NCBI GenBank assembly: GCA_017880775.1
Contig: JADGRQ010000019.1
Location: forward strand, 3,133-67,132
Length of the DNA stretch: 64,000 nt
From: Burkholderiales bacterium
GTDB taxonomy: Bacteria > Pseudomonadota > Gammaproteobacteria > Burkholderiales > SG8-39
Reading direction: 5' to 3'
Position 1 is the first letter of the stretch, and the number at the start of each line of letters is the position of its first letter. The notes under the pieces were generated by a model, which was given only the letters and a program-made list of their open reading frames with translations, was not told the origin of the DNA and did not search any database. Made by a program: the position numbers and the translations under genes. Positions 1 through 64,000 of the stretch are shown piece after piece.

Positions 1-312
1 GGCGAAGTTACGCGACAATCCCGTGTAGGTTTGAAACTTCTCGCTCCCCAGGAACCCAGACACCAGCAGGCGCGCGTGCTCCGACCCCGCAATCGGAAAT
101 TCGAAGCCCTTGCCCAGAGTCAGACCGAAAGACCGGTCAGACAGCCTGTCCGGCGCGTTCCTCGCGCGCGTAACGTTGCTGTCGGCGGTGAAATTCGCCT
201 CGATGCGGATGTCGCGGGAATCGTCCGCAAGCAATGGATCCGGGCTGCCGAGGACGCCGAGCAGCACCGCCGTGGCAGCGCTCCGGATCGCCCTGATCAT
301 TCCAACCCGCAT
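1..312 (-). CDS. Partial (runs off the window) secreted, possibly outer-membrane beta-barrel protein
   Basis: Own translation of the minus strand from ATG at 312: MRVGMIRAIRSAATAVLLGVLGSPDPLLADDSRDIRIEANFTADSNVTRARNAPDRLSDRSFGLTLGKGFEF..., open to base 1, with a signal-peptide-like N-terminus. Absent from the ORF track because it is truncated. Confidence 0.55.
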   Translation of the reverse strand, partial: MRVGMIRAIRSAATAVLLGVLGSPDPLLADDSRDIRIEANFTADSNVTRARNAPDRLSDRSFGLTLGKGFEFPIAGSEHARLLVSGFLGSEKFQTYTGLSRNFA

Positions 313-342
313 TGGTATTAGCCCCCCCTGTATTCTGCACCC

Positions 343-990
343 ATGCGGCCCCGAATCGCCCTGCTCGCCCTGATCATCGCACTGCTGGGCTTCGCCTGGC
401 ACAGCGGGGCGTTCCGCACGTTCAGCGACGTTGACCAGGTGCGCGCCCTGCTCGATTCGTGGGGGCCGTGGGCCTACGTATTCTTCCTCGGCAGCTTCAC
501 CCTCCTCCAGCCGCTCGGTATTCCAGCATTCTTCTGGGTTCTGCCCGCAGCGATCCTGTGGCCCTTCTGGGTTGCATTCCCGCTTTCGCTGGCTGGCGCG
601 CTCGGAGCGGCCAGCGTCGGGTTTCTCTTCGCGCGTTACCTTGCGCGCGTATGGGTGGCGGCGCGGCTGCCCGATCGCCTGCGGCGCGTCGACGACCGGC
701 TCGAGACGCACGGCCTGCGCGCAGTAATCCTGGTTCGGCTCGTATTCCTGCTCAGTCCTCCGACGCACTGGCTGTTCGGCCTGTCGAGAGTGAGCTACGG
801 CGCGTTCGCGCTGGGCACAGTCCTCGGGTCGATCCCCAACCTCGCGCTGGTGACCTACTTCGGCGAGAACGCGCTCCGCTGGATCGATCAGAACTCGACC
901 CTGACATGGATGGCTTTCGCAGCGATTGTCGCGGGTGTGCTGGTCGTGCGCCGGGTACTTCTCGCGCGGTTGAAGTCGAAGGCCGGGTAA
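343..990 (+). CDS. TVP38/TMEM64 (VTT domain, DedA superfamily) membrane protein
   Basis: Hydrophobic 215 aa with GAASVGFLFARYL, ILVRLVFLLSPP and FALGTVLGSIP motifs typical of the family. Confidence 0.8.
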   Translation: MRPRIALLALIIALLGFAWHSGAFRTFSDVDQVRALLDSWGPWAYVFFLGSFTLLQPLGIPAFFWVLPAAILWPFWVAFPLSLAGALGAASVGFLFARYLARVWVAARLPDRLRRVDDRLETHGLRAVILVRLVFLLSPPTHWLFGLSRVSYGAFALGTVLGSIPNLALVTYFGENALRWIDQNSTLTWMAFAAIVAGVLVVRRVLLARLKSKAG

Positions 991-1082
991 GTAAATCTGC
1001 TCAGCGCACCCCGATTCCCACCAATGCCCTGTGGATTGCGGCGCTGGTTGCAGGCTTGATTCACAGCGCGTAGGATTATCGG

Positions 1083-1160
1083 GTCGGGGTAAGCAGACTC
1101 CCGGCATTCCCAAGACGGCCACCCGTCCAAGTTCTGCCTGTCGCATCGGTCGCGAGAGGC
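1083..1160 (+). ncRNA. Structured leader RNA, copy 1 (chrB-motif-like riboswitch candidate), upstream of chrA
   Basis: P1 gtcgggg/ctcccggc around the GCAGA loop, aaGACG-gccacc-CGTC hairpin, caagtTCTGC (complementary to GCAGA), then hairpin gcctgtcgc...gcgagaggc covering the SD. Same layout as the copies at 5233 and 6766. Confidence 0.65.
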
Positions 1161-1168
1161 GTAGACGG

Positions 1169-2362
1169 ATGGAAACGAATCACCCTGTAGAAGATTTACC
1201 GGTTCCCGCGTATTCCCTGTGGGACCTGGTGCATTACGTGCTGCGGCTCGGCACCTTCGGATTCGGCGGCCCTGTAGCGCTCGTCGGCTACATGCATCGG
1301 GATCTCGTCGAGCAGCGTAAGTGGATCTCCGAGACCGACTACAAGGAGGGCCTGACGCTCGCGCAGCTCATGCCCGGCCCGCTCGCCGCGCAGCTCGCAA
1401 TCTACCTGGGCTTCGTGCACTACCGGATTCTCGGCGCGACGCTGGTCGGCATCGCGTTCGTTCTGCCGTCGTTTCTGATGGTGGTGGCGCTCGGAGCGGC
1501 CTACGTCGCTTATGGCGGCCTCACATGGATGCAGGCGGTGTTCTATGGGGTCGGCGCCGCCGTGATCGGCATCATCGCCATCAGCGCCTACAAGCTCACG
1601 ACCAAGAGCATCGGCAAGGATCGGGTGCTGTGGGCGATTTACCTGGTAGCGGCCGCTGTCACGATCGTCACGGAATCGGAGAGCGTGTGGCTGTTTCTCA
1701 CCGCCGGCGTGCTGGTTTGGCTGCTCAGGGCGCCGCCGAAGAACTGGTTCAGCAAGGACGGCGCCGCGAGCATGGCGTTGGCCGCGCAGCTCCCGACCGT
1801 TTCTGGAGTTGCCTCGGTCGTCGATTGGCCCGTGCTGCTTCAGATCGGAGTTTTCTTCGCCGAAGCGGGCGCCTTCGTCTTCGGCAGCGGTCTTGCGATT
1901 GTTCCGTTCCTTTACGGCGGCGTGGTCAATGAGCACCACTGGCTGAACGAGCGGCAGTTCATCGATGCCGTTGCGGTCGCAATGATTACACCGGGCCCAG
2001 TGGTTATCACGGTCGGTTTCATCGGCTATCTGATTGCGGGCTTTCCGGGTGCGGCGGTCGCTGCCCTCGCGACCTTTCTACCTTGCTATCTTTTCACGAT
2101 CATTCCAGCGCCGTACTTCAGGAAGCACGGCAAGAAGCCCGGAATCGTCGCGTTCGTGGACGGGGTAACGGCCGCCGCGATCGGCACGATTACGGGCGCG
2201 GTGATCGTCCTTGGCAAGCGCTCGATCAGCGATATTCCGACCGTCGCAATCTTTGTGATCACGATTCTGCTCCTTTGGAAAGTCAAAAAACTTCCCGAGC
2301 CAGCGATCGTGGCACTGGCGGCGGTGATTGGATTGGTTGTCTATCCGATGATGAAGACATAG
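1169..2362 (+). CDS. chrA: Chromate ion transporter (long-chain CHR family)
   Basis: LRLGTFGFGGP, AQLMPGPLAAQ, AFVFGSG and AMITPGPV motifs in two homologous halves. Start placed at ATG 1169 after gagagg. Confidence 0.93.
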   Translation: METNHPVEDLPVPAYSLWDLVHYVLRLGTFGFGGPVALVGYMHRDLVEQRKWISETDYKEGLTLAQLMPGPLAAQLAIYLGFVHYRILGATLVGIAFVLPSFLMVVALGAAYVAYGGLTWMQAVFYGVGAAVIGIIAISAYKLTTKSIGKDRVLWAIYLVAAAVTIVTESESVWLFLTAGVLVWLLRAPPKNWFSKDGAASMALAAQLPTVSGVASVVDWPVLLQIGVFFAEAGAFVFGSGLAIVPFLYGGVVNEHHWLNERQFIDAVAVAMITPGPVVITVGFIGYLIAGFPGAAVAALATFLPCYLFTIIPAPYFRKHGKKPGIVAFVDGVTAAAIGTITGAVIVLGKRSISDIPTVAIFVITILLLWKVKKLPEPAIVALAAVIGLVVYPMMKT

Positions 2363-2371
2363 GAGTCAGAT

Positions 2372-2995
2372 ATGAGAGGAGCCATCATGGTCGCATTGAC
2401 GGTGCTATCGACGACTGCCGCATTCGCTGAAACGGATAATTTCGACAAGGACAAGCCGGGTTCCGTGCCGGCCGGCTGGGCGTGCGGCGTAACGGGGAAG
2501 GGCAATCCCCGCTGGGCTGTCGACGCAGACGGTTCGGCCCCGAGCGCGCCCAACGTGCTCAGGCAGAATGGGTCGGGGACGTTTCCCTGGTGCGTGAAGA
2601 AGAACGCAGCGATTGCCGACGGATTTGTCGAAGTGAAATTCAAGTCTGAAAAGGGCAAAGAAGACCAGGCCGGCGGGGTGGTATGGCGCTGGAAGAGCGG
2701 AGACAACTACTACGTCGCCCGCGGAAACGCGCTGGAAAACAATCTGTCGCTTTACTACACCGCCAGTGGCAGTCGCAACACGATCAAGTATGTCGATGCT
2801 GCCGTACCGCCCAATGTCTGGCACACCTTGCGGGTGGAGTTCGCCGGCAGGCGAATCAAGGTGCTTCTCGATGGCAAACCATACATCGAGCTGGAGGACG
2901 ATCACATTGCGGGCGCCGGCGCGGTGGGCGTCTGGACGAAGGCGGACAGCGTCACCGCTTTCGACGATTTCAGTTACGGGGCAGTCGGCAAATAG
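2372..2995 (+). CDS. Secreted concanavalin/LamG-like beta-sandwich protein (DUF1080-like)
   Basis: Signal peptide, beta-rich sequence with WHTLRVEF and GAVGVWTKADSVTAFDDF, RBS aggag. Confidence 0.65.
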   Translation: MRGAIMVALTVLSTTAAFAETDNFDKDKPGSVPAGWACGVTGKGNPRWAVDADGSAPSAPNVLRQNGSGTFPWCVKKNAAIADGFVEVKFKSEKGKEDQAGGVVWRWKSGDNYYVARGNALENNLSLYYTASGSRNTIKYVDAAVPPNVWHTLRVEFAGRRIKVLLDGKPYIELEDDHIAGAGAVGVWTKADSVTAFDDFSYGAVGK

Positions 2996-2998
2996 GAG

Positions 2999-3931
2999 AT
3001 GGCCATGATCAAGATCATTGGTGGTTGTTTGATGTGTTGTTTGATTGCAATGACAGCTATTGCGGCCGGCACCAAGCTCGACACTGCGAAAATCGAGCAG
3101 ATCACGGGGATGAAGGGAAATTTCAATCAGAAGGAGAACGTCTTCAAAGTGAGCATGCCTCGGGCCGACGTGCAAGTCTCGGTTGACGGCTGGGCAATGC
3201 CGCCATTCATGGGTCTGGGTCCCTGGGCGGCGTTCACTCCGCATCACGGATCGATGGTGATGGTGATGGGCGACATGGTGCTCTTCCAGGATGAAGTGAA
3301 TCCTGCGATGAGCGCAGCGCTCAATTCCGGTCTGTCCGTGACCGCCCTTCATAACCACTTCTTCTTTGACGAGCCCAAGGTCTATTTCATGCACATAGAG
3401 GGAGAAGGTGCGGTCGAGAAGCTTGCCACTGGCGTAAGAGCAATCTTCGACACGGTAAAGGAGATCCGCGCGAAGAATGCGCAGCCCGCGACCGTATTTC
3501 CTGGCGAGCGCATACCAGTGCAGAGCTCGATTTCCGCAAAGCCGCTACAGGAAATCTTTGGCATTCCGGGCCAGTTGAACAACGGCATGTTCAAGGCAGT
3601 GTTCGGGCGAACGACCAAAATGAACGGAACCACGGTCGGCAACGAGATGGGCGTCAATACCTGGGCAGCATTTGCCGGCTCCGACGACAACGCGGTGGTT
3701 GATGGCGATTTTGCGATGTACGAGAGCGAGCTCCAAACCGTGCTCAGGGCCATGCGCAACGGGGGCATCAACATTGTCGCTATCCATCACCACATGAGCG
3801 ACGAGAAACCCAAATTCCTGTTCCTTCACTACTGGGGCCGGGGCAAGGCGGAGGACTTGGCGCGCGCATTGCATAGTGCAATGGAATCACAACGCGCGGG
3901 CAGCAAGAGAAAGAGCGGCCACGGTGGGTGA
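2999..3931 (+). CDS. DUF1259 (LppY/LpqO-like) secreted protein with two His-rich repeats
   Basis: Signal peptide and duplicated domain with TALHNHFFFDEPKVYFMH and VAIHHHMSDEKPKFLFLHYWG. Confidence 0.8.
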   Translation: MAMIKIIGGCLMCCLIAMTAIAAGTKLDTAKIEQITGMKGNFNQKENVFKVSMPRADVQVSVDGWAMPPFMGLGPWAAFTPHHGSMVMVMGDMVLFQDEVNPAMSAALNSGLSVTALHNHFFFDEPKVYFMHIEGEGAVEKLATGVRAIFDTVKEIRAKNAQPATVFPGERIPVQSSISAKPLQEIFGIPGQLNNGMFKAVFGRTTKMNGTTVGNEMGVNTWAAFAGSDDNAVVDGDFAMYESELQTVLRAMRNGGINIVAIHHHMSDEKPKFLFLHYWGRGKAEDLARALHSAMESQRAGSKRKSGHGG

Positions 3932-4173
3932 CGCGGCGCGCCGCGTACTCCACACTGGTGCGTTGTTTCTGTCAATGGGAACGGGGCTCGCAGAGAATTG
4001 GAAGGTCGTGAAGCGTGAGGCGGCGCGAGCCCTTTTCGCCGACAAAGAGTTTGGTGATGGCGTGCACTTTGCTTATCGGTTTCGTACGGACGGAACCTTT
4101 TCCGGGACCGAAATGGGGAAGGACGTTCGGGGCACCCGGCGCGTCGAGTCTCTCGACTTCGAGCGGCGACGGT

Positions 4174-5124
4174 CTACCGAGTTTGGCGTCGTGCGTAGGC
4201 CGAATAAAACATATCCAGAATTCGCCTGGCCTCGGCAAGCACCGCGTCGTCGGTCCGGGCCTTATCCTTGGCTCCTCTCATGAGGGTTTCCAGGCCCTTG
4301 GCGTCGGCGACTGGAATACCACCGATGTCGAGAAAGTGCACCGCGGCGCCGATTGCGCCGAGCGCCGGATCGTTGTCAAGTCCGAAGCTCGCGAGAAGAA
4401 CCTCGAATGTCACGCGGTTATCAACGTGCGTGAATTCTGCACCGTCGAAATCGAAGCCGATGGCCTTCTTCGGGCGGTCGCGCGGACGATCAATCCAGAC
4501 GAACCTGGCATCCCCGTCGATGAACCGCTTGATGAGCCAGGCGCTGGCGAGACGGTCCACCCACAGGTCTTTGCGGGTGGCCCATAGACGCCTCTGATAC
4601 CGCTTCCTATTGACTTGCTGCAGCCGCTTGCTGGCTGGGTGCGGCTCCCCGCGGGGATACGCTTCCTGAAAGCTTCGCTTGAGTGCCGAAATCGCTTCGG
4701 CAGCTTGCATCTTCGCCCCGTCCGGAAAGAAGTCGATCTGCGTCAGCCTGTCGAATGAGCGCTGCAAACGCTGAATCGTCGTCTGTGCTTTGCGAGGTCC
4801 AAGGCGCGGCATCGAATTCATCGCGACGCCGACCTTCCGGACGAGCGCGCCGTAATCGGCGCTACGGTCGAATAATTTGCGCACCTGCTCGAGATGTTCG
4901 GCCGACTTGATCTCCAGTTCGACCGTCATGGCGAAGCCGCCGGCTGCGACGATCTGGGATTCCATTTTTGCCAGAACCGCGTCGCCTGCTGAGCCTGCTG
5001 GCAGGACGTAGACGCCATCGCGCAGCACGCCACAGCCCGTTTCCTTTAGTGCCCGCCAGACCCGCATCCGAACTGTCGAATGACGCACGGGCAGGCTCAG
5101 AACCAAGGCATCGAATCGAGACAT
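4174..5124 (-). CDS. chrB: Chromate-responsive regulator ChrB (N-terminal HTH plus ChrB_C)
   Basis: RMRVWRALKETGCGVLRDGVYVLP N-terminus; WATRKDLWVDRLASAWLIKRFID and GFDFDGAEFTH...VTFEVL C-terminal motifs. Confidence 0.92.
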   Translation of the reverse strand: MSRFDALVLSLPVRHSTVRMRVWRALKETGCGVLRDGVYVLPAGSAGDAVLAKMESQIVAAGGFAMTVELEIKSAEHLEQVRKLFDRSADYGALVRKVGVAMNSMPRLGPRKAQTTIQRLQRSFDRLTQIDFFPDGAKMQAAEAISALKRSFQEAYPRGEPHPASKRLQQVNRKRYQRRLWATRKDLWVDRLASAWLIKRFIDGDARFVWIDRPRDRPKKAIGFDFDGAEFTHVDNRVTFEVLLASFGLDNDPALGAIGAAVHFLDIGGIPVADAKGLETLMRGAKDKARTDDAVLAEARRILDMFYSAYARRQTR

Positions 5125-5135
5125 TTCAGTTATAG

Positions 5136-5186
5136 ATATTACATATTAGTGATAGTCTTGACAAGAGATGTGGACTGGGATAAGGT
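5136..5186. promoter_or_regulatory. Overlapping divergent sigma70-type promoters with an AT-rich imperfect palindrome (candidate ChrB operator)
   Basis: Plus strand: TTGACA (5158-5163), 17 bp, TAAGGT (5181-5186). Minus strand: TTGTCA (5164-5159), 17 bp, TAATAT (5141-5136). Imperfect inverted repeat tattac-atatta-gtgata. Confidence 0.6.
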
Positions 5187-5232
5187 CCGCTCCACGTAGG
5201 AGGCTCGACCGCTAGAAACAGCAGTCGGGTTC

Positions 5233-5314
5233 CCTAGCCGGGTTTTACGCAGACACCCGGTCCACAAAGACGCTTCCGTCTCAAGCGCTGCTCCATTCCC
5301 TTTCGGGGAAGGAG
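5233..5314 (+). ncRNA. Structured leader RNA, copy 2 (chrB-motif-like riboswitch candidate)
   Basis: cctagCCGGG-ttttacGCAGaca-CCCGG tccacaaa GACG-cttc-CGTC tcaagcgCTGC, then ctccattccc-tttc-ggggaaggag hairpin occluding the SD of ATG 5322. Confidence 0.75.
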
Positions 5315-5321
5315 TACGTGT

Positions 5322-5465
5322 ATGAGCAACGGAATCGCATCAAATATCGTGCTCGGTCCAGGCGCGGCAGCAAAGCGCTCCGCAACGGCGAACCGCAGCA
5401 CTCGGCTCCTCACACGATCGGATGTTGCCAGGCTGCTGCGCCTACCAGAATGCATCGACGCGGGC
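5322..5465 (+). pseudogene. N-terminal remnant of an ornithine cyclodeaminase/mu-crystallin family gene
   Basis: TRLLTRSDVARLLRLPECIDA resembles the family N-terminus and the similarity is lost immediately afterwards. Strong SD (aaggag). End coordinate approximate. Confidence 0.45.
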
Positions 5466-5751
5466 CTGCCGAAGGCCATCTCCGGCAGCGATATCTGCAC
5501 CACCTGCACTCCATCCCGCCGATTCATTGTTGATCGGGACTGCGTACCGCCGGGCGCAAGCCAGGACGGCAAAGCGAGACGGAAACGATCGTTTTCGATT
5601 CAAGCGGGGTCGCGTTGGGAGATGTCGCTGCCGCGGCCCTGGTGTACGAGCGGGCAGTCCAGCTCAGCGGTGGTCCGTCCATCTGCCTGACGGACTGAAA
5701 CGCTCAATTAGTGAATTTACCCAGTGTCACAACCACCATGGAGACTTTGAC

Positions 5752-6705
5752 ATGCGCTATCAGTTGAAACAAATTTACTGCCGTCCCTGGACGCTGAGCG
5801 GCCTTTCGCTGCCACTCATCGAGAGCCACTACGAGAACAACTATGGCGGGGCGCTGCGGCGCCTGAACGCCATCACCGAGCAGCTCGAGTCGCTCGATTT
5901 CGCGAACACGCCGGGCTACGTCATCAACGGCCTGAAGCGTGAGGAGCTGGTCGCGCTCAATTCCACGCTGCTGCACGAGCTCTATTTCGCCAGCCTGGGC
6001 GGCGATGGCCGGGTGACCAATGCGATGTCCGAGGCGCTCGCGCGCGACTTCGGCTCGGTTCAGTGCTGGCGCACCGAGTTTTCCGCCATGGGCTACGCGC
6101 TGGGCGGCGGCTCGGGATGGGTACTACTTTGCTGGATGCCGCGCGACGGCCGCCTGATCAACCAGTACGCGGCCGAACACAGCCAGGCGGTGGCGGGCGG
6201 CATCCCGATGCTCGCGCTCGACGTGTACGAGCACGCCTACCACATCGATTTCGGCGCGAATGTGAAGGCCTACGTCGACACGTTCCTGCGGAACATCGAC
6301 TGGCAGGCGGTCGAGGGCCGCTACGAAGATGCAATCAAGGTGGCGCCGCCGCGGCCGCTGGTGCAGGAGGAATTCGGCAACCTGCCCGGCGTCGGCGTCG
6401 AGGAGGTGAGGGCGATGCTGGCAGAAGGCAAACCCTTGCAGCTCATCGACACGCGGCCGATGCATTTCGTCTCGCGCCAGAAGGACATCGCGGAAGGCGT
6501 CACCTGGCGCGACCCGGAGAGAGTGCAGGAATGGATGGGCGAGCTCTCGAAATCCGACCCGGTGGTGGTGTATTGCGCCTACGGCTTTCACGTCGGCTGC
6601 CGCACCGCGATCGCGCTTCGCGAGGCTGGCTTCGACGCCCGCTACATGAAGGTCGGTCATTCGGGCTGGAAGGCGGCCGGCGGCCCGATCCGGATGCAGG
6701 CGTAG
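5752..6705 (+). CDS. chrC: Fe/Mn superoxide dismutase (ChrC-like) fused to a C-terminal rhodanese domain
   Basis: ESHYENNYGG, LHELYF, GGSGWV and LDVYEHAYHIDFG SOD motifs; VVVYCAYGFHVG rhodanese loop. Start ATG 5752 after ggaga. Confidence 0.85.
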   Translation: MRYQLKQIYCRPWTLSGLSLPLIESHYENNYGGALRRLNAITEQLESLDFANTPGYVINGLKREELVALNSTLLHELYFASLGGDGRVTNAMSEALARDFGSVQCWRTEFSAMGYALGGGSGWVLLCWMPRDGRLINQYAAEHSQAVAGGIPMLALDVYEHAYHIDFGANVKAYVDTFLRNIDWQAVEGRYEDAIKVAPPRPLVQEEFGNLPGVGVEEVRAMLAEGKPLQLIDTRPMHFVSRQKDIAEGVTWRDPERVQEWMGELSKSDPVVVYCAYGFHVGCRTAIALREAGFDARYMKVGHSGWKAAGGPIRMQA

Positions 6706-6765
6706 CCGCACGGCTATCGAACTCGAAATGTAGGCGGCTGGCTGCCGGGAACGGAAGCTGAGCCG

Positions 6766-6848
6766 CCTAGCCGGGTCATAAGGCAGACACCCGGCCCACA
6801 AAGACGATCTCGTCGCAAGCGCTGCTCCCATTCCCTTCGGGAAGGAGC
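6766..6848 (+). ncRNA. Structured leader RNA, copy 3 (chrB-motif-like riboswitch candidate)
   Basis: Close repeat of 5233-5314, with the differences mainly in loops (tcataag vs ttttac; atct vs cttc). SD aaggag lies in the 3' hairpin. An upstream 9-bp inverted repeat taggcggct (6731-6739)/agccgccta (6761-6769) abuts it. Confidence 0.75.
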
Positions 6849-6857
6849 GAGGTACAC

Positions 6858-7652
6858 ATGAATACGATCACTTTTTCAGAGTTGCGGTCGGCACTTGGCG
6901 AGCGTAATGCTCCCATCGTGCTGGACGTCAGGCGGCAGCCCGCTTACCGCGAAGCGAACGACACGATCTCCGGCGCACTGCGCCGCGATCCGGACGCTGT
7001 CGGCGATTGGGCGAAAACACTGCCGCGCGGGAGCAGCGTCGTCGCGTACTGCGTGCACGGACATGAAGTGAGCCAGAAGGTGGCGAAGACGCTCGATGAA
7101 CATCAAATCCGTGCGCGCTACCTGGAAGGCGGTATCGAAGCCTGGAAGGCGAAACAGGGGCCGCTTGACCGCAAGCCCGCGGGCGGGGACACACGCTGGG
7201 TGACGCGCGAGCGTCCCAAGATCGACCGCATTGCCTGTCCGTGGCTGATCGCGCGCTTCGTCGACCGCGACGCGGAATTTCTGTACGTGCCGCCCAAGCA
7301 GGTGCTCGAGGTGGCGCAGGCGCGCGACGCCGTGCCGTACGACGTTCCCGATGTGCGTTTTACGCACGACGGCGAGCTCTGCAGTTTCGACGCGTTCATC
7401 AAGCATTACCGATTGATCGGCGATCCAGCGCTCGAGCGGCTTGCGCTGATCGTCCGCGGCGCGGACACCGGGAATCTGGATCTCGCCGCTCAGGCGCCGG
7501 GGCTCGCCGCCGTGTCGCTCGGACTGTCGCGCATCTTCTCGGACGACCACGAGATGCTGAAGCATGGAATGGTCGTTTACGACGCGCTCTACGCCTGGTG
7601 CAAGGAGGGTCAGGACGAAGTCCACACATGGAATCCGGAAGCCTACCGCTGA
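6858..7652 (+). CDS. Rhodanese (ChrE-like) plus ChrB_C (ChrF-like) fusion protein
   Basis: LDVRR...VVAYCVHGHEVS...YLEGGIEAW rhodanese; RWVTRERPKIDRIACPWLIARFVD and FTHDGELCSFDA ChrB_C motifs. Confidence 0.85.
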   Translation: MNTITFSELRSALGERNAPIVLDVRRQPAYREANDTISGALRRDPDAVGDWAKTLPRGSSVVAYCVHGHEVSQKVAKTLDEHQIRARYLEGGIEAWKAKQGPLDRKPAGGDTRWVTRERPKIDRIACPWLIARFVDRDAEFLYVPPKQVLEVAQARDAVPYDVPDVRFTHDGELCSFDAFIKHYRLIGDPALERLALIVRGADTGNLDLAAQAPGLAAVSLGLSRIFSDDHEMLKHGMVVYDALYAWCKEGQDEVHTWNPEAYR

Positions 7653-7678
7653 GGTGCTGGTCGAACTCCAGCAGGCGA

Positions 7679-8056
7679 TCACGGGCCGACCACGGAGACT
7701 GCCTCTCCTTCGCCTGGCCACGGCGGCATGGTGACGCCGATTGCCGACACGGCCTCCGTGCTCGAGGCGCGAAACTGGAATTGCGTGCCCATAGGAATCG
7801 TAAGACAGACGCCTGGCTCGAGTGCGACAATTTCTTCTCGTCCGGCCTGTTTGCGCCACATTTCCCCGCGGCCTGATATTACGAACCAGATTTCCTCGAC
7901 CTTCCGATGCGTGACGGCGATTGACGTTTTGCCGGCTCCCAGCTCGAAATGCGCCATGCCGCCGGAAGCCAAGCCCAGCAACACGCGCACGTCAGAGCCG
8001 TCCGGACCGACGGTGATTCGATTGGACGGGAGTCGCATAGTTGCAAACGCGCTCAT
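7679..8056 (-). CDS. Cupin domain protein
   Basis: HRKVEEIWFVISGRGEMW and LEPGVCLTIPMGTQFQFR cupin motifs. Start ATG 8056 after gagagg. Confidence 0.8.
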   Translation of the reverse strand: MSAFATMRLPSNRITVGPDGSDVRVLLGLASGGMAHFELGAGKTSIAVTHRKVEEIWFVISGRGEMWRKQAGREEIVALEPGVCLTIPMGTQFQFRASSTEAVSAIGVTMPPWPGEGEAVSVVGP

Positions 8057-8150
8057 GTCGTTCCTCTCGCTCGACTTCAATGCGGCCTAACGAAGTAGAC
8101 AGCCAAAAACGCGGAGTGTACCCAAGAATTTGCTATCCTCCCTGCGTCCC

Positions 8151-9119
8151 ATGCGCACCCGCGTCCTCATCACCGACCCCATCGATCCATCCGGCACGAC
8201 GCTGCTCTCCGCGCACGCCGAACTCATCACCGCACCCGACGCCGCGCCGGACACGATCCGCCGTCTCGCGTGCGACGCCGACGCGATCATCATCCGCAGC
8301 CGCCTGCCCGACGACATCTTCGACGCTGCGCCGCGCGTACGCGCAGTCATCATCCACGGCACCGGCACCGACCTGGTGCCGCTCGAATCGGCAACGAAGC
8401 ACGCGGTAATGGTAGCCAACCTCCCCGGCGGCAACGCCCAATCGGTCGCCGAGTACTGCGTGATGGCGATGCTGCTGCTCGCCCGCAACCAACCCGCGAT
8501 CATCAACGCGCTGCGCACCGGCACCTGGGACGACGCGCGCGCGCTCGGCGCGCACGCTCACGAGATCGCGGAGATGACGCTCGGGCTGGTCGGCGTGGGA
8601 GAGATCGGCAAGCGCGTGGCGAAGGTGTGCAGGAAGGGTTTCGGCATGCGCGTGCTGGGCACCCAGCGGCGGCTCGACCAGCTGCCGCCGGATGCGGAGC
8701 CGGTGACGCTGGACGCGCTGCTCACGGAGTCGGATTTCGTGGTGGTGACCTGCCCGCTGACGCCGGAGACGAACCACATGTTCAACCGGCACCGTTTCGC
8801 GCAGATGAAGCGCACTGCTTGGCTGATCAATGTAGGCCGCGGCCCGGTGGTCGAGGAGGACGCGCTGATCGACGCGCTGCTCGAGAACCGCATCGCCGGC
8901 GCGATGCTGGACGTGTACGAGTACTATCGCATCGATCCCGGGCATCCGCTGTTCGGACTGGAGAACGTGATCCTCACACCGCACAGCGCCGGTGTGACGC
9001 GCGAGTCACGCGTGCGCATGGGCGTGCTGGCCGCACAGGAGACGCTGCGCATGCTCTCGGGGGAGAAGCCGAAGAATTTCGTCAATCCGGAAGTGTGGGA
9101 CGCGGCGCTCGCCAGATGA
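8151..9119 (+). CDS. D-isomer-specific 2-hydroxyacid dehydrogenase (SerA-like)
   Basis: GLVGVGEIG, LINVGRGPVV, GAMLDVYE and ILTPHSAG motifs. Confidence 0.9.
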   Translation: MRTRVLITDPIDPSGTTLLSAHAELITAPDAAPDTIRRLACDADAIIIRSRLPDDIFDAAPRVRAVIIHGTGTDLVPLESATKHAVMVANLPGGNAQSVAEYCVMAMLLLARNQPAIINALRTGTWDDARALGAHAHEIAEMTLGLVGVGEIGKRVAKVCRKGFGMRVLGTQRRLDQLPPDAEPVTLDALLTESDFVVVTCPLTPETNHMFNRHRFAQMKRTAWLINVGRGPVVEEDALIDALLENRIAGAMLDVYEYYRIDPGHPLFGLENVILTPHSAGVTRESRVRMGVLAAQETLRMLSGEKPKNFVNPEVWDAALAR

Positions 9120-9217
9120 GACTTCTCATCGCTGCAATTGCCGCGATTGCGGCGCTCGCCCTGCCCGCCCAAGCGCGGACCTGGCCCGCCAAGCCGATCC
9201 GCATGGTCATCCCCTAC
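9116..9217 (+). pseudogene. Truncated Bug/TctC solute receptor (signal peptide and first strand only)
   Basis: MRLLIAAIAAIAALALPAQARTWPAKPIRMVIPY matches the starts of the intact Bug genes in this window, then homology stops. ATGA-coupled to the upstream gene. Confidence 0.65.
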
Positions 9218-9252
9218 ATAATGTGCGCCTTCAATTTCCTGGAGCCCCTGGA

Positions 9253-10056
9253 ATGCCCGCTGCCGCTTTGATCCGCCGCACCCGCTTCGCCTTCCTCCTC
9301 GCCGCCTTCGGCGCCGCTTTAGCCGCGCCCGCCTTCGCGCAGGCGCAGAAGGAGGCTTCTACTTACGAACCCTCGTCGGGCCAGCCAGGTAAAGACGTCG
9401 TCTGGGTGCCGACCCCGCAGGTCGTGGTCGACAAGATGCTGGACATGGCCAAGCTGGGGTCGCGCGACTTCGTCATGGACCTCGGCTCCGGCGACGGCCG
9501 CACCGTCATCACCGCCGCGAAGCGCGGTGCCCGCGCCCTTGGCGTCGAGTACAACCCCGACATGGTCGAGCTTTCCAGGCGCAACGCCGAGAAGGAAGGC
9601 GTTTCCGGCAAGGCGGCCTTCATCAAGGCCGACCTCTTCGAGACCGACTTTTCCAGGGCCAGTGTGATCACCATGTTCCTGCTGCCGGAAATCAACCTGA
9701 AGCTGCGTCCGAAGCTCCTCGCCCTGAAGCCCGGCACCCGCATCGCCTCGAACACCTTCACCATGGGCGACTGGGAGGCGGACGAGTCCGTGACCCTGAC
9801 GCCGGAGGTCGGCTGCAACACCTACTGGTGTACCGCGCTCCTGTGGATCGTCCCCGCCCGCGTCGCTGGCACCCACACGCTCCCGCAGGGCGAGCTGACC
9901 CTCAAGCAGCAGTACCAGATGCTTTCGGGCACCCTGCGCACCGAAGGCAAGACCTTCGTCCTCGAGGGAAAAGTGCGGGGCGAGGAGATCAGCTTCACTG
10001 CCGGCGGCCGCACGTACCGCGGCAGGATGAACGGAAAGACATTGGAGCTGCGCTGA
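9253..10056 (+). CDS. Class I SAM-dependent methyltransferase with N-terminal signal peptide (paralog 1)
   Basis: WVPTP...MDLGSGDGRTVITAAK...GVEYNPD motif I; N-terminus RRTRFAFLLAAFGAALAAPAFA. Confidence 0.85.
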   Translation: MPAAALIRRTRFAFLLAAFGAALAAPAFAQAQKEASTYEPSSGQPGKDVVWVPTPQVVVDKMLDMAKLGSRDFVMDLGSGDGRTVITAAKRGARALGVEYNPDMVELSRRNAEKEGVSGKAAFIKADLFETDFSRASVITMFLLPEINLKLRPKLLALKPGTRIASNTFTMGDWEADESVTLTPEVGCNTYWCTALLWIVPARVAGTHTLPQGELTLKQQYQMLSGTLRTEGKTFVLEGKVRGEEISFTAGGRTYRGRMNGKTLELR

Positions 10057-10071
10057 CTTGGAATGCAGTCT

Positions 10072-11301
10072 TCATGCGGCGACGGCGGCAATGCGGGCCG
10101 CGGCAGCCGCGCGCATCGCATCCATCGCTGCTTCGACCCCGCCGCGCGCGTGCGGCATGCCCGCCTCGACGAGCGCGAGTTCGATCGCGCCAAGCGCGCC
10201 GAGCAGCATGGGCTCATTGAGGTCGCCCATGTGGCCGATGCGGAAGACGCGTCCCTGCAGCGCACCCAGGCCCCGGCCCAGCGCGACGCCATAGCGTTCC
10301 GCGGCGACCGCGCGCACCCGGTCGGCGTCGTGCCCCGGCGGAGTCAGCACCGCGGTCAGCGAATCAGACGCGGCTTCAGCGTCGAGCGCGTAGATCTCCG
10401 GCCCGCCGCCCGGAGACCCGCATTGCGACCATACACGCACGCAGGCGCGCGTTGCCTGCGCGAGGCGCCGGTGCCGCGCGAACACGTTCTCCAGCCCCTC
10501 CTCCTCGATCATGTCCAGGGCGGCCTCCAGGCCGTAGAAGTACGGGATCGGCGCCGTGCCGCAAAAACACACCTGGCGGCCGTCTTCCACTAAGGGGCGC
10601 CAGTCCCAGTAGCGGCGCGGGTTGCGCGCCGTTTGGGAAGCCTCCCAGGCGCGCGCGTTGATCGCGGTGAATGAAAACCCCGGCGGCAGCATGAGGCCCT
10701 TCTGCGAGCCGCCGACCGCGAGGTCCACGCCCCATTCGTCCATGCGGAAGTCGTACGAGGCGAGCGACGAGATCGTGTCCACGAGAAACAGCGCCGGATG
10801 CCGTGCGCGATTCATCGCCGCGCGCACCTCGGCAACCGGGTGGCGCATGCCGGTCGCGGTCTCGTTTTGCACCAGCAGAACGGCCTTGATCGCGCCCGTG
10901 GCATCGGCGGCAAGCCGCTCGGCCACCGCGTTCGGATCGACCGCGCGCCGCTCGGGCGTGGCGACGACCTCGACCTCGAGTCCGTACTGGCGCGCAGTGG
11001 CGGCCCAGTTCTCGGAAAAGTAGCCCGCCTGGCACACCAGCACCTTGTCGCCGGGCGAAAACAGGTTGGCGATGCTCGCGTCCCACGCGCCGTGGCCCGA
11101 CGCGGCGTAGGCGATGACGAACCCCTGGCGCGTTTTCAGCACGCCCTTCAGCCGCTCGAGCGACCGGTCACGCAGGGCGACGAACTCCGGTCCTGTGAAA
11201 TCCACCGCCGGGCGCGCCATCGCCTGCAGCACCCGGCGCGGGATATTGGTGGGTCCCGGATGCATGAAGAACTGCCAGCCGCGTGCAACGCTCATCTTCA
11301 T
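10072..11301 (-). CDS. Class V PLP aminotransferase (serine/alanine-glyoxylate aminotransferase family)
   Basis: PGPTNIP, VQNETATG, LVDTISSL, GGSQKGLMLPPG and FRIGHMG motifs. Confidence 0.9.
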   Translation of the reverse strand: MKMSVARGWQFFMHPGPTNIPRRVLQAMARPAVDFTGPEFVALRDRSLERLKGVLKTRQGFVIAYAASGHGAWDASIANLFSPGDKVLVCQAGYFSENWAATARQYGLEVEVVATPERRAVDPNAVAERLAADATGAIKAVLLVQNETATGMRHPVAEVRAAMNRARHPALFLVDTISSLASYDFRMDEWGVDLAVGGSQKGLMLPPGFSFTAINARAWEASQTARNPRRYWDWRPLVEDGRQVCFCGTAPIPYFYGLEAALDMIEEEGLENVFARHRRLAQATRACVRVWSQCGSPGGGPEIYALDAEAASDSLTAVLTPPGHDADRVRAVAAERYGVALGRGLGALQGRVFRIGHMGDLNEPMLLGALGAIELALVEAGMPHARGGVEAAMDAMRAAAAARIAAVAA

Positions 11302-11331
11302 CTCCCTGGATCGAGTATGTGATGATACCGG

Positions 11332-12120
11332 GTGCTCCGATATTTGATCCGCAGCGCCGGTCTCGCGGTCTTTTTCGCCGCGTTCAGCTCGTTCGTTCTC
11401 GCGCAAACGCAGAACCCGCCTTCGACCTACGAGCCCCACTCATACCAGGCAGGGAAGGACACCGTCTGGATTCCGACTGCGCAAGTCGTCGTCGACAAGA
11501 TGCTCGACCTGGCCAAGGTGACATCGAGCGACATCGTCATGGATCTTGGCTCGGGCGACGGTGTCCTCGTCATCACGGCTGCCAAGCTCGGCGCCCGCGC
11601 CCTAGGCATCGAGTACAACCCGGATTTGGTCGAACTCTCCAGGCGCAACGCCGAGAAGGAAGGCGTCACCGGCAAGGCCACCTTCATCAAGGCCGACATT
11701 TTCGAGACCGGCTTTTCCGACGCCAGCGTGATTGCCATGTTCCTGCCGACGGAAATCAACCTCAAGCTGCGCCCGAAGATCCTGGCACTCAAGCCCGGCA
11801 CCCGCATTGTCTCGAATACCTTCAACATGGGCGAGTGGATAGCGGATGAGACCGCCACCCTATCGTCGGATGCCGGCTGCAACACCTCTTGGTGCACCGC
11901 GCTGCTGTGGATCGTCCCGGCCAGAGTCGCCGGCACCCATCAGATCCCGCTGGGCGAGCTCATACTCAAGCAGAAGTTCCAGACGCTCTCCGGCAGCCTG
12001 CGCACCGAAGGCAAGATGTTCTCCCTCGAAGGCAAAGTGCGCGGCGACGAAATCACCTTCAAAGCCGGTGGCCGCGAGTACCGCGGCAGGATGAACGGCC
12101 AGCAATTGGAATTACGCTGA
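11332..12120 (+). CDS. Class I SAM-dependent methyltransferase with N-terminal signal peptide (paralog 2)
   Basis: Colinear, highly similar paralog of 9253-10056 (MDLGSGDG, EINLKLRPK, WCTALLWIVPARVAGTH). Confidence 0.85.
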   Translation: MLRYLIRSAGLAVFFAAFSSFVLAQTQNPPSTYEPHSYQAGKDTVWIPTAQVVVDKMLDLAKVTSSDIVMDLGSGDGVLVITAAKLGARALGIEYNPDLVELSRRNAEKEGVTGKATFIKADIFETGFSDASVIAMFLPTEINLKLRPKILALKPGTRIVSNTFNMGEWIADETATLSSDAGCNTSWCTALLWIVPARVAGTHQIPLGELILKQKFQTLSGSLRTEGKMFSLEGKVRGDEITFKAGGREYRGRMNGQQLELR

Positions 12121-12127
12121 GGGGCGC

Positions 12128-12619
12128 ATGGCTGAGAGCTTCGACGTACGCCGGGACCACCGCTACGCGCCGACGGGCTGGTTCGAGGATTTCGCGCTCG
12201 GCGAGAAATTCTGGATCCCTTCGCGGACCATGACCGAGGCGCTGTTCGCCGCGTTCCAGCTCGCCTCCGGCGACAACGACCCGATCCACTATGACGTGGA
12301 GTACTGCCGCGCGCGCGGCCATCCGCAGATGCTCGCCCACGGCCTGCAGGTGATGGTGCAGGCGGCGGCTGGCGCCGGGGTGTTCCCGCATATGGTGAGC
12401 GATTCGCTGGTCGCGATGCTCGAAGCGAGCGCGAAGTTCGTCGCGCTGGTGTATTGCGGCGACACCGTGTATCCGATGCTCGAGATCGTCGAACTGAAGC
12501 CGCAACGCACGACTGGCGTGCTGCGCATGCGCGCTACGGTGCACAATCAGAGAAGCGAGCTTGTGCTCGAGGGCGAGCACGGGTATCTGATTAAGAAGCG
12601 GCCCGCTGGCACAATGTGA
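12128..12619 (+). CDS. MaoC-family (R)-specific enoyl-CoA hydratase/dehydratase
   Basis: FEDF...SRTMTE...SGDNDPIHYD...AHGL hot-dog fold motif. Confidence 0.88.
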   Translation: MAESFDVRRDHRYAPTGWFEDFALGEKFWIPSRTMTEALFAAFQLASGDNDPIHYDVEYCRARGHPQMLAHGLQVMVQAAAGAGVFPHMVSDSLVAMLEASAKFVALVYCGDTVYPMLEIVELKPQRTTGVLRMRATVHNQRSELVLEGEHGYLIKKRPAGTM

Positions 12620-12679
12620 TAGTTTTAAGCAGTCTGATACGCCTTCCGAGCGATACGGTGCCCAACATCAAAAAGCAGT

Positions 12680-12810
12680 ACCCGGCTGACGATCGTGCGT
12701 TTGACGATCTGGATTCGCTGATCGGCGCATGGTCGAGTAAAGAGGCGGCGCAGTTTGCTGCCGCAACCGCGCCGTTCGCGCAGATTGAACCCGGATTGTG
12801 GCGCGTGGAG
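12680..12810 (+). pseudogene. C-terminal remnant of a VapB-like antitoxin, with no toxin gene
   Basis: DDLDSLIGAWSSKEAAQFAAATAPFAQIEPGLWR resembles antitoxin C-termini that usually precede PIN toxins. No DNA-binding N-terminus or PIN gene is seen. Coordinates approximate. Confidence 0.4.
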
Positions 12811-12845
12811 CCGGCGGTCAAGCGAACGCGAGCGAAATGATTTGT

Positions 12846-12915
12846 GTCGTTCCCGCGGAGGCGGGAATCCATGTTTTCCAAAAGCTTGCTGGGTCCTCGC
12901 CTTCGCGGGGACGAC
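12846..12915. repeat. REP-like inverted pair of palindromic units
   Basis: gtcgttcccgcggaggcgggaatcca ... ctgggtcctcgccttcgcggggacgac: two internally palindromic units in inverted orientation. Confidence 0.7.
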
Positions 12916-12934
12916 GAATCGTGGAGTGCGCACC

Positions 12935-14086
12935 GTGACTGCAGACCTCAAGATCGTTGACATCAAAGCCTTCCCGACCTCCTTCCCGCTGCCGCCCGAA
13001 AAGCGCGTCTCGCTCGGCATCGGCACGGCGGTCAAGCGCGACGCGGTGGTCGTCAAGGTGAGCACCGCCGGAGGCCTCGTGGGATGGGGCGAAGCGCACC
13101 ACGGCCGCGCGCACGTCGCGGTGGCGAAACTGATCGAGACCACGCTTAAGTCATTGGTGCTCGGCATGGACGCGGCCGACGTGGTCGGCGTGTGGGCGAA
13201 AATCTACAAGATGCAACTCGGCAGCCACGGCATGGGCGCCGCCACCTGCCTTGCGATGAGCGGGATCGACCTCGCCCTATGGGACATCCGCGGCCAGGCC
13301 GCGGGCATGCCGATCTACAGGCTCCTCGGCGGTGCGCGCAAAGGCGTGCCGGCCTACGCCGGCGGCGTCTCGCTCGGCTACCAGGAACCTGCAAAGCTGG
13401 TCGAAGAAGCGCGGGGGCTGCTCGATCGCGGTTACAAGGCGATCAAGCTGCGCGTCGGCGACACGCCGAAGCTCGATCTGGCGCGGATCGAGGCCGTGCG
13501 CAAGGCCTACGGTGATGACTTGGTGATCCTCACCGACGCCAACACCGGTTACAGCGTGGCCGACGCGCGCGCAGCGATGCCCGGCATGGACGATCTGAAC
13601 GTCGGCTGGCTCGAGGAGCCGTTCCCTGCGCACGATTACCGCAGCTACCGCTTGGCCGCGGGTTTCGGGCGCACGCCGCTCGCAGCCGGCGAGAACCATT
13701 ACACCCGCTACCAATTCAACCGCGTGATCGAGGACGGTTCGATCTCCATCCTGCAGCCGGACCTGTCCAAGACCGGCGGCATCACGGAAGGCTTGCGCAT
13801 CGCGGCGATGGCCTCCGCCTACAAGCTGCCGATCCATCCGCACACCTCGATGACCGGGCTGAACCAGGCCGCATGTGTCCACTTCCTTGCCGCGATCGAC
13901 AACGGCGGCTATTACGAGGCCGACGTTTCGCAGCTGAACAGCTTCCGCGACGAGCTGGTCGCGGATCCCTGCCCGGTCGACAAGGACGGCAAGGTCTGGC
14001 CGCTCGACAAGCCCGGCCTCGGGCTGGAGGTGGACGAGGATTTCTTGCGCAAGCACCCGGCGATCGAGGGGCCGGGCTACGTTTAG
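12935..14086 (+). CDS. Mandelate racemase/muconate lactonizing enzyme family (enolase superfamily) protein
   Basis: GLVGWGE, SGIDLALWDI, KAIKLRVG, TDAN, WLEEP, AGEN and QPDLSKTGGITE motifs. GTG start after ggag. Confidence 0.9.
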   Translation: MTADLKIVDIKAFPTSFPLPPEKRVSLGIGTAVKRDAVVVKVSTAGGLVGWGEAHHGRAHVAVAKLIETTLKSLVLGMDAADVVGVWAKIYKMQLGSHGMGAATCLAMSGIDLALWDIRGQAAGMPIYRLLGGARKGVPAYAGGVSLGYQEPAKLVEEARGLLDRGYKAIKLRVGDTPKLDLARIEAVRKAYGDDLVILTDANTGYSVADARAAMPGMDDLNVGWLEEPFPAHDYRSYRLAAGFGRTPLAAGENHYTRYQFNRVIEDGSISILQPDLSKTGGITEGLRIAAMASAYKLPIHPHTSMTGLNQAACVHFLAAIDNGGYYEADVSQLNSFRDELVADPCPVDKDGKVWPLDKPGLGLEVDEDFLRKHPAIEGPGYV

Positions 14087-14111
14087 AATGACAAGAACCA
14101 AAGGAGGACTT

Positions 14112-15080
14112 ATGAAAATCAGGATTGCGCGTTCGGTGCTCGCCATCGCGCTGCTCGCGCCTGCATTTGCGTTGGCGCAGGCCTACCCTTCCAAGCCGAT
14201 CAAGTGGATCGTGCCGTACACGCCGGGCGGGATCACCGACAACGTGACGCGCATCGTCACGCAGAAGATCCAAGAGGCGGTCGGGCAGCCGATCATCATC
14301 GAGAATAAGCCGGGCGCCAACTCGATCATCGGCGCCGACCTCGGGGCGAAGGCCGCGCCCGACGGCTATACGTTCACGACGGTGATCGCGGCGCACGCCG
14401 CGAACGCGACGCTGTACGCGGGCAAGCTCCCGTTCGATTCGGTGAAGAGCTTCGCGCCGGTGTCGCTCGCGGCCATTGCGCCGCTGATCCTGACCGCCAA
14501 CAACAACTTTCCGCCGAACAACGTGAAGGAGCTGATCGCCTATGCCAAGGCGAATCCGGGCAAGATCTCGTTCGGCTCCTCCGGCATCGGCGCCGCCGCG
14601 CATCTCACCACCGAGCTGCTCAAGCAGACCGCCGGCATCGACATGGTCCACATCCCGTACAAGGGGACGGCGCCCGCGCTGCAGGGATTGATGGGTGGCG
14701 ACATCCAGATCCTGGTGGACGTTCCGAGCACGCTGATGCCGCAGGTGCGCGGCGGGAAGATCAAGGCGCTCGCGATGTTCTCCGGCAAGCGCATCGCCGG
14801 CGCGCCGGAAGTGCCGACCGTCGCGGAAGCCGGCGGCCCGCCGCTCGAATCTTCGACGTGGGTCATGTTCCTCGCCCCCGCCGGCACGCCGCGCGACATC
14901 GTCAACCGCATTTCCGCGGAGACGGCGAAAGCCGTGCAGTCGGCGGATATCAAGAGCCGATTCGAGCAGATCGGCATCGAACCGGTCGGCAATTCGCCCG
15001 AGCAGGCGGGCAAGTTCCTCAATGACGAGATCGTGAAGTGGGCCAAGGTGATCACCACTGCGGGCGTCAAGGCGGAGTGA
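14112..15080 (+). CDS. Bug/TctC tripartite tricarboxylate transporter substrate-binding protein
   Basis: YPSKPIKWIVPYTPGG, ENKPGA, HIPYKGT; RBS aaggagg. Confidence 0.93.
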   Translation: MKIRIARSVLAIALLAPAFALAQAYPSKPIKWIVPYTPGGITDNVTRIVTQKIQEAVGQPIIIENKPGANSIIGADLGAKAAPDGYTFTTVIAAHAANATLYAGKLPFDSVKSFAPVSLAAIAPLILTANNNFPPNNVKELIAYAKANPGKISFGSSGIGAAAHLTTELLKQTAGIDMVHIPYKGTAPALQGLMGGDIQILVDVPSTLMPQVRGGKIKALAMFSGKRIAGAPEVPTVAEAGGPPLESSTWVMFLAPAGTPRDIVNRISAETAKAVQSADIKSRFEQIGIEPVGNSPEQAGKFLNDEIVKWAKVITTAGVKAE

Positions 15081-15081
15081 C

Positions 15082-15870
15082 ATGTCCAGGCCGCACAAAC
15101 CGATCCGCAGCGAAATGGGCTGGTCCACGCCGGACCGGATCGTGGTGCGCGGCAAGGACCTGCCGGGAGAGATCCTCGGCAATTTCAACCTCGGCGACAT
15201 GGCCTTCCTGGAACTGACCGGCCGCGCACCGGACGCGAACGAGTCCAGGCTGTTCAATGCGATGGTCGTGACACTGGTCGAACACGGCATCACGCCCTCC
15301 GCGCTGGCGGCGCGGCTCACCTACCTGGGTGCGCCGGAAGCCATGCAGGCCGCCGTGGCCGCCGGACTGTGCGGCCTTGGCAGCGTATTCGTCGGCTCGA
15401 CCGAAGGCTGCGCGAAGATGCTCACGGAAGCTTTGCCCGACCCGAAAGAAAAAACGGACCTGCCCGCCCTCGCCCGGCGCATCGTGCAGGACTACCGCTC
15501 TCGCAAGCAAATCGTGCCGGGCCTCGGCCACCCGATCCACAAGCCGGTGGATCCGCGCGTGCCTCGCCTGTTCGCCATCGCGAAGGACACCGGCTTCTAC
15601 GGCAACTACGCAGAACTCGTCCAGCAGGTCCAACAGGAAGCCGAGCGCGCCTCCGGCAAGCGATTGCCGCTCAACGCCACCGGCGCAATCGGCGCACTGT
15701 GCTGCGAGATGGGCTTCGACTGGCGTGTCTGCCGCGGCCTCGGCGTGATGGCGCGCGCGGTGGGACTGGTCGGCCACCTGCTCGAGGAGGCGCGCACGCC
15801 GATCGCGCAGGAAGTCTGGTACCGCGTCGAAGACGAAGCATCGGAACACCTCCGCCCGGACGAGCCATGA
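15082..15870 (+). CDS. Citryl-CoA lyase-like (citrate synthase family) protein
   Basis: LVEHGITPS, PGLGHPIHKPVDPR, LNATGAIG and ARAVGLVGH motifs. Confidence 0.85.
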   Translation: MSRPHKPIRSEMGWSTPDRIVVRGKDLPGEILGNFNLGDMAFLELTGRAPDANESRLFNAMVVTLVEHGITPSALAARLTYLGAPEAMQAAVAAGLCGLGSVFVGSTEGCAKMLTEALPDPKEKTDLPALARRIVQDYRSRKQIVPGLGHPIHKPVDPRVPRLFAIAKDTGFYGNYAELVQQVQQEAERASGKRLPLNATGAIGALCCEMGFDWRVCRGLGVMARAVGLVGHLLEEARTPIAQEVWYRVEDEASEHLRPDEP

Positions 15871-17024
15871 AAACCGCAGACGACTACCCCGAAATCCGAG
15901 AAGCCGTCAGCGCGCTGTGCAAGACCTTCGACAGCGCGTACTGGCAGAAGGTGGACGAGGACCGCGCTTATCCCGAAGCCTTCGTGGATGCACTCACCAA
16001 GGCCGGCTGGATGGCGGCGCTGATTCCCGACGAGTACGGCGGCTCGGGCCTGTCGCTCACCGAAGCCTCGGTCATCATGGAGGAAATCACCCGCTCGGGC
16101 GGCAACGCGGGCTGCTGCCACGGGCAGATGTACAACATGAACACGCTGCTGCGCCATGGTTCGGCCGCGCAGAAGAAGAAGTACCTGCCGAAGATCGCGA
16201 CCGGCGAACTGCGCCTGCAGTCCATGGGCGTCACCGAACCGACCGCGGGCACCGACACCACCGCCATCAAGACCACCGCGGTGAAGAAAGGCGACCGCTA
16301 CGTGGTGAACGGCCAGAAGGTGTGGACTTCGCGCCTGCAGCATTCGGAGCTGATGATCCTGCTCGCGCGCACCACGCCGCTCGCCGAGGTGAAGAAGAAA
16401 TCCGACGGCATGTCGATCTTCATCGTCGACAAGCGCGCGAGCCTGGGCAAGGGCCTGGAGATGCGCCCGATCCGCAACATGGTGAACCACGAAACCAACG
16501 AAGTGTTCCTCGACAACCTCGAGATCCCGGCGGAAAACCTGATCGGCGAGGAAGGCAAGGGCTTCAAGTACATTCTCGACGGCCTGAACGCCGAGCGCAT
16601 CCTGATCGCCGCGGAGTGCATCGGCGACGGCTACTGGTTCGTCGAGCACGCCGCGAACTATGCCAGGGAGCGTGTCGTGTTCGGGCGGCCGATCGGCCAG
16701 AACCAGGGCATCCAGTTCCCGATCGCGGAAAGCTACATGGAAATCGAGGCGGCGAACCTGATGCGCTACAAGGCAGCCGGACTATTCGACCAGAAGCAGC
16801 CCTGCGGCGCGGAAGCCAACATGGCCAAGCACCTCGCGGCCAAGGCCTCGTGGGAGGCCGGCAACGTCTGCCTGCAGACCTACGGCGGTTTCGGCTTCGC
16901 GGCGGAGTACGACGTGGAGAGGAAATTCCGCGAGACGCGCTTGTACCTGGTGGCACCGATCTCGACCAACCTTATCCTGTCCTACTTGGCCGAGCATGTG
17001 CTCGGGCTGCCGCGCTCTTTCTGA
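15867..17024 (+). CDS. Acyl-CoA dehydrogenase
   Basis: GVTEPTAGTD, VNGQKVWTS, RVVFGRPIGQNQGIQF and YGGFGF motifs. ATGA-coupled start. Confidence 0.93.
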   Translation: MKTADDYPEIREAVSALCKTFDSAYWQKVDEDRAYPEAFVDALTKAGWMAALIPDEYGGSGLSLTEASVIMEEITRSGGNAGCCHGQMYNMNTLLRHGSAAQKKKYLPKIATGELRLQSMGVTEPTAGTDTTAIKTTAVKKGDRYVVNGQKVWTSRLQHSELMILLARTTPLAEVKKKSDGMSIFIVDKRASLGKGLEMRPIRNMVNHETNEVFLDNLEIPAENLIGEEGKGFKYILDGLNAERILIAAECIGDGYWFVEHAANYARERVVFGRPIGQNQGIQFPIAESYMEIEAANLMRYKAAGLFDQKQPCGAEANMAKHLAAKASWEAGNVCLQTYGGFGFAAEYDVERKFRETRLYLVAPISTNLILSYLAEHVLGLPRSF

Positions 17025-17048
17025 ATCCAGCAAAAAACGGAGATTTGC

Positions 17049-17237
17049 ATGCCACTCATCCATGTCAGCCTGTTCGAAGGCCGCACGATCGAGCAGAAAC
17101 GCGAGTTCGCTGTCGCAGTCACCGCCGACGCGGTGCGCACCCTCAAGTGCACGGCCGAATCCGTCGACGTTATTTTCGAAGACGTGAAGAAGTCCGACTG
17201 GGCGACCGGAGGAAAACTCGCTTCGGATCCGAAGTAA
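17049..17237 (+). CDS. 4-oxalocrotonate tautomerase family protein
   Basis: 62 aa with catalytic Pro1 (MPLIHV..EGRTIEQKR) and WATGG. Confidence 0.9.
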   Translation: MPLIHVSLFEGRTIEQKREFAVAVTADAVRTLKCTAESVDVIFEDVKKSDWATGGKLASDPK

Positions 17238-17322
17238 CGAGATGCAAAGGAAATAGGCGAATGTACTTGGTTGGGGGCAATTTATGGGTGTTTTTCCACA
17301 CACCATAGGCATTTTTACAGCG

Positions 17323-18597
17323 CTAACTCGCCACCCAAACATTGCGGCAACGCGTCTCGCGCAACCGGAACCCGGCAGCGACGCCGGTCAGCGCGATCAC
17401 AGCCAGCACCGCCGCCGCGCTCCGGTAGCCGTCCAGCGCCGCGCCGCCGACAGTCCGATCCAGCACCGCTCCCACCAGCGGCTGGAACAGCGCGGTGCCG
17501 AGGAAGCCGCCCGTGTTGACCAGGCTGGTCGCGGTCCCCGACAGTGCGGGCGGGTTCAGTTCCTTCGCCAATGCCCACCCCAGGGTGGCCCCGGAGATTC
17601 CAATGCCCATCAACAGGAACGCGGCGACCGACGCCGCGACGGGAAGCTGCCAGCCCATCACCCACGGTAGCCAGCTCGCCAGGTACAGGAGCGACAGCGC
17701 GCGCACCAGCGGCAGGCGCAGCCCCATGCGATCGGAGATGGTGCCTACAGCGAACGAACTGAACCCGAGACCGAGGATCGCCGCAGTCACGTGCAGCGTT
17801 GCGCTCGTGCGCGTCAATCCGAGGCCGTCGGTCAGGTACGGTACCGCCCACAGGCCCGTGAAGGTCAGGTACGAGCCGATCATGCCGAAATGCATGAAGA
17901 ATCCGGGCCAGGTATCGCGGTTCTCCGCCACGCGGGCGACGCCGTCCCACCACCCCGCATGGGTCCCTACCGCATCCGCCTGTCCCTCGAGCGAACGCAC
18001 TGACGGCAGGCCAGCGTCGCGCGGATCGTCGCGCACCCACAACCAGATGCACAGAGCCAGCGCGAACGACAGCCCGCCGGTCACCACGAACACCTCGCGC
18101 CAGGAGACATACCGGGTCGCCCATGCCAGCGGATACGCCGCGAGCACCCCGCCCAGGTTTCCGAGCAGCATCAGCACGCCGACCCAGGTGCCGAATTCGC
18201 GCTCGCTGTACCACGAGGCGATCAGCTTGAGCACCGATACGAAAGCCACCGCCACCCCGAGCCCGACCAGCGCACGCCCCGCGAGCAGCCAGCCGACGTT
18301 CGGCGCGAACCCGAACAGCAGCGAACCGATCCCGGCCACCATCGAGCCCGCGGTGAACAGGCGGCGCGGCCCCACCGAATCGGCGAGCACCCCCGAAGGC
18401 AGCTGCATCGCCGCGTAGGGATAGAAGTAGAACGCGGCGATGAAGCCGAGCGTGGTAGCGCTCGAGTCGAAGGTCGCGCGCAGGTCGGCTGCGATCGCGC
18501 CGGGTGCGACACGGTGGAAGAACGCGACGATGAAGGCCGCCGCGCCGAGCGCGTAGGCGAGCCGGCGCAGCCGCCGGTAGCGCGAGGACGTGTCCAT
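17323..18597 (-). CDS. MFS transporter
   Basis: About 12 hydrophobic segments; GVLADSVGPRR motif A. Start ATG 18597. Confidence 0.88.
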   Translation of the reverse strand: MDTSSRYRRLRRLAYALGAAAFIVAFFHRVAPGAIAADLRATFDSSATTLGFIAAFYFYPYAAMQLPSGVLADSVGPRRLFTAGSMVAGIGSLLFGFAPNVGWLLAGRALVGLGVAVAFVSVLKLIASWYSEREFGTWVGVLMLLGNLGGVLAAYPLAWATRYVSWREVFVVTGGLSFALALCIWLWVRDDPRDAGLPSVRSLEGQADAVGTHAGWWDGVARVAENRDTWPGFFMHFGMIGSYLTFTGLWAVPYLTDGLGLTRTSATLHVTAAILGLGFSSFAVGTISDRMGLRLPLVRALSLLYLASWLPWVMGWQLPVAASVAAFLLMGIGISGATLGWALAKELNPPALSGTATSLVNTGGFLGTALFQPLVGAVLDRTVGGAALDGYRSAAAVLAVIALTGVAAGFRLRETRCRNVWVAS

Positions 18598-19778
18598 CAG
18601 GCCGGGGCCTCGTCCGGCATCGCGTACACCTCGATTGCGCGCCCCACCCCACGCAGCTCGAACGTTCCGAGGCTCTCCCACTGCTCGCCCAGTGCCTGGG
18701 TCACGCCGCCCGAGACGACCACGTCGCGCCCGGTGTCCTTGCACAGCGACTCGATCCTCGCGGTCTCGTTCGCCGCAGCGCCGATCACCGAGAATTCGAG
18801 CCGGGTCGGCGTGCCGATATTGCCGTACAGCACGCGCCCGAGGTGCAGGCCGACGCCGTAGGCGAAGGTCGGCAGCCCCGCGCCGGCGCGCCGGGCATTC
18901 GCTTCGCCCGCCTTCACCCGCACGCTGCGCGCGGCGCCGACCGCGCGCTCGCAGGTGGCGCGGCGTTCCGCGATTCCGGGGACCGGAAACACGGCGAGCG
19001 AGGCGTCGCCGATGAAGCGCAGCACCTCGCCGCCGTGCTCGAGCACCGCGCCCGCGGTGGCCTCGAAGTAGTCGTTCAGCAGTTCGAGGAAGCGGCGCTC
19101 GCCGAGCCGTGCGGCAAGCGGCGTCGATTCGCGCAGGTCGGAGAACCAGATCACCGCGTCGATCTCCTCGCCGTCGCCGCGTTGTATCTGTCCCTCGAGC
19201 ACGCGCAAGCCCGCGCTCCGCCCGAGGTAGGTCTCGAGCAGGGTGCGTGCGAGTTCGCGATTCGTGAAATTCTCCATGACCAGCGCGAACGGATGCAGCA
19301 GGCGCTGGACTTCCTCGATGTCATGGTCGGTAAACCCGCCCGGCCGCCGGGTGGCGAGGCTCACCGAGTTGCGCTGGCCCGAACTGAAGATCACCTCGGA
19401 CATCACGTAATCGGTCATGCCGAGCGCCTTCACTTCGGCGATCACCGGAAAATCGATCGGACAATCGTCGCGCTCGAGCCTGCGGCGGATGACGCGCTCG
19501 CCCGCCACGATGCGCGCAGCCGGGCTGTTGATGTATGCCTCGGACTGGCGCAGGCCCCGGTCTCCGCGCAGCACCGATACGCGCTCGCCGTCCCATTGCA
19601 ACGCGATCCCCAAGTCCTGCGGATGCAAGGTCCAGAAAAAGAATCCGACGCGCTCGATCGGCAAGCCCGCGGCGCGCACGCGTGCGCACAACTCCCCCAC
19701 CACCTCCTCGGGCGATGCCATGTGGCGCCCCTTGTGCATCAGCCAATCAATGACCGGTGTGATCGACCATGTCGTCAT
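18597..19778 (-). CDS. Class III adenylate/guanylate cyclase with N-terminal GAF-like domain
   Basis: AVIWFSDLREST, LRFIGDASL, GVGLHLG, GNIG and VIGAAANETARIE motifs. Confidence 0.9.
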   Translation of the reverse strand: MTTWSITPVIDWLMHKGRHMASPEEVVGELCARVRAAGLPIERVGFFFWTLHPQDLGIALQWDGERVSVLRGDRGLRQSEAYINSPAARIVAGERVIRRRLERDDCPIDFPVIAEVKALGMTDYVMSEVIFSSGQRNSVSLATRRPGGFTDHDIEEVQRLLHPFALVMENFTNRELARTLLETYLGRSAGLRVLEGQIQRGDGEEIDAVIWFSDLRESTPLAARLGERRFLELLNDYFEATAGAVLEHGGEVLRFIGDASLAVFPVPGIAERRATCERAVGAARSVRVKAGEANARRAGAGLPTFAYGVGLHLGRVLYGNIGTPTRLEFSVIGAAANETARIESLCKDTGRDVVVSGGVTQALGEQWESLGTFELRGVGRAIEVYAMPDEAPA

Positions 19779-19857
19779 GTCGCGATCCCTCCGTCCCGAA
19801 ATCAGCCGAACACCCGCAGCCCCCCGGGCAGGATGGATACCGACCCGGGAGTCGGTC

Positions 19858-20829
19858 CTAAAGCGGCTTCTTGATCAACTGCCCGAGCTCACCGATGACG
19901 CCGCGCCGGAACGTGAGCACGCAGATGACGAAGATCACGCCCTGCACCACCGTTACCCAGGAACCGAGCTGCGCGAGGTAATTCTCCATCCCGAGCAGCA
20001 CGAAAGCGCCGACCACCGGGCCGAAGACGGTGCCCAGGCCGCCCAGCAGGGTCATCAACACCACTTCGCCGGACATCGACCAGTGCGCGTCCGTGAGCGA
20101 CGCGAGCTGGAACACTAGCGCCTTGGTGGCGCCAGCCAGGCCGGCCAGTGCCGCCGAGAGCACGAACGCAAGCAGCTTGTATCGATCGGTACGGTAGCCG
20201 AGAGAGATCGCGCGCTGCTCGTTCTCGCGGATGGCCTGCAACACCTGGCCGAAGGGCGAATGCACGATCCGGTATATCAGCAGCAACCCGGCGCCGGTCA
20301 CCGCGAATACGAAGAAGTACATTGCCCAGACATTGGAGAGATCGACCAGCCCGAACAGCATTCCGCGCGGCACCGCCTGGATGCCGTCCTCGCCGTGCGT
20401 GAACGGCGTCTGCAGATAGAAAAAGAACACCATCTGCGACAACGCCAGGGTGATCATCGCAAAATAGATGCCCTGCCGGCGGATCGCGATCAGCCCGGCA
20501 GCCAGGCCCAGCACGGCCGCCGTCGCGGTACCGGTCAGAATTGCCATTTCCGGAGGCAGACCCCAGACCTTTGCCGCGTGCGCAGAAAGATATCCGCCGG
20601 TGGCGAGAAACATCGCATGCCCGAACGAGAGCAGCCCGACGTAGCCGATCAGCAGGTTGAACGCGGCCGCAAACAGCGCGAAGCACATCACCTTCATCAG
20701 GAAGATCGGATACATCAGCAGCGGTGCAGCGACAAAGAACGCCCCCAGCGCGGCGAACGCCACGGTCTGGTGCCGGAGGTTTGCAGCGCGCGCCGGTGCG
20801 TCGGCAGATGGTTGCGAAGTATCGGTCAT
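19858..20829 (-). CDS. livM: Branched-chain amino acid ABC transporter permease (LivM-like)
   Basis: GLLSFGHA, GIYFAMITLA and AIRENE motifs. Confidence 0.88.
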   Translation of the reverse strand: MTDTSQPSADAPARAANLRHQTVAFAALGAFFVAAPLLMYPIFLMKVMCFALFAAAFNLLIGYVGLLSFGHAMFLATGGYLSAHAAKVWGLPPEMAILTGTATAAVLGLAAGLIAIRRQGIYFAMITLALSQMVFFFYLQTPFTHGEDGIQAVPRGMLFGLVDLSNVWAMYFFVFAVTGAGLLLIYRIVHSPFGQVLQAIRENEQRAISLGYRTDRYKLLAFVLSAALAGLAGATKALVFQLASLTDAHWSMSGEVVLMTLLGGLGTVFGPVVGAFVLLGMENYLAQLGSWVTVVQGVIFVICVLTFRRGVIGELGQLIKKPL

Positions 20830-20836
20830 CGCCCGC

Positions 20837-21724
20837 CTATTTCTGCGTGCCGAACAGGCCGGCCGGCTTGATCATCAGCACGATCGCCATGACGATGAAG
20901 ATCACGGTGTTGGAGGCTTCCGGGTAGAACACCTTGGTGAGCCCCTCGATCACGCCGAGTCCGAACCCGGTCAGGATGGCGCCCAGTATCGAGCCCATGC
21001 CGCCGATCACCACCACCGCGAATACCACGATGATCAGGTCCCCGCCCATCAACGGATTGACCTGGTAAATGGGTGCCGCCATCACCCCGGCAAGCGCGGC
21101 CAGGCCGACGCCGAAGCCGTAGGTGAGCGTGATCATGCGCGGTACGTTGACGCCGAATGCCTGCACCAGTTGCGGGTTTTCGGTGCCCGCACGCAGGTAC
21201 GATCCGAGCTTGGTCTTCTCGATCACGAACCAGGTCGCCATGCACACCACGAGCGAAGCCACGATCACCCACGCCCGATATTTCGGCAGGAACATGAAGC
21301 CGAGGTTCTGGCCGCCGGCCAGCTCGGCCGGGACCTGGTAGGGAAGACCGGCCGAGCCGAACTCATTGCGGAACAGCCCTTGGATGATGAGCGCGAGTCC
21401 GAAGGTGAGCAACAGCCCGTACAGGTGATCGAGCTGGTAAAGATGCCTGATCATCAGGCGTTCGATCAGCACGCCGAACGCGCCGACCGCGACCGGCGCA
21501 ATCGCCAGTGCCCACCAGTAGCCAACGCCCAGCTTGTTGAGCAGGAACCATGCGCAGAACGCGCCCATCATGTACTGCGCGCCATGGGTGAAGTTGATGA
21601 TGTTGAGCAGTCCGAAGATGACTGCGAGCCCGAGCGAAAGCAGGGCATAAAACGAGCCATTGATCAGCCCGATCAGGAGCTGGCCGAACAGCGCCTGCGT
21701 CGGAACTCCGAAAATCGTGTCCAT
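20837..21724 (-). CDS. livH: Branched-chain amino acid ABC transporter permease (LivH-like)
   Basis: YALLSLGLAVIFG..NIINFTHG and VVVIGGMGS motifs. Confidence 0.88.
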   Translation of the reverse strand: MDTIFGVPTQALFGQLLIGLINGSFYALLSLGLAVIFGLLNIINFTHGAQYMMGAFCAWFLLNKLGVGYWWALAIAPVAVGAFGVLIERLMIRHLYQLDHLYGLLLTFGLALIIQGLFRNEFGSAGLPYQVPAELAGGQNLGFMFLPKYRAWVIVASLVVCMATWFVIEKTKLGSYLRAGTENPQLVQAFGVNVPRMITLTYGFGVGLAALAGVMAAPIYQVNPLMGGDLIIVVFAVVVIGGMGSILGAILTGFGLGVIEGLTKVFYPEASNTVIFIVMAIVLMIKPAGLFGTQK

Positions 21725-21775
21725 CGGTCGATACGGGAGAAGAGCGGCTGCCCTTCGCCCGCTATCCCTGCTGCG

Positions 21776-22984
21776 TTACTTGACCAACGGGCAACCGCCT
21801 TCCTTCTCCGGGCGGAATGCCTGCTCGGCCGGGATCGTCGCGAGGATCTTGTAATAGTCGTAAGGCCCTTTCGATTCGGAGGGCTTTTTAACCTCCACCA
21901 GGTAGGCCGGGTGTATCTTGCGGCCGTCCTGGCGCACGCGGCCCTTGCCGAACAGCGGGTCGTCGGTTGGCAGTTCCTTCATCTTGGCGATCACCTTGGT
22001 GCCGTCATCGGTCTTTGCCGCCTCGATCGCCTTCAGGTAGTGCAGCACCGACGAATACACGCCGGCCTGGACCATGCTCGGGTATTTGCCGCCATTGGCC
22101 GCAGCGAAGCGCTTGGTAAAAGCGCGCGTCTGGTCGTTCAGGTCCCAGTAGAACGTTTCAGTGAAGATTAGGCCCTGCGCCGTCTCCAGACCCAGGCCGT
22201 GGATGTCCGTGATGAACACCAGCAGGCCGGCCAGATGCTGGCCGCCCTTGACAATGCCGAATTCCGCCGCCTGTTTGATCGAATTGATGGTGTCGCCGCC
22301 GGCATTGGCCAGGCCGATGATCTTGGCCTTCGACGCCTGCGCCTGCAGCAGAAACGAAGAGAAGTCGGTGCCGGGAAACGGGTGCCGCACCTTGCCGAGC
22401 ACCTTGCCGCCGCTCTTGAGGACCACCGCCTCGGTGTCGCGCTCCAGCGCATGGCCGAACGCGTAATCCGCGGTTATGAAGAACCACGTGTCGCCGCCGG
22501 TTTTTACGATAGCGTTGCCGGTGCCATTGGCCAGCATCCAGGTGTCGTACGTCCAGTGGATGGTGTTCGGTGAGCAGGCCTTGCCGGTCAGGTCTGCCGT
22601 GGCCGCGCCCGACACCAGGAATGCCTTGCCCTTCTGCCTCGTGATCTCGCTCACCGCGAGCGCGACCGAGGAGGTCGGTACGTCGAAGACCGCATCGACC
22701 TTGTCGACGTCGTACCACTGCCGCACCACCGCGGAACCCACGTCGGGCTTGTTCTGGTGGTCCGCGGAAACGATTTCCACCTTCATGCCCTTCTTGGCAG
22801 CGCCGAAATCCTCTACCGCCATGCGTGCGGCCACGACCGACCCCGGGCCGGCAATATCGGCATACAAACCGGACATGTCGTTCAGTACCCCGATCTTGAT
22901 GACGCCGTCGGAAATCTGTGCGTGCGCAGTGCCGCCGACGGCCGCTGCAACAGCCGCGGCCAGCAAAGTCTTCTTCAGTCCCAT
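21776..22984 (-). CDS. LivK-like ABC transporter substrate-binding protein
   Basis: Signal peptide; IKIGVLNDMSG, ADHQNKPD and ADYAFGH motifs. Confidence 0.9.
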   Translation of the reverse strand: MGLKKTLLAAAVAAAVGGTAHAQISDGVIKIGVLNDMSGLYADIAGPGSVVAARMAVEDFGAAKKGMKVEIVSADHQNKPDVGSAVVRQWYDVDKVDAVFDVPTSSVALAVSEITRQKGKAFLVSGAATADLTGKACSPNTIHWTYDTWMLANGTGNAIVKTGGDTWFFITADYAFGHALERDTEAVVLKSGGKVLGKVRHPFPGTDFSSFLLQAQASKAKIIGLANAGGDTINSIKQAAEFGIVKGGQHLAGLLVFITDIHGLGLETAQGLIFTETFYWDLNDQTRAFTKRFAAANGGKYPSMVQAGVYSSVLHYLKAIEAAKTDDGTKVIAKMKELPTDDPLFGKGRVRQDGRKIHPAYLVEVKKPSESKGPYDYYKILATIPAEQAFRPEKEGGCPLVK

Positions 22985-23028
22985 CGCATTTCTCCTTGAA
23001 AGAAAATCCATTGGATCAACGATCTCGA

Positions 23029-23754
23029 TCATACCCCGAGGTATTCGCGTACCCTACCCATTTTCGCTTCGAGTTCGGCGTTCGGGATCATGTCCATGAT
23101 GCGCCCATGCTCGATCAGGTAGTGGCGGTCGGCGACCATCGCGGCGAAGCGGAAGTTCTGCTCCACCAGCACCACCGTGAACCCCCGCTCCTTCAACTTG
23201 CGAACCACGCGCCCGAGCATCTGCACGATCACGGGAGCGAGACCTTCCGTAATCTCGTCCAGCAGCAACAGGTGCGCGCCAGTGCGCAGGATGCGGGCCA
23301 TCGCGAGCATCTGCTGCTCGCCGCCCGAGAGCCGCGTGCCCTGGCTCTTCCTGCGGTCCCTGAGATTGGGAAACATCTGGTAGATCTCGTCCACCGTCAT
23401 GCCACCTTCCTGCACCTGGGGCGGCAGGAGCAGGTTTTCCTCGGCGCTCAGGCTTGCGTAGATGCCCCGCTCCTCCGGGCAATACCCGATGCCGAGGTGA
23501 GCGATCCGGTGGGTCGGCATCTGTACGGTCTCGACCCCATTCACGCGAATCGAACCGGTGCGCCGCCCGACCAGGCCGAGCACGGATTTCAGGGTTGTCG
23601 TGCGGCCAGCACCGTTGCGCCCGAGCAATGCAACCACCTCTCCGCGCGCAATCGATACGTCCATTCCGTGCAGGACGTGCGACTCGCCGTACCACGCATG
23701 CAGGCCGCCGATCTGCAGCGCTTCCTTGCCGTTCGCTGCGCCCGCTTCAGTCAT
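23029..23754 (-). CDS. livF: ABC ATPase (LivF-like)
   Basis: GRNGAGRTT, LSGGEQQML, LLLDE. Confidence 0.88.
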   Translation of the reverse strand: MTEAGAANGKEALQIGGLHAWYGESHVLHGMDVSIARGEVVALLGRNGAGRTTTLKSVLGLVGRRTGSIRVNGVETVQMPTHRIAHLGIGYCPEERGIYASLSAEENLLLPPQVQEGGMTVDEIYQMFPNLRDRRKSQGTRLSGGEQQMLAMARILRTGAHLLLLDEITEGLAPVIVQMLGRVVRKLKERGFTVVLVEQNFRFAAMVADRHYLIEHGRIMDMIPNAELEAKMGRVREYLGV

Positions 23755-24502
23755 GTCCGGTGCCCAGATAGGCTTCCATCACTTCAGGGTTGGCCGAGAC
23801 TTCGGCGTACGGGCCCTCGGCCAGGATCTGGCCGCGCTGCAGCACCGTGATCCGGTCTGAAATCCCGGCCACCACGCTCATGTTGTGCTCGACCATCAGC
23901 ACCGTGCGGTTGAGCGCCACTTTCCTGATCAGCGCAGTGACGCGGCCGACGTCCTCGTGCGCCATGCCCTGCGTGGGTTCGTCGAGCAGCATCAGCTCCG
24001 GATCCATCGCGAGCGTGGTGGCGATCTCCAGCGCGCGCTTGCGTCCGTAGGGAAGCTCGATCGTCACGGCATCGGCGAATTCGGCCAGATCCACCGACTG
24101 CAGCAATTCCATCGCGCGCTCGTTGAGCGCGTCGAGGCAGCGCTCCGATTTCCAGAAATGAAACGAGTTCCCCATCGCGTGCTGCAACGCGACGCGGACG
24201 TTTTCAAGCACCGTAAAGTGGGGAAACACCGCTGAGATCTGGAACGAGCGCACGACGCCGCGCCGCGCGATATCCGCCGAGCTCTCGCCGGTGATGTCCT
24301 CGCCCCCATAGAGGATCCGGCCGCTCGTCGGCGCGAGAAACTTGGTCAGTAAGTTGAAGACGGTGGTCTTGCCCGCCCCGTTCGGTCCGATCAGCGCATG
24401 GATCGTCCCGCGCGTCACCCGCAGGTCCACCGCATTCACCGCAACGAAGCCCTTGAACTCCTTCGTCAAGCTCCGGGTCTCGAGGATGATGTCTGCAGCC
24501 AT
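23747..24502 (-). CDS. livG: ABC ATPase (LivG-like)
   Basis: GPNGAGKTT, LPYGRKRALE, LLDEP, AYLG. Confidence 0.88.
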   Translation of the reverse strand: MAADIILETRSLTKEFKGFVAVNAVDLRVTRGTIHALIGPNGAGKTTVFNLLTKFLAPTSGRILYGGEDITGESSADIARRGVVRSFQISAVFPHFTVLENVRVALQHAMGNSFHFWKSERCLDALNERAMELLQSVDLAEFADAVTIELPYGRKRALEIATTLAMDPELMLLDEPTQGMAHEDVGRVTALIRKVALNRTVLMVEHNMSVVAGISDRITVLQRGQILAEGPYAEVSANPEVMEAYLGTGHD

Positions 24503-24532
24503 GCTTTCTTTGCCGCGCAATCTCGGGGGAAA

Positions 24533-25324
24533 CTACTTCCAGTTGGGTGGCCGCTTCTCGATGAAGGCGTCCATGCCTTCCCTGCCCTCCGGGTGCGCAA
24601 AGCTGGAGGCGATGACGTTCGAAGCCATCTCGTAGGCGCGCGCAATGCCGAGATCCATCTGCTGGTAGAACGCACGCTTGCCGGCAGCAACCGTGGCCGG
24701 CGGCTTTTCGGCGATCTGCCGCGCGAGTTTCTCCAGCTCGGCGTCGAGCTGCTCCACCGGGACGACGCGATTCACCAGGCCCCATTCGAGCGCCTGTTGC
24801 GGGCCGATGACATCGCCGGTAAGCAGCATCTCCATTGCGTGCTTGCGCAGCAGGTTGCGTCCAACCGCGACGCCCGGCGTGGAGCAGAAAAATCCCCATG
24901 TCACCCCCGGCGTGGTGAATTTCGCCGCTTCCGAGGCGACCGCGAGGTCGCACTGGGCGACCAGCTGGCAACCGGCCGCGGCAGCCGCGCCGTGCACGCG
25001 CGCGATCACCGGCTGCGGCAGGTTGGTGATGGACTGCATCATGCGGCTACACTTGTGGAACAGCGCCTCGATCTTCGGCTGCTCGCCGAGCGCGCGGATC
25101 TCTTTCAGGTCGTGACCAGCGCAGAAACCCTTTCCTGCGGCCGCGAGCACCACCACATGCACGCCCGGGTCCTTCGCGATCGCCTCGAATGCAGCCTGCA
25201 GCGCATCGAGCATTTCGCTCGTCAGCAGGTTCATCTGCTGCGGGCGGTTCATGGTGAGCCTGGTCACGCCGCCGCGCTCCTCGCGCAGCAGCACGGGTTG
25301 TTCCGGTTGCGGTACGGCGCTCAT
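24533..25324 (-). CDS. Enoyl-CoA hydratase/isomerase family protein
   Basis: FCAGHDLKE, PQPVIARVHG and AAGCQLVAQCD motifs. Confidence 0.9.
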   Translation of the reverse strand: MSAVPQPEQPVLLREERGGVTRLTMNRPQQMNLLTSEMLDALQAAFEAIAKDPGVHVVVLAAAGKGFCAGHDLKEIRALGEQPKIEALFHKCSRMMQSITNLPQPVIARVHGAAAAAGCQLVAQCDLAVASEAAKFTTPGVTWGFFCSTPGVAVGRNLLRKHAMEMLLTGDVIGPQQALEWGLVNRVVPVEQLDAELEKLARQIAEKPPATVAAGKRAFYQQMDLGIARAYEMASNVIASSFAHPEGREGMDAFIEKRPPNWK

Positions 25325-25334
25325 CAGGATCTCC

Positions 25335-26984
25335 CTAGGTTTCGATTGCGGAGGCGGACTTCGCCTTCTCGCGCAGCGCGAATTTCTGGATCTTACCCGT
25401 CGAAGTCTTCGGCACCGCTCCGAAAATCACCCGCTTGGGTACTTTGAAGCGCGCCATGTGAGCCCGGCAGAACTCGATGATTTCGGCTTCCGTGGCGGTT
25501 GCGCCTTCTTTCAGCTCGACGAAAGCGCACGGCGTCTCCCCCCACTTCGCGTCGGGCTGCGCAACCACCGCCGCCGCCATCACCGCCGGGTGGCGGTAAA
25601 GCGCGTCCTCGACCTCGATCGAGGAAATGTTCTCGCCGCCCGAGATGATGACGTCCTTGGAGCGGTCCTTGATCTTGACGTAGCCGTCCGGGTACATCAC
25701 CGCCAGGTCGCCGGTGTGGAACCAGCCGTCCTTGAACGACTCCTGCGTCGCCTTCGGGTTCTTCAGGTAGCCCTTCATGGTGATGTTCCCGCGCATCATG
25801 ATCTCGCCCATGGTTTCGCCGTCCGCGGGCGTGGGCTGCATGGTTTCGGGATCCATTACCGCGAGTCCTTCCTGCACCGTGTAACGGATGCCCTGGCGCG
25901 CATTGAGCGTCACCTGTTCGCCGAGCGGCAGGCTCGCCCATTCGGGCTGCTTCGCACATACCGTCGCCGGACCATAGGTTTCGGTCAGGCCGTAGACGTG
26001 GGTAATGGAAAAGCCCATCTTCTCCATGCCTTCGATGATCGCGGCCGGTGGCGCCGCACCGGCGACCAGACAGTTCACCTTGTGCGTGATGCCCTTCCTC
26101 AGCGCCGCCGGAGCGTTGATCAGCGTCTGGTGCACGATCGGCGCGCCGCAGTAATGAGTGACCCGGTGCTCCGCCATCAGCTTGAATATCAGTGCGGCAT
26201 CCACCTTGCGCAGGCAAACGCTGGTGCCTGCGTTGGCCGCCATGGTCCACGGGAAACACCAGCCGTTGCAGTGGAACATCGGCAGCGTCCACAGGTACAC
26301 CGCGTGGTGCGGCATCGCCCACACGAGGATGTTCCCTACGCCATTGAGGTAGGCGCCGCGGTGATGGTAGACCACGCCTTTCGGGTTGCCGGTGGTGCCA
26401 GAGGTGTAGTTGAGCGAGATCGCCTGCCATTCGTCCGCCGGCCACAGCCAGTTCCACTCCGGGTCGCCCTCGGCGAGCAAATCCTCGTAGGTCTTCGCAC
26501 CGAGCCGCTTGCCCGGCCCCGAATACTCCGGATCATCCACGTCGATCACGATGGGCTTCACCTTCGCCCTCGAAAGCGCCTGCTCGATGATCGGCGAGAA
26601 CTCGCGGTCGGTGAGAAGCACTTTCGCTTCGCCGTGATCCAACATGAATGCAATCGCTTCCGCATCCAGGCGCGTATTCAGCGTATTGAGCACCGCCCCG
26701 CACATCGGCACGCCGAAATGCGCCTCGTAAATCTCCGGCGTGTTGGCGAGCATCGCCGCGACCGTGTCGCCGATTCCTATGCCGCGTTTCACCAATGCGG
26801 ATCCGAGCCGGCGGCAGCGCGCGTAAGTCTCCCGCCATGTGTATCGTTTCGCGCCGTGAATGACCGAGGTGTGCTTCGGGTAGACGTAGGCGGCGCGCTC
26901 GATGAATGAAAGCGGGGTCAGCGGCGCGAAATTCGCCGGATTCTTGTCGAGCCCGCTGTCATAGGGGTTGGGCTTCGTAGGCAT
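25335..26984 (-). CDS. Acyl-CoA synthetase (AMP-binding)
   Basis: YTSGTTGNPKG, YGLTE, FHTGD, DRSKDVIISGGENI and TGKIQK motifs. Confidence 0.93.
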   Translation of the reverse strand: MPTKPNPYDSGLDKNPANFAPLTPLSFIERAAYVYPKHTSVIHGAKRYTWRETYARCRRLGSALVKRGIGIGDTVAAMLANTPEIYEAHFGVPMCGAVLNTLNTRLDAEAIAFMLDHGEAKVLLTDREFSPIIEQALSRAKVKPIVIDVDDPEYSGPGKRLGAKTYEDLLAEGDPEWNWLWPADEWQAISLNYTSGTTGNPKGVVYHHRGAYLNGVGNILVWAMPHHAVYLWTLPMFHCNGWCFPWTMAANAGTSVCLRKVDAALIFKLMAEHRVTHYCGAPIVHQTLINAPAALRKGITHKVNCLVAGAAPPAAIIEGMEKMGFSITHVYGLTETYGPATVCAKQPEWASLPLGEQVTLNARQGIRYTVQEGLAVMDPETMQPTPADGETMGEIMMRGNITMKGYLKNPKATQESFKDGWFHTGDLAVMYPDGYVKIKDRSKDVIISGGENISSIEVEDALYRHPAVMAAAVVAQPDAKWGETPCAFVELKEGATATEAEIIEFCRAHMARFKVPKRVIFGAVPKTSTGKIQKFALREKAKSASAIET

Positions 26985-27021
26985 GATGCGCGAAGTATAT
27001 CGTTGGGGCCGCCGACCGGCG

Positions 27022-27984
27022 TCAGTTCGCCGTAATCCCCGCCGCCTTCACCACCCGCCCCCAAGTCTGATACTCGCGCTCGATATAGCGTGCCAGCTCA
27101 TCGATCGTGCTCGGCTGCGGCTGGAGCCCCTGCTTGTTGAGCAAATCGCGCACCTCGGCCGTGCCGAGCGCCTTCACCAGTTCCGAATGGAGGCGCTCGA
27201 CGATCTCCCTCGGCGTCTTCGCAGGCGCTACGTAGGCATACCAGTTGACCGCCTCGTATCCCGGATACCCCGACTCGGCGACGGTCAGCACGTCGGGCAG
27301 CAACGTCGCGCGGGTCGGGCCCGTCGTCGCGAGCGCGCGGGCCTTGCCAGCCTTCATTTGCGCTCCGGCGGACACCGGCGTCGCGAACACCGCCGCCACC
27401 TGGCCGCCCAGCAGGCCCTGCATCGCCGGACCGCCGCCCTTGTAGGGAACGTGCACGATGTCGATCTTCGCCATCAACCGCAGCAGCTCGCCGGCCAGGT
27501 GGCCGGCGCCGCCGATGCCCGAGGAGCCATAGGTGAGCGTGCCGGGCTTCTCGGCGGCGAGTTTCACGAACTCGCCCAGCGTCGTGGCGGGAACGGAGGG
27601 ATGCACCACCAGCACGTTGGAGAACACCACCGCCATGGTGATCGGCGCGAAATCGCGCAGCGGATCGTAGGGCAGGTTCGCGACGATATGCGGCGCGACC
27701 GTGAGCGACCCGACGTTGCCGAGCAATATCGTGTAACCGTCGGGCGCAGCCTTGCCGACGTAGTCGGCGGCGATGTTGCCGCCCGCGCCGGCCTTGTTCT
27801 CGACGACGACCTGCTCGCGCAGGCTCTCGGCAAGTGTCCTGGCAATGATGCGCGCCACCCCGTCGGTGCCGCCACCCGGGGCGAAACCCACCACCATCGT
27901 GATCGGACGGCTGGGATACGCGGCCTGCGCCAGCGCCTGTGCAGCCCAGATCAGTCCAATGCAGATCCACATCAGACGAAGCAT
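27022..27984 (-). CDS. Bug/TctC substrate-binding protein
   Basis: YPSRPITMVVGFAPGG, ENKAGAGG, HVPYKGG. Confidence 0.93.
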   Translation of the reverse strand: MLRLMWICIGLIWAAQALAQAAYPSRPITMVVGFAPGGGTDGVARIIARTLAESLREQVVVENKAGAGGNIAADYVGKAAPDGYTILLGNVGSLTVAPHIVANLPYDPLRDFAPITMAVVFSNVLVVHPSVPATTLGEFVKLAAEKPGTLTYGSSGIGGAGHLAGELLRLMAKIDIVHVPYKGGGPAMQGLLGGQVAAVFATPVSAGAQMKAGKARALATTGPTRATLLPDVLTVAESGYPGYEAVNWYAYVAPAKTPREIVERLHSELVKALGTAEVRDLLNKQGLQPQPSTIDELARYIEREYQTWGRVVKAAGITAN

Positions 27985-28012
27985 GTGATCTCCTCGCCAA
28001 AAAAATGGGATC

Positions 28013-28157
28013 TTAGCCCCGTTTCATCGGCATTCTCCAAAACGGTCCCGCCCCGGCTCTCCCTGTCGATCGCCTCGAGCACTTTATCGTGCTCGCCGAC
28101 CTCCGCCTGCGGCGCGCGCAGCACAACCAGCTTCGAGACGTCGAAAGCAGCCATCCC
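28013..28157 (-). pseudogene. Displaced duplicate of the dnaQ 3' end
   Basis: AAFDVSKLVVLRAPQAEVGEHDKVLEAIDRES aligns to the DnaQ C-terminus [33 protein letters not shown] ~44-bp near-identical DNA core is shared with ~33385-33428. Confidence 0.8.
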
Positions 28158-28174
28158 ATCTCCACGGACCCGAC

Positions 28175-28388
28175 GTGACCCGGTATTATTACGTGGACCT
28201 GCTCGAATTCGTCGTCAGGTTCGAACACCCCGGTTGGTACATCCAAATGTCATCACCGTCCAACCCACAGCGTCAGATCGGCATCGTGCGCTGCGACCAC
28301 GAGTTCACACCGAAGGCATTTTGGCATGAGGCACTTCATGGTTGCTGACCCGGATGGGTTGCTCGTCAACATCCCGGCATTTCCTTAA
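28175..28388 (+). pseudogene. Internally deleted VOC/glyoxalase family gene
   Basis: Own translation: YYVDLLEFVVRFEHPGWYIQMSSPSNPQRQIGIV..DH..PKAF joined out of frame to FGMRHFMVADPDGLLVNI*. Confidence 0.6.
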
Positions 28389-28478
28389 ACCTCGGTCTCC
28401 CCGATTGACCGCGGCCTTGCCGACGCGCTGAAACCCGCGGCTGAACGCAACGTCAGGTTTGACTCTCAACGGAACGCA

Positions 28479-29030
28479 ATGGGAATGAGCTGGAAGAGCA
28501 CAAGAGCCGGATATGGATGGTTGTCAATTTCCCTTCACTGGCTGATGCTGCTATTGATCGTTGCCGTCTATGCCACTATGGATCTCAAATCAATTTTCCC
28601 GAAAGGAAGTCCTTCACGTGAGGCGATGGCAATCTGGCACTACACGCTTGGTCTGTCGGTGTTCCTCCTCGTGTGGTTGCGCTTGTTGATACGTTTTGCG
28701 GGCTCCGATCCTGCCATCGAACCAGCGTTGCCGGCTTGGCAAGCTCTGTCGGCCAAGGCCATGCATTGGGCGTTGTACGCCCTGATGATCGGCTCGCCTT
28801 TGTTGGGTTGGCTCACGCTCAGCGCCAAAGGAACGCCGGTGCCTTTCTTTGGCGCAGAGTTGCCTGCGTTAATCGGCAAGAGTCGGGGACTGGCGAAGTG
28901 GTTCAAGGAGATTCACGAGACCTTTGCGACAGTGGGCTACTTCCTGGTCGGATTACATGCGGCCGCCGCGCTGTACCATCACTATGTGAAGCGCGATAAC
29001 GCCCTTAGACTGATGTTGCTTGGCCGCTGA
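28479..29030 (+). CDS. Cytochrome b561 (YceJ/CybB-like)
   Basis: Four TM helices with heme-ligand His in LHWL, WHYTLG, IHE and LHAAAALYHH. Confidence 0.9.
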   Translation: MGMSWKSTRAGYGWLSISLHWLMLLLIVAVYATMDLKSIFPKGSPSREAMAIWHYTLGLSVFLLVWLRLLIRFAGSDPAIEPALPAWQALSAKAMHWALYALMIGSPLLGWLTLSAKGTPVPFFGAELPALIGKSRGLAKWFKEIHETFATVGYFLVGLHAAAALYHHYVKRDNALRLMLLGR

Positions 29031-29106
29031 CGCCCACTAGCTCGCGCGGCTGAGAGCCACGTCACGGCATGAGACTTCAAATCGCTCCGGGGAACTCCCT
29101 GCGTAC

Positions 29107-29925
29107 ATGAACACCACCGCGCGGTCCAAAGGGTTCGCAGTCCAGGCGACCGAACTGACGCGCAGGTTCGGCAACTTGACCGCGGTGAATCATATCGACC
29201 TGGCGATTCCGTATGGCGAGATCTTCGGGCTGCTGGGTGCCAACGGCGCGGGCAAAAGCACCTTGATCAAGATGCTCACGACCCTGCTGGCGCCAACATC
29301 CGGAAATGCCGAGGTCGGAGGTTTCGACATCCTCAAGTCTCCATCGGAGGTCAGGGGGCGCATCGGCTATGTGCCTCAGCTACTGTCGGCCGACGGCGCG
29401 CTGACAGGCTACGAGAACCTGCTCCTGTCGGCCAAGCTCTATGGCTTGCCCCGCGCGGAGAGAGGCGTGCGCATCGGCGAAGCGCTGAACTTCATGGGGC
29501 TCACGGATTCGGCGCGCAAGCTCGTGAAAACCTATTCAGGCGGCATGATCCGCAGGCTGGAGCTCGCCCAAGCCATGCTGCACCGTCCGGCGATCCTGTT
29601 CTTGGACGAGCCGACGATCGGGCTTGATCCCCTGGCACGCCATTCCGTGTGGGATCGCTTGCGGGACCTCAGGCGCGACTACGGCATGACGGTTCTGATC
29701 ACGACACACGACATGGAGGAAGCCGAAGCGCTTTGCGACGAGGTGGCGATTCTGCACGCGGGGCGGGTCGCCGTGGTTGGAAAACCTCCCGAGCTGCGCA
29801 CGAGGCTCGGCGCCGGCGCCAGCATGGATGACGTGTTCGCGCATTACGCCGGTGGCGGGATCCGCGAAGGCGGGGATTTCAGCAACGCCGTTCAGACCCG
29901 CCAGACCGCTCGGCGCCTGGGTTGA
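29107..29925 (+). CDS. ABC-2 (DrrA-like) exporter ATP-binding protein
   Basis: GANGAGKST, YSGGMIRRLE, FLDEPTIGLD. Confidence 0.9.
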   Translation: MNTTARSKGFAVQATELTRRFGNLTAVNHIDLAIPYGEIFGLLGANGAGKSTLIKMLTTLLAPTSGNAEVGGFDILKSPSEVRGRIGYVPQLLSADGALTGYENLLLSAKLYGLPRAERGVRIGEALNFMGLTDSARKLVKTYSGGMIRRLELAQAMLHRPAILFLDEPTIGLDPLARHSVWDRLRDLRRDYGMTVLITTHDMEEAEALCDEVAILHAGRVAVVGKPPELRTRLGAGASMDDVFAHYAGGGIREGGDFSNAVQTRQTARRLG

Positions 29926-29935
29926 ACGCACTGCC

Positions 29936-30706
29936 GTGGACAGATTCCTCCGTGAGAGCGCCGCGGTCGCAGAAGTGGAGCTGATCAAACTCGTCCGCGA
30001 TCCGACCGAAATCTTCTCGCGCGCAGTACAGCCGGTGCTGTGGCTGGTGGTCTTCGGCCAAGTCCTCGCCCACGTCCACGGCATTTACACCGGAGAGGTT
30101 GGCTACCTCGCGTTCATCACACCTGGAATCCTTGCCCAGAGTGTGCTGTTCAGCGCAATCTTCTACGGGATCGCAGTGATCTGGGAGCGCGATCTCGGCG
30201 TCGTGCACAAGCTTCTGGTGAGCCCCGCCCGGCGAAGCTCGCTTGTTTTCGGCAAAGCGGTCTCCGCCGGATTCCGCGGCCTCGTACAGGCGGCCGTCAT
30301 TTATCTCCTCGCGCTCGTCATGCACATCACGATCCGGCAGGAGCCACACGCCATATTCGGCGTTCTGGCCGGCGTGCTACTGGGCTCCGCGCTCTTTTCC
30401 ACCTTTTCGCTCATCATCGCGTGCATCGTAAAGACGCGCGAGCGCTTCATGGGCATAGGCCAACTCCTCACGATGCCGATGTTCTTCGCAAGCAATGCGA
30501 TCTATCCGCTGGACCTCATGCCCGGCTGGCTGCGCACGGTGGCGCAGATCAATCCCCTCACCTACCTGGTCGACGCGCTACGCGGGCTCATGATCGTCGG
30601 AGGCGAAAGCGTACACGGCTACGCGGTAGATTTCACAGTATTGCTCGTAGTATTCGTCGTGCTGGTAATGGTCGCCGTGAGGCTGTACCCGACGCTGGTG
30701 GAATGA
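29936..30706 (+). CDS. ABC-2 exporter permease
   Basis: YLAFITPG, WERDLG and INPLTYLVDALR motifs. GTG start inferred. Confidence 0.88.
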   Translation: MDRFLRESAAVAEVELIKLVRDPTEIFSRAVQPVLWLVVFGQVLAHVHGIYTGEVGYLAFITPGILAQSVLFSAIFYGIAVIWERDLGVVHKLLVSPARRSSLVFGKAVSAGFRGLVQAAVIYLLALVMHITIRQEPHAIFGVLAGVLLGSALFSTFSLIIACIVKTRERFMGIGQLLTMPMFFASNAIYPLDLMPGWLRTVAQINPLTYLVDALRGLMIVGGESVHGYAVDFTVLLVVFVVLVMVAVRLYPTLVE

Positions 30707-30845
30707 GCACGCGAGTGCGCTGCAAAGAGGGTGCGATGTTCGGACGAATGAGGCTTGAACGCGAACGATTCGGGGTGCGATCGCGCGCGAGTTCGTCGTC
30801 ATTCAAAGCACGGCGGTGGAGTCACGAGCATGGAGGGGTACGTCC

Positions 30846-32598
30846 ATGGCACAGCATGTCGATCTCGTAGTCAGAAACGGCTTGGTCCTTGACGGGACCG
30901 GGGCCGAGCCGTTCAACGCCGACGTCGCTGTCTCGGGCGGGCGCATCGCCGAGGTCGGACGAGTGTCTGCTCGCGGAAGCGAGGAGGTCAATGCAAAGGG
31001 TCTCTTCGTCACCCCTGGCTTTGTCGACATACACACCCACTATGACGGTCAGGTCACCTGGGAGAACAGACTCGTTCCCTCGTCATCCCACGGCGTGACC
31101 ACCGTGGTCATGGGCAACTGCGGCGTCGGCTTCGCGCCGTGTCGACTGGAACAACACGACCTGCTGATCCGCCTGATGGAAGGCGTCGAGGACATTCCGC
31201 ATCCGGTCCTCGTCGACGGCGTGCCGTGGACTTGGGAGACCTATCCCGAGTACCTGCGTTTTCTCGCCGGCCGGCAATACGACATGGACGTCTGCGGATA
31301 CGTGCCGCACGCGGCTCTGCGCGTCTACGTGATGGGGCAGCGCGGTGCCGATCGCGAGCGCGCGACCGCACTCGAGGTGGCGCAAATGGCGCAGCTCCTG
31401 CGCGAGGCAATGGCGGCCGGGGCAATGGGCTTCTCGACCTCGCGCACGTTCTTCCACCGATCCAGCGACGGCAAGTCGACCCCGACTTTCGATGCGGCCG
31501 AAGAGGAGCTGGCCGGGCTCGCCCTGGCGCTCAAGGGATGCGGCAAGGGCGCCATGCAGCTCATCATCGATTTCGACGATGCGGATGCGGCCTTCGGCTG
31601 CATGCGCCGTCTGGTCGAGCGATCGGGCCGGCCCCTGTCCTTCTCGTTGCTCGAAGGGGTGCTGGGGCCGCTGTCGCCGCGTTGGCAAGAAATTCTAGAT
31701 TGGGTCGCGCAGGCCAACGCGGAAGGGCTTCCCATCAAGGGCCAGGTGCTCGGGCGGGCGATCGGCTTGCTGTTCCGGCCACGAGCTCACTCTCAATCCG
31801 TTCTACAGCACGGATACCTACCGCGCGCTCGCGCATCTGCCGCTCGCGAAGCGCGTAGCGCAGTTGCGCTCGCCCGAGGTGCGCGACCGCATGCTTGCCG
31901 AGCCGGTCGATCCCGATCCGGCCAATGTCCTTGGGCGGCTGGTGCGCGATTTCGAGCGCATGTTCCTGCTGGGCGATCCGCCCGATTACGAGCCCTCCCC
32001 GGAGGCGAGCATCGCAGCCCAGGCGCGCCGTCGCGCTGCGAGCCCTGCAGCGCTGGCCTATGACCTGATGCTCGAGAACGACGGTCGCAACCTGCTCTAT
32101 TACACCATCGCGAACTACGCTCATGGATCGCTCGATTCCTGTCTCGCCATGATGCGACATCCGGGCACCGTGCTCGGGCTCGGCGATGGCGGCGCGCATT
32201 GCGGCACGATCTGCGACGGAAGCGCCCCGACCTTCATGCTGACCCATTGGGCGCGGGATCGCACTCGCGGCGCACGGCTGCCGCTGCCGTGGATCGTGAA
32301 CGCGCTCTGCCGGACGACGGCGCAAGCGGTGGGTCTGTTGGATCGCGGCATCGTCGCGCCGGGCTACAAGGCTGACCTGAACGTCATCGATCTCGACCGA
32401 CTGCGGCTTCGCGCACCAGAGGTCGCGTACGATCTGCCGACCGGCGGGCGCCGCTTGCTCCAACGCGCGGACGGCTACGCCGCGACGATCGTCAGCGGCA
32501 CGGTGGTCTATCGTGACGGGGCGCCGACCGGGGCGCTGCCTGGGCGCCTCGTTCGAGGACCGCAGGCGATGTCAACGAACCGAATCTGCTCGCCTTGA
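30846..32598 (+). pseudogene. N-acyl-D-amino-acid deacylase family amidohydrolase, frameshifted
   Basis: PGFVDIHTHYD in ORF 30816-32063; DGGAH and ADLNVID in ORF 31864-32598. Removing one C at 31775-31776 restores ...GLLFGHELTLNPF... Confidence 0.85.
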
Positions 32599-32682
32599 TT
32601 CAGAATGAAACGGGGCATAACCCTTCCATCGAGCCGACAGCCGCCGGCAAGCCGGTGTCTGCCGCTCATCGCAGGAAACCGC

Positions 32683-33288
32683 GTGTCCAACCCCGATCCC
32701 GCGCAAGCATCCCGCGTCATCGTCGCCGGATTTGAGCCGTTCGGCGAGCGGACGCGGAACCGGTCTTGGGAGGTGGTGCGGCGCCTGCCCGCCCGGCCAG
32801 GATTGGAGACTCTTCAGCTTCCTGTGAACTTCGCGGAGCTTGGAAACGCGGTAGCCGCACTGGCAGATCGAAGGCCGCGCGCGCTGCTCCTCGTCGGCGA
32901 ATCATCAACCGGCGCCGTCTCCGTGGAGCAACTGGCGCTCAATATCGTGGATACCGATGCGCGGGACAATGCCGGACGCATGCCCCGCGCGGAGGCGATC
33001 GTGGCCAACGGTCCATTGGCGCTGAGGGCACGCTGGGACGCGAGGACAGTGGCGCGCAGGCTGGCCGAAAGCGGAATTCCGGCTGCGGCGTCGTTCCACG
33101 CCGGCACCTACGCATGCAATTTCGCCCTGTACCTGGCGCTGCGCGCACTCCCGGAGCATACGCCGGTCGGATTTCTCCACGTACCTCACCGCCGCCGGAC
33201 GGTCGGATTGCGGACGGCAGACCTCCTGCGGGCCGTCGAACTCGGCGTGGAGGCGCTCGCGGCGTCCGATTTCGCGCCGGCCCGCTAA
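32683..33288 (+). CDS. pcp: Pyroglutamyl-peptidase I
   Basis: AGFEPFG..NRSWE, AGTYACN and GFLHVP catalytic motifs. Confidence 0.85.
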   Translation: MSNPDPAQASRVIVAGFEPFGERTRNRSWEVVRRLPARPGLETLQLPVNFAELGNAVAALADRRPRALLLVGESSTGAVSVEQLALNIVDTDARDNAGRMPRAEAIVANGPLALRARWDARTVARRLAESGIPAAASFHAGTYACNFALYLALRALPEHTPVGFLHVPHRRRTVGLRTADLLRAVELGVEALAASDFAPAR

Positions 33289-33992
33289 CCCGGGGTCATC
33301 AGCCGCCGCCAGACGCTGCCATCCTTGCTCGCCTTGTCGATGCCCTCGAGCAGCTGCTCGTGCTCCGCAATTTCGGCCTGCGTCGCGCGCAGCACAATCA
33401 GCTTCGAGGCGTCGAAAGCAGCCACCCCTTGAACTGCGACAGGCTCGTCCGGCTCGATGATCAGGCTCTCCTGCCCCCGCGTCATCGCGAGGTAAACCTC
33501 GGAGAGCAGCGAAGCATCGAGCAGCGCGCCGTGCAACGTGCGCTTCGCGTTGTCCACCGCGTAGCGCTCGCACAATGCGTTCAGGTTATTTTTTTTCCCG
33601 GGATGCAATTCCCGCGCGATGGCCAGAGTGTCCACCACCCCGGCGCAGTGCGATGAGAGCTTCCCGAGATCGACGAGCGCCAGTTCGCGATCGAGGAACT
33701 CGACGTCGAACGGCGCGTTGTGAATCACGAGCTCGGCGCCGCGCACGAATTCGAGGAACTCGTTTGCAACCTCGGCAAAACGCGGCTTGTCGGCCAGGTC
33801 CTCGCGCGTCAGCCCGTGGATCTTCGACGCACCCTCGTCGATATCGCGCCCCGGATTGAGGTAGCGGTGAAAATGGTTGCCGGTCGGACGCCGGTTGACG
33901 AGTTCGATGCAGCCGATCTCGATCACTCGGTCGCCCAGGCGCGCGTTGAGGCCTGTCGTCTCGGTATCAAGGATGATCTGTCTTGCGGCCAT
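33285..33992 (-). CDS. dnaQ: DNA polymerase III epsilon subunit
   Basis: LDTETTG, IHNAPFD, HGALLDA and YLAMTRGQ motifs. Confidence 0.96.
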
Positions 33993-34422
33993 CCGGAATG
34001 CCTCTGTTGGCGAGCGCGTCGGCGCGCTCGTTGTCCATGTGTCCCGCATGGCCGCGCACCCAGTGCCACTGGATCTCGTGCCCGGAGGCGAGCGCGTCGA
34101 GCTGCCGCCACAGGTCGTCGTTCTTCACTGGCTTCTTGTCCGCGGTGTGCCAACCCTTGCGCTTCCAGCCGTGGATCCACTCCGAGATGCCTTTCTGCAC
34201 GTACTGCGAGTCGGTGAAGACCGCCACCCGGCGGCGCCCGCGCAAAGCCTCCAGCCCGCGGATGACCGCGGTGAGTTCCATGCGATTGTTGGTCGTCTGC
34301 GCCTCGCCGCCGTACAGTTCCTTTTCCTTCCCCGCGATGCGCAGCAATACCCCCCAGCCGCCGGGACCTGGATTGCCCTTGCACGCGCCGTCGGTGTAGA
34401 TCTCGACCGGGTCGTCAGCCAT
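33967..34422 (-). CDS. rnhA: Ribonuclease HI
   Basis: [24 protein letters not shown] and [13 protein letters not shown] motifs. Confidence 0.96.
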
Positions 34423-35170
34423 CGGTGCCGGTGCGGGCATGCCCGTTGGAATTCGCAACCGGTGCAAGCACGCTGCTCTTGGCGCGTTCCCGCCGCCATG
34501 CCGGCATCACGACGCGCATGCTGTGCACGCGCTTGACCGCGCGCACGACGTAGACGCCGCCGGCGATCGGCCACCAGCGGGCGCCCGCCTTCTCCATGAA
34601 CGCAAACCGCGCGAGCCATTTCGCCTGCGCGAACGGCGGCGCGTAGCAGCCGAACATCCCGCCGTTCAGCTCGAAGCCAAGCAGCTTGAGCCAGTCCTTC
34701 AGCCGCAACAGGCCGATGAAGTGCGCATTCCACGGGCAGGCTGCGTCGCGGCGGCGCGCTTCGCGCATCAGCGAATGGCGCGCGCCCCACAGCGAGAGCG
34801 GATTGAAGCCCGAAATCACGACCTGCCCCTCGGGCACCAGCACGCGCTCGGCCTCGCGCAGCACCCGGTGCGGATCGGCGCTGAATTCGAGCACGTGCGG
34901 CAGCGCGAGCAGGTCCACGCTCGCGTTGGCGAGCGGCAGGTGCTGCGGATCCGCGTGCAGTGCAGCACCGTCCTCCGGCGCGAGCGTAAAGCGGTGCGAT
35001 ATGCGATTGCTGCGCAGGAAGTCGATATGCGCCAATCCGGCCTGCGCCGCCTTGAAGCCGAACACGTCCTCGACCGCGCGATCGAACTGCTCGCGCTCCC
35101 ACTCGAGCACATAGCGGCCCTGCTCGGTGGCAAACCAGCCCGAAAGCATTGACTTCTGCACGCTATGCAT
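34415..35170 (-). CDS. SAM-dependent methyltransferase (YafS-like)
   Basis: [22 protein letters not shown] and GFNPLSLWG motifs; conserved position between rnhA and gloB. Confidence 0.85.
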
Positions 35171-35204
35171 GACAATTCCCCCAGCACGAGACGCCGGAGA
35201 AAAA

Positions 35205-35981
35205 ATGCTGGAAATCGTCCCGCTGAAAGCCTTCAAGGACAACTACATCTGGACACTGCGCGACGGCCGCTGCGCCGCGGTGGTCGATCCGGGTGAAGCC
35301 GATCCGGTGATCGAATACCTCGCGGCGGAGCGGCTTGCCCTTGTCGCCATCCTGCTTACCCACCATCATCCCGACCACGTCGGCGGAGTTCCCGAGTTAC
35401 TGCGCCGCGGGCCGGTGCCGGTGCACGGGCCGCGCAACGAGCCGATCGCCACGCTCACGCATCCGGTCGCGGAAGGCGACGGGGTTGCAATCCCGGAACT
35501 GGGCGTTGACCTGTCGGTGCTCGACATCCCGGGACACACGCGAGCGCACATTGCTTATTATGGCGCACTTTCCGGCGCGCCCTCGCTGTTCTGCGGCGAC
35601 ACTTTGTTCGCGTGCGGATGCGGCAGGGTGTTCGAGGGCACGCCGGAGCAGATGTACGCGTCGCTCGCGAAACTGCTCGCGCTTCCCGACCGGACGCTGG
35701 TCTATTGCGGCCACGAGTACACGCTCGCCAATATCGGTTTCGCGCAGTCGCTCGAACCGGAAAACACGGCGCTCGCGGCGCGCGAGCAGCGCGATCGCCG
35801 CCTGCGCGAACAGGGCAAGCCGACTTTGCCCTCCACGCTGGCGGACGAAAAAGCCACCAACCCGTTTTTGCGCTGCCGCGAACCTGCCGTCATCGAGTCG
35901 GCGAACAAGTATCTCGGCGCGCGTATCGCAGACCCGGCGCGCGTTTTTGCCGCGATCCGGGAAATGAAGAACCGGTTCTAG
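35205..35981 (+). CDS. gloB: Hydroxyacylglutathione hydrolase (glyoxalase II)
   Basis: THHHPDHVGG, PGHT, FCGDTLF..GCGR, CGHEYT and EKATNPFLR motifs. Confidence 0.95.
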   Translation: MLEIVPLKAFKDNYIWTLRDGRCAAVVDPGEADPVIEYLAAERLALVAILLTHHHPDHVGGVPELLRRGPVPVHGPRNEPIATLTHPVAEGDGVAIPELGVDLSVLDIPGHTRAHIAYYGALSGAPSLFCGDTLFACGCGRVFEGTPEQMYASLAKLLALPDRTLVYCGHEYTLANIGFAQSLEPENTALAAREQRDRRLREQGKPTLPSTLADEKATNPFLRCREPAVIESANKYLGARIADPARVFAAIREMKNRF

Positions 35982-36008
35982 GCTAACATTCCCGTTTTCG
36001 GGGGACGG

Positions 36009-37559
36009 GTGCGGAGACTTCGGGCTCAGCCGATCGTGGGTGCGGCGCTGACGGCTTTGCTGGCCGCGTGCGCTTCGCCGCCCGCACCACCGCCCGCATC
36101 GCTGCCCACCGAGTCCGAACGTCCCCTCGCACCAGGCGGCTTCAGGGTGATCGAGCGGCCGTCAGCCGCCGCCGCGCCCGCGGCGCGCGAGCAGCCGCTC
36201 GACGCGACCCGGCTGCCTCCGTTCGATGGCGAGCGGCGCGAGGTGCGCGAGCCGCTGCGCGGCCTTGCGACCGTCGACCGCACCGTTCAGCCCGACGACC
36301 TGTGGCAGCGCATCCGCAACGGGTATTCGATGCCCAATCTTGACGACGAAATCGTCAGGGAGCGCACGGCGTGGTATGCCGCGCGGCCCGATTACCTGCA
36401 GCGGATGTTCGAGCGCAGCCGCCCCTATCTCTATCACATCGTCGACGAGATCGAAAAGCGCGGACTTCCGACCGAGCTCGCGCTGCTGCCGATGGTCGAG
36501 AGCTCATTCAATCCGATGGCCTATTCGCGCGCGCACGCCTCCGGGCTGTGGCAGTTCATTCCGGGGACCGGAAAACGCTACGACCTGACGCAGAACTGGT
36601 GGTACGACGGACGGCGCGACATCGTGGCCTCGACCGAAGCTGCGCTCGAGTACCTCAAGGACGTGTACGAAATGCACGGCGACTGGCACCTGGCGCTCGC
36701 CTCCTACAACTGGGGGGAGAACGCGGTGGCGCGCGCGATCGGGAAGAACCGCGCGGCAGGCCTGCCGACCGACTACGCAAGCCTCACCATGCCCGCAGAA
36801 ACGCGCAGCTATGTGCCCAAGCTCCAGGCGCTGAAGAACATCATCGCCAATCCGCAACTCTTCGGCATTTCACTCGACCCGATTCCCAACCGGCCGTATT
36901 TCACCACCGTGGATAAGGACCGCGACATCGACGTGGTCCTGGCGGCCAAGCTAGCGAACATGACGCTCGATGAATTCAGGGCGCTCAACCCGGCTCACAA
37001 CCGGCCGGTGATCCGCGCCGACATGGCCCCGCGCATCGTGCTTCCGGCCGAAAAGGTCGAGGTATTTCACGCCAATTTGCTGAAATACAACCAGGCCCTC
37101 GTAACCTGGGACACCTATTCGCCGCGCAAGGGCGAGACGCTCGACGCGATCGCCAGGCGCTTCGGCATGCCGCTTGCCTCGCTGAAGCAGGCAAACGGCA
37201 TTGACGCACGCACCCGGGCGGCACCCGCGCTGCTGGTGGTGCCGGCAAACGGCGCCAAAGTCGATCTCGGGCGAATATCCATCATGTATGCACCGCCGAT
37301 TTCGGCACCTGAAGCGCGCCACCTGGTGCACACCGTCAAAGCAGGTGACACGCTTGCGTCGATCGCCGCGCGCTACCACGTCAAGCTCGATGATCTGCGC
37401 CGCTGGAACGCAATCGGCCGCCTCGCGCCGGGGCAGAGGCTGCGTATTCAGGGCGCGGTCACGGGACCATCCAAGTCATTGGCTGCAAAGAAGAAAGTTC
37501 CGGCCAAAGGCAAACCCAGGCCGGCGCCCGTCAAGCGTCCGCTGCGCAAGGCCAGCTGA
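36009..37559 (+). CDS. mltD: Membrane-bound lytic murein transglycosylase D (SLT domain plus two LysM)
   Basis: Lipobox LAAC; PMVESSF, GLWQF and ASYNWG motifs; two LysM repeats. Confidence 0.9.
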   Translation: MRRLRAQPIVGAALTALLAACASPPAPPPASLPTESERPLAPGGFRVIERPSAAAAPAAREQPLDATRLPPFDGERREVREPLRGLATVDRTVQPDDLWQRIRNGYSMPNLDDEIVRERTAWYAARPDYLQRMFERSRPYLYHIVDEIEKRGLPTELALLPMVESSFNPMAYSRAHASGLWQFIPGTGKRYDLTQNWWYDGRRDIVASTEAALEYLKDVYEMHGDWHLALASYNWGENAVARAIGKNRAAGLPTDYASLTMPAETRSYVPKLQALKNIIANPQLFGISLDPIPNRPYFTTVDKDRDIDVVLAAKLANMTLDEFRALNPAHNRPVIRADMAPRIVLPAEKVEVFHANLLKYNQALVTWDTYSPRKGETLDAIARRFGMPLASLKQANGIDARTRAAPALLVVPANGAKVDLGRISIMYAPPISAPEARHLVHTVKAGDTLASIAARYHVKLDDLRRWNAIGRLAPGQRLRIQGAVTGPSKSLAAKKKVPAKGKPRPAPVKRPLRKAS

Positions 37560-37590
37560 ATCGCGCGTCGGCCCGGACTATACTGTCCCG

Positions 37591-38163
37591 ATGCACCGAT
37601 GGTTCCGCAACGGGTCGCTGTTGCCGCTCGCGTTGGCTTTTGCGTTTCTCTGCGCGCGGCCTGCGTACGCCGTCGACCCTATCCTGATGCTGCTCATCAA
37701 CCTCGGCCGGGACATGATCGAGTCGCGCGAAAAGGCCCAGGTGCGCCCGCTCCCCGAGGCGGAGCCGCAGATTTCCTGGCCGGAGACTTATACGGGGACG
37801 ACGGTAACGCCGGGACTGGTCAAGCAGCTGATCGACGACTGCTTCGACTACCTTTCGTCGAGCCAGCGCGAGGAGCTGTTCGAGCAACTGAATGCGGTGC
37901 TGCTCAACCCCAAGAACGCGCTGGTTCGGCCCGCGCTGATCGAGCATTTCGCGTCGCGCGCCGTCTCGGTGCGCCAGGCGCGCATCTACCTGTCCGGGCT
38001 CTCGTCCCGCGACAAGCAGGCGCTGGTCGCGCAATTCAGGGATGAAGTCTCGACGCTGTCCGAAGACGAACGCGCGCGTTTCGTCGAAGTGGTGCGCAGC
38101 GGAATGCTGCCCGTGCCCCAGGATCTCAACCAGATGTTTCTTGCAGCGCTCGACGCGCAGTAA
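37591..38163 (+). CDS. Hypothetical exported protein
   Basis: Signal-peptide-like N-terminus (MHRWFRNGSLLPLALAFAFLCARPAYA); fills the gap between mltD and yejF. Confidence 0.6.
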   Translation: MHRWFRNGSLLPLALAFAFLCARPAYAVDPILMLLINLGRDMIESREKAQVRPLPEAEPQISWPETYTGTTVTPGLVKQLIDDCFDYLSSSQREELFEQLNAVLLNPKNALVRPALIEHFASRAVSVRQARIYLSGLSSRDKQALVAQFRDEVSTLSEDERARFVEVVRSGMLPVPQDLNQMFLAALDAQ

Positions 38164-39744
38164 TCACGCCACACCCGCTTCGACCAACCTGCGGGTGTAA
38201 TCGGATTTCGGTCGGTTCAAAACCTCCTCGAGCGACCCGCTCTCGACGACGAGGCTGTCCTTCATCACCATGACCCGGTGCGCCATCGCGCGCACCACGT
38301 CGACGTCGTGCGTGACCAGGATGTAGCTCAATCCGTACTTGCGCTGCAACTGGCCAAGCAGTTCCAGCACCTGCTTCTGGATGGTCACGTCCAGAGCGCT
38401 GGTCGGTTCGTCCAGCACCAGCACCTGCGGCCTCACGATCAAAGCGCGCGCGATCGCGATGCGTTGCCGCTGCCCGCCCGAGAACTCGTGCGGATAGCGG
38501 CGCAGCAACGGTTCGGCCGCGTCATTCTCCGTCAGACCAACATCGAGCAACGCCTGGATGACGCGCTCGCGCCGCTGCGCAGCATCCAGCGACGGTTCGT
38601 GTATTTCGAGTCCTTCGCCGACGATGGTTTCCAGCGTGAGCCGCGGTGAAAGCGACGACAGCGGGTCCTGGAAGACAACCTGGATCTTGCGACGCAACGC
38701 GCGCTTCTCATCGGACCCGACCGACCAGGGCGTGCCGCCGATCCGAATGTCCCCGCCGGACGCCACCAGACCCAACACCGCGAGCGCAAGCGTCGTCTTC
38801 CCCGAGCCGGATTCCCCGATGACGCCGAGGGTTTCGCCCGGCGCAAGCTCGAAATCGACGCCCTGCACGGCGGTGAATTTTCCCTTCCTGAACCAGCCGA
38901 TGATGCCCGGCAGGTGTTTCGGATAATCCACCCGCACGCCGTGGCCCTCCACGATCGATCCGCCGCCCGCGGGAAGCACCTCGCGCTGCGGCCGGCTGTC
39001 GATGAGCTTTCGCGTATACGGATGCCGGGGCCGCTGCATCACGTCGGCCGTGGTCCCCTGCTCGACCAGCCGGCCGCGCTCCATCACCGCGACTCGATCG
39101 GCGAAACGCCGGACCAGGTTCAGATCATGGGTGATCAGCAGCAACGCCATACCGGTCTCGGAACGCAGCCCGTCGAGCAATTCGAGGATCTGCATGCGCA
39201 CCGTCATGTCGAGCGCCGTCGTCGGCTCGTCCGCAATCAACAGCTTGGGATCGCACGCGAGCGCCATCGCGATCATCGCCCGCTGTCGCTGGCCGCCGGA
39301 GAGCTGGTGCGGGTAGCTGTGCACGCGCAGCTCCGGATCCGCGACGCCCACGCGTTCCAGGGCGGCCACCGCACCGGCATGCGCCGCGTCGCCGCGCAGC
39401 CCCTTGTGGATCTGCAGCGACTCGATGATCTGGTCGCCGACGGTAAGCACCGGGTTGAGCGCGGTCATCGGTTCCTGGAAGATCATCGCGATATCGTGCC
39501 CGCGCAGATGGTGCAATTCCTCTACCGACATCCTAAAGATGTCGTTGCTGCCGAACATCGCTTCGCCGCTCAGGCGCGCAGCGTCCAGCAGGCGCAGCAG
39601 CGACAAGGCGGTGACGGTCTTGCCGGATCCCGATTCGCCGACCAGCGCCAGCTTGCCGCCGGCATCGAGCGAGAACGACACGCGGTCCACCACGCGGCGG
39701 GAGCCGAATTCAACGCAGAGCTCCCGCACTTCGAGCAGGCTCAC
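38164..39744 (-). CDS. yejF: Peptide ABC transporter double ATPase (YejF-like)
   Basis: Two GESGSGK / SGGQRQR domains; part of the yej operon. Confidence 0.85.
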   Translation of the reverse strand: MSLLEVRELCVEFGSRRVVDRVSFSLDAGGKLALVGESGSGKTVTALSLLRLLDAARLSGEAMFGSNDIFRMSVEELHHLRGHDIAMIFQEPMTALNPVLTVGDQIIESLQIHKGLRGDAAHAGAVAALERVGVADPELRVHSYPHQLSGGQRQRAMIAMALACDPKLLIADEPTTALDMTVRMQILELLDGLRSETGMALLLITHDLNLVRRFADRVAVMERGRLVEQGTTADVMQRPRHPYTRKLIDSRPQREVLPAGGGSIVEGHGVRVDYPKHLPGIIGWFRKGKFTAVQGVDFELAPGETLGVIGESGSGKTTLALAVLGLVASGGDIRIGGTPWSVGSDEKRALRRKIQVVFQDPLSSLSPRLTLETIVGEGLEIHEPSLDAAQRRERVIQALLDVGLTENDAAEPLLRRYPHEFSGGQRQRIAIARALIVRPQVLVLDEPTSALDVTIQKQVLELLGQLQRKYGLSYILVTHDVDVVRAMAHRVMVMKDSLVVESGSLEEVLNRPKSDYTRRLVEAGVA

Positions 39745-40793
39745 TGTTCGTCCCCCTGCAGCACCTTGCGCGGATCGAGCGCATCGCGCAGCGCATCGCC
39801 GATCAGGATCAGCAGCAGCAGCGTGATCACCAGCACGACGAAGGTCGACAGCGATATCCACCAGGCGTCCAGGTTAGTCTTGCCCTGGTTGAGCAGTTCG
39901 CCGAGGCTGGGCGTGTCGGGCGGCACGCCGAGCCCCAGAAAATCGAGACTCGTGAGCGCGCCGATGGCCCCGGCCATCTCGAACGGAATCAATGTAACCA
40001 CCGGAGTCAGGCTGTTGGGCAGGATGTGGCGGCGCATGATCTTCGCGTCGCTCTGGCCCAGCGCTTTCGCGGCGCGCACATAGTCGAGGGTTCTGTTCTT
40101 GAGGAATTCCGCGCGTACGTAGGCGGCGATGCCGAGCCAGCTGAACATCGACAGCAGGATGACGAGCAGCCAGAAGCTGGGCGCGAACAGCGACGAGAAG
40201 ATGATCAGCATGTACAGCGTCGGCATCGCGCTCCAGATCTCGCTCGCGCGCTCCATCGCAATGTCGGTCCATCCCGCGAAGTACCCCTGTATGGCGCCGT
40301 AGAGCACCCCGAAGGCCGCGCACAGCGCGGTCACGATCAGCGCGAACACGACCGAGATGCGGAATCCGTACAGCAGCCGCGCGAGCAGGTCGCGCCCGCG
40401 GTCGTCGGTGCCGAGCAGGTTTTCGGCATCGGGCGGCGCCGGACTGGGCGCGCTCGCGAAGTAGTTGATGGTGCTGTGGTGATAGCGATTCGGCGGAAAG
40501 ACCGCCAGGTTTCCCGGCTTGGCGAGGTTCTCGCGGATCAAGGGATCCAGATAGTCGGTGGGCGTCTCGAAATCCCCGCCGAAGGTGGTTTCCGGCAGGG
40601 TCTGCACGATCGGGAAATACCATCGTCCCTCGTAGCGTACGGCGAGCGGCTTGTCGTTGGACAGCACTTCGGCCAGCAGGCTGATGCCGAACAGGAAGGC
40701 GAACAGCAGCACGCTCACGAACCCGAGCCGGTTGCTGCGGAAACGCCGCCACGCGCGGCGGCCCGGACTCTCGCGCGATACCGATGGACTCAT
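39741..40793 (-). CDS. yejE: Peptide ABC permease (YejE-like)
   Basis: LGTDDRGRD, YVRAAKALG and LTSLDFLGLG motifs. Confidence 0.88.
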   Translation of the reverse strand: MSPSVSRESPGRRAWRRFRSNRLGFVSVLLFAFLFGISLLAEVLSNDKPLAVRYEGRWYFPIVQTLPETTFGGDFETPTDYLDPLIRENLAKPGNLAVFPPNRYHHSTINYFASAPSPAPPDAENLLGTDDRGRDLLARLLYGFRISVVFALIVTALCAAFGVLYGAIQGYFAGWTDIAMERASEIWSAMPTLYMLIIFSSLFAPSFWLLVILLSMFSWLGIAAYVRAEFLKNRTLDYVRAAKALGQSDAKIMRRHILPNSLTPVVTLIPFEMAGAIGALTSLDFLGLGVPPDTPSLGELLNQGKTNLDAWWISLSTFVVLVITLLLLILIGDALRDALDPRKVLQGDEQ

Positions 40794-40797
40794 GGTT

Positions 40798-41844
40798 TCA
40801 GTCGAAGAACCTGACGCGCGGATCGACCCACAGGTAGCTGAGATCGCGCACCAGGGTGGTGAACAGCCCGATGATGGTGAACAGGAAGAGGCTTCCCAGC
40901 ACCACCGGATAGTCGCGCCGAATCACCGATTCGTAGGACAGCAGGCCTAGCCCGTCGAGCGAGAACAGGGTTTCGATCAGCAGCGAACCGGTGAAGAACG
41001 CGCCGACAAACGCCGCCGGGAACCCGGTCATGATTGGGATCATCGCGTTGCGGAACACGTGCCGCCACAGCACGCTGCGCTCGTCCACGCCCTTGGCGCG
41101 TGCCGTCAGGACATATTGTTTGCGGATCTCCTCCAGCACCGAATTCTTCGTCAGCACCGTGATCACGGCGAAACCGCCGATCACCATCGCAGCGACCGGA
41201 AGAGCGATGTGCCAGAGGTAATCGGTGATTTTTCCAACCACGCTCAAATCCTGCCAATTGAGCGATGTAAGGCCGCGCAGCGGAAACACTTGCGCGAATG
41301 AGCCACCTGCAAACAGCACCAGGAACACCACGCCCAGCACGAAGCTCGGAATCGCGTAGCCCGCCAGCACGATCAGCGTCGTGACCGTGTCGAAGCGCGT
41401 GCCGGCGCGCACCGCCTTAGCGATCCCCAGAGGCAGGGAGATTGCGTAAACGAAGAAAAATGTCCATAGACCCAGGCTGATGGAGACCGGAAGCTTCTCC
41501 AGGATCAGCGGCCAGACGTCCTTGCTCTGGAAAAAGCTCTTGCCGAGGTCGAAGCGGACGTACCGGCCGAGCATCTGCACGAAGCGCTCATGCGCTGGCT
41601 TGTCGAAGCCGTACAGCTTCCGGATCTCTTCAATGCGCGCCGCATCGACGCCTTGGCGTCCGCGATAGCCGCCGCCCGCAGCAGGGCCTTCGCCGCCCCC
41701 TCCCGCATCGCGGCCCTGGAGCTGCGCGACCATCTGCTCGACCGGACCACCCGGCACGAACTGCATCACGGCAAAGGTGATCAGCAGGATTCCAAACATG
41801 GTCGGAATCATCAACAGCAGCCGCTTCAGGATGTATGACCACAT
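40798..41844 (-). CDS. yejB: Peptide ABC permease (YejB-like)
   Basis: QFVPGGPVEQ, YVLTARAKG and FSLDGLGLLSYE motifs. Confidence 0.88.
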   Translation of the reverse strand: MWSYILKRLLLMIPTMFGILLITFAVMQFVPGGPVEQMVAQLQGRDAGGGGEGPAAGGGYRGRQGVDAARIEEIRKLYGFDKPAHERFVQMLGRYVRFDLGKSFFQSKDVWPLILEKLPVSISLGLWTFFFVYAISLPLGIAKAVRAGTRFDTVTTLIVLAGYAIPSFVLGVVFLVLFAGGSFAQVFPLRGLTSLNWQDLSVVGKITDYLWHIALPVAAMVIGGFAVITVLTKNSVLEEIRKQYVLTARAKGVDERSVLWRHVFRNAMIPIMTGFPAAFVGAFFTGSLLIETLFSLDGLGLLSYESVIRRDYPVVLGSLFLFTIIGLFTTLVRDLSYLWVDPRVRFFD

Positions 41845-41857
41845 GGCCGGCGCGCTC

Positions 41858-43660
41858 CTATCTTTTCCGCCACCAGGTGGAGATGACCCAGTCTTCCGCC
41901 TGGTAATACAACGGCCGCACCGCCGGCTGCTCGAACTTTCCCGCGCGATACGCCAGCCGGTAGGTATTCGAGTACCACTGCGGAATGACGTAATGGCCGT
42001 GGCGCAGGACGCGGTCGAGCGCGCGCAGGCGGGCGACGAGATCCGGCCGCGTCTTCGAGGAAACTGCAAGGTTGACCAGAGCGTCGACAGCCGGATCCTT
42101 CACGCCGATCAGGTTATTCGAGCCTTCCGTATCCGCCGATGCAGAGCCGTAGCGGTCGAGCAGCTCGCTGCCAGGGGCTTCATCCCCGGGAATCCGGATC
42201 GTGAACAGGTCGAAGTCGAACACGTCCATCCGTTTCTGGATCAGCGCGAAGTCCGCCCGGCGGTACTCGCCGCGAATGCCCAGCTTGGCAAGCGCCTGGA
42301 AGAATGGCGTGACGGTGCGTTCGCCGCCGCCGCTGTCGAGGTATTCGAGCGCGAACGCCTCGCCTTTCGCGTTGCGCAGCGCGCCGTCGCGGTAAGTCCA
42401 CCCCGCCTCGGTCAACAGTTCCCTCGCCCTGCGCAAGTTCTTCCGCAGGCTGCCGGGAGGCGCCGTCGACGGCGGTTGCGGAACCTCCTGGTTGAAGATG
42501 CTCGCGGGCAACTTGTCGCGCAGCGGTTGCAGGACAGCAAGCTCATCGGGTCCCGGCAGGTCTTTCGCCTCGAAATCGCTGGCGTTGAAGAAACCGCGCA
42601 CACGCGTATAGGCGTCGTACATCAGCCGGCGGTTCATCCATTCGAAATCGAAGGCCAGCCCAAGGGCTTCCCGCACGCGCACGTCCTTGAATTTGTCGCG
42701 CCGCGCATTGATCAGAAAGCCCTGGAAATCCCCCGCGTTCCTGAACTCGACCTCGGACTTGATCAATTCGCCGGAATCGAATTTCTTTCCGGTATAGGTA
42801 CGCGCCCACTCGCGCGCCGAGAATGTCCGGAGGTAGTCGAATTCACCCGCCTTGAAGGCCTCGGTCTGGGCGGTGGTGTCCTTGTAGATCTTGTAGGTAA
42901 CCCGATCGAAGTTGTAGAGGCCGCGCCGCACGTTCAAATCGCGCGCCCAATAGTTCTGATCGCGCTCATAGGTGATGTCGCGGCCGAAGTTCACGCGCCC
43001 GATCCGGTACGGGCCGCTGCCGATCGGCGTGTCCATGACCACTTGGTCGAACGGCTTGCCGGAGCCCCAGGCGCGGCTGAATACGGGAAGGCTGCCGACG
43101 AGCAAAGGCAAGTCGGCGCTCGCCTTCTTGAATTCGTAGCGGATGCTGCGCGGCCCCGTGACCGCCGCCTGCTTGACGTCCCCGAATACCACGCGGTATT
43201 GCGGCGCCGCCTGTTTGCTCATCAGCGTATCGAAGCTATGCTTGACGTCGTCGGCCATCACGGGCGTGCCGTCATGGAAGCGGGCGGCGGGATTCAGACG
43301 AAAGGTGACCGATAACCCGTCGGCCGCGACCTCGACGTCTTCGGCCAGCAAGCCGTAGGCGGTCGTCGGTTCGTCCATCGTGCCGGTCAGCAGGCCCTCG
43401 AATATCAACGCGCTCAGACCGGGAGGCGCAGTTCCCTTGAGAGTGAACGGGTTGTACTTGTCGAACGTGGTGATGCGCAAAGGCGGGACCAGTTCGATCT
43501 CGCCGCCTTTCGGCGCATCGGGGTTGACCCAGGCGAAGTGCGAAAACCCGGCCGGATATTTGACGTCGCCGAACTGGCCATACGCGTGTGCGGCCCACGC
43601 GGGCGGAGACAAAACGCCTGCGAGCGCGACCACGCATCCGATCAGGTTCAGTGGCGCCAT
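41858..43660 (-). CDS. yejA: Peptide ABC substrate-binding protein (YejA-like)
   Basis: KYPAGFSHFAWVNPDAPKGG, YGLLAE and RALDRVL motifs. Confidence 0.88.
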   Translation of the reverse strand: MAPLNLIGCVVALAGVLSPPAWAAHAYGQFGDVKYPAGFSHFAWVNPDAPKGGEIELVPPLRITTFDKYNPFTLKGTAPPGLSALIFEGLLTGTMDEPTTAYGLLAEDVEVAADGLSVTFRLNPAARFHDGTPVMADDVKHSFDTLMSKQAAPQYRVVFGDVKQAAVTGPRSIRYEFKKASADLPLLVGSLPVFSRAWGSGKPFDQVVMDTPIGSGPYRIGRVNFGRDITYERDQNYWARDLNVRRGLYNFDRVTYKIYKDTTAQTEAFKAGEFDYLRTFSAREWARTYTGKKFDSGELIKSEVEFRNAGDFQGFLINARRDKFKDVRVREALGLAFDFEWMNRRLMYDAYTRVRGFFNASDFEAKDLPGPDELAVLQPLRDKLPASIFNQEVPQPPSTAPPGSLRKNLRRARELLTEAGWTYRDGALRNAKGEAFALEYLDSGGGERTVTPFFQALAKLGIRGEYRRADFALIQKRMDVFDFDLFTIRIPGDEAPGSELLDRYGSASADTEGSNNLIGVKDPAVDALVNLAVSSKTRPDLVARLRALDRVLRHGHYVIPQWYSNTYRLAYRAGKFEQPAVRPLYYQAEDWVISTWWRKR

Positions 43661-45351
43661 GCTTGGGGCATCGAGCCGAGCAGCTTGCGCGTGTAGGGAT
43701 GCCGGGGATTGGAATATATCTCGTCGGAATCGCCGGTCTCGACGATTTCGCCTGCGCTCATCACCAGTACCTGGTCGGCCATGTACCGGATCACGGCAAG
43801 GTCGTGCGAGATGAATATGAAACTCATCCGGTACTCGTCCTGCAGGTCCTGCAGCAGGTTGAGCAGCTGCGCCTGGACCGACACGTCGAGCGCAGACACC
43901 GATTCGTCGCAGATCAGCACGTCCGGTTTCATCGTGAGGCAGCGCGCGATCGCAATCCTCTGCCGCTGCCCGCCGGAGAACTCGTGCGGATACCTGAAGA
44001 ACGAAGCCTGCGGCAGACCCACCTTTTCCAGCAGCTCGCAGGCGAGCGCGCGGCGATCGGCCTCGCCGGCCCCGATGGCGTGGATCTTCATCGGCTCGAT
44101 GAGGATCTGGCCGACCGTAAACCTCGGGTTGAGCGATGCATAAGGATTCTGGAAAACGATCTGGATCCGGCGTTTGTATGCCATCGCGGTTTCCGGCGGC
44201 ATCGACAGCAGATCCCTGCCGTCGAACAGGGCCTGTCCGCCCGACGCCTTGTGGAGCCGCACCAACATGAGCCCGAGCGTGGTCTTGCCCGAGCCCGATT
44301 CGCCCACCAAACCCAGGGTCTTGCCCTTTGCGAGCTTGAACGACGCATCCTTGACGGCCTTGAATTCCCTCGTGCGGAACAGCCCGTCGCGCAAATAAAA
44401 ACTCTTCGCTAGATGCCGCACTTCGAGAACGATCTCCTCGTTTCCCAGCAGGCCGCGCGAACGCTCAGGAATGTCCATAACGCTGACCGGCGGTTGCTTC
44501 AGGAAATCATCGATGACGGGCAGGCGGCGCGGACGGCGCCCGAGCGGCGGCCGGCACGCGAGAAGCGCGCGCGTATAGGCATCCCGGGGCGCTTCGAATA
44601 TCTGCCGCACGCTGCCTTGCTCCCTGATTTCGCCGTCGCGCATGACGACGACATGATCGGCGATTTCTCCGACCAGCGCGAGATCGTGCGTGATGAACAG
44701 CATCGACATCTGCCGCCGCCGTTGCAAGCCGGCGATCAACTCGAGGATCTGCTTTTGGACGGTCGCGTCGAGCCCGGTCGTCGGTTCGTCGGCAATCAGC
44801 AGCTTCGGCTCACAGGCGATCGCCATGGCGATCATGACGCGCTGCTGCTGGCCGCCGGACAATTCGAAGGGATAGGCGCCGATCCTCGTTGCCGGCTCCG
44901 GGATACCGACCTCGCGCAGCAGTTCGAGCGCGCGCACCCGCGCCTGCCTTCTCGAGAACTGCAGCCGTTTCGTCAGGACCTCGCCGAGCTGGAAGCCGAC
45001 GGTGAACACCGGATTCAGTGAGCTCATCGGCTCCTGAAAAACCATCGATATGTCGACCCCTCGCAGCGAGCGCAATTCACGCGGCGTGATTTCGAGAAGA
45101 TTGCGTCCTGCATAAAGCACCTGGCTGCCCGGACGCACCGTGGCATTCTCGCCCGGCAGCAAACCAAGCATCGCCAGCGCGGTCGCCGACTTGCCGCTGC
45201 CGGACTCGCCGACCAGCGCGACCGAGGCGCATCGGGGAATGTCGAAGCTGATGCCCCTGACCGCCGCGAGCGTGGTGGTCTCGTCGACGCGGAAATCGAC
45301 CGCCAGGTCGTGCACGCCGACCAGGGCATCGGTTTTGTCCGAGGCGCTCAT
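43648..45351 (-). CDS. Dipeptide/oligopeptide ABC double ATPase
   Basis: Two Walker A/B sets. Start ATG 45351. Confidence 0.88.
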   Translation of the reverse strand: MSASDKTDALVGVHDLAVDFRVDETTTLAAVRGISFDIPRCASVALVGESGSGKSATALAMLGLLPGENATVRPGSQVLYAGRNLLEITPRELRSLRGVDISMVFQEPMSSLNPVFTVGFQLGEVLTKRLQFSRRQARVRALELLREVGIPEPATRIGAYPFELSGGQQQRVMIAMAIACEPKLLIADEPTTGLDATVQKQILELIAGLQRRRQMSMLFITHDLALVGEIADHVVVMRDGEIREQGSVRQIFEAPRDAYTRALLACRPPLGRRPRRLPVIDDFLKQPPVSVMDIPERSRGLLGNEEIVLEVRHLAKSFYLRDGLFRTREFKAVKDASFKLAKGKTLGLVGESGSGKTTLGLMLVRLHKASGGQALFDGRDLLSMPPETAMAYKRRIQIVFQNPYASLNPRFTVGQILIEPMKIHAIGAGEADRRALACELLEKVGLPQASFFRYPHEFSGGQRQRIAIARCLTMKPDVLICDESVSALDVSVQAQLLNLLQDLQDEYRMSFIFISHDLAVIRYMADQVLVMSAGEIVETGDSDEIYSNPRHPYTRKLLGSMPQAWRH

Positions 45352-46394
45352 TTGATCCTCGGGTCCAGAGCATCGCGCAATGCGTCCGTCAACAGGCTGA
45401 ACGCCGTGACCAGAACGGCCATCGCCGCGGTTGCAGCGGCGAGCTGCCACCATTTGCCGAGGATCAGCTCGTTCTGCGCTTCGTTCAGCATGCTGCCCCA
45501 CGAAACGGTGTCGACTCCGACGCCAAAGCCCAGAAAGCTCAGTACCACCTCGGACTTGATGAACAGCACGACGTGCAGCGAGATCTGCACCAGCACCACG
45601 TGGCTTACGTTGGGAAGTATATGCACGAACATGCGCCGCGCATCGGAAGCGCCGATCACGTCGGCCGCCCGGACGTACTCGCGCACCTTGTGCTTCATGT
45701 ACTCGGCGCGGACCAGCCGGAATATCCCCGTCCAGCCCGTCAGACCGAGGATCAGGATCACCGTCGCGGTGCCTTTCTGGTTCAACACCGCGGCAATGGC
45801 CAGGATCAGCAGCAGGTAAGGAATCGAGGTGAACACGCTGTAGAACCAGTTGAACAGGTCGTCCACCCATCCGCCATGGTATCCAGCCTGGGCGCCGAAC
45901 AGCGTGCCGAGGAACGCGGCCAGAAGGGCGGCAGCGAGCCCCACCAGCAGCGAAGTCTCCGTGCCCTTGATCGCCTTCTGCAATACATCCCGGCCCCATT
46001 TGTCGCCGCCGAACGCAAGCGTCGCCGCCCTCGGCTCGGAATCGGACAGGCCGGCCAGCCCATTCCTGATCTCGGCGAGCTCTTCGGCGAGCGGATCGAC
46101 GACGCCGGTGTCGTCGGCCACCGGGCCGGCCGTAGCGTCGGGCGCCGCGGCCGCGGCTGGTGCGGCATCGGGCCCCATGACGCTCGGCGGCGCGTAGCTG
46201 ACACCAACCTCCTTTGACCAGTCACCCGCGATCCATCCGATCCGCGACGCCGCCACGATGGCGAAATAAATCACGACCACCGCAAGCGAGACGAGCCCCA
46301 CCCGATCGCGGCAGAAACGCAGCCATGCGAGCACCCATAGTCCGCGCGATCCGGCATGCCCCCCCGCGGGCAATGCGAGCGCGTTGGTGCTCAT
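45348..46394 (-). CDS. Dipeptide/oligopeptide ABC permease (DppC-like)
   Basis: GGDKWGRD, EYVRAA and LSFLGFG motifs. Confidence 0.88.
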   Translation of the reverse strand: MSTNALALPAGGHAGSRGLWVLAWLRFCRDRVGLVSLAVVVIYFAIVAASRIGWIAGDWSKEVGVSYAPPSVMGPDAAPAAAAAPDATAGPVADDTGVVDPLAEELAEIRNGLAGLSDSEPRAATLAFGGDKWGRDVLQKAIKGTETSLLVGLAAALLAAFLGTLFGAQAGYHGGWVDDLFNWFYSVFTSIPYLLLILAIAAVLNQKGTATVILILGLTGWTGIFRLVRAEYMKHKVREYVRAADVIGASDARRMFVHILPNVSHVVLVQISLHVVLFIKSEVVLSFLGFGVGVDTVSWGSMLNEAQNELILGKWWQLAAATAAMAVLVTAFSLLTDALRDALDPRIK

Positions 46395-46410
46395 TGAATC
46401 GCGTTCCCGC

Positions 46411-47349
46411 TCACTCGAGTTCCACGCGCGGATCGATCGCCTTGTACAGGAGGTCGGCCGCCAGGTTCACGATCATCGTGACGATTGCCACGTAAATCGT
46501 CACCGCCTTCAACACGGGAAAATCGCTGCGCTCGACCGCGAGGATCACTTCCCTGCCGATGCCCGGAATGGAGAAGAATCGCTCGATCAGGAACGCGCCG
46601 ACCAGCATTCCGGGAAGCTGGATCATCACGTTGGTGACGATCGGAATCGCGGCGTTTCGCAGCACGTGCACCCACATGACGCGGGTCTCGCTCAACCCCT
46701 TCGAACGGGCGGTACGAACGTAGTCCTGATTGATCTCCTCGAGAAAAAAACTGCGGTAAAGGCGGATGTCGGGGGCGAGCGAGACGATCACGCCAACGAT
46801 GACCGGCAGCGCGCTGTAGCGAAGCAGATTCTCCGCCAGGTTGTTGCCCCAGCCCTGCACCGGGAACCAGCCGAACTGGTAAGCCAGAACGTACTGCGCC
46901 ACGATGATGTACACCAGGATGCTGACCGATTGGCCGACCGTGCAGCCGATCATGATCGCGCGGTCGGTCAGCGACCCGCGCAGGTAGGTGACGAGCATCG
47001 CCGCTGCCATCGCCAGAATCGTGCTGATCACGAGCAGCGGCACCAGCACCGTCAGCGACGGTCCCAGCCGGGTCGCGATGATCTCCGAAACCTTTTCGTT
47101 GGTCGCCCAGCTGGCGCCGAAATCGGCACCCGCGATCTGCTTCACGAAGATCCAGAGCTGAACGGCATACGGCTGATCGACGCCGAGCTGTCGCCGGATG
47201 TTCTCGATCTGCTCCGGATTCGAGATCTTGCCCGCGAGGAGGTAGGCGGGATCGCCTCCGACCCAATTGAACAGTGCGAACACGAGCAGAACGACGCCCA
47301 GCAGCGTCGGAAAGAACTGCCAGAGCCGGCGAACGGCGTACGCGGGCAT
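46411..47349 (-). CDS. Dipeptide/oligopeptide ABC permease (DppB-like)
   Basis: QDYVRTARSKG, HVLRNA and FSIPGIG motifs. Confidence 0.88.
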   Translation of the reverse strand: MPAYAVRRLWQFFPTLLGVVLLVFALFNWVGGDPAYLLAGKISNPEQIENIRRQLGVDQPYAVQLWIFVKQIAGADFGASWATNEKVSEIIATRLGPSLTVLVPLLVISTILAMAAAMLVTYLRGSLTDRAIMIGCTVGQSVSILVYIIVAQYVLAYQFGWFPVQGWGNNLAENLLRYSALPVIVGVIVSLAPDIRLYRSFFLEEINQDYVRTARSKGLSETRVMWVHVLRNAAIPIVTNVMIQLPGMLVGAFLIERFFSIPGIGREVILAVERSDFPVLKAVTIYVAIVTMIVNLAADLLYKAIDPRVELE

Positions 47350-47353
47350 TTGC

Positions 47354-49150
47354 CTATTTCCGCGACCCGGGATCCAGGTCGATGTAGAGCCATTCGGAAA
47401 ACAGCACCGGGTGTTTCCTGTAACCTACCACGTGGGGTTGAAGCAGCACGTTCCGATAGCGGCTGTCGGCGAGTATCCAGACCGTATGGACCTCCATCAG
47501 GCGCGCCATCTGCCGGTAAAGCCTGTTGCGCTCCGCGCTGTCGGGCATTGACCGCGAATTCTCGTACAACCGGTCGAATTCGGGCGACCGGTAACACGCG
47601 GAATTGGTTTGCCCGGTGTTCGGTCCGTAGAGCAACTGCATGAAATTGTCGCCGTCCGGATAATCGGCAATCCAGGCTGCCGCGCGCATCATCAGACGGC
47701 ACTCGTGTCCCAGTTTGTTCAGCTCGGCGAAGCGGTCCTTGTGGATCTCCAGCCGCACGCCGATCGAGTCGAGCGAGCGCTTGAACAGCTCGTCGAACTG
47801 GCGGTCGCGCTCGGTAGGCATCGACCAGTAGCGAATCACCAGGGGCTTGCCGCCGGGCAGCATGCGGTAGCCATCGGGTCCCCTCTTGTACTGGAACTTG
47901 TCCAGCAACGCGTTGGCCAATTGCGGATCGTACGGAATGCTGCTCCGGTAGCGCGGATCGTGGCCGGCGACGCCGGGCGGAATCGGAAACTGCGCCCGCA
48001 TGGCCTGACCCTTGCGGATGATGCGGATCTGATCGTCGATCTTGTACGCCATCGCGATCGCGCGGCGCAGGGCGATCCTCTCCTTGCTGAAACCCGCCAG
48101 CGGGTTCGGCTGGTCACCGATTTTCTCCTGCATGTTGAAGAACGTGTAGGTAATCTCCGGATCGACGCTGCGGTCGAGGCGGATGCCGCGCCTTTCGAAC
48201 TCGGGCCGCAACCTGCCGTCTTCAGTCATGAAGGTGGGCGCGACCTCCACCAGCTGATACTCGATATCCGTTTCCGCCCTCTGGAAGGCGAGCCAGCGGC
48301 TCTGGGTCTCGTCCATGACGCTGATCTCGACCGTCCCGATCGCGGGCAGCTTCCTGCCCTTCATCCTTGCCGCGATCTCGACGTCCAGAGGATCGTCGCC
48401 GGGGGCGAAATCCCAGATCTTGCCGCGGTAATCCGGGTTCGCCTCCAGCACGATCTTCGAGGATCGCGCGTACCGCTTCAGCAGATAGGGGCCCGTTCCG
48501 ACGGGGTGGGAGTTGGTGTCGTCTCCGTACGCCTCGATCGCCTCGCGCGCGACTGCGCCGACCAGAGGAAAAGCGAGCATGTGGGAGAAATTGAAGTCGG
48601 GCCGGCGGAGCCGGATGCGAAGCGTGTACCGGTCGGGAACCTCGAGCCCCGCCGCCTTGGCGTCGTAATCGAATCGGCGCGTCTTTTTTGCCTGCGCGGC
48701 GAGTTCGTCGAGCCCCACGATCTTGCCTTCGAAGAGGAACGCATACGGCGAGCGGTTTCGCGGATCGAGAAACCGCTTGATCGAGTACGCGTAGTCTCCG
48801 GCCGTCAGCTCCCGCTTGACGCCCTTGAATACCGGGTCGGCCGCGAAGTAGATTCCCTGCCTGATCTTCAGCGTGTAGGTCCTGCCGTCATCGGCAACCA
48901 GCGGCAGGGTTTCCGCAACGTTCGGCACCAGCCGTGCCGGTCGAGCCAGATAGTCGTAGGTCAGCAGCGGATCGAATATGGCGTCGATCACCTGCCCCGA
49001 ATAGACGTCCGACACCTTCACCGGGTCGAATCCGGTCTCGGCCGTCGGGAACGTGACGCGCAGCGTCTTGTCGAGATCGGCGCCCTCGGACGCGAGCGGC
49101 AGGACGAGCGCGAGAAGCGCCAATGCAGCGAAACGCCGCGCGCGGAGCAT
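47354..49150 (-). CDS. Family 5 ABC substrate-binding protein
   Basis: Signal peptide; ETGFDP, PVGTGPY and WIADYPDGDNF motifs. Confidence 0.88.
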   Translation of the reverse strand: MLRARRFAALALLALVLPLASEGADLDKTLRVTFPTAETGFDPVKVSDVYSGQVIDAIFDPLLTYDYLARPARLVPNVAETLPLVADDGRTYTLKIRQGIYFAADPVFKGVKRELTAGDYAYSIKRFLDPRNRSPYAFLFEGKIVGLDELAAQAKKTRRFDYDAKAAGLEVPDRYTLRIRLRRPDFNFSHMLAFPLVGAVAREAIEAYGDDTNSHPVGTGPYLLKRYARSSKIVLEANPDYRGKIWDFAPGDDPLDVEIAARMKGRKLPAIGTVEISVMDETQSRWLAFQRAETDIEYQLVEVAPTFMTEDGRLRPEFERRGIRLDRSVDPEITYTFFNMQEKIGDQPNPLAGFSKERIALRRAIAMAYKIDDQIRIIRKGQAMRAQFPIPPGVAGHDPRYRSSIPYDPQLANALLDKFQYKRGPDGYRMLPGGKPLVIRYWSMPTERDRQFDELFKRSLDSIGVRLEIHKDRFAELNKLGHECRLMMRAAAWIADYPDGDNFMQLLYGPNTGQTNSACYRSPEFDRLYENSRSMPDSAERNRLYRQMARLMEVHTVWILADSRYRNVLLQPHVVGYRKHPVLFSEWLYIDLDPGSRK

Positions 49151-49218
49151 GCGGGAAAGTGTAGCAGGAAGGCCCTCCTATATAATCGCCCGCTGCGATC
49201 GCACACAAGGACCCGCGA

Positions 49219-50022
49219 ATGGGTATCCTCGCCGGAAAGAAAATCCTCGTCACCGGGCTGCTGTCGAACCGCTCGATCGCGTGGGGCATCGCGCGCGCAG
49301 CGCGGCGCGAGGGGGCTTCGCTCGCCCTTACCTATCAGAACGAGCGTTTCAGAGCGCGCGCCGAGGAGATGGCCCATGAGCTGGGCGGCGCCATCACCCT
49401 GCCCTGCGAGGTGACCGAAGACGCCGAGATCGACCGCCTGTTCGGCGAACTCGGCAAGCAATGGGACGGCCTGGACGGCCTGGTCCACTCGATCGCATTC
49501 GCTCCGCGCGAGGCGATCACCGGAGAGTTCCTCGACGGCTTCACGCGCGACGCGTTCCGCCAGGCGCACGATATCTCCGCCTACAGCTTCCCGGCGCTCG
49601 CGAAGGCGGCGCTGCCGATGATGAAGGACCGCAAGGCATCGCTGGTCACGCTGACTTATCTCGGGGCCGAGCGCGTGCTACCGCACTACAACACCATGGG
49701 ACTCGCCAAGGCGTCGCTCGAAGCAGCCGTGCGCTATCTCGCCGCGAACCTCGGCCCGATGGGCATTCGAGTCAATGGCATCTCCGCGGGACCGATCAAG
49801 ACGCTCGCCGCGGCCGGCATCGGCAACTTCACCAAGATTTTCAAGTTTGTCGAAAGCCAGTCGCCATTGCGCCGCAACGTGACCATCGATGATGTCGGCA
49901 ATGCGGCGGCGTTCCTGCTTTCCGATCTCGCTTCGGGCATCACGGGCGAGATCATGCATGTCGACGGCGGGTTCAATACCGTGATTTCAGGCCTGTTCGG
50001 CGATCTGGGCGGGAACCTGTGA
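49219..50022 (+). CDS. fabI: Enoyl-ACP reductase
   Basis: SNRSIAWGIA, YNTMGLAKASLE and SAGPIKTLAA motifs. Confidence 0.96.
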   Translation: MGILAGKKILVTGLLSNRSIAWGIARAARREGASLALTYQNERFRARAEEMAHELGGAITLPCEVTEDAEIDRLFGELGKQWDGLDGLVHSIAFAPREAITGEFLDGFTRDAFRQAHDISAYSFPALAKAALPMMKDRKASLVTLTYLGAERVLPHYNTMGLAKASLEAAVRYLAANLGPMGIRVNGISAGPIKTLAAAGIGNFTKIFKFVESQSPLRRNVTIDDVGNAAAFLLSDLASGITGEIMHVDGGFNTVISGLFGDLGGNL

Positions 50023-50987
50023 AACTTTTCCTGCTGGCAGCGACGCTCGCATTCGCCACGATCGCGCACGGGCAGGATGTCTATCCATCGCGTCCGGTCA
50101 CGATGATCATACCGTTTCCGCCCGGCGGCGTAGCCGACCTCACGGCCCGCGCGGTTGCACCGGCGATGGAAAGGGCGCTGCGGCAGCCGATCGTGGCGGT
50201 CAACCGCACCGGCGCCGGCGGCGAAGTCGGCTATGAAGCAGCGGCGAAGGCCAGGCCCGACGGCTATACGCTCCTGATGGCGCTGTCGTCGGTCACGATC
50301 GCGCCTGAATCACACCGCCTGTTCGACCGGCAGCCGAAATACGAAATGAACCAGCTTGCGCCGATCGCGCTGCTCTCGGCCGACCCGACAATCCTGGTGG
50401 TGCGCGCCGACAGCCCGTACCGGAGCGTCAGGGATTTCGTCGAGGCCGCGAAAGCCAATCCGGGGAAGATCAACTATTCTTCTTCGGGTGTGTACGGCAC
50501 CCTGCACGTCGCAATGGAGATGCTGGCACACGCCGCAGGAGTAAAGCTGTTTCACGTACCCTACCAGGGCGCCGGTCCTGCGGTCACCGCGCTGCTCGGC
50601 GGCCAGGTCGAGGCGCTCGCATCGGGCCCCTCGGCAGTCATCGCGCACATCAAGAGCGGCAAGCTTCGCGCGCTCGCCGGTTGGGGGGGCAAGCGCCTCG
50701 CCGCCTTGCCCGAACTGCCGACGTTCAAGGAACTCGGGATCGACGTCGAGTTCTACATCTGGGCGGGCATGTTCGCGCCCGCCGGGACCCCGGAGCCGGC
50801 AATGAAGACGCTGCGCGAGGCGGCACGACAGGCGGCGAACGATCCGGATTTCAAGACAACGATGGAAAGGCTCGCGACGCCGATCGCCTACCTGGATGCG
50901 CCCGAGTTCGCCGCGTTCGTCGATCGCGACGCGAAGATGCTCGCAGCCGCGCTGAAAAGAATCGGAAGGATCGAGGACACGAAATAA
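50019..50987 (+). CDS. Bug/TctC substrate-binding protein
   Basis: YPSRPVTMIIPFPPGG and HVPYQGAGPA motifs. Confidence 0.92.
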   Translation: MKLFLLAATLAFATIAHGQDVYPSRPVTMIIPFPPGGVADLTARAVAPAMERALRQPIVAVNRTGAGGEVGYEAAAKARPDGYTLLMALSSVTIAPESHRLFDRQPKYEMNQLAPIALLSADPTILVVRADSPYRSVRDFVEAAKANPGKINYSSSGVYGTLHVAMEMLAHAAGVKLFHVPYQGAGPAVTALLGGQVEALASGPSAVIAHIKSGKLRALAGWGGKRLAALPELPTFKELGIDVEFYIWAGMFAPAGTPEPAMKTLREAARQAANDPDFKTTMERLATPIAYLDAPEFAAFVDRDAKMLAAALKRIGRIEDTK

Positions 50988-50994
50988 TTGCGTG

Positions 50995-51049
50995 CTGGAT
51001 CCCCGCCCCCCGATAGATTCATTCGTGGGACAAGCTTCGCGGGGATGAC
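50995..51049. repeat. REP-like palindromic unit between convergent genes
   Basis: ctggatccccgc...cttcgcggggatgac, related to the right-hand unit at 12889-12915 but with an internal insertion. Confidence 0.6.
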
Positions 51050-51057
51050 CCTGCGGG

Positions 51058-52950
51058 TCACTTCTTCTCGAGGTTTGCCGTGTTGATCGCGATCTTTGCG
51101 CGCGCGCGCAGACTGGCCACGTAGGCTTCGTACTGCTGGGCACCGGCAGCCTGCGCCTGCCGCTCCGCTGCGGCCTTCGCCGCCTGCGCCTCGGGCGCCG
51201 CCTCGGCAACCTTGATCACCCGGTAGAGCGCGTAACCTTCCTCGCCCTTCATCGCACCGGTATGGGCCGGCAGCTTTGCCGGGTCGACCGCGAGTACCGA
51301 CCGAAGGGTCTGCGCATCCAGCCCGCCCGGATTGCGGCGTGAAACGCTCCGCGCCGGGCCCCACTTGATTCCCGCATCCTCGCCCTTCTGCAGCCGGGCG
51401 AGCCTTGCCTCGCCGTCGGTTTTTGCCAGCTTCGCCGCCTCGCTGCGGCGCAGTACGGCTTCGATTTCGGCGCGCACTTCCTCGAACTTGCGTTGCGCCA
51501 CGGGGCGGTGCTCGAGCACGCGTGCAGCCACTAGAACATTGGGCGCGATTTCGATCGCGTCGGTGTTGCGCCGGAACTTGATCGAGTCGGGCGAGAACAG
51601 CGCCCCGAGCAGCTTCGCGTTCGCGAGTGCGCTCTTGGGTTCCGGCGGGGACCTTCCGATCCAATCCGAGGTCTGCACCTTCAGCTTGAATTTCTCCGCC
51701 GCGGGCTGGAGGCTGTCGGACTGCTCGTAGACGGTGTTCGAGAACGCCTCAGCGGCTTCGGCAAAGCGCCGCGTGCCTTTTTGGCGCGCGAGTTCAGCCG
51801 ACAGCTCGGCGCGCACTTCGTCGAGCGTCCGGGTCTTGCCGGGCTGGATGCCGGTCAGCCGGATGATGTGGTAGCCGAATTCGGATTCGACGACGTCACT
51901 GATCTCGTTTTCCCGCAGCTTGTCGGCCGCATCCTCGAACGGCTTCGCCATCATCCCGTGGCCAAACAGGCCCAGATCGCCGCCGCGCTCGGCGGACCCG
52001 GTGTCCTGCGAATATTGCTTCGCGAGCTCGGCAAAACGTGCCGGGGACTTGCGCACCTGCGCGAGTATCTCGTCGGCCTTCTTGCGTGCCGCCTGCCGGT
52101 CCTCCGCCTTCGCGTCCGTGGCGATCTGGATCAGGATGTGACTCGCGCGCCGCTGCTCGTCTTGGCGGTACTGGCTGACGCGCGCATCGTAGGCCGCCTT
52201 GAGTTCGGCCTCGCTCACCGGCTCCTGCGCGCCCAGCTGTTCGGCCGAAAGAACCACGTACTCGGCCTTGACCGCCTCGGGCGTGCGGAACTCCGCGAGG
52301 TTGGCTTCGTAATGGCTCTTGAGCGTGGCTTCGTCGATCTTCACCTGCGACAGGAACGGCTGCGCCGAAATCACGGCTTCCGCGATCTCGCGCGTCTGCT
52401 CTTCGAGCGCGACCAGGCGCGCCGCGACCTCGCGCGACTGGATCGCGCCGGCCGCCACCGAGCGGCCGATCTGCTCCAGCCGGATGTCGCGGCGAAGGCT
52501 CTCGACGAACGCCTCCTCGGTGAGGTTTTGCGCCCGCAGCAGCAGTTTCGCGGTTTCCGGGTCGAAGCGCCCGTCCTTCTGGAACGCCGGGATGCCGCCA
52601 ATCACTTCGTCCAGCCGTGCCTTGCTCACCATGAGCCGCGCGCGAGCAGCCTCCGCGGAAATCACCCGCTGGTTGATCATCGCATCGAGCACCCCGCGAC
52701 GCATGTCGGCGGTATCGAAGGCGGCCGGATCGACGCCCGGCCCCACCAGGCGCCGCATGCGCTCCTGCTGCTGGCGCAGCTCCTCGGTGAACTCGCGCTG
52801 CGATATGCTCGCGCCGTCGACCGCGGCCACGTCCTCGGCGTTGCTTCTACCCCTCGTGTACGCCTCCAGTCCGAAGAATGCGAACGGAATGATGATCAGG
52901 CCCAGAATGACCTGGATCAGGCGTTTGTGTTTTTCGACCAGATCGAACAT
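51058..52950 (-). CDS. ppiD: Peptidyl-prolyl isomerase D (SurA_N plus parvulin)
   Basis: N-terminal TM; RRASHILI, SQDTGSAERGGDLG and EFGYHII motifs; syntenic with lon-hupB. Confidence 0.93.
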   Translation of the reverse strand: MFDLVEKHKRLIQVILGLIIIPFAFFGLEAYTRGRSNAEDVAAVDGASISQREFTEELRQQQERMRRLVGPGVDPAAFDTADMRRGVLDAMINQRVISAEAARARLMVSKARLDEVIGGIPAFQKDGRFDPETAKLLLRAQNLTEEAFVESLRRDIRLEQIGRSVAAGAIQSREVAARLVALEEQTREIAEAVISAQPFLSQVKIDEATLKSHYEANLAEFRTPEAVKAEYVVLSAEQLGAQEPVSEAELKAAYDARVSQYRQDEQRRASHILIQIATDAKAEDRQAARKKADEILAQVRKSPARFAELAKQYSQDTGSAERGGDLGLFGHGMMAKPFEDAADKLRENEISDVVESEFGYHIIRLTGIQPGKTRTLDEVRAELSAELARQKGTRRFAEAAEAFSNTVYEQSDSLQPAAEKFKLKVQTSDWIGRSPPEPKSALANAKLLGALFSPDSIKFRRNTDAIEIAPNVLVAARVLEHRPVAQRKFEEVRAEIEAVLRRSEAAKLAKTDGEARLARLQKGEDAGIKWGPARSVSRRNPGGLDAQTLRSVLAVDPAKLPAHTGAMKGEEGYALYRVIKVAEAAPEAQAAKAAAERQAQAAGAQQYEAYVASLRARAKIAINTANLEKK

Positions 52951-52954
52951 TGGC

Positions 52955-52985
52955 GAAATGAAAGGGCGAACCTTCGTTCGCCCTT
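52955..52985 (-). terminator. Hairpin after tRNA-Asp, probable intrinsic terminator
   Basis: 10-bp stem aagggcgaac (52962-52971)/gttcgccctt (52976-52985), 4-nt loop, followed by tcattt on the minus strand. Confidence 0.6.
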
Positions 52986-52992
52986 GAAATGT

Positions 52993-53069
52993 TGGCGGAG
53001 TGGACGGGACTCGAACCCGCGACCCCCGGCGTGACAGGCCGGTATTCTAACCAACTGAACTACCACTCC
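52993..53069 (-). tRNA. tRNA-Asp(GTC)
   Basis: 77-nt cloverleaf GGAGTGGTAGTTCAGTTGGTTAGAATACCGGCCTGTCACGCCGG...GTTCGAGTC...CCGCCA. Confidence 0.97.
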
Positions 53070-53073
53070 TGCA

Positions 53074-53121
53074 TGGTGGGTGCGGAGAGGGTCGAACTCC
53101 CGACATCTGCCTTGTAAGGGC
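53074..53121 (-). repeat. att site: 48-bp duplicate of the tRNA-Val 3' end
   Basis: Identical to 63336-63383; diverges just beyond the anticodon stem. Confidence 0.95.
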
Positions 53122-53228
53122 GGAATTCCGGGCTTTCGGCGTCCATCCACGTCCATCTAAATACACAACCTACAGAGGGAAAACCGCCAAACCGTCTACA
53201 CCAGTCCACTTGCGTTTAAGGCCGTACA

Positions 53229-53250
53229 GTTTCATACTCGTTTCGTACCT
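53229..53250 (+). promoter_or_regulatory. Tandem 11-bp repeats, candidate integrase arm-type sites (left)
   Basis: gtttcatactc gtttcgtacct, matched by the pair at 63281-63302. Confidence 0.6.
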
Positions 53251-53266
53251 GACCGGAATCTCGACC

Positions 53267-54393
53267 ATGCGCATCGACCGAGTAGACACCCGAGCCAAGC
53301 TCAAACTACGCCGCGACCCCTACTGGTATCGCATCCTGCAGGGCCGCTACATCGGCTATCGCCGGATGTCTGTCACGACCCCCGGCACCTGGCTCGCCCG
53401 ATACTACGACGGCGAAGTCTACAAATACCACCGTCTCGGCGAATTCGAGATTTTACCCGAAAAGGGGCGCTTCGACGCTGCCCGGCGCGCGGCTGAGGAG
53501 TGGTTCAAGCACCTGGACCGCGGCGGCTCGAGCGTGGCATCGAGCGTTAAGGCCGCGTGCGCCGCCTACGTCGAGCATTTGAAGGTCGAGAAGTCAGAGG
53601 CGGCAGCCGCGGATGCGAAGGGGCGCTTCGGCCGGCTGGTCGACGCCGATCTGCTCGGCCCGATCCTGCTGCAAAAGCTGGCTCCACGTCATGTAGTCGA
53701 TTGGAAAGTCCGGGTGCTCGCGAAAGGCGGCACGCGCGGATCGTTCAACCGCAACGCAACTGCACTGCGGGCTGCGCTCAACCTTGCCTATCAGCGCCGT
53801 GAAGTAGCCAGCGACCATGCTTGGTCAGATGAGCTTCGACCCTTCAAGCAAGCCGATGGGCAGCGCACGCTGTACCTCGACCTCGACGCGCGTCGCAAGC
53901 TGATCGAGAAAGCCCCCGCGGAAGTACGTCCCCTGCTCACGGCGCTGGCGCTGGTGCCCATGCGCCCGGGTGAACTGGTCAACACCTGAGGGTCGAGAAC
54001 CTGGACGCAGCACAGCGCCTCCTGAACGTCCCCGGAGGCAAGACCGGGGCGCGGCCGATCCCGCTCGGCGCCGAGGCGCTGGCGCACTTCACGGAATGCG
54101 CGCGCGACAAGCTGCCCGGAGCGTGGCTGATTGCGCGCAGCGATGGCGGGCAGTGGACCCGCTATTCATGGGGCGACGCGGTCAGGGAAGCCGTACAGGC
54201 CGCGAAGCTACCGAAGGCCACCTGCGCCTACACGCTGCGGCACAGCTCGATCACCGATCTCGTCAAGGGCGGCTTGGATCTGTTCCACGTCGCCAAGGTC
54301 GCCGGCACGAGTGTGCTGATGATCGAACGGCATTACGGGCACCTGCAACGCGAGCACGCGAGGAGCGCGCTCGAGAAGCTGGCCCTTGCATAG
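53267..54393 (+). pseudogene. Tyrosine integrase, frameshifted near 53985
   Basis: PMRPGEL (catalytic R) in the first frame. Removing 2 nt from aacacctg restores GGKTG...AYTLRHSSIT...AGTSVLMIERHYGHL to TAG at 54393. Confidence 0.88.
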
Positions 54394-54487
54394 ACCGACC
54401 CGGCGGATTCCGGAAAGCGGCCCGAACGCTCGCGATAACGAGCGCCGGGCCTGACCACAACGCAGCACCTGATTGGAGGTACGCATC

Positions 54488-55258
54488 ATGGCTGAGCGGC
54501 AGTCTACTGCTGAAGACCTGAAGAGCGGGTCCGACCTATTCGCCGACTTCTACAACGGGACCCAGGAGGAACTTGTGGCCGCCGGCGTCTGCAAACGCAA
54601 TTGGTTTCCCGAGGCGCTAATTCCGGAGTTCTGCAAGGATGGGCGGCCAAAGATTGGGAACAACGGGCGCCAGCGCTACAAGCGCACGTATTGCGTCGAG
54701 AATTCTTCGCCTGCTGTTGAGCTTTGGCATCGCCGAGATTCCTTCGGGCACGAATTTTGGATCGTTCGTATCGAAGTTACGAAACAGGAAGCCGCACGGC
54801 GCCAGACCGACAGTAACCGGGAAGCCGAAACACAGGCCAGAGAGGACGAAAAGCGGTGTCGTGAACGGGAGGAACAGACCGCTCGTGCGAAAGAGGCGGC
54901 GCGTCCGGTCGTCAGCCAATTGCGCAAGCGTTACCCAGACCTAATCCTCATCGAGGGTGAAATTCATACTTGCGACGATGGAAACCGCGTGCAGAGCCTG
55001 ACGTTCTACGCTCGCTCGTTGGAGGCTCTCCGTCGGCACGATCTGTTGACGGAGGAGATCTTGAGCGTTCCGCTGGAGAACAACAATAGCTTCGGTGAGA
55101 TCAAGGGCGGCGGCAGTTTCTTTTTCTTCTCCGGCAGTGACGCCCGCGGAGCGTACTGGTATATCACCCTGCGAACTCAAGAGACGCTGCGGGAGAGGAA
55201 ATGCTTCCCGGTGACGGAAGCGAGGGGACTGCTCAAGAGTATCGCCGCCAGAGCATGA
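54488..55258 (+). CDS. Hypothetical protein (element cargo)
   Basis: Long ORF with RBS ggagg; no family recognised. Confidence 0.6.
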   Translation: MAERQSTAEDLKSGSDLFADFYNGTQEELVAAGVCKRNWFPEALIPEFCKDGRPKIGNNGRQRYKRTYCVENSSPAVELWHRRDSFGHEFWIVRIEVTKQEAARRQTDSNREAETQAREDEKRCREREEQTARAKEAARPVVSQLRKRYPDLILIEGEIHTCDDGNRVQSLTFYARSLEALRRHDLLTEEILSVPLENNNSFGEIKGGGSFFFFSGSDARGAYWYITLRTQETLRERKCFPVTEARGLLKSIAARA

Positions 55259-55785
55259 ACCGCGGCGAACGCTCAGTGAGCAGGAAGAGCAAGGTACCGC
55301 GGGCCAGATCACCGGCTCGCGTTGCTTCGCGCAAGAAGTCTGATGAAATGTTTGTCATGGTCAAGGGATCGGGCGGTGGATTCGTTCTTTCCTTGTACCG
55401 ACTGGAGCAGATCGAAGCTGCGCTCAGGCGAGGTGATCCACTTGACGATCGCGCCCGGCGGGATGTGCTCAGGTTGATTGATCACGTCGCATTCCGTCAC
55501 CTGCAGGAAACCTGGTCCCACCGCGGACGCCGGGCCGACCCAACGATGAAGCTGTGCGCTGCAATCGTCCATGAGCTTCACGCGCACCATGGAATCAAGA
55601 TTGAGGCCGCTGTGTCGGCGATGGTGCGCGAGGATTTCGGCACCGAAGATGCGCGCCGCAAGTTGCGCCAAAATATAGAGCGCGCCCATCGAACGCTCAA
55701 TGCCAGCGGCACGAAATATCCTGTCGCCGAGAGACTTGTGCGTGAGGCCCTGGCGCGCATCAATCCCCCGCAAGACCGGAAGTAA
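55255..55785 (+). CDS. Hypothetical basic, helical protein
   Basis: ATGA-coupled to the upstream ORF; no family recognised. Confidence 0.55.
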   Translation: MNRGERSVSRKSKVPRARSPARVASRKKSDEMFVMVKGSGGGFVLSLYRLEQIEAALRRGDPLDDRARRDVLRLIDHVAFRHLQETWSHRGRRADPTMKLCAAIVHELHAHHGIKIEAAVSAMVREDFGTEDARRKLRQNIERAHRTLNASGTKYPVAERLVREALARINPPQDRK

Positions 55786-55872
55786 TTCGCTCGAATTGTT
55801 TCCGCCTGTTGTTCTGGCGTAGCCTGCGCCGCATGTTCTAGTCTGTGTCCGTAGTGCTCTTAAAGGACGGAC

Positions 55873-56112
55873 ATGGATACAAAGGCATCTGCGGCACAAG
55901 CCGGATTCTCAATCGCTGAGTGGGCTCCTGCAGCCGGAATATCACGCTCCGGCTATTACGTGCTATCGGCCGAGATCAAGCCGGCCTCGGTGAAAATTGG
56001 CAAGCGGACGATCATCACTGAAGCGCCCGCCCGATGGCTGCGGCGCGTGGCCAAGATGCAGCGCGGAGTGCAGCGCGGAGTTCCGACTGCTGAGACCAGC
56101 AAGGCCGCTTGA
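55873..56112 (+). CDS. AlpA/excisionase-like HTH protein
   Basis: FSIAEWAPAAGISRSGYY...VKIGKRTII...WL winged-HTH pattern; RBS aagga. Confidence 0.75.
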   Translation: MDTKASAAQAGFSIAEWAPAAGISRSGYYVLSAEIKPASVKIGKRTIITEAPARWLRRVAKMQRGVQRGVPTAETSKAA

Positions 56113-56113
56113 C

Positions 56114-56305
56114 GTGGACGCTTCGGCGCCCGTGCAACTGGATCACGGCATTCGCTCGCGCACGTTGCGCGATGCTGGGCTGAGGGCGATCGAGCGCGGC
56201 GATCTCGGGGTCGCCAAGCAGTGCCTGATCGAGTTGGGGCATTCCGGGCTCGATCTCGATTTTCGAACGTTGTCTACGGCGTATCTCGCCGCGGCGGCGA
56301 TCTGA
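56114..56305 (+). CDS. Small hypothetical protein
   Basis: Fills the gap between the AlpA-like and rep-like genes; GTG start. Confidence 0.4.
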   Translation: MDASAPVQLDHGIRSRTLRDAGLRAIERGDLGVAKQCLIELGHSGLDLDFRTLSTAYLAAAAI

Positions 56306-56319
56306 CCGGGCTCGGCTGA

Positions 56320-57078
56320 ATGGCGAGAGGGCGCAAAAAGCTCGACTCATCGCGCGACCACGGCGGATTTGTGGCGCTGCCGTGGAGCGTGCTCGATTCC
56401 GCCGCCTACCTATCCCTGTCCGCCCATGCCAAGGCGCTGCTGTTGGAGGTTGCCCGGCAGTATCACCGAGACGACAACGGCCGCATGCTGCTGTCACGCA
56501 AGTACCTGGCGCCGCGGGGCTGGAATAGCAGCGACATGATCATGAAGGCGAAGCGCGAACTGCTCGAGGCTGAATTGATCTTCGAGACTGCCAAGGGCAT
56601 GCGACCGAACAAGGCGAGCTGGTACGCCTGCACCTTTTACTCGCTCGACAAGATCCTCGGCTTCGACCCTGGAGTTGAGCAGGCGTTTGAGCGCGGAGCC
56701 TATCGCAAGAAAAACGGCGCATGCCTTAGACCGTCAGGCGGTACAGAGAAGCCCGCCATTGCACCGCCCCACGGTACAGGGACACCCCTTGCTGTACCGC
56801 CCCACGGTGCTATCAGACCCATTTTCGACCCTCTCTCTGTACCGCAGGACGGACACCCTCAAGAGTTGCCATCTACAGGTGTTCGAATTGAAGGTGGTCT
56901 TGCTGCTGTTGAATCAGATTCTGAAGCAAAAAAGGGAGGAAAAACCCGATCGCGCGCCGTCGCGCCGAAAGCGGCATGGATTTGCCGACACCCGGGCTGC
57001 GAGACGATCGCGCTCAAGCGGTACTGCGACAAGCACCGGAACACGGCGGTCGCGGACACGGCGGCGGCCGGCGCATGA
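56320..57078 (+). CDS. Phage/satellite replication-initiator-like HTH protein with C-terminal Zn ribbon
   Basis: FVALPWSVLDS.AYLSLSAHAKALLL...NG HTH N-terminus, internal iteron-like repeats, C-terminal CRHPGC...YCDKH. Confidence 0.6.
   Translation: MARGRKKLDSSRDHGGFVALPWSVLDSAAYLSLSAHAKALLLEVARQYHRDDNGRMLLSRKYLAPRGWNSSDMIMKAKRELLEAELIFETAKGMRPNKASWYACTFYSLDKILGFDPGVEQAFERGAYRKKNGACLRPSGGTEKPAIAPPHGTGTPLAVPPHGAIRPIFDPLSVPQDGHPQELPSTGVRIEGGLAAVESDSEAKKGGKTRSRAVAPKAAWICRHPGCETIALKRYCDKHRNTAVADTAAAGA
56730..56853. repeat. Four ACCG-N5-CGG(T) palindromes, candidate iterons/origin
   Basis: At 56730, 56763, 56796 and 56841 (spacing 33, 33, 45 bp), followed by an AT-richer tract. Confidence 0.6.
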
Positions 57079-57312
57079 GCACGCACAGCCGCGGCTTCGG
57101 GTTGGTACAGGCCGCAGCAGCGACGCCCCGATGCGCTGCGTCCTTACCCTCAACCGCATTGCGATCGCGCAGCCTGCGCCAGCCTGGCGGCGATGTGGGT
57201 ATCCCCGGCGGGGGACTTCGGCATTCGATGTTCGTGTCGAGCGAAGGACCGTCGGCCAATCATTTAATCGCATGCCCAGAATTGACGAAATCGAATTCGG
57301 TGGAGAAACTCG

Positions 57313-57588
57313 ATGACTGACGCTTGCCCGAAGTGCGGCGCCCCGATCCCCGACGCGGGCGGACCTGGCCGGCCGAAAATCTTCTGCTCGACCGGCTGCC
57401 GGCGCTTGGCAGAGTACGAAATCCGGCGACTCAACGAGACGATCGGCAAGCTTGAGGACTCGGCGCGATCGCTACGCAATCCGGCGACGTTGCACCTCGA
57501 AAGCGACGCGCTCCACCTCGATTTTCTGGCAGCGGAAATTGCGCGGGCGGAAGCTCGTCTGCGCGCGTTGATTACGGCGGATGGATGA
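57313..57588 (+). CDS. Small Zn-finger/coiled-coil protein
   Basis: CPKCG...GRPKIFCSTGCR; RBS ggag. Confidence 0.6.
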   Translation: MTDACPKCGAPIPDAGGPGRPKIFCSTGCRRLAEYEIRRLNETIGKLEDSARSLRNPATLHLESDALHLDFLAAEIARAEARLRALITADG

Positions 57589-57905
57589 AGGCGAAGCTAC
57601 AGACGCTCAAACCCCAGGTGCCGATGCAGGGTGATCGGCTGCCGGTGATGCGGCCGGGATACGGGTTTGACGCTACCCCGCGTGATCGTGGGCGCCCATG
57701 GAGGCGTAAGCGTGCGGCCTGGCTGGCCGAGCACCCTCTGTGCTGCGCGTGCGAAGCCAAGGGCCGAGTCGCGGTGGCCGTGATCGTTGACCACGTCGTG
57801 CCCCTTTGGCGTGGCGGAGCGGACGACGCGAGCAACTACCAGTCGTTGTGCGGACCTGACCACGCGGCCAAGTCGGCGCGCGAGGCGGTTGAGCGTGCGA
57901 AGTAA
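57585..57905 (+). CDS. HNH endonuclease (cos-phage packaging type)
   Basis: HPLCCAC...VDHVVP...GG...NYQSLCGPDHAAKS. Confidence 0.88.
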   Translation: MKAKLQTLKPQVPMQGDRLPVMRPGYGFDATPRDRGRPWRRKRAAWLAEHPLCCACEAKGRVAVAVIVDHVVPLWRGGADDASNYQSLCGPDHAAKSAREAVERAK

Positions 57906-58096
57906 TGACGGGGGGCTTCGCGATATCGGCTTCGACCCTTTCGCGGATACCTCGTCATGTTCCATTCATACTTTAAATCCTCGTTTGATTTAATCATCAA
58001 ACCGCAGGGAATCATCAAACTGTCGGAAATCATCAAAATGCCGATCTGGTCTTCTCCGCGCTTTGATTTCCGTTTGATTCTTGCGGAGGTTTGATT
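57905..58096. promoter_or_regulatory. Candidate cos/packaging site with repeated protein-binding elements
   Basis: Lies between HNH and the TerS-like gene. AATCATCAAA x3 at an 18-bp period, TTTGATT x4, and inverted repeat atgacgggg/cctcgtcat. Confidence 0.6.
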
Positions 58097-58366
58097 ATGG
58101 CTAGGGGTGGTTTCCGGGCGGGCGCGGGGCGTCCAAAGCGCAAATCAAACCCTGCGCCTACCGCGCCTGTAAGCGTCCCTGACATGCCCGCGACGGCGCA
58201 TGCACCCGAGACATTGATCGGGAAACTGGTGAAGGCGATCACGCCCGAGCCGAAACCTTTTCGGATACTGGTGCGCACTGCGGACGGTTTCGAGTCTCGG
58301 CCCGTGACCGCTGAGGAAGCGATCGCCTATTGCAACGGCTCGCACACCTGGCGGCGCATCGGCTGA
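58097..58366 (+). CDS. Short terminase-small-subunit-like DNA-binding protein
   Basis: MARGGFRAGAGRPKRK N-terminus typical of TerS; position after HNH and the cos-like region; RBS ggagg. Confidence 0.55.
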   Translation: MARGGFRAGAGRPKRKSNPAPTAPVSVPDMPATAHAPETLIGKLVKAITPEPKPFRILVRTADGFESRPVTAEEAIAYCNGSHTWRRIG

Positions 58367-58369
58367 CTG

Positions 58370-58711
58370 ATGCGACTGAATGACCCATTCAACCGCACGC
58401 GCCTGCCGGCGACTTTCGACCGCGCGGGCAGGGTGCGGCTGCTCGGCGAAGCAGCGAAGGCGCTGCTCCGGGGCAAGTTGCCCGAACTCGACGCGGCGTT
58501 GTGGCTGGGCGGCGCCCTCGCTGGGTGGTTGGCAAACGGCGGCGATCTCGAGCGCGACTACTTGGAGGTGACCGCAAAGGCAGGTAGCCACCATACGCCC
58601 GCTGCGCTCTGGCGGAACCTGCAGGAAAAGCCCTCCTCGCGAGGAACGACAGACGCCGAAGGCGCCGATACGATCGACCCGTCATCATCTAAAAGCGAGT
58701 CGAAAAAATGA
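58370..58711 (+). CDS. Hypothetical protein
   Basis: ORF tightly packed in the operon, ATGA-coupled to the capsid gene. Confidence 0.55.
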   Translation: MRLNDPFNRTRLPATFDRAGRVRLLGEAAKALLRGKLPELDAALWLGGALAGWLANGGDLERDYLEVTAKAGSHHTPAALWRNLQEKPSSRGTTDAEGADTIDPSSSKSESKK

Positions 58712-59763
58712 GCTTCCCCACTGGCAGCACGTTCGTTCGCACCGTCAAGGCTCTCGGCGTAGCGCGGGGCGATGCCGTCGGCGCGATGGCCTACGCGAGC
58801 AGCCAGAACTGGGGCAACGCGCACGAGATTGTCGCGTCGATTAAGGCCGCAGTGACAGCGGAGCGGACAAGCGATTATTTGCTCCCGACGCCGGCTCAGT
58901 CCGATTTCGCGGCATTCATTAGGCCGCAAACAATTCTCGGCAAGTTGATCGGATTACGGCGCGTGCCTTCGCGGGTGCGAGTGATCGCGGCGACGTCGGG
59001 CAGTACCGCTTTTTGGAGTGGCGAAGCAGCGCCTCGGCCGATGAGCCGCATGACGTTCTCAGGTAGCACGCTCGAGCCGCTGAGCATTGTTGCCATGTTG
59101 GTAACGACCGCCGAGTTGCTCCGTTCATCCTCGCCATCGGCGGAAAGCATCTTGAGCAGGGACCTTGCGGCCGCAGCGGTGCAGGCCGCGGACGAAACGT
59201 TCATCGATCCGGCAAACGCAGGGATTGCCGGCGTGAAGCCCGCTGCGATTACCAACGGCGTCACCGCGATTCACTCCGCAGGAAGTACGCTCGCCAATCT
59301 CGACAGCGACCTCGCGCTGCTGATCGAGGCACTGAGCGATGCTGGCTCCGATCTTAGCTTCGCAACGTTCGTGATGCGCCCCCGCACGGCGCTGTGGCTG
59401 AGCGGCTTGCGGGGCTCTGGCGGCACGCTTGCCTACCCGGGCATGGGTGTCAAGGGCGGCACGCTGCTCGGGCTGCCCGCGATTGTGAGCGCAGCCGTGC
59501 CTTCGAGTGTCGGATCGCCTGCCGAGGGCGGGAACATAACGTTGCTGGATCCGTCGCAGGTCGAGTACCTCGACGAAGGCGCTGGAGCGATCGAGGTTAG
59601 CGAACACGGCTCAGTGCAAATGTCGGACGTGCCCGGTAGCGGCGCTACGACACTTACGTCGCTTTGGCAAACGGACTCTGCTTGTTTGAAAACGACCCGT
59701 TACCTTGGGTGGCAAGCCGTCCGCTCTGGCATGGCGCAGTTGGTCGATCAGGTCGCGTACTAG
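58708..59763 (+). CDS. Major capsid protein (HK97 fold) without protease domain
   Basis: FIRPQTILGKL..LRRVP, AFWSGEAAPRP, TAELLRSSSPSAE, FIDPA..PAAITNG, GTLLGLPAIVS and SLWQTD motifs. Confidence 0.88.
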   Translation: MSFPTGSTFVRTVKALGVARGDAVGAMAYASSQNWGNAHEIVASIKAAVTAERTSDYLLPTPAQSDFAAFIRPQTILGKLIGLRRVPSRVRVIAATSGSTAFWSGEAAPRPMSRMTFSGSTLEPLSIVAMLVTTAELLRSSSPSAESILSRDLAAAAVQAADETFIDPANAGIAGVKPAAITNGVTAIHSAGSTLANLDSDLALLIEALSDAGSDLSFATFVMRPRTALWLSGLRGSGGTLAYPGMGVKGGTLLGLPAIVSAAVPSSVGSPAEGGNITLLDPSQVEYLDEGAGAIEVSEHGSVQMSDVPGSGATTLTSLWQTDSACLKTTRYLGWQAVRSGMAQLVDQVAY

Positions 59764-59778
59764 ATCGGAGCAACGGAG

Positions 59779-60480
59779 ATGCAGCGCGACACGCCAGAAA
59801 TCCAAGCATTGAACGCGGAGTTCAACGCCCCCGGATCCACAATGCACGTGGTCGAATACGGAGCGCGCATGGCAGAGCTCCGGGCGCGTGCGTCGGTTGG
59901 GTCTGTGTCGGACAAGGGAATATTCATAACGATCGAGGGTTTCAAAGGCTGGGTCGCAAAAGTCCCGCACGTCATGATCGACGCGATAACGAAGATGCTG
60001 GAGCCGGCGCACGCGCGGCTCGCCGAATTTGATGCACGGCTGCGGGGTGTCGATAGTTTTACCGCGGCGCTGAGCAGGCTTGAGCGCGCCTTGGACGCGC
60101 CTGTGATCCCGCAATACGACGCCACCGGAAAATTGATCGGTGTCCGTAGAAACATCGCCGATCCCCCTCCGCGCACGAGCGGCGGCGGCGCTAACACGGC
60201 GCTCGCGGACGCAGTGGAGCACCTTGAGGAAATGATCGCGGCGGATGTAGTGCCGATCTTCGAAGGCGGCAAAATCGTCGGCGCCAAGCGAGTAGGCGCG
60301 CGCAGCGGTGCGCTCGTTGAAGCGGTCAATGCGCTCGCGCGCAAGCTCGAAGAGCCTGTGCACCAGATCTTCGACTCGAAAGGGCGAGTGACCGGCGCGC
60401 AGCGCACAGCAACGCTCGACGGCGGCGGCGTTGCGGCGTTGGAGGCGCGCATCGCCGCGCTCGAACAGCGGTTTCTATAA
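59779..60480 (+). CDS. Hypothetical coiled-coil protein with three internal repeats
   Basis: PQYDATGKLIGVRR / PIFEGGKIVGAKR / QIFDSKGRVTGAQR; RBS ggag. Confidence 0.65.
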   Translation: MQRDTPEIQALNAEFNAPGSTMHVVEYGARMAELRARASVGSVSDKGIFITIEGFKGWVAKVPHVMIDAITKMLEPAHARLAEFDARLRGVDSFTAALSRLERALDAPVIPQYDATGKLIGVRRNIADPPPRTSGGGANTALADAVEHLEEMIAADVVPIFEGGKIVGAKRVGARSGALVEAVNALARKLEEPVHQIFDSKGRVTGAQRTATLDGGGVAALEARIAALEQRFL

Positions 60481-60484
60481 ATTG

Positions 60485-60760
60485 ATGCGCAAGATTTCTG
60501 CGCTCGACGTGTCCGCTGAACCGACGTCACATCCAGCGGGCTCGCCGCTCGCGGCGCTGGAGGCGCGAATCGCCGCGCTTGAACAGAGGCCGCCGCAGCT
60601 TACTTACACCGGAATTTGGGACGGATCCATCGAGTACAGCCCGGGCCAAGTGGTGACGCATTCGGGGTCGATGTTCTATTGCTGGGCATTGACCCGCAGC
60701 AAGCCAGGCGAATCCAACAGCTGGCAATTGTGTGTCAAGCGTGGACGGGACGCACGATGA
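60485..60760 (+). CDS. Phage head-module small beta-domain protein
   Basis: YTGIW...YSPGQVVTHSGSMFYC...KPG...WQLCVKRGRD resembles the C-terminal domain of a portal-adjacent protein of lambdoid cos phages (from recall). Confidence 0.6.
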   Translation: MRKISALDVSAEPTSHPAGSPLAALEARIAALEQRPPQLTYTGIWDGSIEYSPGQVVTHSGSMFYCWALTRSKPGESNSWQLCVKRGRDAR

Positions 60761-61002
60761 AAAAACCCGATCGCATCATCGCCCAGGTTGCGGACCCCGA
60801 TCTGCCCGCACCTGTTCGCGAGATCGTTGCCGGGCGGCATCGCGTAACGATTTCCGGGCCCTACACCGAAAGCCACGTCAAAGCGTATCGCAAGCTCCTC
60901 GATTCGGTGGAGTTGCAGCAGCAAGAGACACTTCGCCGCGCGCGCGAGATCGCCGAGCAGCTCGCGTTTCTCGCTCCGCGCAATGGCGAAACCCTTCACT
61001 GA
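60757..61002 (+). CDS. Hypothetical protein
   Basis: ATGA-coupled ORF directly before the tape measure gene. Confidence 0.5.
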   Translation: MKKPDRIIAQVADPDLPAPVREIVAGRHRVTISGPYTESHVKAYRKLLDSVELQQQETLRRAREIAEQLAFLAPRNGETLH

Positions 61003-61021
61003 TAAGCAAGGAGCCTAGACC

Positions 61022-63256
61022 ATGCCAGTCTTGCAAATCGACATAGAGTCGCGCTGGGCAAAATTTCAAGATTCACTCGATCTTATGGAGCGCAGCACCA
61101 GGCGCACCGCGAATCAGTTGTCGAGCGCGTTCGATGGCGTCAAGACTGCTCTCGCTGCGATTGGCGTCACGGTCGGCGCTGGCATGTTCGTCGGGATGGT
61201 CAAAGGTTCGATCGACGCGGCCGACCAGCTTGACCGATTGACGAAGTCCACCGCTCTCACCGTCGAGGAACTCGCTGGCCTGAAGCTGCTGGCCGCGGAA
61301 AGCGGTACGGACCTGGACGGGATCGCCAAAGGCATCGACAAGATGTCGGTCGCGATGGGGAAAGACCCTGAAAAATTCAAGGCACTCGGCATCACCGCGA
61401 AGGACAACAAAGAGGCGTTCAAGCAGTTCGCCGATATTTTCAATCTCCTGCCGGACATCCAGCAGCGCAATGCGCTCTCGCAGGCGGTGTTTAACAAGAG
61501 TTGGGCCGAAATTGCGCCGATCTTGGCGTTGGGCGGGAAAGCCATCGGCGAGATCATGGACAAGGGCGTTGCGTTATCCGGAGCTACCAAGGAAATGTCG
61601 GACCAGGCGCACGCGTTCATGGTGCAGATGGCCGAACTGGAAACGACTCTCGGAGCAACGAAGACAAAGCTCGTCGGAGATATGCTGCCCGGCATGAACG
61701 ACATCGCGACCGCGATGCGCGAGGCAGCGAAAGAGGGCGGATTGCTGACGACGGTGTGGGTGGGTTTGGGCGGGGTGATGGCGAACCTGCTCGGGCAGAC
61801 CGATGCGCAGAAACTAAAGGCGCAACTTCAGGGCATCAACGATCAACTCGACGCAGCGCGCCTGCGGTTGCAGTCCGGGACGACGAACCCGGAAGGATCG
61901 AACAAGAGCTTCTTTTCGTTCCTCGTGCCGGACATCAAGGTAAGCGATGCTGCGCTTGCGAAGCTGCACGCCTACATCGACGCTCTGGAAAAAGAGAAGG
62001 CGCGCTTGACTCCGGCGGAGAAGGCGGTAGCTCCGGCCGCGGATCCTGCAGCGCAAGCGGCAGCTTCAGCGCTGGCCGCGGCGTTCCTGAAACCTCCCAA
62101 GGTCGTTTCGGACGCGATGACGCTATTCGAGCGCACGATGCAGTCGCTCACGAAGGAATACGCCAACCTCACCCACGAGGGCAAGCTTTCAACCATCATG
62201 TGGGAGGAGGAAAACGGCAGCCTGCAAAAACTTACCCCGAAAGAGCGCGAGCAGGTTGAGGCATTGGCCAAGAAGTTCGACGCCTACAAGCGCGACGTGG
62301 ACATGCGCAAGATGGTTGTGGTTGGGATCGAGGCGCAGGTCAAGGCGCAGGATGAGGCGACGAAGGTCGCTACCGACTACCAGCAGGCCAACAAGGCCGC
62401 GATCGACGACCTGGTGTTTCAGGGGACGCTGTTCGGCAAGACCGCGAACGAACAGGAACTGCTCACCGCCGCCAGGAAAATCGACCTCGACGCCAGACGA
62501 GAGGCGGCGGCGCTGCCCATGGACACCGAAGGCAACATGCTGCCCGGCGGAGCAGGCGCGCTGGAAAAAATCCGCAGTTCGGCGGACAAGACGAAAGCGG
62601 TCTACGCGGAGATGATCGCAGACCGCCAGAAGCTCGACCGCGAATGGGCCACCGGCGCCAACGCGGCATTCATGGACTACATCGACCACGCGACCAACGC
62701 GGCCGAGCAGGCGAAGAACTTCTTCACCGACGCATTCAAGGGGGCCGAGGATGCGCTGACCAACTTCGTCACGACGGGGAAGCTCGATTTCAAGAGCCTG
62801 GCCGATTCGGTCATCTCGAACTTGGTCCGCATCCAGATTCAGGAAAGCATCACCGGGCCGATAGCTAAAGCGATGAAGGACTCCGGCGGGGCGTCTGGTT
62901 TGATCCGCAAACTATTGGGAATAGGCGACGGTGGCATGACTCCCGCCGATGCCTTCGCGGGCGGCGTGATCCCGATGGCGGCCGGCGGGGACTTCATGGT
63001 ATCCAGACCGACGCTGTTTCTCGCTGGCGAGGCGGGGCTGGAGCGCGCCACGTTCAGCGGGGCGAATGGCGCAGGCGGCGGAGCGCCCAACGTCGCGATC
63101 AACGTCAACAATCAGGGCGCCCCTGTCCAGTTGACGCCACAAGGCGCGCCGAAGTGGGACGGGCAGCAGTGGGTGATCGATGTGGTGCTCAACCGGCTGC
63201 ATACCGACGCCGGGATGCGTGATTCGATGCGCGGGGCGCTGGGAGCGCCTGCCTGA
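61022..63256 (+). CDS. Phage tail tape measure protein (lambda-like C-terminal domain)
   Basis: 744 aa, Ala-rich and helical; WATGANAAFMDYIDHATNAAEQ...AFKGAEDALTNFVTTGKLDFKSLADSVISNLVRI and AAGG...GEAGLE motifs; RBS aaggag. Confidence 0.88.
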   Translation: MPVLQIDIESRWAKFQDSLDLMERSTRRTANQLSSAFDGVKTALAAIGVTVGAGMFVGMVKGSIDAADQLDRLTKSTALTVEELAGLKLLAAESGTDLDGIAKGIDKMSVAMGKDPEKFKALGITAKDNKEAFKQFADIFNLLPDIQQRNALSQAVFNKSWAEIAPILALGGKAIGEIMDKGVALSGATKEMSDQAHAFMVQMAELETTLGATKTKLVGDMLPGMNDIATAMREAAKEGGLLTTVWVGLGGVMANLLGQTDAQKLKAQLQGINDQLDAARLRLQSGTTNPEGSNKSFFSFLVPDIKVSDAALAKLHAYIDALEKEKARLTPAEKAVAPAADPAAQAAASALAAAFLKPPKVVSDAMTLFERTMQSLTKEYANLTHEGKLSTIMWEEENGSLQKLTPKEREQVEALAKKFDAYKRDVDMRKMVVVGIEAQVKAQDEATKVATDYQQANKAAIDDLVFQGTLFGKTANEQELLTAARKIDLDARREAAALPMDTEGNMLPGGAGALEKIRSSADKTKAVYAEMIADRQKLDREWATGANAAFMDYIDHATNAAEQAKNFFTDAFKGAEDALTNFVTTGKLDFKSLADSVISNLVRIQIQESITGPIAKAMKDSGGASGLIRKLLGIGDGGMTPADAFAGGVIPMAAGGDFMVSRPTLFLAGEAGLERATFSGANGAGGGAPNVAINVNNQGAPVQLTPQGAPKWDGQQWVIDVVLNRLHTDAGMRDSMRGALGAPA

Positions 63257-63280
63257 TGGCGACCTAACTAAGCGTCTGCG

Positions 63281-63333
63281 GTTACGTACTTGTTTCGTAC
63301 TCGCGACCGGGAGGCTGCTCTAAGTCTTTGTTT
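63281..63333 (+). promoter_or_regulatory. Candidate arm-type sites (right) and IHF-like site
   Basis: gttacgtactt gtttcgtactc (63281-63302); taagtctttgttt (63321-63333) resembles the reverse IHF consensus YAANNNNTTGATW. Confidence 0.55.
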
Positions 63334-63335
63334 TT

Positions 63336-63410
63336 TGGTGGGTGCGGAGAGGGTCGAACTCCCGACATCTGCCTTGTAAGGGCAGCGCTCTACCACTGAG
63401 CTACGCACCC
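63336..63410 (-). tRNA. tRNA-Val(TAC), intact; integration target
   Basis: 75-nt cloverleaf GGGTGCGTAGCTCAGTGGTAGAGCGCTGCCCTTACAAGGCAG...GTTCGACCC...CACCA. Confidence 0.96.
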
Positions 63411-63423
63411 TCCGCGAAACCAT

Positions 63424-63696
63424 TCAGTTTAGCCCATCCTTGAACGCTTTTCCAGCACGGAACTTCGGTACGTGCGCAGCCTTGATCCTGATTTCGGCGC
63501 CGGTGCGCGGATTGCGCGCGTCGCGCGCAGCGCGCTTGCCGACGTAGAACGTGCCGAACCCCACCAGGGTCACGTTATCGCCTTTGCGCAGGCTCGTCTT
63601 GATCGCGCCGACCATCGCATCGACCGCGCGCTCCGCCGCCGATTTGGAGATTTCAGCGGCCTGCGCGATCTGCTCGATCAAGTCCGACTTGTTCAC
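63424..63696 (-). CDS. hupB: DNA-binding protein HU
   Basis: [23 protein letters not shown] and PKFRAGK motifs. Confidence 0.95.
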
Positions 63697-63704
63697 CCGG
63701 CCCC

Positions 63705-64000
63705 CTAATGTGTCGTCAGGGCGGAGCCGGGCTTGTCGTCACCCGGCGCGATCGGCGCTACCGCGACCGGCTCAGGCAGAGGCTCCGGCCGCCGCTCGAG
63801 CGCGCGTTCGAATACCTGGTCGATCCACCTCACCGGGATGATCTCGAGGCGGTTCTTGACGTTGTCCGGAATCTCCGCGAGGTCCTTCGCGTTTTCCTCC
63901 GGAATCATCACCGTCTTGATCCCGCCACGCACCGCCGCAAGCAGCTTCTCCTTCAGCCCGCCGATCGGCAGCACTTCGCCGCGCAGCGTAATTTCGCCGG
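63705..64000 (-). CDS. lon: Lon protease, 3' end (partial)
   Basis: [22 protein letters not shown]...IPEEN..DL.EIP. Confidence 0.93.

Follow-up and report, generated by a model that had tools for sequence, protein, structure and literature searches.

The window analysed here, a stretch of 64,000 nucleotides from a Burkholderiales bacterium, contains a gene cluster with chrA, chrB, a SOD-rhodanese gene and a rhodanese-ChrB_C gene, in which one leader occurs three times on the forward strand, raising the question of what kind of element this leader is and how it might act on the genes behind it. The earlier note had placed the leaders at 1083-1160, 5233-5314 and 6766-6848, with a layout of two hairpins, CAAG, CUGC and a hairpin containing the Shine-Dalgarno (SD) sequence, had assigned them to the chrB-a/chrB-b type and had regarded them as an orphan riboswitch candidate. 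The cmscan comparison with Rfam that it had proposed, carried out at the gathering threshold (36.5 bits for chrB-b, RF03086), places all three leaders in chrB-b: copy 1 at 1084-1137 (56.9 bits, E 4.6e-9), copy 2 at 5238-5291 (47.5 bits, E 1.1e-6) and copy 3 at 6771-6825 (45.7 bits, E 3e-6), the alignment spanning the whole model (positions 1-49 of 49) in each case. These matches lie far beyond chance, and no match to chrB-a (RF03078, cut-off 43.9 bits) was obtained at E up to 1 on copies 1-3 (L001, L003, L004). The three repeats are copies of the published candidate riboswitch chrB-b and not a new orphan, which confirms the positions, layout and family given in the earlier note and leaves the novelty it had seen much lower. 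In the cmscan alignments all copies show the P1 loop GCAG(A)C, the P2 hairpin AGACG...CGUC and the unpaired CAAG-NN-CUGC, whereby P1, P2 and CAAG locate to 1084-1089/1099-1104, 1114-1118/1123-1127 (loop 1119-1122) and 1128-1131 in copy 1, to 5238-5243/5255-5260, 5268-5272/5277-5281 and 5282-5285 in copy 2 and to 6771-6776/6789-6794, 6803-6806/6811-6814 and 6816-6819 in copy 3. Across 84 nt (5233-5314 versus 6766-6847), copies 2 and 3 share 84.5% identity, and the boundaries given earlier agree with this span. That stems are kept while loops vary likewise holds true, as in P1 G1089.U1099 of copy 1 corresponds to U5243-A5255 of copy 2 and U1084.G1104 to C5238-G5260, and P2 also keeps its pairing despite changes between copies. 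A fourth chrB-b copy (C19, 49.6 bits), absent from the earlier note, resides on another contig of the same genome.

Within the cluster, copy 1 ends 31 nt before chrA (1169-2362, forward strand), which encodes a chromate transporter of 397 aa (PF02417, E 7.1e-78) and is followed on the same strand by genes for a 3-keto-disaccharide-hydrolase-like protein (2372-2995; PF06439, E 2.5e-7) and a DUF1259 protein (2999-3931; PF07485, E 1.7e-78). Copy 3 ends 32 nt before the rhodanese-ChrB_C gene (6858-7652, forward strand, 264 aa; PF09828, E 9.6e-50, and PF00581, E 2.5e-8). Copy 2 lies divergent to chrB, which occupies 4174-5124 on the reverse strand (ChrB_N and ChrB_C; PF09828, E 1.9e-40, and PF20229, E 5.5e-8) and for which a promoter scan identified a candidate promoter at 5164-5136 on that strand. 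In forward direction, copy 2 precedes a doubtful open reading frame of 122 codons (5322-5690, no Pfam match) and then a fused SOD-like (Sod_Fe_C) and rhodanese gene (5752-6705; PF02777, E 5.1e-22, and PF00581, E 1.8e-7). The start codon addressed by this leader (5322) opens the 122-codon frame, the SOD-rhodanese start following 430 nt further at 5752. Among 40 genomes from the same family none matched the frame. Its GC content by codon position (0.57/0.65/0.67) departs from that of the genes around it (about 0.65/0.43/0.8), and coding periodicity was detected in no frame of 5330-5750; judged by these properties it is probably non-coding or decayed. Of the separate control of three units that had been proposed, the parts concerning chrA and rhodanese-ChrB_C are hence retained, while the part concerning the SOD unit became uncertain because the frame behind leader 2 looks non-coding. 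Transcription is indicated by a single metatranscriptome contig, for which DNA carry-over is possible.

According to the accessible text of the report by Weinberg et al. (2017), chrB-a and chrB-b were proposed as chromate sensors, the authors reported no in vitro binding of chromate or related chemicals, and the main text places the chrB motifs in alpha-Proteobacteria (PMC5737381). In structure nothing differs between chrB-b and the window copies, which are members of it and, like it, occur in putative leaders of genes linked to chromate resistance; what may differ from this published range, as given there, is the host, as the records closest to this genome's protein belong to Burkholderiales or betaproteobacteria, though range is no criterion of structure. 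The motif was found in 19 of 151 sampled genomes of the same order, and records from beta- as well as alpha-Proteobacteria contain chrB-b matches. No ligand has been assigned to chrB, a candidate of the 2017 survey, in the literature searched.

The first structural element that reaches beyond the two hairpins is the pseudoknot between P1 loop and tail postulated in the earlier note, which is present in all three copies: GCAGA 1093-1097 with UCUGC 1133-1137 in copy 1 (5 pairs), GCAG 5249-5252 with CUGC 5288-5291 in copy 2 (4 pairs) and GGCAG 6782-6786 with CUGCU 6822-6826 in copy 3 (5 pairs, one G.U). All 61 distinct chrB-b sequences retain at least 4 contiguous pseudoknot pairs, and 49 of them at least 5. 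Pair x5:y5 is realized as A-U (21), G.U (9), G-C (8), C-G (6), U-A (3) and U.G (1), meaning that four Watson-Crick types are used, pair x1:y1 as G-C (47), A-U (4), G.U (2) and U.G (1), and the central A-U is exchanged for G-C in 2 sequences. When tails were swapped among the 61 sequences, 0 of 20,000 swaps matched the observed pairing, a statistic that relatedness inflates. By sequence comparison, the pseudoknot GCAGA:UCUGC covaries, which is new in this analysis.

A second pairing was identified between the P2 loop and 3' arm and the start-codon region of the leader's own gene. In copy 1, GACGGAUGG (1164-1172), a stretch that takes in the chrA AUG (1169-1171), matches CCACCCGUC (1119-1127) as its complement in 8 of 9 positions; the ortholog L023 reaches 9 of 9. 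In copy 2, ACGGAA 5329-5334 pairs with UUCCGU 5274-5279 of P2, and the minimum-energy fold, whose z-score of -4.93 was reached by 0 of 200 shuffles, pairs UGAG 5323-5326 with CUCA 5280-5283. Copy 3 has no such helix at its AUG and keeps P2 in the free fold, its alternative being AUCUCGU 6807-6813 with GCGAGGU 6847-6853 (7 pairs, 3 G.U). Of 59 unique leaders, 52 have a helix of 6 or more contiguous pairs, 41 reach 7 or more and 26 reach 8 or more; the remaining 7 have fewer than 6. The duplex energy with the own start region averages -17.05 kcal/mol versus -14.11 kcal/mol with the start regions of other leaders, whereby 0 of 20,000 permutations over the 59 leaders reached the observed sum, a count inflated by related sequences; the result persists when 3 starts chosen by hand are left out and when the set is reduced to 43 distinct P2 sequences. 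Mean helix length is 7.59 as observed versus 5.74 with dinucleotide-shuffled start regions. Compensatory examples are GGUGCGUCCA:UGGACGCACC, CUCGCGUCCA:UGGACGCGAG, GGUAUCCA:UGGAUACC and CCGUCCA:UGGACGG, with GCGGUGUCC:GGACACCGC versus ACGGUGUCC:GGACACCGU as a further contrast. In an alignment of 40 leaders, chosen on the first 5 pairs of this helix, 77.6% of cells are paired versus 24.6-34.2% with the partner slid, the covariation score amounts to 0.157 versus 0.100 (0 of 500 shuffles reach 0.157), and both sides change in 6 of 10 pairs. The identical start AUGGACGC precedes unrelated proteins, namely rhodanese-ChrB_C, ChrA (L019) and a 3-keto-disaccharide-hydrolase-like protein (L006). Taken at the level of sequence comparison, the P2 loop and 3' arm are complementary to the start-codon region of their own gene and both change together, which again is new in this analysis.

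Complementarities of this kind might also be read as inverted repeats in DNA, operators to which ChrB or some other dimeric regulator would bind, and ChrB, described as a chromate-responsive transcriptional regulator, is encoded divergently and adjoins leader 2. Such a reading is very improbable in the light of the pairings themselves: G.U pairs, which are mismatches in DNA, are frequent in both helices (9 G.U and 1 U.G at x5:y5, several in the start helix) and the distance between the two arms ranges from 12 to 46 nt, which argues for RNA pairing rather than a DNA palindrome. Moreover, the elements are situated inside transcribed leaders, overlap the start codon and score well under a covariance model of RNA structure. 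The pairing between P2 and the start region, the stronger half of the expression platform, was absent from the earlier note.

The other half of the platform involves the SD sequence. Minimum-energy folds and a helix search delimit the platform of copy 1 to 1135-1172, where the anti-SD UGCCU 1135-1139 is predicted to pair with AGGCG 1157-1161, the SD being GAGAGG 1154-1159. For copy 2 (platform 5291-5334) an SD hairpin is predicted at 5291-5314 (CUCC.UUCCC / GGGAA.GGAG), with the SD at 5311-5314 and the AUG at 5322-5324. For copy 3 (platform 6823-6860; SD 6844-6847, AUG 6858-6860), UGCUCC 6823-6828 and UUCCC 6831-6835 would pair with GGGAA 6839-6843 and GGAGCG 6844-6849, a hairpin overlapping the pseudoknot 3' strand. 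In the free minimum-energy fold of each of these copies, and of the fourth one, the tail strand contributes 3-5 nt to a pairing with the SD window; a pairing between these two elements is seen in 39 of 59 leaders overall, including all copies of this genome. Hence, in the folding model, the pseudoknot 3' strand also pairs with the SD region, which is new in this analysis and bears out the earlier proposal that the CUGC tail, one strand of the pseudoknot, overlaps the base of the SD hairpin, with which the pseudoknot would compete. In the same free folds, the P2 segment takes up at least 5 nt of the start region in 53 of 59 leaders, and 54 of 59 no longer form P2. Imposing P1 and P2 costs 6.45 kcal/mol on average (59 leaders, with constraints imposed and the pseudoknot energy outside the model). 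When the pseudoknot strands are also blocked, the unpaired probability of positions -13 to +5 rises from 0.30 to 0.45, with an increase in 52 of 59 leaders that partly follows from the constraints; SD pairing is no lower under forced P1 and P2 (37 of 59 in both states). No terminator-like site was found 3' of any of the three leaders. As expected of a riboswitch, a conserved putative aptamer and an expression platform are connected by mutually exclusive pairings, P2 against P2:start and pseudoknot against anti-SD, and both sets covary.

Based on these pairings, the chrB-b leader is probably a cis-acting translational ON switch between two exclusive folds. Fold A would be the conserved motif, composed of P1, P2 and the pseudoknot of the P1 loop GCAGA with the tail UCUGC. 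In fold B, the predicted thermodynamic default, the start codon and the codons next to it would be paired to the P2 loop, its 3' arm and the first CAAG bases, and the SD region to the pseudoknot 3' strand together with the adjoining downstream bases, so that one long interrupted hairpin hides the ribosome-binding site. A signal linked to chromate stress is suggested to stabilise fold A, which would lock both 'anti' strands in the motif, free SD and AUG and turn translation on; this direction is suggested by the architecture and by resistance-gene logic. Leader 1 would govern chrA and leader 3 rhodanese-ChrB_C, and leader 2 appears to address the start of the decayed-looking frame. Alternatively, the leader may sense nothing and form a fixed structure that throttles translation or stabilises the mRNA, or respond to temperature or another physical cue, the role of the motif fold then being limited to folding kinetics or RNase protection. 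Burial of SD and AUG in the default fold, the lack of a known ligand and the SD hairpin of copy 3, which is stable in both modelled states, would fit this idea. It is rendered quite improbable by the two exclusive helix sets, which are both kept by compensatory changes and hard to explain without switching, by the strict conservation of the unpaired core bases and by how closely the motif is tied to chromate-resistance genes in records from both alpha- and beta-Proteobacteria.

Within the two-fold switch, the trigger would most likely be a small ligand or an ion to which the RNA binds directly. The same switch might instead depend on a protein binding to fold A or to fold B, be it a ChrB_C-domain protein, which would render rhodanese-ChrB_C autoregulated, or another factor. 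Rhodanese-ChrB_C is the most frequent downstream gene (14 of the 26 genome-search hits used), chrB-a or chrB-b lies upstream of 58 of 80 rhodanese-ChrB_C genes picked via the protein alone, 14 of 16 motif-bearing genomes encode ChrB_C, and the in vitro tests with chromate were negative as far as the accessible part of PMC5737381 reports them. Two genomes that carry the motif, G156 (96% complete) and G275 (100% complete), yielded no ChrB_C domain, and the latter has an intact leader (GCGUCCA:UGGACGC) before chrA, which favours an RNA working without that protein. An RNA-binding activity of ChrB_C was not found in the literature searched. Small-ligand aptamers typically possess a compact core with a pseudoknot and unpaired bases that do not vary, here CAAG and AGAC, and a protein as the setter of the switch appears unlikely. 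Tentatively, and with less assurance than for the switch as such, chrB-b may be taken further as a self-sufficient RNA sensor of chromate stress, responding to the oxyanion under conditions other than those tried so far or to a cellular product of chromate exposure, and as a double-lock ON switch, in which the P2 3' half would serve as anti-start and the pseudoknot 3' strand as anti-SD, the anti-start helix being strong enough to dictate how the coding sequences of unrelated proteins begin (Met-Asp-Ala or Met-Asp-Thr).

Compared with chrB-a (RF03078), the same principle appears in another arrangement. There, the P1 loop pairs with a downstream strand at the same place as the chrB-b pseudoknot (GCGAU:AUCGC; GCGA(U):(A)UCGC was seen in 18 of 22 leaders, the other 4 being left unparsed), a short second hairpin and a conserved (C/G)AAG are found, a helix GCGUCC...GGACGC hides the ribosome-binding region directly before the AUG, and the motif precedes rhodanese-ChrB_C in 22 of 80 loci. 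In chrB-a, however, the GCGUCC strand lies 3' of the pseudoknot strand and hides the SD, whereas in chrB-b the equivalent GCGUCC is the P2 3' arm and hides the AUG and codons 2-3. The fluoride (crcB), guanidine-III and preQ1-II/III riboswitches resemble chrB-b in a compact core of ~50 nt with a loop-to-tail pseudoknot and in the control, predicted for chrB-b, of the ribosome-binding site by strands common to aptamer and platform, and the fluoride switch responds to an anion and turns on an exporter. No sequence or model match connects the chrB-b leaders to these classes, and unlike there, the start codon and first codons would be sequestered in chrB-b, not the SD alone. The Rfam model of chrB-b ends at CUGC and comes without the expression platform; the P2:start helix lies outside it.

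Taken by itself, the window is ordinary, presenting a known motif in its expected gene context. For the family, the two-state model makes the chrB problem more testable, as it names compensatory mutations in both the pseudoknot and the P2:start helix, and for probing, the full leader through codon 5 matters, beyond the core of 49 nt. Should a ligand be identified, chrB-b would represent a naturally occurring RNA that senses chromate stress, with possible use in biosensing.

When the whole window was scanned against Rfam 15 at gathering thresholds, the chrB-b family (RF03086; cut-off 36.5 bits) was matched three times on the plus strand, at 1084-1137 (leader 1, 56.9 bits), 5238-5291 (leader 2, 47.5 bits) and 6771-6825 (leader 3, 45.7 bits), whereby each match covers all 49 model positions. 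Besides these, the scan returned just two tRNA genes on the minus strand (52996-53069, 70.4 bits; 63339-63410, 72.2 bits), which are unrelated to the leaders, and the chrB-a family (RF03078) gave no match to the three copies at E values up to 1. Similar leaders are present at the three places within 1083-6848 where the earlier note had drawn them, and the cmscan search proposed there yielded chrB-b above its cut-off each time. The passages on chrB-a and chrB-b in Weinberg et al. 2017 (PMC5737381) describe related motifs located in potential 5' UTRs of several classes of genes linked to chromate resistance, give their range as alpha-Proteobacteria and suggest that they sense chromate, while the in vitro experiments reported there gave no evidence of binding of chromate or related chemicals. 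In the literature searched, no later work was found that assigns a ligand, a mechanism or a platform (the SD and start-codon region following the motif) to these RNAs. The window leaders belong to an Rfam family that is already published, in the gene context expected of it, and as such add little that is new; of the orphan riboswitch candidate proposed earlier the structural idea is supported, in extended form, but not the newness.

The chromate-resistance cluster named in the earlier note is reflected by the gene content. Downstream of leader 1, at a distance of 31 nt, lies chrA (1169-2362, plus), next to which a 3-keto-disaccharide-hydrolase-like gene (2372-2995, plus) and a DUF1259 gene (2999-3931, plus) are located. 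Divergent from leader 2 lies chrB (4174-5124, minus), and downstream of this leader a 122-codon ORF without Pfam match (5322-5690, plus) precedes a fused SOD-like/rhodanese gene (5752-6705, plus), which begins 430 nt from the leader's start codon. A rhodanese-ChrB_C gene (6858-7652, plus) begins 32 nt after leader 3. Forty genomes of the same family yielded no counterpart of the 122-codon ORF, no coding-type GC periodicity was detected in any frame between 5330 and 5750, and a tblastn search of 5200-5800 with the 193-aa protein encoded behind the orthologous leader L028 gave nothing meaningful (E 4.9), for which reason the ORF is not a recognisable ortholog of that protein. Judged by these sequence properties, the stretch 5322-5750 looks non-coding or decayed and the ORF doubtful. 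Over 84 nt that take in the flank ahead of hairpin P1 and the SD hairpin, leaders 2 and 3 (5233-5314 versus 6766-6847) share 84.5% identity, which suggests that they are recent paralogs arisen by duplication or conversion inside the cluster. A fourth chrB-b copy elsewhere in the genome (L002, C19:95858-98909; motif at C19:97358-97409, minus, 49.6 bits) precedes a decayed locus. Of a rhodanese-ChrB_C homolog only residues 9-56 are left there (52% identity); behind this remnant come a 79-aa ORF, whose weak similarity to the C-terminus of the chromate transporter family is below cut-off (E 0.0012), and then a DUF1330 gene that is intact.

The promoter scan identified no plus-strand promoter before any of the leaders. 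Its only match, TTGTCA-N17-TAATAT (5164..5136, minus), resides in the AT-rich intergenic region between chrB and leader 2 (5125-5237), which could serve as promoter and operator region of chrB. Two sites picked by eye, TTGCAG-N17-TAGGAT with its end immediately upstream of copy 1 and TTGACA-N17-TAAGGT some 50 nt upstream of copy 2, fell below the criteria of the scan and were not relied on. In a soil metatranscriptome one contig spans 6595-6849 with a single difference, thereby taking in the last part of the SOD-rhodanese gene and leader 3 in full, which fits read-through of leader 3 from that gene, with DNA carry-over being possible. The Nanopore cDNA run X22 contained nothing matching the stretch, and run X12 covered only parts of it, the uncovered parts being uninformative. 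The contigs of DNA run X2 cease to match at 6846-6849, the end of the leader 3 SD hairpin, and an RNA contig of X12, longer than its matched part, aligns only up to 6849; this position may be a strain-level breakpoint at the junction of leader and gene.

For comparison, chrB-b was found in 2 of 151 genomes of a class-wide sample and in 19 of 151 of an order sample, 17 of them above cut-off, with four copies in one genome (G271) and two each in three others (G198, G239, G221). A set independent of the RNA was built from a rhodanese-ChrB_C protein alignment, from which 80 loci of named genomes were taken and scanned with the Rfam models. In 58 of them a leader lies upstream on the strand of the gene, namely chrB-b in 36 and chrB-a in 22, the latter in records named Bradyrhizobium, Mesorhizobium, Paracoccus and similar, the former in betaproteobacterial and some alphaproteobacterial records (Ferrovibrio, Elioraea, Aliidongia, Oceanibacterium). 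By protein, the window gene has its nearest relatives in Burkholderiales-type records. Altogether 65 chrB-b sites were used, of which the genome searches supplied 26 and the 80 loci 39; two sub-threshold matches of the order sample (L021, L022), one with a large insertion and the other without a nearby gene, were left out. The 26 genome-search sites precede rhodanese-ChrB_C (14), chrA (4, and 1 more behind a short stump ORF), SOD-rhodanese (2), 3-keto-disaccharide-hydrolase-like genes (2), a gene or ORF without Pfam match (2) and a decayed locus (1). At L013 (genome G156) and at the minus-strand copy of L074 the leader is followed by a short AUGGA-initiated ORF, apparently the remnant of a first gene that has been lost, with the start of the full-length gene (in L013, chrA) more than 100 nt further on.

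The conserved motif comprises the hairpins P1 and P2 and a pseudoknot between the P1 loop (GCAGA) and the 3' tail (UCUGC). With the loop anchored at CAG and the tail at the end of the model match, its three central pairs are formed in all 61 distinct sequences, at least four contiguous pairs in 61/61 and at least five in 49/61. The flanking pairs vary: x5:y5 is A-U in 21, G.U in 9, G-C in 8, C-G in 6, U-A in 3 and U.G in 1 (unpaired in 13), x1:y1 is G-C in 47, A-U in 4, G.U in 2 and U.G in 1 (unpaired in 7), and two sequences replace the central A-U by G-C (GCGG:CCGC). When tails were reassigned among the sequences, none of 20,000 trials was as well paired as observed. In 18 of 22 chrB-a leaders GCGA(U) in the loop faces (A)UCGC in the tail, the other four being unparsed; the helix is thus kept between the families via two double changes. 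On this comparative evidence, which also supplies the covariation among homologs that had been proposed as a check, the chrB-b pseudoknot is taken to be real. Among the 22 rhodanese-ChrB_C loci without Rfam match, eight (L078, L087, L102, L076, L041, L043, L054, L061) have recognisable divergent leaders by eye, upstream of position 1501 of these loci, some with the pseudoknot variants GGUGGA:UCCGCC, GACGGU:ACCGUC or AGCGGU:ACCGCU, subtypes that are missed by the curated models.

A second set of pairings, competing with the motif, joins P2 (its loop and 3' arm) to the region around the leader's own start codon, whereby both sides change together. It was assessed in 59 unique leaders, four having been dropped as their start is more than 60 nt off (L017, L020, L030 and the second L051 copy) and two as exact duplicates, and starts were chosen by SD and ATG rules ignoring P2, except for three picked by hand. 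Counting Watson-Crick and G.U pairs between P2 and positions of about -12 to +20, the longest contiguous helix has at least six pairs in 52/59, at least seven in 41/59 and at least eight in 26/59, with a mean of 7.59 against 5.74 for dinucleotide-shuffled start regions (standard deviation of shuffle means 0.145). The mean duplex energy is -17.05 kcal/mol with the own start and -14.11 kcal/mol with that of another leader, and none of 20,000 permutations equalled the observed sum; this signal persists when the three hand-picked starts are removed (leaving 56 leaders) and when each of the 43 distinct P2 sequences is represented only once. Two registers dominate, one in which the A of the conserved CAAG following P2 pairs with the U of the AUG (..GCGUCCA:UGGACGC..; best in 22 leaders) and one pairing CGGUGUCC with GGACACCG (13 leaders). 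The first continues into the P2 loop, accompanied by compensatory changes (GGUGCGUCCA:UGGACGCACC, CUCGCGUCCA:UGGACGCGAG, GGUAUCCA:UGGAUACC, CCGUCCA:UGGACGG), extends to 13 pairs in L073, and upon swapping partners within its group alone scores 264 observed versus 239.2 +/- 4.7 (0/20,000 as high). In an alignment of 40 leaders, chosen for sharing the first five pairs and hence biased for those five, 77.6% of cells are paired versus 24.6-34.2% after displacing the partner by 1-3 columns, the covariation score is 0.157 versus 0.100 (0/500 shuffles), and two-sided changes occur in six of ten pairs. The decayed L002 locus retains the CGUCCA:UGGACG pairing in its leader. At L030 the P2 complement GGGACACCG lies about 25 nt after the motif but some 60 nt upstream of the chosen start and is followed by a second P2-like copy; its platform may be rearranged or the start mis-called.

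Two other origins of this complementarity, in the encoded protein or in a DNA palindrome, were weighed against these data. A start of the type NUGGAC or NUGGAU, found in 38 of 56 leaders, heads unrelated proteins, including ChrA (L019) and a hydrolase-like protein (L006), so that the RNA, not the protein, imposes the constraint. A palindrome in DNA is argued against by the G.U pairs in both helices and by an arm spacing of 12 to 46 nt. The helix GCGUCC:GGACGC also exists in chrB-a (L084, L097, L080), where it comes after the pseudoknot strand and occludes the SD region directly ahead of the AUG; in chrB-b, by contrast, GCGUCC forms the 3' arm of P2 and masks the AUG together with codons 2-3.

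Unconstrained minimum-energy folds of the 59 leaders, from the motif to codon 7, favour the pairing of P2 with the start: five or more bases of the start region form pairs with the P2 segment in 53/59, P2 itself is lost in 54/59, at least two AUG bases are paired in 47/59 and at least 75% of the SD is paired in 37/59, whereby forcing P1 and P2 costs 6.45 kcal/mol on average (median 5.9). In 39/59 leaders, including all four copies of this genome, at least 2 nt of the pseudoknot 3' strand pair with the SD window, and in 47/59 the strand pairs with the wider initiation region; the overlap of CUGC with the base of the SD hairpin, described in the earlier note for the window copies, is general. 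When the motif fold was imposed and the pseudoknot strands were blocked, the mean unpaired probability of -13..+5 rose from 0.30 to 0.45 (up in 52/59), a rise partly due to the constraints, at an energy gap of 10.8 kcal/mol before credit for pseudoknot, tertiary contacts and ligand. In copy 1, CCACCCGUC (1119-1127) matches GACGGAUGG (1164-1172, holding the chrA AUG) at 8 of 9 positions, its ortholog L023 has 9/9 in the same helix, and UGCCU (1135-1139) pairs with AGGCG (1157-1161) in the SD. Copy 2 forms a strong SD hairpin (5291-5314), with UUCCGU:ACGGAA and CUCA:UGAG around the AUG (fold z-score -4.93). Copy 3 is the exception, as P2 is kept in its free fold without a P2:AUG helix; 3-4 nt of the pseudoknot strand fall within its SD hairpin (6823-6849), and it lacks the AUGGAC-type start of most rhodanese-ChrB_C genes.

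The reading best supported by these data is a switch that controls translation through two folds excluding each other; its pairings and their covariation are documented by the sequence comparison, whereas we infer its direction and trigger. The earlier idea of a pseudoknot opposing an SD hairpin is thereby supported and extended. Control by transcription attenuation is unlikely, as no U-tract terminator or terminator-like element follows the leader hairpins and terminator-like sites are no commoner than in shuffled sequences. As to the trigger, the main rival assumes a protein-dependent switch, and ChrB_C is indeed encoded in 14 of 16 motif-bearing genomes; however, no ChrB_C domain was found in G275, a 100% complete genome with an intact leader before chrA, nor in G156 (96% complete), which argues against ChrB_C as an obligatory partner. 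Action as a small-ligand riboswitch is considered the most likely mode. In the suggested mechanism of the switch, SD and AUG would be locked in the default fold, P2 pairing with the start region and the tail strand with the SD, and formation of the conserved motif fold would tie up both locking strands and release SD and AUG. The outcome would be a translational ON switch, fitting for resistance genes. Parts of this two-state model may already be contained in the Supplementary Text of PMC5737381; what the model adds is a testable scheme for a candidate riboswitch without an assigned ligand.

What the first reader, a model, noticed from the sequence alone, without database searches (positions are those of the whole stretch)
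61022..63256. Intact tape measure gene with no other tail gene, ending ~80 bp from att
Seen: a 744-aa uninterrupted ORF with a strong RBS and lambda-type C-terminal motifs is the last gene of the element. Known: TMP sets tail length and takes part in DNA injection and in sensitivity to superinfection exclusion. Inference: the element may substitute its TMP into helper tails, to change tail length or injection specificity or to evade exclusion, or use it as a dominant-negative tail poison.
Basis: partly seen in the sequence, partly recalled or inferred. Interest (0 to 1): 0.85.

Follow-up and report, generated by a model that had tools for sequence, protein, structure and literature searches.

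The report
Tape-measure gene in a mini phage satellite
A 10-kb mobile island in a tRNA gene carries its own phage capsid gene and an intact tail tape-measure gene but no other tail parts; it looks like a stripped-down phage satellite that puts its own ruler protein into tails borrowed from a helper phage, a trick that has only recently been shown in other satellites.

Summary
Window 61022-63256 is an intact 744-aa lambda-family tape measure protein (TMP) gene. It is the last gene of a 10.3-kb island bounded by a 48-bp direct repeat of the tRNA-Val 3' end, and its stop lies 79 bp before the right repeat. No other tail family was detected.

- an HK97-type capsid gene lies 1.26 kb upstream in the same tightly packed operon;
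- the integrase carries a frameshift;
- the assembly shows no helper prophage.

The island is not a random remnant. Metagenomic and genomic relatives repeat the layout integrase, capsid, TMP without tube or tip genes. Some are equally minimal (L050, L059). Others are cf-PICI-like, with TerL, connectors and a tail terminator (L177).

Their TMPs nest among TMPs of complete siphophages in at least four places. They match the length of their nearest phage TMP (1003 vs 1003 aa; 665/666 vs 662). They are under purifying selection (dN/dS 0.08). One shares a recently recombined N-terminal 600 codons with a phage.

Satellite-encoded TMPs that build chimeric tails were shown for Vibrio PLEs (Nature 2026) and drawn for some cf-PICIs. 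I therefore read this as a new, minimal variant of a known kind. This copy is possibly stranded.

The parts
53074..53121 (.). attL: left copy of the 48-nt direct repeat, a duplicate of the tRNA-Val 3' part
   Evidence: 100% identical to 63336-63383. It lies just right of tRNA-Asp 52993-53069.
53210..54393 (+). Tyrosine integrase, split by one frameshift. The N-part is 53210-53989. The C-part with the catalytic region reads in another frame at 53986-54393.
   Evidence: phrog_1 integrase E 2.2e-12 for the N-part. Three-frame translation is. tblastn with the L050 integrase finds two pieces in two frames, 36% and 58% identity. Logan contigs of run X1 show the same letters, but from the same sample, so this is not independent.
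54473..57588 (+). Early/regulatory region: ORFs of 261, 194, 79, 252 and 91 aa with no family hit. The 252-aa ORF (56320-57078) is a conserved core gene of related islands.
   Evidence: No Pfam, PHROG or NCBIfam family. Homologues of the 252-aa ORF occur in L050 (40%), L139 (37%), L168 (33%) and L181 (50%).
57585..57905 (+). HNH endonuclease (106 aa)
   Evidence: PF01844 E 8.6e-8; phrog_589 E 6e-24. It is 44% identical to the HNH of the cf-PICI-like island L177.
58091..58711 (+). Two small ORFs (91 and 113 aa) that open the late operon. The 113-aa ORF always lies directly upstream of the capsid gene in relatives.
   Evidence: No family hit. Homologues of the 113-aa ORF occur in L167 (53%) and L168. 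Gene spacing is 3 and -4 nt.
58708..59763 (+). HK97-fold major capsid protein (351 aa), without the protease/scaffold half that is fused to it in phrog_617 and in L166/L177
   Evidence: PF05065 E 1.3e-17. phrog_617 E 1.8e-40, matching profile positions 322-626 of 626. It is the only PF05065 hit in the genome.
59779..60760 (+). Capsid-adjacent pair: a 233-aa orphan ORF (59779-60480) and a 91-aa ORF (60485-60760) made of a coiled coil plus a CBM5/12-like domain. Both carry the same 13-residue coiled-coil motif, encoded by an imperfect repeat 118 bp apart, so this may be one split gene.
   Evidence: Repeat D6 at 60433-60471 and 60551-60589, 90% identical. The junction was read. The 91-aa ORF hits phrog_1289 at E 3e-12 and has homologues right after the capsid gene in L178 (fused 245-aa form, 44% over 94 aa) and L181 (47%). 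The 233-aa ORF has no relative, and its AF2 model has pLDDT 54.8.
60757..61002 (+). 81-aa ORF directly upstream of the TMP gene, function unknown
   Evidence: One true relative among 1.84 billion representatives (P0123, 59 aa, 62%). The AF2 model has pLDDT 73, a beta-hairpin plus a long helix. No fold match at E <= 0.001.
61022..63256 (+). Tape measure protein, 744 aa, intact, last gene of the late operon and of the island
   Evidence: It keeps 68 of the 79 columns that are invariant in its five closest full-length relatives, within the 79-88% range of those relatives themselves. It starts 19 nt after the preceding ORF.
63336..63410 (-). tRNA-Val(tac). Its 3' 48 nt (63336-63383) are attR.

Best explanation
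The ORF is a genuine tail tape measure gene. It belongs to a 10.3-kb tRNA-Val-integrated phage satellite of the capsid-encoding kind, stripped to a minimum: integrase, a few early genes, HNH, own HK97 capsid protein, three small capsid-adjacent ORFs and the TMP.

Inferred mechanism:
1. When a siphovirus helper of the lambda/HK97 type replicates in the cell, the island's late operon is expressed.
2. Its capsid protein builds heads sized for about 10 kb, using the helper's portal, protease and terminase.
3. Its TMP enters the helper's tail-initiation complex, so the tube is polymerised around the satellite's TMP. These are chimeric tails, as shown for Vibrio PLEs.
4. The TMP must therefore fit the helper's chaperone, tube and tip. 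This explains why satellite TMPs in this family are close relatives of phage TMPs, have the same length, and recombine with them.

The benefit is inferred, not shown. It could be preferential supply or capture of tails for satellite heads, or entry into cells or past factors that act on the helper's own TMP.

The window copy has a frameshifted integrase and no resident helper, so it may be a stranded copy whose TMP is still intact.
For: Shown here:
- Island borders and operon packing. The borders are a 48-nt repeat, and the eight late-operon genes from 58091 to 63256 are spaced -4 to 19 nt apart.
- The layout recurs at deep divergence.
  - L050: integrase, a homologue of the 252-aa ORF, capsid (41%), two small ORFs, a TMP of 1003 aa, bounded by a 55-nt repeat in tRNA-Val(cac).
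  - L059: tRNA-Arg, integrase, capsid, the same two small ORFs, a TMP of 902 aa.
  - L168.
  - L139 and L150: capsid, an ORF I read by eye as a prohead protease (no family search run), a portal homologue, TMP.
  - L080.
  - L166 and L177: primase, HNH, TerS, TerL, protease-capsid fusion, adaptor, head closure, tail completion, tail terminator, TMP. There is no tube, chaperone or tip, apart from a gpM-like ORF in L166.
  - Sources.
- Most relatives are ordinary phages. Among 62 non-redundant TMP-relative loci with at least 3 kb downstream, 53 have conserved same-strand tail ORFs after the TMP. Five of the nine without are these compact islands.
- Island TMPs nest among phage TMPs. At least 4 changes are forced by starred branches, in a tree of 98 rows.
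- L050 and phage L066 share only the TMP gene: 88.7% nt identity over 2845 nt, starting at the start codon. L066 has portal, adaptor, head closure and neck genes upstream, and tail assembly, minor tail and tail protein genes downstream.
- dN/dS is 0.077 for TMP between two islands (L139 vs L150, dS 1.39). For L050 vs L066 it is 0.144, with dS 0.08-0.16 in codons 1-600 against about 2 in codons 601-1003.
- Lengths match: 1003 vs 1003 aa, and 665/666 vs 662 aa.
- The window TMP is as conserved as its relatives.

From the literature:
- PLE TMPs are found in PLE virions while ICP1's TMP is excluded. Deleting tmp cuts transduction by 96-99.9%. Putative tmp genes are drawn in PLE-like elements and in a sampling of cf-PICIs (PMC12987554: section 8 read in full, plus passages of the discussion and the legend of Extended Data Fig. 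10).
- EPIP satellites of Mycolicibacterium carry a capsid gene and a TMP (PMC12822802, passages).
Against: - No experiment bears on this island. No RNA data exist and no helper is known.
- The integrase is frameshifted and the capsid-adjacent gene looks split. The copy may be decaying.
- The genome has no other PF05065, PF03354, PF04860 or PF10145 hit and no second TMP. tblastn with 887 ORFs of related phage loci finds only the island.
- The window TMP sits on a long branch (0.61, against 0.05-0.29 for its clade mates). I have no phage partner closer than about 50% identity for it.
- The island has no portal, protease, TerL, connector or chaperone. A working particle therefore needs many helper parts to accept a foreign capsid protein and a foreign TMP at once.
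- The small ORFs between the capsid gene and the TMP are not homologous between the window and L050/L059.
- Capsid-bearing relatives without a TMP exist (L167, L181), so the TMP is not essential to the kind.
Confidence: 0.55

Rival explanations
1. Inert remnant. The island is a dead satellite or a heavily deleted prophage, and the TMP ORF is merely not yet broken. It does nothing in this cell.
For: - The integrase is frameshifted.
- The capsid-adjacent gene is apparently split by an imperfect 118-bp-spaced repeat.
- No helper-type genes occur in the 97.8%-complete assembly.
- The TMP sits on a long branch.
- Read depth equals that of the flanks, and no excision or empty-site joint appears in the only run that holds the island (contigs only, from the likely source sample).
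Against: - A 744-codon frame stays open, with 68 of 79 family-invariant columns kept, the same as its relatives.
- Operon-like spacing leaves no scars.
- The same reduced layout occurs in L050 and L059 at 40% capsid identity.
- Purifying selection acts on the TMP, the capsid gene and the small ORFs in relatives.
- This rival concerns only this copy, not the kind of element.
Confidence: 0.2
2. Interference or defence. The TMP (and capsid protein) act mainly against the phage, as mismatched subunits that spoil the helper's tail or head assembly and so protect the host population. They are not parts of the island's own particles.
For: - Satellites commonly interfere with helper assembly. Tail assembly is a known target of satellite- and prophage-borne genes: Tai (PMC11364771, passages) and Rta of PLE11 (PMC12987554).
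- The window island lacks most head genes, so self-packaging is demanding.
Against: - Island TMPs keep the length of the nearest phage TMP and up to 98% N-terminal identity to it. That is what fitting in requires, not poisoning.
- The known tail-assembly inhibitors in those papers are small unrelated proteins, not TMPs.
- Larger relatives (L177) add adaptor, head closure, tail completion and terminator genes. That is a set for joining heads to tails.
Confidence: 0.12
3. Tail-length resetting. The island's TMP exists to give its particles a tail of a different length from the helper's.
For: - TMP length sets tail length (textbook knowledge, also stated in PMC12987554).
- PLE11 tails are about 10 nm shorter than ICP1's (same paper, section 8).
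- EPIP particles have longer, variable tails (PMC12822802, passages).
- The window TMP is 744 aa, against 591-633 aa for its three nearest N-terminal relatives L159, L085 and L009.
Against: - In both island/phage pairs that are close enough to compare, lengths are equal or within 4 residues.
- The closest full-length relatives of the window TMP are 760 and 715 aa.
- In PLE the length change is small, and the paper does not claim it as the benefit.
Confidence: 0.08

Closest known systems
PLE satellites of Vibrio cholerae (TMP + tail assembly chaperone + baseplate hub; chimeric tails with ICP1 parts) - Nature 2026, PMC12987554
   Same: Both are integrative satellites that encode their own TMP while taking the tube and fibres from the helper. 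In PLE the TMP is needed for transfer. Here it is inferred to be functional from purifying selection in relatives.
   Different: - PLEs use a myovirus helper and the helper's capsid protein, and they also encode a chaperone and a hub protein.
- PLE TMPs are only about 20% identical to the helper's, by the paper's figure.
- This island encodes its own capsid protein. It has no detectable chaperone or hub. In its family the TMPs are close to phage TMPs (51-89% full-length identity).
- I did not test sequence relatedness to PLE proteins, because I held no PLE sequence.
[quoted passage not shown] 10b of PMC12987554
   Same: - Integrase at one end, HNH, own HK97 capsid protein, tRNA-type attachment site, tails taken from a helper.
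- The relative L177 has the full cf-PICI-like set plus a TMP.
   Different: - The window island lacks TerL, portal, protease, head-tail adaptor and connector, which define cf-PICIs in SatelliteFinder (PMC10085698, passages).
- That tool also treats tail profiles as forbidden components, so TMP-bearing islands are rejected by design.
- I could not see the figure or the accession numbers, so I cannot say whether relatives of this island are among those drawn.
EPIP satellites of Mycolicibacterium aichiense (bioRxiv Dec 2025, PMC12822802)
   Same: They are small satellites that encode a major capsid protein and a TMP but no tail tube or fibre genes.
   Different: - EPIPs have an actinobacterial host, a serine integrase, and a scaffold, TerS, adaptor and stopper.
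- They are reported as extracellular particles with long variable tails.
- No sequence comparison was made here.
Lambda-family tape measure proteins of complete siphophages (Pfam PF09718; e.g. the tail modules of loci L066 and L159)
   Same: - The same protein family.
- A conserved N-terminal region of about 250 aa (up to 57% identity to phage TMPs) and the C-terminal Tape_meas_lam_C domain.
   Different: In phages the gene is preceded by a conserved small ORF, the putative chaperone (30 members), and followed by tip genes (53 of 62 loci). Here it is preceded by an orphan 81-aa ORF and followed by attR.
P4-like satellites
   Same: Small size (about 10-11 kb), tRNA-linked integration and dependence on a helper for virion parts.
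   Different: P4 uses the helper's capsid protein and remodels it with Sid and Psu (recalled, not from a call). It has no capsid or TMP gene. No Psu, Sid, Delta or alpha-primase family was hit among the island's ORFs.

Membership tests
Lambda-family tail tape measure protein | Tape_meas_lam_C domain (Pfam PF09718) above the gathering score | tested here: met
   E 1e-27, 96.5 bits against a cut-off of 23, residues 541-615.
Lambda-family tail tape measure protein | NCBIfam TIGR01541 equivalog-domain cut-off | tested here: not met
   72.8 bits against a cut-off of 104.75. It is a relative, not an equivalog by NCBI's threshold.
Lambda-family tail tape measure protein | Sits in a tail module: chaperone gene upstream, distal tail and tip genes downstream | tested here: not met
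   No homologue of the phage upstream-ORF family. attR lies 79 bp downstream.
Lambda-family tail tape measure protein | Determines tail length and occupies the tail lumen | not testable with these tools
   This needs virions.
Phage satellite (general) | Small integrative element with att repeats and an integrase | tested here: met
   48-nt direct repeats 10,262 bp apart in tRNA-Val. The integrase is present but frameshifted.
Phage satellite (general) | Lacks a full set of virion, packaging and lysis genes | tested here: met
   Only a capsid protein, an HNH endonuclease and a TMP were recognised among 14 ORFs.
Phage satellite (general) | Mobilised by a helper phage | not testable with these tools
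   No helper was found in the assembly. No excision joint appears in the one run that holds the island.
cf-PICI | Own major capsid protein | tested here: met
   PF05065 and phrog_617.
cf-PICI | Own large terminase | tested here: not met
   No island ORF hits a terminase family. PF03354 has no hit in the whole genome. Other TerL Pfam families were not searched genome-wide.
cf-PICI | Own portal and prohead protease | tested here: not met
   No hit among the island's ORFs. PF04860 has no hit in the genome.
cf-PICI | Head-tail adaptor and connector genes | tested here: not met
   No connector PHROG for any island ORF. The relative L177 has them.
cf-PICI | No tail genes (a forbidden component in SatelliteFinder) | tested here: not met
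   A TMP is present. The rule is quoted from PMC10085698.
PLE-type chimeric-tail system | Satellite-encoded TMP | tested here: met
PLE-type chimeric-tail system | Satellite-encoded tail assembly chaperone next to tmp | tested here: inconclusive
   The 81-aa ORF upstream has no family, no fold match and only one relative. The phage-type upstream ORF family is absent.
PLE-type chimeric-tail system | Satellite-encoded baseplate hub or tip protein | tested here: not met
   Nothing lies after the TMP in the window. The relative L166 has a gpM-like ORF (PF05939 E 5.6e-30).
PLE-type chimeric-tail system | Satellite TMP incorporated in transducing particles | not testable with these tools
   This needs purified particles.
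Complete or recently deleted prophage | Near-identical complete relative, with deletion scars | tested here: not met
   - Phage database: 336 records match, all below 60% identity, and none covers 80% of the TMP.
- The best protein among 5.8 billion is 47% identical.
- Genes are tightly packed.

The most novel reading that the evidence does not exclude
Islands that carry only a capsid gene and a tape measure gene may form an unrecognised, widespread class of minimal satellites in Proteobacteria. Current satellite finders would miss them because those tools forbid tail genes. In this class the TMP would be the exchangeable key that matches a satellite to its helper's tails. It would be swapped by homologous recombination inside the TMP gene itself, using the conserved N-terminal 250 residues and the C-terminal domain as anchors. 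Helper range would then be reset by recombination with whichever siphophage shares the cell. The L050/L066 mosaic, with a nearly identical first 600 codons and a saturated remainder, would be such an event caught in the act.
Probability: 0.3. Interest if true: 0.7.

Novelty: new variant of a known kind. Interest (0 to 1): 0.5.

Why it matters
Until 2025 satellites were thought to steal whole tails. Tail genes were even used as an exclusion criterion when satellites were searched for (PMC10085698). PLEs have since been shown to build chimeric tails with their own TMP, but why they do so is still open (PMC12987554, discussion passage).

This island and its relatives add three things:
- a siphovirus-type, proteobacterial example;
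- the smallest gene set seen so far in the papers I found, namely capsid protein plus TMP;
- comparative facts that narrow the why. The satellite TMPs keep the length of the nearest phage TMP, stay under purifying selection, and recombine with phage TMPs at the gene's borders.

These facts point to fitting the helper's tail rather than altering it. They also give concrete satellite/phage pairs, L050 with L066 and L139/L150 with L136, on which TMP specificity could be studied. The work also shows that satellite catalogues built with 'no tail gene' rules undercount such elements.

Tried and rejected
**Searches and jobs that led nowhere**
- Searching one genome per species by peptide pattern found no relative of the TMP or of the capsid protein.
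- Among 60 nearest genomes only weak partial TMP matches appeared (6 of 60, at most 33% identity over part of the protein).
- The ESM Atlas gave no usable hit for the 81-aa or the 233-aa ORF.
- The 233-aa ORF has no relative in the 5.8-billion-protein set at E <= 1e-3. Its single-sequence AF2 model has pLDDT 54.8 and was not used for fold search.
- Similarity of its N-terminus to the fused 245-aa ORF of L178 is not significant (E 0.53). 'Split gene' therefore rests on the shared motif and on the position of the 91-aa ORF's homologues, not on that alignment.
- The 81-aa ORF had 5 hits at E <= 1e-3 among 1.84 billion representatives: itself, one true relative, and three low-complexity repeat ORFs that I discard as spurious. 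Its AF2 model (pLDDT 73.2) had no PDB match at E <= 0.001.
- Complex prediction of the TMP with the 81-aa ORF returned 'no answer' (score 0.00). This is no evidence either way.
- The promoter and terminator scans found no more sites than in shuffled sequence.
- Sequencing runs: one holder only, labelled permafrost metagenome and probably the source. No RNA holder is listed.
- Contigs of that run cover the island at depth about 8, like the flanks. They show no convincing excision or empty-site joint. The two listed joints have 20-21-nt sides and are not at the att repeats.
- No terminal repeats were found on L139, L150, L166, L167, L168 or L053. I dropped the idea that L139 is a circularly permuted packaged genome.
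- The PDB sequence search found nothing for the capsid protein and only non-significant hits for the 91-aa ORF.

**Considered and rejected**
- Gene transfer agent: rejected because the island has an integrase, att repeats and a tRNA site.
- Complete prophage cut by the window edge: rejected because both att copies lie inside the window.
- Tail-length change as the main role: see the rivals.

- Supplements and figures of PMC12987554 and PMC12822802 were not visible.

**What I saw of each paper**
- PMC12987554: section 8 in full, and passages elsewhere.
- PMC12822802, PMC10085698, PMC11364771 and PMC13669383: passages only.
- All other titles: search listings only.
- My statement that capsid-plus-TMP minimal islands of Proteobacteria are not in print rests on those four searches alone.

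**Rows dropped**
- 10 loci with N-termini identical to another locus (listed).
- TMP ORFs whose N-terminal match was under 150 aa.


Full report
**1. What is at the coordinates**

Window 61022-63256 (+) is one uninterrupted 744-codon frame with an ATG start. AAGGAG lies 8 nt upstream.

The product is a tape measure protein:
- Pfam Tape_meas_lam_C at residues 541-615, E 1e-27.
- Ten PHROG families annotated tail length tape measure protein; the best two reach E 1.2e-30.
- NCBIfam TIGR01541 at 72.8 bits, below its cut-off of 104.75.
- Two solved TMP chains at E 2e-7.

The gene's stop is 79 bp from a 48-nt perfect direct repeat. The other copy of that repeat lies 10,262 bp to the left, at 53074-53121 against 63336-63383. 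The right copy is the 3' part of tRNA-Val(tac).

**2. The island**

Between the repeats all genes read rightwards:
- a tyrosine integrase, 53210-54393, broken by one frameshift near 53986;
- five ORFs without any family;
- an HNH endonuclease, 57585-57905;
- a late operon, 58091-63256, packed with spacings of -4 to 19 nt.

The late operon holds, in order:
- two small ORFs;
- an HK97-fold major capsid protein, 58708-59763 (PF05065 E 1.3e-17; phrog_617 E 1.8e-40, matching only the capsid half of that protease-capsid fusion family);
- a 233-aa orphan;
- a 91-aa ORF with a coiled coil and a CBM5/12-like domain;
- an 81-aa near-orphan;
- the TMP.

None of the other ORFs hits a tail family. The 91-aa ORF's domain matches PHROGs labelled portal or tail fibre. 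Its homologues in L178 and L181 sit right after the capsid gene, so I read it as capsid-associated. That reading is an inference.

The assembly is 4.3 Mb in 88 contigs and 97.8% complete. It has no second TMP. It has no other PF05065, PF03354, PF04860 or PF10145 hit. tblastn with 887 ORFs from related phage loci finds no cluster other than the island. No resident helper was found.

**3. Remnant or a kind of element?**

The TMP has no close relative in isolated phages. There are 336 matching records, all below 60% identity, and none covers 80% of the protein. It has none in 60 neighbouring genomes either. In 5.8 billion proteins the best hits are 47% and 43% identical over more than 90% of its length.

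Scans of metagenome and viral contigs with an alignment of these proteins gave 157 loci. Most are ordinary siphophage tail modules. Of 62 non-redundant loci with at least 3 kb after the TMP, 53 have same-strand downstream ORFs conserved across loci. Four of the other nine have large unshared downstream ORFs and look like phages. The remaining five are compact islands: L050, L139, L150, L177 and L080. L059/L060, L168, L166 and L053 are further cases, cut by contig ends.

The compact islands in detail:
- **L050.** Integrase (37% to the window's), a homologue of the window's 252-aa ORF (40%), a capsid protein (41%), two small ORFs and a 1003-aa TMP. A 55-nt repeat in tRNA-Val(cac) bounds a 15.9-kb island. 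Its last 6.5 kb, after the TMP, hold no PHROG tail family.
- **L059.** The same order next to tRNA-Arg.
- **L139 and L150.** They share a 5.6-kb block (79.5% nt identity) with a capsid gene, an ORF I read by eye as a prohead protease (no family search was run on it), a portal homologue, a small ORF and the TMP.
- **L177.** This lies in a complete genome of the same order, bounded by a 56-nt repeat in tRNA-His (18.3 kb). It carries primase, HNH, TerS, TerL, a protease-capsid fusion, adaptor, head closure, tail completion, tail terminator and then the TMP. It has no tube, chaperone or tip gene.
- **L166.** This is its relative, with a gpM-like ORF after the TMP.

Capsid-bearing relatives without a TMP also exist: L167 and L181, the latter with a 50% homologue of the 252-aa ORF. 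The capsid profile found 6 of 400 other genomes of the order.

The window island is thus one member of a diverse set of capsid-encoding islands in which a TMP, and no tube or tip gene, is a frequent last gene of the morphogenesis operon.

**4. What the TMPs say**

*Phylogeny.* On a tree of the conserved N-terminal 260 residues, the seven island TMPs need 5 changes of label, and starred branches force at least 4. The tree has 98 rows and was built with a quick IQ-TREE search under LG+G4, with SH-aLRT support only. The placements are:
- the window TMP sits in a 100* clade with L085, L009 and L159, and L159 is a full tail module;
- L139/L150 are sister to phages L136/L131;
- L050 pairs with phage L066.

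*The L050/L066 pair.* L066 has portal, adaptor, head closure and neck genes upstream of its TMP. Downstream it has glycoside hydrolase, tail assembly, minor tail and tail protein genes. L050 and L066 share nothing but the TMP gene. Nucleotide homology of 88.7% runs from the start codon for 2845 nt, and the proteins are 89% identical over all 1003 residues.

*Selection.* I used my own Nei-Gojobori count:
- TMP L139 vs L150, both islands: dN/dS 0.077 at dS 1.39.
- TMP L050 vs L066: 0.144 overall. dS is 0.08-0.16 in codons 1-600 and about 2 in codons 601-1003. That is a recombination mosaic.
- Capsid genes: 0.03-0.04.
- The two small ORFs before the TMP in L050/L059: 0.11-0.13.

*Length.* Lengths match between islands and their nearest phages: 1003 vs 1003 aa, and 665/666 vs 662 aa.

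*Upstream ORF.* The conserved ORF directly upstream of phage TMPs (30 members) is the putative chaperone. It has no homologue in any island.

*The window's TMP.* It keeps 68 of the 79 columns invariant in its five closest relatives, within their own range of 79-88%.

**5. Mechanism**

*Shown.* The gene is an intact TMP gene co-oriented and co-packed with a capsid gene in a tRNA-integrated island. Related islands maintain such TMPs by selection and exchange them with phages.

*Established elsewhere.* PLE satellites encode a TMP, a chaperone and a hub protein. PLE virions contain the PLE TMP and not ICP1's. Deleting tmp lowers transduction by 96-99.9%. The authors note putative tmp genes in PLE-like elements and in some cf-PICIs (PMC12987554). 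EPIP satellites carry a capsid gene and a TMP and have unusual tails (PMC12822802).

*Inferred.* On helper infection the island's TMP is taken up, with the helper's chaperone, into the helper's tip complex. The tube then grows around it.

The conserved N-terminal region and the matched length are what such fitting requires. The presence of tail completion and terminator genes beside the TMP in L177 suggests that these islands tailor the head-proximal end of the tail to their own heads.

What the island gains remains open. The candidates are tail capture for its own heads, or entry past factors aimed at the helper's TMP.

**6. State of this copy**

Several features fit a stranded copy in a metagenome-assembled genome:
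- the integrase frameshift;
- the apparently split capsid-adjacent gene;
- the long TMP branch (0.61);
- the lack of a helper;
- the single-copy read depth without excision joints.

The intact, normally conserved TMP suggests either that this is recent or that the TMP is still used.

**7. Comparison and novelty**

The element works like a PLE or a TMP-bearing cf-PICI. It fails cf-PICI membership on TerL, portal, protease and connectors, and on the 'no tail gene' rule of SatelliteFinder. It also lacks the PLE chaperone and hub.

I file it as a new, minimal variant of the recently recognised kind 'satellite that encodes its own tape measure'. Four literature searches found no description of capsid-plus-TMP minimal islands in Proteobacteria. 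Figures and supplements that might show some were not visible.

**8. Verdict**

- Observation: confirmed.
- Interpretation: partly supported. Substitution into helper tails is likely. Tail-length change is unlikely. The poison idea is untested.
- Interest: moderate, 0.5. The principle is already published. The minimal gene set, the length matching and the recombination mosaic are new and testable.

Noticed in passing
window 53980-53990: The island's tyrosine integrase is broken by a single frameshift just after the first conserved arginine box, and the catalytic C-terminal 135 residues continue in another frame. Logan contigs of the same sample read the same letters.
   Followed up: yes
window 60433-60589: An imperfect 39-nt repeat (90% identical, 118 bp apart) encodes the same coiled-coil motif at the end of the 233-aa ORF and near the start of the 91-aa ORF. 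In L178 one 245-aa ORF carries the C-terminal domain after the capsid gene, so the window pair may be a split gene or an exchangeable tip cassette.
   Followed up: partly
L050:9926-12937 and L066:10001-13012: The island's and the phage's TMP genes form a mosaic. Codons 1-600 are nearly identical (dS 0.08-0.16), while codons 601-1003 are saturated (dS about 2). This implies recent recombination inside the gene between a satellite and a phage.
   Followed up: yes
L050:12938-19442: A 6.5-kb accessory region lies between the TMP and attR, with about 13 ORFs on both strands. It gave no Pfam hit (the first 3 ORFs tested) and one PHROG of unknown function (10 tested). It could be a cargo or defence hotspot.
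   Followed up: partly
L177:5762-6113: Four copies of a 34-nt repeat, with nested inverted elements, lie just downstream of the primase gene. They look like an iteron-type replication origin of the cf-PICI-like island.
   Followed up: no
L050:7190-7238: Four tandem 11-bp units (period 11) lie in the gap upstream of the small-ORF and capsid block. They may form a regulatory or packaging site.
   Followed up: no
L166:13976-14311: A lambda gpM-like minor tail protein (PF05939, E 5.6e-30) follows the TMP in this island, then the genes change strand. This satellite carries a TMP plus one tip-complex protein, reminiscent of PLE's TMP plus hub.
   Followed up: partly
L080:3383-12022: This is a further compact island: integrase-like ORF, a homologue of the 409-aa ORF of L059, a 389-aa ORF of another family that may be a capsid protein, two small ORFs and a 688-aa TMP. 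After that come mixed-strand genes without tail relatives.
   Followed up: partly
window 60757-61002 and 59779-60480: The AF2 model of the 81-aa ORF is a beta-hairpin plus one long helix. The low-confidence model of the 233-aa ORF shows the same hairpin-helix unit three to four times. They may be related units, but this is untested.
   Followed up: no
window 52993-53069 and 63336-64000: The island split a tRNA-Asp / tRNA-Val pair. An HU-like gene and what looks like lon lie to the right on the minus strand (read by eye from the translation, not searched). The island's GC is 61.9%, against 64.2% for the rest of the window.
   Followed up: partly
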